Both the position numbers and the translations under genes were made by a program. 7,021 nt of DNA, from IMG/VR virus record IMGVR_UViG_2681813316_000021; one strand, given 5' to 3'. Positions 1 through 7,021 of the stretch are shown here, in pieces. Numbering within the stretch: position 1 is the stretch's first letter; the number at the start of each line of letters is the position of its first letter. This stretch comes from a virus. Its lineage: Duplodnaviria > Heunggongvirae > Uroviricota > Caudoviricetes. The notes below the pieces were generated by a model that was not told the DNA's origin, searched no databases, and worked only from the letters and a program-made list of their open reading frames with translations.

Positions 1-94
1 TACGCCTCGGGCTGGCTACTTAACCCCTGACCACTGCCGGGTAACTCGAAGTATTGCCCTGCATTCTGTGGGGCGGGGTGGGTGGTAGGTATAT

Positions 95-138
95 AATGTA
101 CTTTGCGTTCATTGTTTTAAAGTACTTTTAGTACATTT
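95..138. promoter_or_regulatory. Cluster of GTAC-core palindromic motifs (AATGTACTTT at 95-104, perfect 10-bp palindrome AAAGTACTTT at 119-128, TAGTACAT at 130-137); candidate left-hand operator set for the adjacent repressor
   Basis: Read directly: GTAC cores at 98-101, 122-125 and 131-134. The ATGTACT motif recurs in the repressor/cro intergenic region (657-663 and 681-687) with the same 24-bp centre-to-centre spacing. A consensus TATAAT sits at 92-97. Confidence 0.3.
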
Positions 139-211
139 TGTGTGTAAAAAAATGAGATGGGATAAAGTGAAGCACAAACCCGGAGGAAGGCGCTACCGGA
201 TTTATGCTGGT

Positions 212-631
212 TTAAGAGGCTTTTTGTTTTTTCTTTCGTGCTAACTCTTCGTAAATTGCATTGTACTTCTGTTTTTTCTCTTCAAGAGTTTTTAAAAGTT
301 CATCTGTCTCACTGTCAGGGAGCTCGTCCAGAAGGTCAATGATGATTTTTTGTCTTGGATTTAACTCCTGATAGAAACGTACCTGTCCACTTTCTTCTGT
401 ATCCTCTCCCAAAAGATAGGTTGGTGTTGTTCCTATTAGTGTTGCTAATTCCCTTAATTTCTCCCGGCGAGGAATTGTTTCGCCATTAAACCATTTGCTA
501 ACCGCTTTTGGTGTTAATTTCATTCGACGGGCAATTTCTGCCTGCCTTCCATGTTGTTCATAACCAGCGTTTTCACAGGCTAGCGCAAGCCTACTGGCGA
601 ACTCTTTACGCGCTTTATCTTCATGAACCAT
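212..631 (-). CDS. XRE-family helix-turn-helix phage repressor (CI/RacR-like), 139 aa, no C-terminal peptidase S24 domain
   Basis: ORF track. N-terminal HTH-like segment (GRQAEIARRMKLTPKAVSKWFNGETIP...). Divergent from a cro-like gene, the classic immunity-region layout. Lysine-rich C-terminus. No obvious Shine-Dalgarno upstream of the ATG, so possibly leaderless. Confidence 0.75.
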   Translation of the reverse strand: MVHEDKARKEFASRLALACENAGYEQHGRQAEIARRMKLTPKAVSKWFNGETIPRREKLRELATLIGTTPTYLLGEDTEESGQVRFYQELNPRQKIIIDLLDELPDSETDELLKTLEEKKQKYNAIYEELARKKKQKAS

Positions 632-710
632 AAGTTCAATGATATTCGCTCTTGAATGTACTGTCAGTTCTGTTATAGCATGTACTCAAAGTTCACATTG
701 TGAGGGTGAT
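632..710. promoter_or_regulatory. Divergent repressor/cro intergenic control region with repeated ATGTACT motifs and candidate cro promoter (TTGAAT 652-657, about 17 bp, TATAGC 674-679)
   Basis: Direct reading: GAATGTACTG (654-663) and GCATGTACTC (678-687) are direct repeats 24 bp apart; AAGTTCA is repeated at 632-638 and 689-695. A 79-bp gap between divergent HTH genes is typical of an operator/promoter switch. Confidence 0.5.
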
Positions 711-965
711 ATGAACCAGAAAACACTTGAAGATGTAATCAAAACTGTTCGCGTTGCTGTTGTGGCCGACGTTTGTGGTGTCAGCCAAAGAGCAATCTAT
801 AAATGGATGGATAACGGAAAATTGCCTCGCACAGAATATACCGGCGAAACAAATTACGCTGAAAAAATCGCTCTTGCATCAAACGGATTATTTTCTGCCG
901 ATGCAATTTTAACTATTGGCAGGAATAAAACTACTACGAAAAAGCTGATGGGAGTTGATTCATGA
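711..965 (+). CDS. Cro/YdaS-like small HTH DNA-binding protein (about 84 aa from the ATG at 711; the ORF track opens at 639)
   Basis: GAGGGTGA Shine-Dalgarno immediately upstream of the ATG at 711. HTH-like segment VADVCGVSQRAIYKWM. Divergent from the repressor. Stop overlaps the next start (ATGA at 962-965). Confidence 0.6.
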   Translation: MNQKTLEDVIKTVRVAVVADVCGVSQRAIYKWMDNGKLPRTEYTGETNYAEKIALASNGLFSADAILTIGRNKTTTKKLMGVDS

Positions 966-1387
966 AAATCAAGCATGAACACATCCGCATGGCGATGAAT
1001 GCCTGGGCGCGTCCTGATGGCGAAAAAGTTCCGGCAGCTGGAATAACCCAGGCTTATTTTGAGTTGGGTATGACGTTTCCTGAACTGTACGACGACAGCC
1101 ATCCGGAAGCCCTGGCTCGCAATACCCAGAAAATTTTCCGCTGGGTAGAGAAAGACACCCCTGATGCTGTTGAAAAAATTAAGGCGTTGTTGCCAGCGAT
1201 CGAAAAGGCAATGCCACCTTTGCTGGTGGCCAGAATGCGCAGCCACAGTTCAGCTTATTTTCGGGAGCTGGTGGAGACGCGGGAGCGATTGGTGAGAGAC
1301 GCTGATGATTTTGTCGCAGTGGCAATCGCCGGTTTCAATCAGATGAACCGTGGTGGCCCGGCAGGAAATGCTGTGGCAGTACATTGA
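962..1387 (+). CDS. YdaT/CII-like phage regulatory protein, 141 aa
   Basis: Sits directly after the cro-like gene and is translationally coupled to it. The N-terminus MKIKHEHI and the length recall Rac-prophage YdaT-family proteins; this is from memory, not a search. Confidence 0.5.
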   Translation: MKIKHEHIRMAMNAWARPDGEKVPAAGITQAYFELGMTFPELYDDSHPEALARNTQKIFRWVEKDTPDAVEKIKALLPAIEKAMPPLLVARMRSHSSAYFRELVETRERLVRDADDFVAVAIAGFNQMNRGGPAGNAVAVH

Positions 1388-1458
1388 CTGACAATAGTCA
1401 TATCGAATCGCTTCCGGCAACTCGTGAGTAAAAAGATTCGGTATCAGAAGAGGTGAGT

Positions 1459-2529
1459 ATGGCTAACGCCTGGCTCAGATTATGGCATGACATGCCAAAT
1501 GACCCTAAGTGGCGAACAATTGCCAGGGTGTCAGGGCAGCCAATTGCAACAGTGATGGCAGTGTATATCCACCTCCTGGTGAGCGCGTCACGAAATGTCA
1601 CGCGAGGTCACATTGATGTCACGACAGAAGATTTGGCAAGTGCGCTCGACGTGACAGAAGAGGTAATTGATTCAATTTTGCAGACGATGCAGGGGCGGGT
1701 ACTTGATGGTGATTTAATCACTGGATGGGAAAAACGCCAGGTGCTTAAAGAGGACAACGGCAATATTTCGCAAACCGCAAAATCTCCGGCAGAGCGCAAG
1801 AGGGCGCAGCGTGAGAGGGAAAGAAAGCGGGAACAAAATGGCGATTGTCACGACGCGTCACGAAATGTCACGCACATGTCACGACGAGTCACGACAGATA
1901 AAGATACAGATAAAGATACAGATCAAGAAGATCAAAATACTATGGTTCATGGCGTAAAAAACGCCACGAACCAGGCAGGGGATGTTCAGACCGTCAACCC
2001 TGGTCAGCCAGCAGGCACGACACCGGAAGCCGATTCAGCGTATGCGCTGAAAGCCGATTCGGGCGCTGTGCAGCAGGTGATGACCGCAAGGCCGGAGCAA
2101 TCACACCAACTGCAGCAGCCTGAAGCCGATTCCGCCATTCAGCGGGAAGCCGATCGGGTAGTCCCGGAAAACACCGGGCAGCCTGTGGGACGAGTGGATT
2201 ATCCGGATGTGTTCGAACAGATCTGGCGGGAGTACCCGTTGCGTGCCGGGGCAAACCCGAAGAAATCCGCTTTCAGTGCCTGGAAGGCCAGATTACGCGA
2301 GGGGGTGCCACCAGAGGCCATGCTGGATGGCGTGAGGCGTTACGCAAGATACCTGGCGGTTACCGGGAAAACGGGAACGGAATTTGTTCAGCGAGCGACG
2401 ACGTTTTTTGGACCGGACCGGAATTTTGAAAACCCCTGGTTGCTCCCGGTAAACGGCACGAACAACCAGCGTTGTGTGAATCATATTTCTGAACCGGATA
2501 CCGAAATTCCGCCGGGCTTCAGGGGGTAA
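1459..2529 (+). CDS. Putative phage replication initiation protein (lambda O-like role) with iteron origin inside the gene; ATG at 1459 preferred over GTG at 1453
   Basis: GAGGTGA Shine-Dalgarno before the ATG at 1459. Two clusters of GTCACG iterons and an AT-rich tandem repeat lie inside the ORF. Acidic, low-complexity linker (DKDTDKDTDQEDQN). C-terminal segment FEQIWREYPLRAGANPKKSAFSAWKARL resembles a motif I associate with phage replication proteins. Confidence 0.6.
   Translation: MANAWLRLWHDMPNDPKWRTIARVSGQPIATVMAVYIHLLVSASRNVTRGHIDVTTEDLASALDVTEEVIDSILQTMQGRVLDGDLITGWEKRQVLKEDNGNISQTAKSPAERKRAQRERERKREQNGDCHDASRNVTHMSRRVTTDKDTDKDTDQEDQNTMVHGVKNATNQAGDVQTVNPGQPAGTTPEADSAYALKADSGAVQQVMTARPEQSHQLQQPEADSAIQREADRVVPENTGQPVGRVDYPDVFEQIWREYPLRAGANPKKSAFSAWKARLREGVPPEAMLDGVRRYARYLAVTGKTGTEFVQRATTFFGPDRNFENPWLLPVNGTNNQRCVNHISEPDTEIPPGFRG
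1584..1623. repeat. Iteron cluster 1: four GTCAC(G/A) repeats at about 10-11 bp periodicity (1587, 1597, 1607, 1618), plus an inverted copy CGTGAC at 1650-1655
   Basis: Direct reading. The 20-bp block CGCGTCACGAAATGTCACGC at 1584-1603 recurs exactly at 1854-1873. Confidence 0.6.
1847..1894. repeat. Iteron cluster 2: five GTCACG repeats at about 10-11 bp periodicity (1847, 1857, 1867, 1878, 1889)
   Basis: Direct reading. Contains the exact 20-bp repeat of cluster 1. Helical-turn spacing is typical of initiator binding sites. Confidence 0.65.
1897..1938. repeat. AT-rich tandem repeat (GATAAAGATACA twice, then GATCAAGAAGATCAAAAT) immediately downstream of iteron cluster 2; candidate DNA-unwinding element
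   Basis: Direct reading. AT-rich tract adjacent to iterons, the same arrangement as in the lambda-type origin. Confidence 0.45.
2027..2154. repeat. Four direct copies of AAGCCGAT (2027-2034, 2051-2058, 2123-2130, 2147-2154), arranged as two pairs each 24 bp apart
   Basis: Direct reading. The copies fall in the Pro/Gln/Ala-rich linker of the replication protein (peptide-level repeats PEADSA / KADSG / PEADSA / READR). Confidence 0.4.
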
Positions 2530-2569
2530 GTGTTTATTTCAGGTCATGAGGTAATTTTCAGGAGGACTT

Positions 2570-2992
2570 GTGGCAAAAGTATTTACACAAGAAGAGCGAG
2601 AAAAAATTAAAGGGCAGGTTGTTGAACTCGTACGCCAGAGTGGGCGTGAGACGTTACGACAACTGGAAGTCAAGACAGGTGCGACAAGATATCTGATGAG
2701 CGTTCTCGCGAGAGAGCTGGTTGCCAGCGGTGATGTATACAATTCTGGTTACGGGTTATTCCCGTCTGAACAGGCGCGTAAGGACTGGCAAAATGCCCGT
2801 AAAAAGCTCTCAAGGGCAAAGCTGAAGAAACCATCTGCGGTTGATCCGGACCTTATCTGGTCATTACCTGATGGAGAAATACGTCGTTACGACAGGCATC
2901 ATAATATAATTTGTACTGAGTGTCGTAAAAGCGAAGTTATGCAGCGCATATTGTCGTTTTATCAGGGGAATGTTCGGTATTTATTAAAGTGA
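2570..2992 (+). CDS. Hypothetical small basic protein, 140 aa, GTG start, with C-terminal HHx3Cx2C motif (possible metal-binding or DNA-binding regulator)
   Basis: ORF track. AGGAGGA Shine-Dalgarno upstream of the GTG at 2570. Host-like base composition. I do not recognise a family. Confidence 0.5.
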   Translation: MAKVFTQEEREKIKGQVVELVRQSGRETLRQLEVKTGATRYLMSVLARELVASGDVYNSGYGLFPSEQARKDWQNARKKLSRAKLKKPSAVDPDLIWSLPDGEIRRYDRHHNIICTECRKSEVMQRILSFYQGNVRYLLK

Positions 2993-3301
2993 CGAGATTA
3001 AAATGCATTAGTTAAGATGTGAATTGACATTTTGTGGCACAGGATAGAGCTATCGTGGTTGTCCGCTTTGTGCCAGAAGCGGAAGTTAGAAATTATCTGC
3101 CAACCGATAAGATGGCTGCCTAAGTCGTAGCGATTCAGCACTGTTTTAGCGGCGCTCGATTGCAAAGTCGTGCTTTGCTGACTTGCGATTGTGCTCTTTA
3201 CGAGCAAAGCTTTCAGGTATAGTAAGTGCTAACTGTAGTGTAAAATTATAGGGATAGATGAAGAAAACAACGAGGCTTTAGCTAATCTTTGCAGTTGTGT
3301 C

Positions 3302-3310
3302 TGCTATAAT
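3302..3310 (+). promoter_or_regulatory. Candidate extended -10 promoter element TGcTATAAT about 80 bp upstream of the large ORF
   Basis: Direct reading: TG at 3302-3303 and TATAAT at 3305-3310. No good -35, which is tolerated for extended -10 promoters. A GAAGGGA Shine-Dalgarno precedes the ATG at 3392. Confidence 0.35.
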
Positions 3311-3391
3311 AAGGCGAAATTTTATCTGCATGATTTTGTTTGATTAACTCCGAAAGCCAGCTCTCTCGGTGAAGATTGGGAAGGGATATCA

Positions 3392-6300
3392 ATGAGTGAT
3401 GATAGCTATAAATTTCAAAAGTTAACTCCGTTCAGCGATGTTGAGCTGGGTGTATATAAAAATGCGATAGATTTTGTTTTTGCCAATAACGATCTAAAAA
3501 ATGTTGCGATATCAGGGCAATATAGCGCAGGAAAAAGTAGTCTTATCGAATCCTATAAGAAAAGTCATTCAAATATAAAGTTTGTTCATATCTCACTTGC
3601 TCATTTCAGATCGATTGAGGAAGCTGAAACTAATGAACCAAGTAAAGATATAAATGAAACCGCGTTAGAAGGTAAAGTTCTTAACCAGTTAATTCACCAA
3701 ATTAATGCTGATGATATTCCCCAGACACATTTTAAAGTAAAGAAAAAAATAAAAACTAACAACATTGTGATAAACACCATCTTTACGGTGTTATTTATCG
3801 CCATGATACTACATATCACGCTATTTAATAAGTGGGAAAAGTTTGTTTCACTTTTATCTGAAGGTAATATAAAGACACTACTTACATTATCAACTAAATA
3901 CGATACGCTTTTAATTAGTGGGTTTATATGTACTATCCTATCTTGTATTTTCATTTACAAGTTAATAAAAATCCAAAAGAATCGTAATGTTCTTAAGAAA
4001 ATAAATTTACAGGGTAATGAAATAGAGATTTTTGAAGAAAGTAACGAGTCTTATTTCGATAGATATTTAAATGAAGTATTGTACCTTTTCGAGAACGTTG
4101 ATGCTGATGCCATTGTTTTTGAAGACATGGACCGTTTTAATAGTAATAACATCTTTGAACGTCTTCATGAGGTTAACAGACTGGTTAATATTCAACGGGA
4201 CACAGCAGGGCACAAGAAATCGACGTTACGTTTTATTTACTTGCTTCGTGATGATATCTTCATTTCGAAGGATAGAACCAAATTCTTTGATTATATCATT
4301 CCAGTTATTCCTGTTGTTGATAGTTCTAACTCTTACGATCAGTTTATCACACATTTTGATGGTGGTGGTATTCTCAAGTTGTTCAATGAAAGATTTCTAC
4401 AAGGGATGTCTTTATATATTGATGATATGAGAATATTGAAGAATATTTATAACGAATTTCAAATTTATTATAACAAATTAAACACGACAGAACTTGACTG
4501 TAATAAAATGTTGGCCATTATTGCCTATAAGAATATTTTCCCAAGAGATTTTAGTGAGTTGCAACTTAATCAAGGTATGGTTTATACCATATTTAGTGAA
4601 AAAGACAACCTTATTATTGAAGAAATAAAGAAAATAGAAAAAGATATTAGAGATAGAAAAAAAGAGATTGAGGCAATCAATGATGAAATACTCAACTCTA
4701 GTCAGGAGGTTGATGCTATATACGATAAGGAATTATCTAGATATAATAATCATCCTCACTATAATCAGGCTGAGAAAGCTGATATAGCAAAGAGAAGGGC
4801 GGCTAGAAAAGAAAGTGTTGAAAATAAATTTAATGGTAAAATAGAAGAAATTAATGAGCTTATATCAAGATCAAGAGAAAGTTTGGTTGATTCTAGAAAC
4901 AAAAGACTTAAAGAAGTAATAACTAGAGAAAACATTGATGAAATATTTAAACTCACCTATACCAATGAAATTGGAGAGGAAAGAGACTTTAATGAAATAA
5001 AAAGCAGTGAGTATTTTGACTTGCTTAAATACCTTATTCGTGATGGTTATATTGATGAAACCTATACCGACTATATGACCTATTTTTATGAAAATAGCCT
5101 GAGTCGAATTGATAAGATGTTTTTACGCAGCATTACCGATCAAAAAGGCAAAGAGTTCACTTATCAACTCAAGAACCCCAAGCTGGTCGTTGCCCGCCTT
5201 CGAGAAGTGGATTTTGAACAGGAAGAGGCGCTTAATTTTGATTTATTAGCTTATCTGCTTCAAACGCCAGCCCAGGTAAACTTAATAAAACGTTTATTCA
5301 AACAACTAAGAAAAGATAGAAGAGTTGAGTTTATTCGTGGTTACTTTGAAACTGAGAGGGCTCAGCCTGTCTTCATTAATCGATTAAATACACAGTGGCC
5401 TGAGTTTTTTTCTTATGCGCTGACAGAGAGTGAATTTTCTGCTGATTGGGTTAAACTCTACTCTATAGGCACGTTTTATTATTCTGCCAATGACGCCATC
5501 GAGGCCATTAATATTGATGATTGTCTGACTGATTACATCTCTGATTCGGCAGGTTATTTAGCAATATCAGAACCGAAGGTTGACAAATTAATTAGTGGTT
5601 TTAAGTTGCTTAACGTCTCTTTTGTCAGTATTAAATTTGAAAACGCAAATAAAGTACTCTTTGATGCGGTTTACCAGCATTCACTTTATGATATTAATTT
5701 TTCCAACCTGACCTTAATGCTGAGTAAGGTTTACACGCTTAATAGTGAAGATGATATTCGCCATAAGAACTATACACTAGTGATGTCACAACCTGATTCT
5801 CCCTTGGCTAGTTATGTTAATAACCATATTAGGGACTATCTGGATATGGTTTTATCTAGTTGTGATGGTTCAATCGTGGATGATGAATCCATTGTTTTAT
5901 CCGTTCTTAATAATGAGGGAATATCTGATGAACAAAAAGGCCAGTATATAAACGCTTTGCAAACTTTCGTGACATCTCTGAGTGAGGTTGAGAGCGAATC
6001 TTTATGGTCATCTTTGTTGGATAAAGATAGAGCAGTGTGCTCTGAGGAAAATATTGTCTCTTATTTTGAACATGTTGATGGACTGGATGACTCACTTATC
6101 GAATTTATCAATAGAACTGATGTAGACCTGAATTTTCAAAATATTAATATTGATAACGAGCTTAAAGGTAAATTATTTAAATCGATTGTTATCTGTAATG
6201 ATTTATCAAATGATAAATATGAAAAATTAATTTGCTCACTAAATATTATTTGTAAAGCATCCTTTAGCGCTAGTAATATCGCGAGTGATAAGTTCAAAAT

Positions 6301-6964
6301 ATTAGTGGATAAAAATATTATTCGTATGAATGTTGCGCCACTTAATTTCATACGAGATAACTATTCAGAGCAACTTTCCTATTATATTCATAAGAATATC
6401 AGGGCATACGTTGAATTAATGACGATTGATAACTTTATTTTGGATGAGGCTATATCAATACTTTCTTGGAAAGTTGATGATGATTTGAAAGTTAAGCTAC
6501 TCGAGTTTGTTAAAACTCCGTTGGCTATTTATAGTAAGAATTACTCTCAGGTCGTTAATGACTATATTTTAGAAAATAATTTTAAACCAGATGAACTTCT
6601 AATCTTGACGTCATCTTATAAAACTTGGGGAACCTCTACTCAGTCGCTCATCTTGAGTCGAGCAATACAGGATATATCAGCATTGATAGCAAGTCCTAAT
6701 GATGTTTCTGAACCGTTACTAAAAAACCTGTTTGTCGCAGAGGGACTGAATATGCAGAATAAAATAGCACTGCTAATCGCTTTGTTGCCGGGTAAGGATT
6801 TGAGTAAGACGACTTGCAAAGAGTATCTTGATCTGCTTGGTTTATCGGAGTTCAGTAAAATTTTGGGGCGAGGCAAACCTAAAATTGAAGTTGATTCAAC
6901 TAATCAAAGTTTATTAACAGCATTAAGGAAGGTGCGAATAAGCGGGGAAATTCTTCTCGGCTGA
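3392..6964 (+). CDS. Large membrane-associated P-loop NTPase, KAP-family-like (PifA/YobI-like architecture), 1190 aa; candidate anti-phage defence protein
   Basis: Uninterrupted 3.57-kb ORF. Walker A GQYSAGKSS (aa 42-50, nt 3515-3541). Two hydrophobic helices at about aa 125-145 and 173-192 (nt 3764-3826 and 3908-3967). Walker B-like AIVFEDMD (aa about 241-248, nt about 4112-4135). Charged coiled-coil-like segment at about aa 400-510. Strong AT bias and AAA/AAT/ATT/GAT-rich codon usage, unlike the upstream genes. Confidence 0.8.
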   Translation: MSDDSYKFQKLTPFSDVELGVYKNAIDFVFANNDLKNVAISGQYSAGKSSLIESYKKSHSNIKFVHISLAHFRSIEEAETNEPSKDINETALEGKVLNQLIHQINADDIPQTHFKVKKKIKTNNIVINTIFTVLFIAMILHITLFNKWEKFVSLLSEGNIKTLLTLSTKYDTLLISGFICTILSCIFIYKLIKIQKNRNVLKKINLQGNEIEIFEESNESYFDRYLNEVLYLFENVDADAIVFEDMDRFNSNNIFERLHEVNRLVNIQRDTAGHKKSTLRFIYLLRDDIFISKDRTKFFDYIIPVIPVVDSSNSYDQFITHFDGGGILKLFNERFLQGMSLYIDDMRILKNIYNEFQIYYNKLNTTELDCNKMLAIIAYKNIFPRDFSELQLNQGMVYTIFSEKDNLIIEEIKKIEKDIRDRKKEIEAINDEILNSSQEVDAIYDKELSRYNNHPHYNQAEKADIAKRRAARKESVENKFNGKIEEINELISRSRESLVDSRNKRLKEVITRENIDEIFKLTYTNEIGEERDFNEIKSSEYFDLLKYLIRDGYIDETYTDYMTYFYENSLSRIDKMFLRSITDQKGKEFTYQLKNPKLVVARLREVDFEQEEALNFDLLAYLLQTPAQVNLIKRLFKQLRKDRRVEFIRGYFETERAQPVFINRLNTQWPEFFSYALTESEFSADWVKLYSIGTFYYSANDAIEAINIDDCLTDYISDSAGYLAISEPKVDKLISGFKLLNVSFVSIKFENANKVLFDAVYQHSLYDINFSNLTLMLSKVYTLNSEDDIRHKNYTLVMSQPDSPLASYVNNHIRDYLDMVLSSCDGSIVDDESIVLSVLNNEGISDEQKGQYINALQTFVTSLSEVESESLWSSLLDKDRAVCSEENIVSYFEHVDGLDDSLIEFINRTDVDLNFQNINIDNELKGKLFKSIVICNDLSNDKYEKLICSLNIICKASFSASNIASDKFKILVDKNIIRMNVAPLNFIRDNYSEQLSYYIHKNIRAYVELMTIDNFILDEAISILSWKVDDDLKVKLLEFVKTPLAIYSKNYSQVVNDYILENNFKPDELLILTSSYKTWGTSTQSLILSRAIQDISALIASPNDVSEPLLKNLFVAEGLNMQNKIALLIALLPGKDLSKTTCKEYLDLLGLSEFSKILGRGKPKIEVDSTNQSLLTALRKVRISGEILLG

Positions 6965-7021
6965 CTCAGTCATTTCATTTCTTCATGTTTGAGCCGATTT
7001 TTTCTCCCGTAAATGCCTTGA

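Follow-up and report, generated by a model that had tools for sequence, protein, structure and literature searches.

A predicted iteron-type replication origin within the initiator gene of an Escherichia coli prophage, with a conserved second iteron array in the sequence coding for the DNA-binding domain

Does the replication initiator gene of a lambdoid prophage contain its own replication origin, and what part would be played in it by a second array of the same short repeat located upstream in the same gene? The question was raised by a 7,021-bp stretch of DNA (the window, meaning the whole stretch that was analysed), which corresponds to the immunity and replication region of an E. coli lambdoid prophage of Rac/Qin-like type. 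In this window, a repressor gene (212-631, minus strand), a Cro-like gene (711-965) and a YdaT/CII-like gene (962-1387) precede a replication initiator gene encoding 356 amino acids (1459-2529, plus strand), which is followed by a DUF977/Ren-like gene (2570-2992) and, after a 400-bp gap, by the gene for a YobI/Tmn-like P-loop NTPase of 1190 amino acids. No helicase or loader gene was found among the called ORFs of the window, and no P-like or DnaC-like gene was found downstream of the initiator, where the window contains the DUF977 gene and then the Tmn/YobI-like NTPase gene. An Rfam search of the window gave no match, and a promoter scan gave sites that were not more numerous than in shuffled sequences. 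The initiator region is 95-99% identical to those of phages Tritos, Evi, 204576 and several vB_Eco isolates, and 2743 of 5426 complete E. coli genomes (about half) have a match to the initiator gene, in which the matched protein bears the RefSeq name 'phage replisome organizer'.

The initiator matches phrog_3729 ('replication initiation protein', E 9e-256). Its start codon is likely the ATG at 1459, with the GTG at 1453 as an alternative; an earlier note on this DNA had started the gene at the GTG, and the ATG is preferred because the homologues open with MAN(A/S)W. From its N- to its C-terminus, the protein comprises a winged-helix domain, a disordered linker, a DnaD/DnaT-like part and a DnaT-like tail. 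Sequence searches of Pfam, NCBIfam and PDB returned nothing above cut-off except for this tail. No Pfam family was obtained at E ≤ 0.01, and at E ≤ 10 only HTH_Crp_2, Phage_rep_org_N and PhyR_sigma2 were listed; Phage_rep_org_N (PF09681) gave E 0.12 (12.8 bits against a cut-off of 23.3), and NCBIfam TIGR01714 gave E 0.016 (15.4 bits against a cut-off of 49.8). Foldseek comparison of the N-domain model with PDB gave weak, non-significant winged-helix matches (best E 0.27), and hhalign comparison with gp47 of the Enterococcus phage phiEf11, a bona fide member of PF09681, gave a probability of 63% (E 7e-5, 113 columns). The PHROG matches were to replisome-organizer, DnaD-like and primosomal families, the C-terminal half matching those named DnaD-like helicase loader or primosomal protein. 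Judged by these comparisons, the initiator is a replisome-organizer-like winged-helix protein, the likeness of its N-domain being weak, and is not a homologue of lambda O.

The C-terminal tail (NNQRCVNHISEPDTEIPPGFRG, 2458-2526, plus strand) matches that of the host primosomal protein DnaT. The last 25 residues of the initiator correspond to positions 155-179 of NF002770 DnaT, and the PDB DnaT chains 6aep, 2ru8 and 9zbt were matched with E values of 3e-4 to 1e-3; the tail would provide a handle for host helicase loading. Residues 1-170 were modelled with AlphaFold using a 51-sequence alignment (mean pLDDT 71, N-domain 84-97). The model consists of a helix (29-45), a loop (46-55), the two helices of a helix-turn-helix (56-63 and 67-77) and a hairpin wing; pLDDT falls below 50 for residues 129-170, and disorder is predicted from residue 129 onward.

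The window contains 10 copies of the hexamer GTCACG, where 1.7 are expected (at most 5 in shuffled sequences), and 8 of the 10 are on the plus strand within two arrays of the initiator gene; the hexamer is absent from the immunity region, and beyond the arrays and one inverted copy the window contains a single other copy. Array 1 (1584-1626, plus strand) comprises four direct GTCAC(G/A) copies, namely GTCACG at 1587, 1597 and 1618 and GTCACA at 1607, with GTCAC spacings of 10, 10 and 11 bp. Array 2 (1844-1896, plus strand) comprises five direct GTCACG copies at 1847, 1857, 1867, 1878 and 1888 with spacings of 10, 10, 11 and 10 bp, and was reported by Tandem Repeats Finder as 5.0 copies of period 10 at 1846-1896. 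The earlier note had counted four and five GTCACG copies at 10-11-bp spacing, which is correct for the spacing and for array 2; array 1 has three GTCACG and one GTCACA. The exact 20-mer that the note had described as common to both clusters was recovered (CGCGTCACGAAATGTCACGC, at 1584-1603 and again 270 bp further on at 1854-1873; chance expectation, 0). A single inverted core (1650-1655, minus strand; CGTGAC on the plus strand) lies about 30 bp downstream of array 1, and a locus of the GTAAC type (L028) has GTTAC, the inverted GTAAC, at the aligned position (ORF offset 212).

Array 1 encodes A43-T55 (ASRNVTRGHIDVT, about codons 43-56). The loop at residues 46-55 of the AlphaFold model overlaps these codons, and array 1 is therefore predicted to encode the final part of a helix and the loop that precedes the helix-turn-helix of the winged-helix domain. 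Array 2 and the AT-rich tract that adjoins it are at ORF nt 388-434 and 436-484, respectively, and both encode the predicted disordered linker (CHDASRNVTHMSRRVTT for array 2).

The AT-rich, purine-skewed tandem repeat (1894-1942, plus strand) consists of 2.9 copies of the 12-bp period ACAGATAAAGAT, reported by Tandem Repeats Finder at 1894-1928, followed by CAAGAAGATCAAAATAC. As the earlier note had read it, this repeat is translated as DKDTDKDT, which occurs once in the protein, ASRNVT occurring twice. The tract has a GC fraction of 0.29 and a purine fraction of 0.71, and contains two GATC sites (1921 and 1930). The least stable 40-bp duplex of the region 1301-3000 is located at 1899-1939 (-1.10 kcal/mol/bp; gene mean -1.47, sd 0.10), and the tract is a putative DNA-unwinding element. 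A DnaA box in the tract, judged by eye, was dismissed with 5 of 9 positions matching. Directly 3' of the tract is an inverted repeat (1943-1973) with 12 of 13 stem positions paired and a 5-nt loop, which folds as single-stranded DNA with -12.3 kcal/mol (z = -5.3); family-wide, a crude hairpin score for an inverted repeat after the AT tract was 4.7, compared with 4.1 in the control.

Selection on the repeats was examined in a set of 38 genomic loci, drawn from many genera of proteobacteria and each encoding a homologous N-domain, to which Pseudomonas and Aeromonas phage records were added. The codon test was carried out on 23 homologues with the GTCAC word, at 64-99% amino acid identity, from Escherichia, Pseudomonas, Aeromonas, Bordetella, Serratia and others. 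The mean normalised codon entropy was 0.036 for codons with their third base in the motif (n = 10) and 0.79 elsewhere (n = 70; Mann-Whitney p = 3e-7). In array 1, S44 was TCA in 22/23 homologues, V47 GTC in 23/23, T48 ACG in 23/23, G50 GGT in 23/23, H51 CAC in 22/22 and V54 GTC in 23/23; in the inverted copy, V65 was GTG in 20/20; and in array 2, H131 was CAC in 21/21, S134 TCA in 23/23 and V144 GTC in 23/23. The start of the AT tract, GATAAAGAT, was synonymously fixed too (D147 GAT in 21/21 and K148 AAA in 18/19). The spacer codon R49 was unconstrained among the homologues and served as an internal control, and at conserved residues outside the motif almost every synonymous codon was in use. 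These results are strong evidence that the arrays are under DNA-level selection on top of the coding constraint. The earlier note had proposed a sequence of dual use and had named, as the finding that would speak against it, homologues that keep the protein and lose the DNA repeats; the homologues gave the opposite, with synonymous sites frozen. It is accordingly hardly credible that the repeats merely follow from a peptide repetition (SRNVT or VT) that the protein needs, with no function as DNA, even with ASRNVT present twice and the loop peptide kept in homologues, because synonymous third positions are frozen inside the motif alone, array 2 encodes a predicted disordered linker, rare codons (TCA, CGA) are retained even in the homologue of the Pseudomonas phage phita81A, and the four copies of array 1 (1587, 1597, 1607 and 1618) are read in frames 2, 0, 1 and 0, so that one hexamer in three reading frames yields different peptides and a peptide repeat is not the cause of array 1.

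The comparison was extended with IMG/VR loci to a total of 343 loci, which were grouped into 77 sequence clusters; the first IMG/VR scan had given near-identical E. coli copies alone and was repeated with divergent queries. The core was classed by the dominant word in ORF nt 105-270 and in nt 300-600. Both arrays carried the same word in every cluster that had one (GTCAC in 42, GAACG in 22 and GTAAC in 7), 6 clusters had none and 0 were discordant; displaced iterons were searched for in the loci without iterons in either place, and none were found. On a rough neighbour-joining tree made without the loop residues, the core type changed at least 8 times, a count that is approximate and that recombination may inflate. 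Since the core word switches jointly in both arrays, the arrays would act as sites for one specificity determinant, for which the winged-helix domain encoded by the same DNA is the obvious candidate.

Within the arrays, copies were spaced by 10 bp 277 times, by 11 bp 78 times and by 21 bp 18 times across the loci. The distance between the arrays ranged from 168 to 350 bp; helical phasing between them (resultant R = 0.63 at period 10) was not counted as evidence, because it is confounded by gain and loss of 10-bp units and by relatedness. The length of the array 1 loop differs among homologues, one of which (L006) has six copies as opposed to four, with 21 bp and 7 residues more. Gain of a 10-bp unit is a frameshift: locus L177 encodes 157 amino acids, and its C-terminal part continues in another frame. 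Counts of 155-157-aa products suggest that about 6 of the 343 loci are frameshifted in this manner, L177 alone having been read through. With the alternating 10/11-bp spacing, in-frame growth is therefore possible by 21-bp steps only (two units, seven codons), and the arrays appear to evolve through unit gain and loss. Among the homologues, the N-domain and arrays are retained and the C-terminal domains differ, and homologues with other C-terminal domains (Aeromonas and Pseudomonas phages) have their own replication partner gene downstream. We infer that the N-domain and arrays form an exchangeable origin-specific module, which the C-terminal part would fit to a route of helicase loading, here that of the host.

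The design of an origin within a gene is already known from lambda and SPP1. The lambda ori consists of four iterons in gene O followed by an AT-rich tract (PMC7466680), and Stx-phage variants of it have six iterons. The earlier note had invoked a lambda-type origin and suggested comparison with lambdoid O-gene origins. The lambda iterons occupy O ORF nt 348-432 and are followed by the AT tract, which is the layout and the relative place of array 2. In both, the origin occupies the central, linker-coding part of the initiator gene, between the parts for the DNA-binding and partner-binding domains. An AT-rich tract of some 40-50 bp, skewed to purines, comes directly after the iterons (in lambda, -1.11 kcal/mol/bp, GC 0.26 and purine 0.67, near equal to the prophage tract), with an inverted repeat after it. 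The lambda sequence GTCAGAG...CTCTGAC after the AT tract occupies the same relative place as the inverted repeat at 1943-1973, which by this analogy may be its counterpart. The initiator gene, too, follows a repressor/cro/cII-like block and precedes a Ren-like gene in both. The term 'lambda-type' is nevertheless true for this anatomy alone (array 2 and AT tract in the linker part) and fails for the family, because the protein is not a homologue of O: the prophage initiator has no O-family Pfam match, and its domain is replisome-organizer-like. Moreover, the lambda iterons are 18-bp inverted repeats about 20-24 bp apart that bind O dimers, whereas those of the prophage are 6-bp direct cores at every 10-11 bp; the prophage has no P gene; and lambda gene O has no second array in its N-domain coding sequence.

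The oriL of SPP1 lies in gene 38 and consists of direct repeats bound by G38P with an adjoining AT-rich unwinding element, and a 356-bp oriL segment of gene 38 suffices for origin function in vitro (PMC5737612, PMC6316719). The SPP1 repeats are at ORF nt 359-400 of gene 38 and are followed by a 9-bp AT-rich tandem, and phiEf11 has five copies of GTAACG followed by four copies of GATAAAGA(A/T)ATA at the same place as array 2 and the AT tract, with an 80% blastn match to 1867-1929 of the window. The prophage thus shares with SPP1 and phiEf11 direct repeats of about 11-bp period followed by an AT-rich short tandem in codons 120-160 of an organizer gene, and the 10-11-bp direct repeats that characterise the SPP1 G38P type, with the AT-rich tandem after them, were found in the prophage gene. 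The homology of the SPP1 and phiEf11 N-domains to that of the prophage initiator is weak, and in neither phage does the sequence coding for the N-domain contain an upstream array. SPP1 encodes its own loader and helicase (G39P and G40P), whereas the prophage module has neither and carries the DnaT-like tail.

Two separated arrays of one Rep-binding word near the rep gene are a feature of some iteron plasmids. P1 (incC/incA) and F (incB/incC) have two iteron sets around the rep gene, one at the origin and the other controlling initiation via pairing or looping. The plasmid arrays flank the gene and control the copy number of a stably maintained plasmid, whereas both prophage arrays are inside the initiator coding sequence.

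A likeness in gene order is seen in the Rac prophage, in which racR-ydaS-ydaT-initiator-...-DUF977 are arranged as in the window. An active origin, oriJ, has been reported for Rac (PMC3945230). The Rac initiator YdaU (DUF1376) has the same C-terminal IPPGFRG tail, and the linker of K-12 Rac ydaU contains TGTTCAAAC-like repeats followed by AATAAAGATACAGATAAAGATC. Rac differs in that the N-domain family of YdaU is unrelated (DUF1376) and in that it encodes the DnaC-like YdaV. Literature searches for this origin or its iteron word found nothing relevant, and the second array appears to be an undescribed twist on the in-gene design.

Taken as a whole explanation, at a probability of about 0.72, the segment 1584-1973 is a replication origin of the prophage within its own initiator gene, with array 1 as a second set of sites. 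The earlier note had placed the origin in the initiator gene, and as far as sequence comparison reaches this stands: the repeats are conserved as DNA, the word changes jointly in both arrays, and the AT tract is the stability minimum. The N-terminal winged-helix domain would bind every GTCACG copy on one helix face, the copies within each array being one helical turn apart. Oligomers on array 2 would distort the DNA and cause the AT-rich tract 1894-1942 to open, a step modelled on lambda O at ori-lambda and SPP1 G38P at oriL, and the C-terminal part with its DnaT-like tail would recruit host DnaB (with DnaC). Array 1, about 230-260 bp upstream of array 2, would offer second sites for the same domain and most likely cooperates with array 2 via looping or wrapping of the intervening DNA; feedback on expression of the initiator gene may be an additional or alternative role.

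It is quite unlikely that the arrays are sites for some other factor, such as terminase in packaging, a recombinase or a host protein, or that they act at the RNA level (GUCACG in the transcript). The synonymous-site freeze fits DNA-level and mRNA-level selection alike, but the word co-varies with the winged-helix subfamily encoded by the same gene, the position and the adjoining AT tract match those of proven origins, the immunity region has no copy of the motif and the window just one further copy, and no Rfam match was obtained.

The role of array 1 within the proposed origin was considered with genes in which it occurs alone. In some loci, a DUF1376 initiator gene is preceded by a gene for a fusion of the N-domain to an HNH nuclease (about 180-193 aa). 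Array 1 occurs in these fusion genes at unchanged offsets, with four copies of GTCAC in L350, L352 and L354 and three of CGAACGC in L353, and array 2 and the AT tract are absent from them. This retention of array 1 without array 2 points to a role that is independent of the unwinding element; the fusions may reflect either an own role for array 1 (for example, as a self-operator) or N-domain segments re-imported from initiator genes. Array 1 is clearly selected and tied to the N-domain, and may be a looping aid or a self-operator.

One speculative and improbable possibility is that array 1 is more than a helper: it encodes part of its own binding domain and may double as a landing pad on which the N-domain is caught beside its gene during translation, giving cis-preferential loading, and that recurrence in DUF1376 genes reflects a general bipartite design. 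Since the loop would be encoded by the sites of the domain itself, the word and the protein segment would change via the same substitutions, and specificity switches would have a built-in link with origin switches.

A better-placed alternative, still improbable in our estimate, is that array 2 and the AT tract alone form the origin, array 1 being a self-operator in the 5' part of the coding sequence, where the bound initiator would act as a transcriptional roadblock or be titrated and so limit its own synthesis and that of downstream genes instead of aiding unwinding. Array 1 may be dispensable for firing because the origins of lambda, SPP1 and phiEf11 have one array and lack an upstream one. 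The variable distance between the arrays and the HNH fusions, which keep array 1 with the word of the N-domain subfamily in genes without array 2 or AT tract, are also in line with this alternative. Against it, no promoter-like site was found near array 1, and the fusions could have re-imported their N-domain segments by recombination; concerted word change in both arrays is expected under either model and lends it no advantage.

On the comparisons made here, the locus is a probable iteron-type origin in an initiator gene with a conserved second array in the DNA-binding-domain coding sequence. Array 1, if functional, would widen the paradigm set by lambda and SPP1: the origin would be bipartite and stretch into the part of the gene that encodes the DNA-binding domain. 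One sequence here satisfies the protein sequence, the iteron word, the helical phasing (10 + 11 = 21 bp = 7 codons) and the reading frame, which makes it a clean case of natural dual coding, and the concerted change of the iteron word on at least eight occasions shows how origin specificity evolves. The words GTCACG, GTAACG and CGAACGC would predict incompatibility and cross-activation groups of co-resident prophages, and a helicase-loader-independent replicon module could be built from the minimal origin and its initiator. There are also hints, from sequence layout, that a bipartite in-gene arrangement is more general than this family.

Repeats were also observed in DUF1376 genes, which are unrelated to the present initiator. 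The DUF1376 gene neighbouring the HNH fusion of L350 contains two groups of repeats of its own, separated by about 217 bp, and six copies of CAGATA follow the second group. The same order, with an upstream array, an interval of about 220-260 bp and an array with a CAGATA/GATAAA tandem, was seen in L350 and possibly in Rac YdaU.

In gene fusions of about 180-193 aa that combine a winged-helix N-domain of the initiator type with an HNH nuclease (L350, 2100-2660; L352, 3001-3546; L353, 399-935; L354, 239-820), located directly upstream of a gene for a DUF1376 initiator, array 1 was retained with the iteron word of the respective subfamily. Array 2 and the AT-rich tract were absent from these four fusions. 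Internal repeats, with CAGATA or GATAAAGATACAGATAAAGAT tandems directly after them, were also found within the unrelated DUF1376 initiator genes, namely that of L350 (2800-3090), with two repeat groups approximately 217 bp apart, and ydaU of the Rac prophage of E. coli K-12 (L356, 2620-3477), in which a C7-TAAAT-C7-G5 palindrome follows the tandem. The repeat region of ydaU may correspond to the Rac origin, oriJ.

Among the initiator homologues, both iteron arrays were missing from L039 and L041, which carry a linker insertion of about 100 aa (ORF nt about 320-700) with weak resemblance to MUG113/GIY-YIG-like nucleases (E = 0.004, below the cut-off). A subclade consisting of Entomomonas and Ventosimonas MAGs (L030, L033, and L037) and an unassigned IMG/VR contig (L145) retained the N-domain and the GATAAA tandem encoding DKDK, and no recognizable iterons were present at either array position or elsewhere in these loci. 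The replisome-organizer gene of Enterococcus phage phiEf11 (L003, 2470-2590) contains five copies of GTAACG, a word also used by some proteobacterial homologues, followed by four copies of GATAAAGAnATA; phiEf11 and positions 1867-1929 of the window shared 80% nucleotide identity over 63 nt, a similarity that crosses phyla. Two GATC (Dam) sites were read directly within the AT-rich tract of the window, at 1921-1924 and 1930-1933.

In-frame expansion of the arrays was observed only as 21 bp (two units), e.g., in L006. In L177 (ORF, 73-546), one additional 10-bp iteron in array 2 shifted the frame of the initiator gene and gave a 157-aa product. Counts of ORF lengths, with L177 alone read through, suggest truncation of this type in about 6 of 343 loci. 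A peptide of the +1 frame containing SRQIKIQIKIQIKKIKT forms the end of the database proteins P0007, P0012, and P0027, and this peptide is likewise encoded in the window, by a +1 frame ORF at 1811-1957.

The C-terminal portion of the initiator (approximately 25 residues, QRCVNHISEPDTEIPPGFRG, encoded at 2458-2526) resembled the C-terminus of the host primosomal protein DnaT (PDB 6aep, 2ru8, and 9zbt) and likewise matched that of Rac YdaU; this sequence similarity suggests that the tail mimics the partner-binding tail of DnaT. Downstream of the replication module, a non-coding gap of 400 bp (2993-3391), for which an Rfam search gave no match, precedes a plus-strand gene of low GC content (3392-6964) for a YobI-like P-loop NTPase of 1190 aa (Pfam, E = 6e-123). 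This gene also matched the Tmn model of PADLOC (E = 8e-67) and is probably anti-phage defence cargo; in phage Tritos, a different gene occupies its place.

What the first reader, a model, noticed from the sequence alone, without database searches (positions are those of the whole stretch)
2993..3391. Sharp compositional boundary marking the cargo insertion junction
Sequence up to about 3230 has host/phage-like composition (about half G+C by eye). From about 3230 onward, and through the whole 3392-6964 ORF, the sequence turns strongly AT-rich. The 400-bp spacer carries a candidate extended -10 (TGcTATAAT, 3302-3310) and a Shine-Dalgarno for the large ORF, consistent with an independently transcribed, horizontally acquired moron.
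Basis: partly seen in the sequence, partly recalled or inferred. Interest (0 to 1): 0.4.

Follow-up and report, generated by a model that had tools for sequence, protein, structure and literature searches.

The report
Recombination-site boundary of a prophage defence cassette
The G+C drop is real but blurred; the true junction is a 24-base inverted-repeat site at 3061-3084, where a swappable anti-phage gene cassette (tmn) joins a lambda-like prophage, and the same site bounds over a hundred cassettes in unrelated phages, plasmids and islands.

Summary
G+C falls from 0.52 to 0.34, but not sharply and not at 3230. The likelihood change point is 2897, with support 2848-3240.

Comparison puts the junction at 3075/3076. 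That lies inside a 24-bp site at 3061-3084: GTCCGCTTT-GTGCCA-GAAGCGGAA, two 9-bp inverted arms around a 6-bp core ('L').

The cargo is a 4.1-kb cassette. It carries its own 316-bp leader, the TGcTATAAT box, and a YobI-family Tmn defence gene. In this window IS5 cuts that gene after codon 1179.

The slot lies between the DUF977 gene and hokD. It is always bounded by L and by a second site 'R' (core TCGCTC), and it holds at least 22 different cassettes. No empty site was found in 1776 E. coli genomes.

The same sites flank fun(Z) of phage P2, where inverted repeats and site-specific recombination were proposed in 2004. Identical cassettes occur in the P2 and lambdoid slots, with similarity ending at the sites.

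Arrays of L/R sites accompany a 200-aa tyrosine recombinase gene that sits between an R core and an L core in many genera.

Best reading: cassette exchange at two sites with different cores. The choice of enzyme is inferred.

The parts
2570..2992 (+). DUF977 (YdaW/LygF-like) gene, the last conserved backbone gene to the left of the cassette slot
   Evidence: Pfam PF06163, E 1.3e-29. Annotated as a DUF977 family protein in related prophages. Used to fetch 80 related viral loci.
2993..3060 (+). Backbone spacer shared with prophages that carry other cassettes, G+C 0.37. It includes TGGCACAGGATAGAG (3035-3049), which resembles an inverted L core.
   Evidence: Homology to phage Tritos and others runs through it. 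The TGGCACAGRGTARAG element recurs about 20 nt upstream of the L site in the P2 G-FI slot.
3061..3084 (.). 'L' site GTCCGCTTT-GTGCCA-GAAGCGGAA. The outer arm (3061-3069) belongs to the backbone. The core is 3070-3075. The inner arm (3076-3084) belongs to the cassette. The junction is at 3075/3076.
   Evidence: It is the overlap of backbone-only and cassette-only homologies. All 54 loci with both flanks start the insert here. The consensus comes from 68 unique contexts. Outer arms are backbone-specific while core and inner arm travel with the cassette. The same site follows gene G of P2.
3076..3391 (+). The cassette's own 5' region (leader and control region) of tmn. It contains a G+C-richer stretch at 3085-3229 with the repeats GCGATTCAGCACT / GCGATTGTGCTCT.
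   Evidence: It is co-linear with the gene in the prophage slot, in an island near ydeP-ydeT, and in an island next to ldtA. There is no Rfam match.
3302..3310 (+). Candidate extended -10 element TGcTATAAT. The inferred start is near 3317, giving a leader of about 75 nt.
   Evidence: Exact match. Unchanged in the 95%-identical copy of strain A30, but that conservation is not significant. No -35 hexamer with more than 2 of 6 matches lies at a 16-18 nt spacing (my reading of the sequence), and the sigma-70 scan does not call a promoter on this strand here. Function is not shown.
3378..3385 (+). Shine-Dalgarno-like GGGAAGGG, 6 nt upstream of the ATG
   Evidence: Read directly from the sequence. 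Conserved in all three contexts.
3392..6926 (+). [quoted passage not shown] Walker A is GQYSAGKS. Two hydrophobic segments lie at about aa 124-146 and 172-194.
   Evidence: Pfam YobI-ATPase, E 6.2e-123. PADLOC Tmn, E 7.6e-67.
6927..7021 (+). End of an IS5 copy inserted in the 3' end of tmn, at target TTAA 6923-6926. It replaces the last 31 codons with 11 IS5-derived codons and a stop at 6962-6964.
   Evidence: 98-100% identity to IS5 in P1, 434 and other records. Junction and altered C-terminus are shown.

Best explanation
The interval 2993-3391 contains the left boundary of a mobile gene cassette, followed by that cassette's own control region.

The window is the early-right region of a Qin/Rac-type lambdoid prophage of E. 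coli: repressor, cro-like gene, ydaT-like gene, replisome organiser and DUF977 gene. Between the DUF977 gene and hokD this phage family keeps a cassette slot.

The slot is delimited by two 24-bp sites. Both have 9-bp inverted arms (GTCCGCTnn / nnAGCGGAC) around a 6-bp asymmetric core. The left site 'L' has core GTGCCA and lies at 3061-3084 here. The right site 'R' has core TCGCTC and lies beyond the IS5 that ends this window.

Shown: everything between the cores is exchangeable, and here it is a 4.1-kb cassette encoding the Tmn/YobI membrane NTPase, a known anti-phage defence protein.

Inferred: because the phage early operon is repressed in a lysogen, the cassette brings its own promoter (candidate TGcTATAAT, 3302-3310) and ribosome-binding site.

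Inferred mechanism: cassettes are exchanged by a tyrosine recombinase that cuts at the edges of the 6-bp cores. L pairs only with L and R only with R, because the cores differ. A double exchange, or integration of a circle followed by deletion, then replaces one cassette by another without leaving the slot empty and without inverting the cassette. This is the logic of engineered recombinase-mediated cassette exchange.

The candidate enzyme is a 200-aa tyrosine recombinase encoded elsewhere. It is not in this window or this prophage. Its gene always sits between an R core and an L core inside arrays of such cassettes on plasmids, islands and a few prophages.

In this particular copy the defence gene has since been damaged by an IS5 insertion.
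For: Junction. Backbone homology ends at 3080-3088 and cassette homology starts at 3061.

Slot.
- 54 of 54 viral loci that have both flanks begin the insert with GTCCGCTTTGTGCCA and end it with CGCTCAAAGCGGAC.
- Those inserts fall into 23 sequence clusters, 22 of them full cassettes and one a 272-bp remnant. Across all loci held there are 118 families in 204 instances.
- A synthetic empty junction finds no empty site in the 1776 genomes that carry the flanks. The only near-match is the 272-bp remnant of the AbiH cassette.

Precision of exchange.
- Phage Tritos and locus L026 differ by 1/615 and 0/615 bases in their flanks. They carry unrelated cassettes that switch right after GTGCCA and right before TCGCTC.
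- Cassettes 99.6-99.7% identical sit in the lambdoid slot and in the P2 slot between genes G and FI. There is no flank homology, and the outer arms are specific to each backbone.
- The tmn cassette occurs in three contexts with the same ends.

Site architecture. L was seen in 68 unique contexts and R in 75, with nothing conserved outside the 24 bp.

Recombinase link.
- The gene is present in 897 of 5426 E. coli genomes and on 441 plasmids.
- In 14 of 18 loci from more than ten genera an exact TCGCTC lies 53-62 nt before its start. In 15 of 18 an exact GTGCCA lies 30-57 nt after the end of the protein match (30-31 nt in 14 of them).
- Conservation of the recombinase module starts and stops at those cores.
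- There are 68 L/R sites in 276 kb around close relatives, against 1 in 886 kb around distant relatives.
- Distant lineages keep the arms but use another core pair, CGGCCA and GGGTCG.
- Pfam Phage_integrase, E 2e-17. H148-x-x-R151, H174 and Y183 align with XerD.

Cargo. YobI-ATPase and Tmn models match. Tmn is an experimentally studied defence protein. Other cassettes in the slot are AbiH, CBASS, PD-T7-1, Lit and PDC-S15, among others.

Prior report. Inverted repeats flanking fun(Z) of P2, and a site-specific recombination interpretation, are attributed to Nilsson et al. 2004 in PMC8987985. I confirmed L and R sites around fun(Z) in P2.
Against: - No recombinase is encoded in the window or in the related prophages examined. 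Only one prophage locus of about 60 (L016) has it in the slot. Isolated phage genomes lack close homologues.
- No recombination product, circle or empty site has been observed, and nothing here is experimental.
- The recombinase could be just another passenger of the arrays.
- A cassette's own 5' and 3' arms are not significantly more complementary to each other than permuted pairs (1.33 against 1.40 mismatches, p = 0.13). The circular-intermediate version of the model therefore has no support from covariation.
- Among related prophages, the roughly 100 bp next to the sites are conserved. Homologous recombination there cannot be excluded for phage-to-phage swaps.
- Promoter activity of TGcTATAAT is untested, and its conservation is uninformative.
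Confidence: 0.6

Rival explanations
1. Cassettes are swapped by homologous recombination (host RecA or phage RecE/RecT-type enzymes) within the conserved backbone flanks. On this view the 24-bp repeats are incidental, or serve another role such as protein binding or transcript structure, and merely mark the edge of conservation.
For: These prophages encode an exonuclease VIII-type recombination gene. Flanks are conserved for hundreds of bases. For swaps between related prophages, the first flank differences lie 41-141 bp (left) and 4-204 bp (right) from the sites across the ten pairs compared, about 90-100 bp in the Nudix-cassette pairs, so breakpoints cannot always be resolved to the site. 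No recombinase gene is in the window.
Against: The same cassettes, 99.6-99.7% identical, lie in the P2 tail-gene slot, the lambdoid slot, a plasmid and chromosomal islands. These share no flank homology, and similarity ends inside the 24-bp sites. Outer arms stay with the backbone and inner arms with the cassette. The two-core, 9-6-9 layout is conserved across lineages, with the cores changing together.
Confidence: 0.15
2. The sites are genuine recombination sites, but they are used by another enzyme: a host Xer-type recombinase, a phage integrase, or an unidentified protein. The 200-aa tyrosine recombinase would then be only one more module carried in the arrays.
For: Most slots and arrays lack the gene in cis. 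The association shown here is genomic only. In Acinetobacter, pdif modules use the chromosomal XerC/XerD (my own knowledge).
Against: The arms and cores bear no resemblance to E. coli dif (compared with my memory of the dif sequence). The recombinase gene occupies a fixed place between an R core and an L core in more than ten genera. Site cores change together with recombinase lineage.
Confidence: 0.2
3. This is the first reader's picture: a one-off insertion of an AT-rich moron by illegitimate recombination at about 3230, with the composition step marking the scar.
For: A G+C step exists. The cargo has its own candidate promoter and Shine-Dalgarno sequence.
Against: The comparative junction is at 3075/3076, not 3230. 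The same nucleotide position is used by at least 22 other cassettes, and the slot is never empty. The composition change point is only defined to within about 400 bp.
Confidence: 0.03

Closest known systems
Z/fun locus of P2-like coliphages (Nilsson, Karlsson and Haggard-Ljungquist 2004, Mol Biol Evol 21:1, as summarised in PMC8987985)
   Same: A variable, AT-rich, non-essential gene sits at a fixed position and is flanked by inverted repeats taken to be site-specific recombination sites. The same genes with the same repeats occur in bacterial genomes. I found the same L and R sites around fun(Z) in P2. I also found identical cassettes in the P2 slot and in this lambdoid slot.
   Different: The backbone and position differ: a lambdoid early-right region between the DUF977 gene and hokD, rather than the tail genes G and FI. 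I could not read the 2004 paper. I therefore cannot say whether it described the two core types, the R-18-bp-L arrays, or the 200-aa recombinase.
[quoted passage not shown]
   Same: Full-length match to the YobI-ATPase Pfam model and to the PADLOC Tmn model. Walker A motif present. Two hydrophobic helices lie inside the NTPase domain. The intact form is about 1210 aa and is a single gene.
   Different: This copy has lost its last 31 codons to IS5. Whether it still defends is unknown. Its phage targets are untested.
Integrons (IntI, attI, attC cassettes)
   Same: Arrays of promiscuous cassettes, many of them defensive, are separated by short imperfect palindromic elements and associated with a tyrosine recombinase. 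The 66-bp R-18-L element has four arms, like an attC.
   Different: The recombinase is 200 aa, whereas IntI (my own knowledge) is about 320 aa and carries an extra domain; I did not test this protein against an IntI model. There is no attI or Pc platform. Each cassette has two crossover points with different cores. Genes lie in either orientation and carry their own promoters. The sites look like ordinary double-stranded 9-6-9 core sites.
pdif modules of Acinetobacter plasmids, and engineered recombinase-mediated cassette exchange with heterospecific lox or FRT sites
   Same: Modules are bounded on both sides by short recombinase core sites in opposed orientation. Exchange needs no flank homology. 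Sites with different cores would prevent excision and inversion.
   Different: pdif sites are 11-6-11 XerC/XerD sites used by chromosomal Xer proteins. Here the sites are 9-6-9, unrelated in sequence, and there is a dedicated small recombinase candidate. The comparison rests on my own knowledge, not on a test here.
Phage morons and prophage defence hotspots (P2/P4 cos-proximal hotspots, PMC9122126 and PMC13586616)
   Same: An AT-rich, independently expressed defence gene sits between conserved phage genes at a hypervariable position.
   Different: Here the boundaries are defined to the nucleotide by conserved sites. For the P2/P4 hotspots the authors still consider the exchange mechanism unresolved.

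Membership tests
Tmn / YobI-family P-loop NTPase | YobI-like NTPase domain with a Walker A motif | tested here: met
   PF20693, E 6.2e-123, covering profile positions 1-363 of 363. PADLOC Tmn, E 7.6e-67. GQYSAGKS is in the translation.
Tmn / YobI-family P-loop NTPase | Two transmembrane helices inserted within the P-loop domain (stated as the family signature in bioRxiv 10.64898/2026.03.01.708804) | tested here: met
   Two Kyte-Doolittle peaks above 1.8, at about aa 124-146 and 172-194, lie inside the 22-398 domain match. This is hydropathy only, not a topology prediction.
Tmn / YobI-family P-loop NTPase | Intact full-length protein | tested here: not met
   IS5 replaces the last 31 of 1210 residues in this window. 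Intact copies exist in other genomes.
Tmn / YobI-family P-loop NTPase | Protects against phage infection | not testable with these tools
   Needs plaque assays. The family has been tested by others.
Z/fun-type repeat-flanked cassette slot (Nilsson et al. 2004) | Variable insert flanked by conserved inverted repeats at a fixed position in related phages | tested here: met
   L site at 3061-3084. The R site is seen in intact relatives (L001 13169-13192). 54 of 54 loci conform.
Z/fun-type repeat-flanked cassette slot (Nilsson et al. 2004) | The repeats are the same as those around fun(Z) of P2 | tested here: met
   P2 15335-15358 is GTCCACTCT GTGCCA AAAGCGGAC. P2 17432-17455 is TTCCGCTTC TCGCTC AAAGGAAAC. 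That these are the repeats meant in the 2004 paper is inferred from the one-sentence summary in PMC8987985.
Z/fun-type repeat-flanked cassette slot (Nilsson et al. 2004) | The same inserts with the same repeats occur in bacterial chromosomes or plasmids | tested here: met
   The tmn cassette is in two chromosomal islands. The betU and 269-aa cassettes are on plasmid pB18271_2 and in Erwinia.
Integron | IntI-type integrase adjacent to attI and a Pc promoter | tested here: not met
   There is no integrase in the window. The associated recombinase is 200 aa and its best NCBIfam scores are far below the cut-offs (54.6 against 220).
Integron | Cassettes are mostly promoterless, co-oriented, and each ends in a single attC | tested here: not met
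   Cassette genes lie in both orientations. Each cassette has an L site and an R site. This one has its own candidate promoter.
Tyrosine recombinase (candidate enzyme, not in the window) | Catalytic domain with the R-K-H-R-H-Y residues | tested here: met
   PF00589, E 2.1e-17. HxxR, LLGH and Y align with XerD. The residues are R51, K79, H148, R151, H174 and Y183. R51 and K79 are assigned by motif only.
Tyrosine recombinase (candidate enzyme, not in the window) | Acts on the L and R sites | not testable with these tools
   Only genomic association is available.
Moron (autonomous transcription unit in a prophage) | Own promoter and terminator, and composition unlike the neighbouring genes | tested here: inconclusive
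   The composition differs. A candidate extended -10 is present but unproven. The 3' end of the cassette lies outside the window because of IS5.

The most novel reading that the evidence does not exclude
The L and R repeats would be the crossover sites of a widespread cassette-exchange system that uses two sites with different cores, run in trans by a dedicated 200-aa tyrosine recombinase. That system would stock the hypervariable slots of several unrelated temperate-phage families: the lambdoid DUF977-hokD slot, P2 G-FI, a umuC-like/SRAP slot and a second lambdoid early region. It would also stock plasmids and genomic islands, all from one shared pool of more than 100 cassettes, mostly anti-phage. 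It would be a natural counterpart of engineered recombinase-mediated cassette exchange and a second, integron-independent cassette economy. Beyond the 2004 note on P2 fun(Z), it would not have been described.
Probability: 0.35. Interest if true: 0.8.

Novelty: new member of a known kind. Interest (0 to 1): 0.55.

Why it matters
How defence genes move between prophage hotspots, plasmids and islands that share no flanking homology is still described as unresolved in a paper dated September 2026 (PMC13586616).

This window shows, to the nucleotide, a junction made at a conserved 24-bp site. The same sites bound identical cassettes in P2-like and lambda-like phages. They are also found with one small recombinase family across many genera.

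If the recombinase acts on these sites, three things follow:
- Hotspot turnover has a concrete, testable mechanism.
- Cassette boundaries, and so new defence candidates, can be found by a simple motif search.
- The system offers a compact natural tool for cassette exchange.

For the finding as originally stated, the lesson is more modest. Composition alone misplaced the junction by about 155 bp.

Tried and rejected
- **Terminator or hairpin role for the site.** No intrinsic terminator is predicted in 2900-3500. The L site folds (z = -4.2) but the R site does not (z = 0.2). No T-run follows either site.
- **Known RNA element in the spacer.** No Rfam match anywhere in the window at E <= 1.
- **Empty-site model.** I first guessed that cassettes insert into a palindrome GTCCGCTTTG...CAAAGCGGAC. 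No empty site exists in the 1776 genomes with the flanks.
- **Circular cassette with a self-complementary site.** A few examples look compensatory (L002, L026). Over 57 cassettes the 5' and 3' arm complementarity is not better than permuted (p = 0.13), so I dropped this as evidence.
- **Minus-strand ORF 2998-3207.** It has no family match and spans the junction, so I regard it as spurious.
- **Promoter conservation.** All E. coli copies are 99.8% identical. The one 95% copy keeps the -10, but at that divergence this is expected about half the time.
- **Literature.** Searching the motif strings returned nothing relevant. Five keyword searches for a described recombinase and cassette system found nothing. 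The 2004 P2 paper and the 2006 follow-up are not held.
- **Closest solved structure of the recombinase.** Only XerD, at E = 0.004.
- I did not run structure prediction, because it would not change the conclusion.

Full report
**What the window is.**
The ORF layout and family matches identify the early-right region of a Qin/Rac-type lambdoid prophage of E. coli.
- A DicA/CI-like repressor lies on the minus strand at 212-631.
- On the plus strand follow a cro-like gene, a YdaT-family gene (962-1387), a replisome organiser (1453-2529) and a DUF977 gene (2570-2992).
- A 1190-codon ORF then runs from 3392 to 6964.

The large ORF matches the YobI-like P-loop NTPase model over its whole length (E 6.2e-123) and the PADLOC model of the Tmn defence system (E 7.6e-67). 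Tmn is an experimentally studied anti-phage protein, and its family signature is two transmembrane helices inserted in the NTPase domain. The window protein has the Walker A motif and two hydrophobic segments at about residues 124-146 and 172-194.

The last 95 bases of the window are the end of an IS5 copy. IS5 is inserted at a TTAA target. It replaces the last 31 codons of the intact 1210-residue protein with 11 IS5-derived codons.

**Checking the observation.**
G+C drops from 0.513 (1001-2992) to 0.326 (the ORF). A single change-point model is strongly supported, with dlnL 92.7 against a maximum of 9.5 in permutations.

The step is broad. The best change point is after 2897 and the support interval is 2848-3240. 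The end of the DUF977 gene and the spacer up to 3050 are already at 0.34-0.40. A G+C-richer bump of 0.46-0.50 lies at 3050-3230.

The TGcTATAAT box (3302-3310) and a GGGAAGGG ribosome-binding site six bases before the ATG are present. The box is one of three such matches in this AT-rich window (0.46 expected). It has a poor -35, so the simple promoter scan does not report it.

**Where the junction really is.**
Phages that share the backbone but not the cargo (Tritos, Evi, 204576, mEp460) match the window only up to 3080-3088. E. coli genomes that carry the cargo in other places match from 3061 to 6927.

Pairwise BLAST of three fetched loci shows that the two kinds of homology overlap only in 3061-3083, GTCCGCTTTGTGCCAGAAGCGGA. 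In phage Tritos a different gene, on the other strand, fills the space up to hokD. It is bounded by the same sequence on the left and by its near-inverse on the right.

**The slot.**
I fetched 80 viral contigs through the DUF977 protein and mapped the conserved left and right flanks.
- In all 54 loci that have both flanks, the insert begins with GTCCGCTTTGTGCCA and ends with CGCTCAAAGCGGAC. Insert sizes are 1.0-6.8 kb and G+C is 0.34-0.50.
- The inserts fall into 23 sequence clusters, 22 of them full cassettes and one a 272-bp remnant.
- A synthetic 'empty' junction was searched against 5426 complete E. coli genomes. The flanks are in 1776 genomes, but no empty site was found. The one near-hit is a 272-bp internal-deletion remnant of one cassette.
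- The tmn cassette is rare: 32 genomes, none on plasmids.

Cassette contents are largely defensive. They include Tmn, AbiH, a CBASS cyclase with a SLATT effector, PD-T7-1, Lit, RES/HEPN proteins, an Mrr-like nuclease and PDC-S15. Transporters also occur, such as a BCCT/DUF2254 pair and a LysR-ChaC-MFS set. Genes lie in either orientation relative to the sites.

**Anatomy of the sites.**
There are two site types. Read as 9-6-9, L is GTCcGCTtt GTGCCA nnAGCgGac (68 unique contexts). R is gTCcGctnn TCGCTC anAgcgGaC (75 unique contexts). Nothing is conserved outside the 24 bp.

The arms are inverted repeats of each other. The cores are asymmetric and differ between L and R. Inverted, R reads GAGCGA, which matches GTGCCA at four of six positions.

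Long inserts are arrays.
- L-cassette-R, then 18 bp, then L-cassette-R.
- Or L-cassette-L-cassette-R, where the first cassette (the BCCT/DUF2254 pair) is flanked by two L sites.

**How precise the exchange is.**
- Tritos and locus L026 differ at 1 of 615 and 0 of 615 flank positions. They carry unrelated cassettes of 1.8 and 4.1 kb. The sequences part immediately after GTGCCA and rejoin at TCGCTC.
- A search for exact L sites in viral contigs hit at least 120 contigs. Only 31 of 122 sites lie next to a DUF977 gene.
- The other sites lie in array linkers or in other backbones. These are the P2-type slot between the tail-fibre assembly gene and the sheath gene, a slot between a umuC-like gene and an SRAP gene, and a second lambdoid early region.
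- Two cassettes are 99.6-99.7% identical between the P2 slot and the lambdoid slot. Similarity is confined to the site-to-site interval. The outer arms differ in a backbone-specific way (GTCCGCTtT against GTCCGCTcT, and AAAGCgGAC against AAAGCaGAC). The core and inner arm go with the cassette.
- The tmn cassette shows the same ends in three contexts: the prophage slot, an island near ydeP-ydeT, and an island next to ldtA.

Homologous recombination in the flanks cannot explain exchange between backbones that share nothing but the 24 bp. In window coordinates, the backbone ends at 3075 and the cassette starts at 3076.

**A candidate enzyme.**
One prophage array (L016) contains a 200-residue protein of the phage-integrase family. 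Its gene is in 897 of 5426 E. coli genomes and on 441 plasmids. It has homologues of 60-98% identity in Enterobacterales, Alteromonadales, Pseudomonas and Burkholderiales.

In every E. coli context examined it lies within an array of L and R sites. The contexts are a genomic island of ABU 83972, plasmid pB18271_2 (next to the same BCCT cassette), and a third island.

Alignments of its surroundings show that conservation begins exactly at an R core and ends exactly at an L core. The gene thus occupies the place of the 18-bp linker. In 14 of 18 loci an exact TCGCTC lies 53-62 nt before the start codon. In 15 of 18 an exact GTGCCA lies 30-57 nt after the end of the protein match, at 30-31 nt in 14 of them.

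L/R sites number 68 in 276 kb around close relatives, against 1 in 886 kb around distant ones. Distant lineages keep the arms but use another pair of cores, CGGCCA and GGGTCG.

The protein has the expected HxxR, LLGH and tyrosine motifs, which align with XerD. XerD is its only, weak, relative among solved structures.

This is association, not proof. The window and its prophage encode no such enzyme, and isolated phage genomes lack close homologues.

**Mechanism proposed.**
Shown: the boundaries, the two site types, the arrays, the never-empty slot, the sharing of cassettes across unrelated backbones, and the fixed position of the recombinase gene.

Inferred from general knowledge of tyrosine recombinases: strand exchange occurs at the edges of a 6-8-bp overlap region, and that region must match between the two partners. 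L would then recombine only with L, and R only with R.

Two routes to replacement follow. One is a double exchange. The other is integration of a circle carrying cassette plus linker, followed by deletion. Either replaces the resident cassette. This would explain why the slot is never empty and why each cassette keeps a fixed polarity relative to L and R.

Expression in the lysogen from the cassette's own promoter is also inferred.

One test I expected to support a circular intermediate failed. Complementarity between a cassette's own two arms is not significant.

**What is already known.**
[quoted passage not shown] 2004. I could not obtain that paper.

I did verify that fun(Z) in the P2 reference genome is bounded by an L site (15335-15358) and an R site (17432-17455). 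The kind of junction seen in the window is therefore known. Tmn is known too.

The following I did not find described in the held library:
- the lambdoid slot;
- the two-core architecture;
- the arrays;
- the breadth of slots and cassettes (118 families among 204 instances);
- the recombinase association.

A paper dated September 2026 still treats exchange between phage hotspots and plasmids as unexplained. Because the 2004 paper is unread, I rate the finding as a new member of a known kind and put the broader reading in the novel case.

**Verdict.**
Its position was misplaced by about 155 bp, and a site-bounded cassette swap was read as a one-off insertion.

The interval contains four things:
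- the backbone spacer;
- a 24-bp recombination-type site;
- the cassette's leader, with a plausible but untested promoter;
- the start of a tmn gene that IS5 has since truncated.

Noticed in passing
window 6923-7021: An IS5 end is inserted at a TTAA target in the 3' end of tmn. The last 31 native codons are replaced by 11 IS5-derived codons, so the ORF end at 6964 is an artefact of the insertion and the defence gene may be inactive.
   Followed up: yes
window 3035-3049, P2 NC_001895 about 15299-15313, and many IMG/VR loci (for example L182, L207): TGGCACAG(R)GTA(R)AG is an inverted L-core-like element. It lies about 20 nt upstream of the L site in both the lambdoid and the P2 backbones, which are otherwise unrelated there. 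It looks like a decayed R-like site followed by a linker, the same layout as the internal R-18-bp-L linkers.
   Followed up: partly
window 3085-3229: The first 150 bp of the cassette are G+C-richer (0.46) than the rest. They hold a direct repeat GCGATTCAGCACT / GCGATTGTGCTCT (3130-3142, 3185-3197) and an 11-nt inverted pair (3130-3140 / 3176-3186). They lie upstream of the candidate promoter. A possible regulator-binding region; unexplained.
   Followed up: no
window 1583-1628 and 1854-1898: Two stretches of about 45 bp inside the replisome-organiser gene are about 85% identical to each other (self-hits). They may be origin iterons within the O-like gene.
   Followed up: no
L020 6631-10327, L086 6242-9938: A cassette encoding a 667-aa BCCT transporter (BetU-like by size, from my own knowledge) and a DUF2254 protein is flanked by two L sites rather than by L and R. 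Its arms are perfectly complementary (AGCAGAC / GTCTGCT). It occurs both in prophage slots and on a resistance plasmid. This is what integration of a circle with a single site would produce.
   Followed up: partly
L085 17743-23486: Not all cassettes are defensive. One 5.7-kb L-R cassette in E. coli ABU 83972 carries a TonB-dependent receptor with an ABC iron-uptake operon.
   Followed up: no
L116, L120, L126, L131, L138, L144 (Pseudomonas/Stutzerimonas), around position 9900-10650: Relatives of the recombinase at 60-65% identity are flanked by inverted copies of GTCGCTAAC-CGGCCA-nnAGCGGnC. A second core, GGGTCG, recurs nearby. The two-core design therefore seems conserved while the core sequences have changed.
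   Followed up: partly
L169 21289-27373 (E. coli 2018-02-2CC, next to hipBA): The island that holds a second copy of the tmn cassette also carries Hachiman-like genes and an ABC-three-component system. It has a 474-aa integrase followed by two large hypothetical genes. From my own knowledge, this resembles a Gamma-Mobile-Trio element.
   Followed up: no
window 2998-3207, minus strand: A 69-codon ORF spans the backbone/cassette junction and has no family match. It is most likely not a gene.
   Followed up: partly

Follow-up and report, generated by a model that had tools for sequence, protein, structure and literature searches.

An IS5-truncated gene for a Tmn-like, YobI-family NTPase, a candidate antiphage system, in a lambdoid prophage cargo slot

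The window, meaning the whole stretch of DNA analysed, is an entire contig of 7,021 bp that ends inside an IS5 element. It carries one very long forward open reading frame at 3392–6964, encoding 1,190 amino acids; a stop-free run of this length has a chance probability of about 1e-43 at this base composition. GC content is 32.8% in the frame against 47.3% in window positions 1–3391 and 51.1% in positions 962–2992. The genes upstream form a replication module and encode a cI-like repressor, Cro, a CII/YdaT-like protein, a replisome organiser and a Ren-like/DUF977 protein. An earlier sequence-only reading had picked out the long frame, its AT-richness relative to the flanking phage genes and its position after the replication module, and all three were borne out. 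Coordinates of the features are given in Table 1. A Shine-Dalgarno-like sequence and an extended −10-like element precede the start codon, and the latter is a possible promoter element. A consensus promoter and terminator scan of positions 2900–3500, in which promoters required a −35 hexamer, gave nothing on the plus strand. An Rfam search over the whole window gave no match.

Table 1. Coordinates of features in the 7,021-bp window
Feature	Position	Strand	Basis
Left boundary palindrome of cargo slot and cassette, GTCCGCTTTGTGCCAGAAGCGGAA	3061..3084	+	Homology breakpoints, regex scan
Possible extended −10 element TGcTATAAT, inside cassette, 82 nt upstream of ATG	3302..3310	+	By eye
Shine-Dalgarno-like GGAAGGGA, 5 nt before ATG	3379..3386	+	Sequence reading
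Native part of Tmn-like/YobI-family gene, codons 1–1179 of 1210	3392..6928	+	WP_001278661, PF20693, PADLOC Tmn
YobI-ATPase (PF20693) match, residues 22–398	3455..4585	+	Pfam
Walker A GQYSAGKS, residues 42–49, K48	3515..3538	+	Motif reading
Predicted transmembrane helix 1, residues 122–143	3755..3820	+	Hydropathy peak 2.29, AlphaFold H122–143
Predicted transmembrane helix 2, residues 170–198	3899..3985	+	Hydropathy peak 2.16, AlphaFold H170–198
Walker B region AIVFEDMD, residues 240–247, then R248	4109..4132	+	Motif reading
Long paired helices, residues 404–501, equivalent to Tmn 'proximal arm' coiled coil	4601..4894	+	AlphaFold
All-alpha solenoid-like C-terminal region, residues ~540–1179	5009..6928	+	AlphaFold, hhalign
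TTAA, IS5 target site (YTAR type)	6923..6926		Junction vs uninterrupted gene
Terminal 95 bp of IS5, starting GGAAGGTGCGAATAAG	6927..7021		Identity to IS5 copies

The protein matches the Pfam family YobI-ATPase (PF20693) over profile positions 1–363 of 363, scoring 411.4 bits where the cut-off is 27 (E = 6.2e-123). The Pfam scan of the 1,190-residue protein gave no match to KAP_NTPase (PF07693) at E ≤ 1, and no STAND or NB-ARC profile matched it in Pfam or PADLOC. The profile search, which the sequence-only reading had suggested, thus upheld its YobI assignment and left the KAP and STAND families unmatched. An NCBIfam search with the NTPase returned nothing meaningful, PHROGs held no matching family, and a PDB sequence search found no relative. 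The intact protein, WP_001278661, has 1,210 residues and is annotated in RefSeq as "YobI family P-loop NTPase"; 1177 of 1179 residues are identical in the native part of the copy described here.

The Walker A and Walker B-like motifs lie about 190 residues apart, as previously read from the translation. Conservation was assessed in 75 family representatives, from a subfamily of 75 or more clusters at the 50% identity level, which are conserved over their full length and share 33–49% identity. G47 and K48 of Walker A are invariant among them, as are F243, E244, D245, D247 and R248 of the Walker B region, and so are Y231, N266, K297, F298 and R347. Alignment to Tmn-25 pairs G47/K48 with G66/K67, Y231 with Y262, D245/R248 with D276/R279, N266 with N297, K297/F298 with K325/F326, and R347 with R374. 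According to the 2026 preprint PMC13001434, mutation of G66/K67, Y262, D276/R279, N297, K325/F326 or R374 abolishes defence by Tmn-25, so all the essential NTPase residues tested there are kept.

Kyte-Doolittle hydropathy peaks of at least 1.6 occur in the whole protein only at residues 122–148 and 170–195, both between the Walker motifs. A lysine-rich segment, KVKKKIK, lies just before transmembrane helix 1, and KIQKNRNVLKK lies just after helix 2. The AlphaFold model (pLDDT 86.3) contains both helices, in agreement with the two hydrophobic helices proposed earlier, and its layout is like that of published Tmn. Given positive charge on both cytoplasmic flanks, the pair would fit an N-in/C-in hairpin.

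The proximal-arm helices in the model comprise residues 404–430, 437–452, 459–480 and 483–501. R544, Y541 and F506 are essential proximal-arm residues of Tmn-25, as described in PMC13001434. R472 aligns with R544 and is arginine in 68 of the 75 representatives; Y541 aligns with R469, at a position that is tyrosine in 41 of 75, and F506 falls in an alignment gap. The remainder, from about residue 540 to 1179, is modelled mostly at pLDDT 85–96 and is equivalent to the Tmn 'distal arm' together with the start of a small C-terminal alpha/beta domain. Foldseek searches of the PDB with the full and C-terminal models gave weak, generic matches only, dominated by ARM/HEAT solenoids with some AAA+ proteins. 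They included a weak, ASCE-level similarity of the NTPase domain to Avs3, NLR and CED-4.

BLASTP against plasmid Tmn, which shares Tmn-25 numbering, gave 23% identity over 1,116 columns (E = 6e-50), collinear along the entire length. The C-terminal regions of the two proteins aligned in hhalign with 98% probability (E = 2e-13, 674 columns). The PADLOC Tmn model (PDLC02220) matched with 224 bits (E = 7.6e-67) over model positions 27–474 of 1273 only, while plasmid Tmn, the validated type, matches positions 1–1273 with 2,057 bits. An automated PADLOC call is therefore uncertain, since the model covers only the first 35% of the protein. This N-terminal match and the full-length PF20693 match both support the YobI-like membrane NTPase named in the sequence-only reading.

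Tmn of clade I, exemplified by Tmn-25 (E. coli ECOR25) and by the copies on F-type plasmids, is likewise a single gene with YobI-ATPase as its single Pfam domain. It also has two transmembrane helices between its Walker motifs, a coiled-coil proximal arm, an alpha-solenoid distal arm and a small C-terminal alpha/beta domain, and homology extends over about 1,100 residues. The differences lie in sequence (about 16% identity in the arms), in length (1,210 residues in the intact protein against 1,273 in Tmn), in location, here chromosomal islands and a slot in lambdoid prophages against the leading region of F plasmids for Tmn, and in the IS5 element that cuts this copy. Gao 2020 is said to have reported Tmn as a defence system. 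It is described as one in Wu 2024 and in the preprint PMC13001434.

Quite probably the gene is homologous to Tmn over its full length, though divergent from it. Tmn is the YobI-family antiphage system that consists of one protein, and the gene is thus a candidate defence gene, present here as an IS5-damaged copy. It adds to a known, named family and is not a new candidate class. The protein also matches over full length the Pfam model named after YobI of Bacillus subtilis. YobI was reportedly placed among NTP-dependent conflict systems by Kaur et al. 2020, and we know of no established function for B. subtilis YobI. Avs and other STAND NTPases similarly combine a P-loop NTPase with a helical-repeat sensor in one large polypeptide, and their NTPase fold is weakly similar. 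Unlike in those proteins, the NTPase here is N-terminal and not central, is split by a membrane hairpin and comes without a separate effector domain. Membership of STAND/Avs was rejected on this N-terminal position and on the lack of a profile match.

The 3′ end of the frame is not native. Window positions 6929–7021 are identical in 93 of 93 bases to IS5 copies at 8,213 places in 1,730 E. coli genomes; at one such locus (L002) a gene annotated as 'IS5-like element IS5 family transposase' is found 52 bp from the match. IS5 prefers YTAR targets, and its terminal inverted repeat abuts TTAA at the junction. The element interrupts the gene at codon 1179, and the last 31 residues are replaced by 11 foreign ones (KVRISGEILLG) followed by an IS5-supplied stop codon at 6962–6964. 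The 57 bp after the stop are also IS5, so the end of the frame, previously read as a normal gene end, is IS5 sequence from the last 11 codons onward. The IS5 junction of this allele was found in no complete E. coli genome.

The lost tail is a beta-hairpin predicted by AlphaFold with pLDDT above 90, forming two strands of the small terminal alpha/beta domain. It is present in nearly all 75 representatives, with isoleucine at position 1184 in 68, tyrosine or phenylalanine at 1187 in 67 and tyrosine at 1197 in 53. Other strains carry copies of the gene broken by IS903B or by ISKpn26, and further truncated alleles exist, so decay of the gene is common. It is somewhat unlikely that the insertion is functionally neutral and the 1,190-residue chimeric protein still a working defence protein. 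Such a protein would still work by virtue of its intact NTPase core and membrane hairpin and of both arms being nearly complete; the loss is just 31 of 1,210 residues, and the frame continues for 11 codons to a stop. PMC13001434 also places the trigger-binding determinants of Tmn-25 in the proximal and distal arms and not at the extreme C-terminus. Against neutrality stand the conservation of the lost segment among representatives at only 33–49% identity, its confident prediction within the terminal domain and the frequent decay of the gene. The window allele is probably weakened or dead, because the C-terminal hairpin missing from it is conserved and confidently predicted.

For the intact gene, a mode of action may be proposed by homology to Tmn-25. 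The protein would oligomerise in the inner membrane, and its cytosolic arms would bind an early phage protein. Binding would raise ATP turnover and drive export of an ion (Mg2+), after which the cell would undergo plasmolysis and phage development would stall. The trigger probably differs from that of Tmn-25, as identity in the arms is only about 16%. The published mechanism comes from one preprint with an 11.6 Å map (PMC13001434), which worked with Tmn-25 carrying a Flag tag at its C-terminus. Walker A-dependent protection, a decamer and trigger-stimulated ATP turnover, Mg2+ export and plasmolysis are known only in Tmn-25 and in a few variants of clades I and VIII. The preprint describes turnover of ATP, export of Mg2+ and a plasmolysis that is partly reversible, with no depolarisation and no gross leakage, which is not abortive infection by membrane lesions in the classical sense. 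Abortive infection had been the earlier suggestion for the gene.

The gene moves by itself in a cassette of 4.1 kb that includes its upstream region and has short palindromes at both ends. An intact cassette occupies NZ_CM131229.1 3912627–3916759. In non-phage contexts (an E. coli island, Klebsiella and Serratia), homology to the gene begins at window position 3060/3061, and in about 1,100 E. coli prophage backbones homology stops at about 3083–3091. In all loci a regex scan located the left palindrome at this junction. Its hairpin is weak as DNA (−6.7 kcal/mol, z = −3.0). The exact pattern had no match in IMG/VR and matched twice, probably by chance, among GTDB species representatives, so it is not a widespread repeat. 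The slot is a variable position in Rac/Qin-type lambdoid prophages, and different strains carry different defence genes there: AbiH, SMODS+SLATT or a PDC-S15/FRG candidate. Palindromes of about 24 bp also flank the AbiH, SMODS+SLATT and PDC-S15 cargos, and the present gene keeps them where it lies in non-phage islands, in Klebsiella and Serratia. Nothing specific on this lambdoid slot as a defence hotspot emerged from a literature search. An unlikely extension of the Tmn-like assignment is that the subfamily is a separate Tmn branch with a different phage-protein trigger, and perhaps a different ion, and that the palindromes are cassette-exchange sites. If that were true, cassette exchange would move defence genes back and forth between chromosomal islands and prophages of the lambdoid type.

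Carriers of the gene are prophages and islands of E. coli, Shigella, Klebsiella, Serratia and Yersinia, and the intact gene is present in 32 of 5,426 complete E. coli genomes. No conserved partner gene was found across four unrelated contexts (prophage, E. coli island, Klebsiella and Serratia), and the downstream partners that had been left open for the window were accordingly rejected. The earlier proposal of a candidate single-gene antiphage cargo of a prophage is supported by the conserved Tmn residues, the homology of the C-terminal arms to those of Tmn, the lack of a conserved neighbour and the defence genes found in the slot. A YobI-family membrane NTPase with a non-antiviral role, in prophage maintenance or in membrane or ion homeostasis that benefits the lysogen, is improbable. 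The subfamily has no known phenotype and the Serratia copy sits among ordinary chromosomal genes, which would suit such a role. However, the residues on which Tmn defence depends do not vary, the arms share homology with those of Tmn, and the slot is otherwise occupied by AbiH, SMODS+SLATT and PDC-S15 genes. The patchy spread in E. coli, the low GC and the occurrence of nearly identical copies in several genera also argue against it.

KAP NTPases (PF07693), which include F-plasmid PifA and Enterococcus EF_KAP, also join a membrane-associated P-loop NTPase to extensive parts of unknown function, and differ in transmembrane arrangement and C-terminal regions. Enterococcus EF_KAP proteins defend against phages and require their Walker motifs (PMC13552941). 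That the gene encodes a PifA-type KAP NTPase acting by phage exclusion through a leaky membrane, in classical abortive infection, is scarcely credible: transmembrane helices inside the P-loop domain and the KAP label given to Tmn in earlier papers speak for it, but 411 bits to YobI-ATPase stand against no KAP_NTPase match, and PMC13001434 treats YobI and KAP as separate families, describes PifA as lacking transmembrane helices and finds neither depolarisation nor gross leakage with Tmn.

The gene, preferably read as a Tmn homologue, can already be classified in annotation as YobI/Tmn-like, and this copy should be flagged as disrupted. In the IS5-cut allele the C-terminal hairpin is deleted naturally, so that it can be compared directly with the intact allele. 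Few membrane-integrated sensor-effector defences have a proposed mechanism, Tmn being one of them, and the Tmn variants tested so far belong to clade I and clade VIII only. The present gene stands for a large branch with very different sensor arms and bears on the reach of the Tmn mechanism and its triggers.

The window carries an IS5-truncated allele of a Tmn-like gene, whose product is a YobI-family membrane P-loop NTPase. Given the base composition of the ORF itself, a run of 1190 codons would be free of stops with a probability of ~1e-43. A Kyte-Doolittle scan (19-residue window, threshold 1.6) found only two peaks ≥1.6 in the whole protein, at residues 122–148 and 170–195; both lie between Walker A and B, with Lys/Arg-rich stretches on their outer sides. 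GC content is 32.8% in the ORF versus 47.3% in all upstream sequence and 51.1% in the replication genes. Besides the cI-like repressor, upstream genes encode a Cro-like regulator, a CII/YdaT-like protein, a replisome organiser, and a Ren-like/DUF977 protein. The sequence-only reading of an AT-rich gene after a replication module, with one long ORF and two hydrophobic helices between Walker motifs, was thus borne out except for the 3′ end. The gene after cro carries three conflicting names across sources: its homologue is a "toxin YdaT family protein" in RefSeq and a "Rha family transcriptional regulator" in the record of phage Tritos, and PHROGs gives "CII-like transcriptional activator" (E=1.5e-44). 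Within the cassette, the 4.1-kb segment holding the Tmn-like gene, TGcTATAAT precedes the ATG and GGAAGGGA ends 5 nt upstream of it. A consensus scanner detected no full -35/-10 promoter on the + strand of 2900–3500, and an Rfam scan of the window gave no match.

Coordinates of features in the window and in related loci
Feature	Location	Strand	Remarks
cI-like repressor	212-631	-	upstream of Tmn-like gene
Gene after cro	962-1387	+
Left palindrome	3061-3084
TGcTATAAT	3302-3310
Tmn-like ORF	3392..6964	+	1190 aa, single very long frame in ORF list
Walker A GQYSAGKS	residues 42-49		Tmn-like protein
Walker B-like AIVFED	residues 240-245		Tmn-like protein
TTAA target of IS5	6923-6926
Palindromes	L001:11862-11885 and 15970-15993		bounding the variable cargo slot
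Palindromes	L004:9061-9084 and 10862-10885		phage Tritos
FRG-domain gene, match to PADLOC candidate PDC-S15	L004:9230-10564	-	phage Tritos, between palindromes
Palindrome	L015/L016/L017:5202-5225		bounding the same slot
SMODS nucleotidyltransferase + SLATT	L015:5701-7141		strain C5, same slot
AbiH + 463-aa hypothetical protein	L016:5396-7785		strains 503025 and 504211, same slot

Pfam returned one strong match, YobI-ATPase (PF20693, E=6.2e-123), which spans the entire profile at residues 22–398 and supports the proposed YobI-like assignment. The accompanying KAP/PifA label is unsupported because the profile test gave no KAP_NTPase match at E≤1. The PADLOC Tmn model (PDLC02220) matched residues 9–439 at model positions 27–474 of 1273 (E=7.6e-67). 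NCBIfam, PHROGs, and PDB sequence searches gave no useful match. An exhaustive HMMER search over 1.84 billion cluster representatives recovered 4741 at E≤1e-3 and 2492 at E≤1e-30. More than 75 align essentially full length at 33–49% identity. Copies 92–100% identical occur in E. coli, Shigella, Klebsiella, Serratia, Yersinia, Enterobacter, Pectobacterium, and Leclercia, and a full-length relative (36% identity) is found in Fusobacterium.

An AlphaFold2 model built from a 76-sequence alignment (mean pLDDT 86.3) has a Rossmann-like alpha/beta core (strands 37–41, 64–68, 240–244, 280–285, and 301–304) into which long helices 122–143 and 170–198 are inserted. Long paired helices follow at residues 404–501, and the region from ~540 to 1180 is all-alpha. 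Truncation aside, two substitutions separate the window allele from the common 1210-aa protein: T194I (codon 194, 3971–3973), which falls where TM helix 2 ends on the cytoplasmic side, and T956A (codon 956, 6257–6259).

Tmn ("transmembrane NTPase") is a known single-gene antiphage system, first described, as later literature cites it, by Gao et al. 2020. [quoted passage not shown] A 2026 preprint (PMC13001434) describes Tmn as a YobI-family protein forming a membrane decamer whose cytosolic arms bind phage T2 RIIB; ATP turnover rises, Mg2+ is exported, and partly reversible plasmolysis occurs without depolarisation. By tblastn against plasmids, genes on F-type plasmids that bear the annotation "anti-phage transmembrane ATPase" share only ~28% identity with the Tmn-like protein, over residues 4–398. 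One such plasmid Tmn (L003, 1273 aa) shares the residue numbering (L33, G66, K67) of Tmn-25, the validated Tmn of E. coli ECOR25, and matches the PADLOC Tmn model end to end (2057 bits). In full-length BLASTP it is collinear with the Tmn-like protein along 1116 columns, 23% of them identical (E=6e-50). For the C-terminal regions, a subfamily profile (residues 440–end) compared with plasmid Tmn residues 475–1273 gave an hhalign probability of 98% (E=2e-13, 674 columns, 16% identity). Aligned with the 75 full-length representatives, G47/K48, Y231, D245/R248, N266, K297/F298, and R347 are invariant; these are the counterparts of all the essential NTPase-domain positions of Tmn-25. Essential proximal-arm R544 of Tmn-25 aligns with conserved R472; essential Y541 aligns with R469 (Tyr in 41 of 75 representatives) and essential F506 falls in a gap.

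The Tmn-like gene occurs in 32 of 5426 complete E. coli genomes at 99.8–99.9% nucleotide identity, and every match ends at window 6927. The protein in those genomes is WP_001278661, a RefSeq "YobI family P-loop NTPase" of 1210 aa, not 1190. The last 93 window bases are 100% identical to ~8200 places in 1730 genomes, and in one of them a gene annotated "IS5-like element IS5 family transposase" lies 52 bp away. At the junction (...GCATTAA followed by GGAAGGTGCGAATAAG) an IS5 terminal repeat adjoins a TTAA target. The stop at 6964 had been read as a normal gene end; instead, R1179 is followed not by native RDNHFFSDFEVDNENPTYYKITRRRSMFGSDT but by KVRISGEILLG and a stop codon within the IS5 sequence. 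Only one record has the exact 1190-aa protein, on a 7021-bp contig, and the window is therefore the whole contig, breaking inside the IS5 repeat. The Tmn-like/IS5 junction was found in none of the 5426 complete E. coli genomes. Residues 1180–1201 are kept in almost all 75 aligned full-length representatives, and conserved lost positions include Ile 1184 (68/75), Tyr/Phe 1187 (67/75), and Tyr 1197 (53/75). A separate model of intact residues 700–1210 (pLDDT 94.1) places helix 1169–1180 before strands 1186–1189 and 1196–1200 (pLDDT >90), which pair with a short strand at 1165–1166. From this fold and conservation, the insertion interrupts a small, folded C-terminal domain immediately ahead of its beta-hairpin, and the allele is probably impaired. 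Independent breakage is seen in strain NN5 (L011:4193-10093), with IS903B and ISKpn26 (IS5 family) within the gene. Other broken alleles are 1188 aa, truncated differently at the C-terminus and ending ...DNHFFSDFG, and 1185 aa, with a foreign N-terminus MYSTKP... (P0002 and P0095). Repeated breakage may mean that the gene is costly, or that IS elements favour AT-rich DNA.

In complete genomes, the gene lies between a DUF977/Ren-like gene and hok in Rac/Qin-type lambdoid prophages; 20 have it in this slot. A non-phage copy in an E. coli island adjoins Ag43 and a YeeP-like GTPase, a Klebsiella copy adjoins an IS110 transposase and integrase, and a Serratia copy sits among ordinary chromosomal genes. 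The common segment is always 4.13 kb (94–99.8% identity), from window 3061, 331 bp 5′ of the ATG, to ~170 bp beyond the native stop. No neighbour gene is common to these four contexts, in keeping with the suggested single-gene system, for which downstream partners had been left open. The cassette ends in ~24-bp imperfect palindromes, left GTCCGCTTTGTGCCAGAAGCGGA and right GTCCGCTCTTCGCTCAAAGCGG(A/C)C, which accompany the gene into the non-phage islands of E. coli, Klebsiella, and Serratia. In ~1100 E. coli genomes, the prophage backbone is common up to just beyond the left palindrome and restarts exactly at the right one. The palindromes fold only weakly, exact-pattern scans of IMG/VR and GTDB species representatives for the left one did not show a widespread repeat, and they could be recombination sites. 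In Serratia (L008:10777-10842), beyond the right palindrome come CTGACAG...CTGACAG and an incomplete left-type palindrome (CTTCGTGCCAGAAGCGGGA), which may be a remnant of the insertion event; CTGACAG also lies 5′ of the left palindrome there and in locus L012. The cargo between palindromes is varied and defence-type, which makes the slot a hotspot for defence genes. A literature search found no paper describing the lambdoid DUF977/Ren-hok slot as such. This position independently supports a defence role for the Tmn-like gene.

The proposed defence candidate is supported in substance, but the YobI/Tmn family is already known and named; this gene is a new, putative defence member of it. By homology, its mechanism would most likely resemble that of Tmn and not classical abortive infection.
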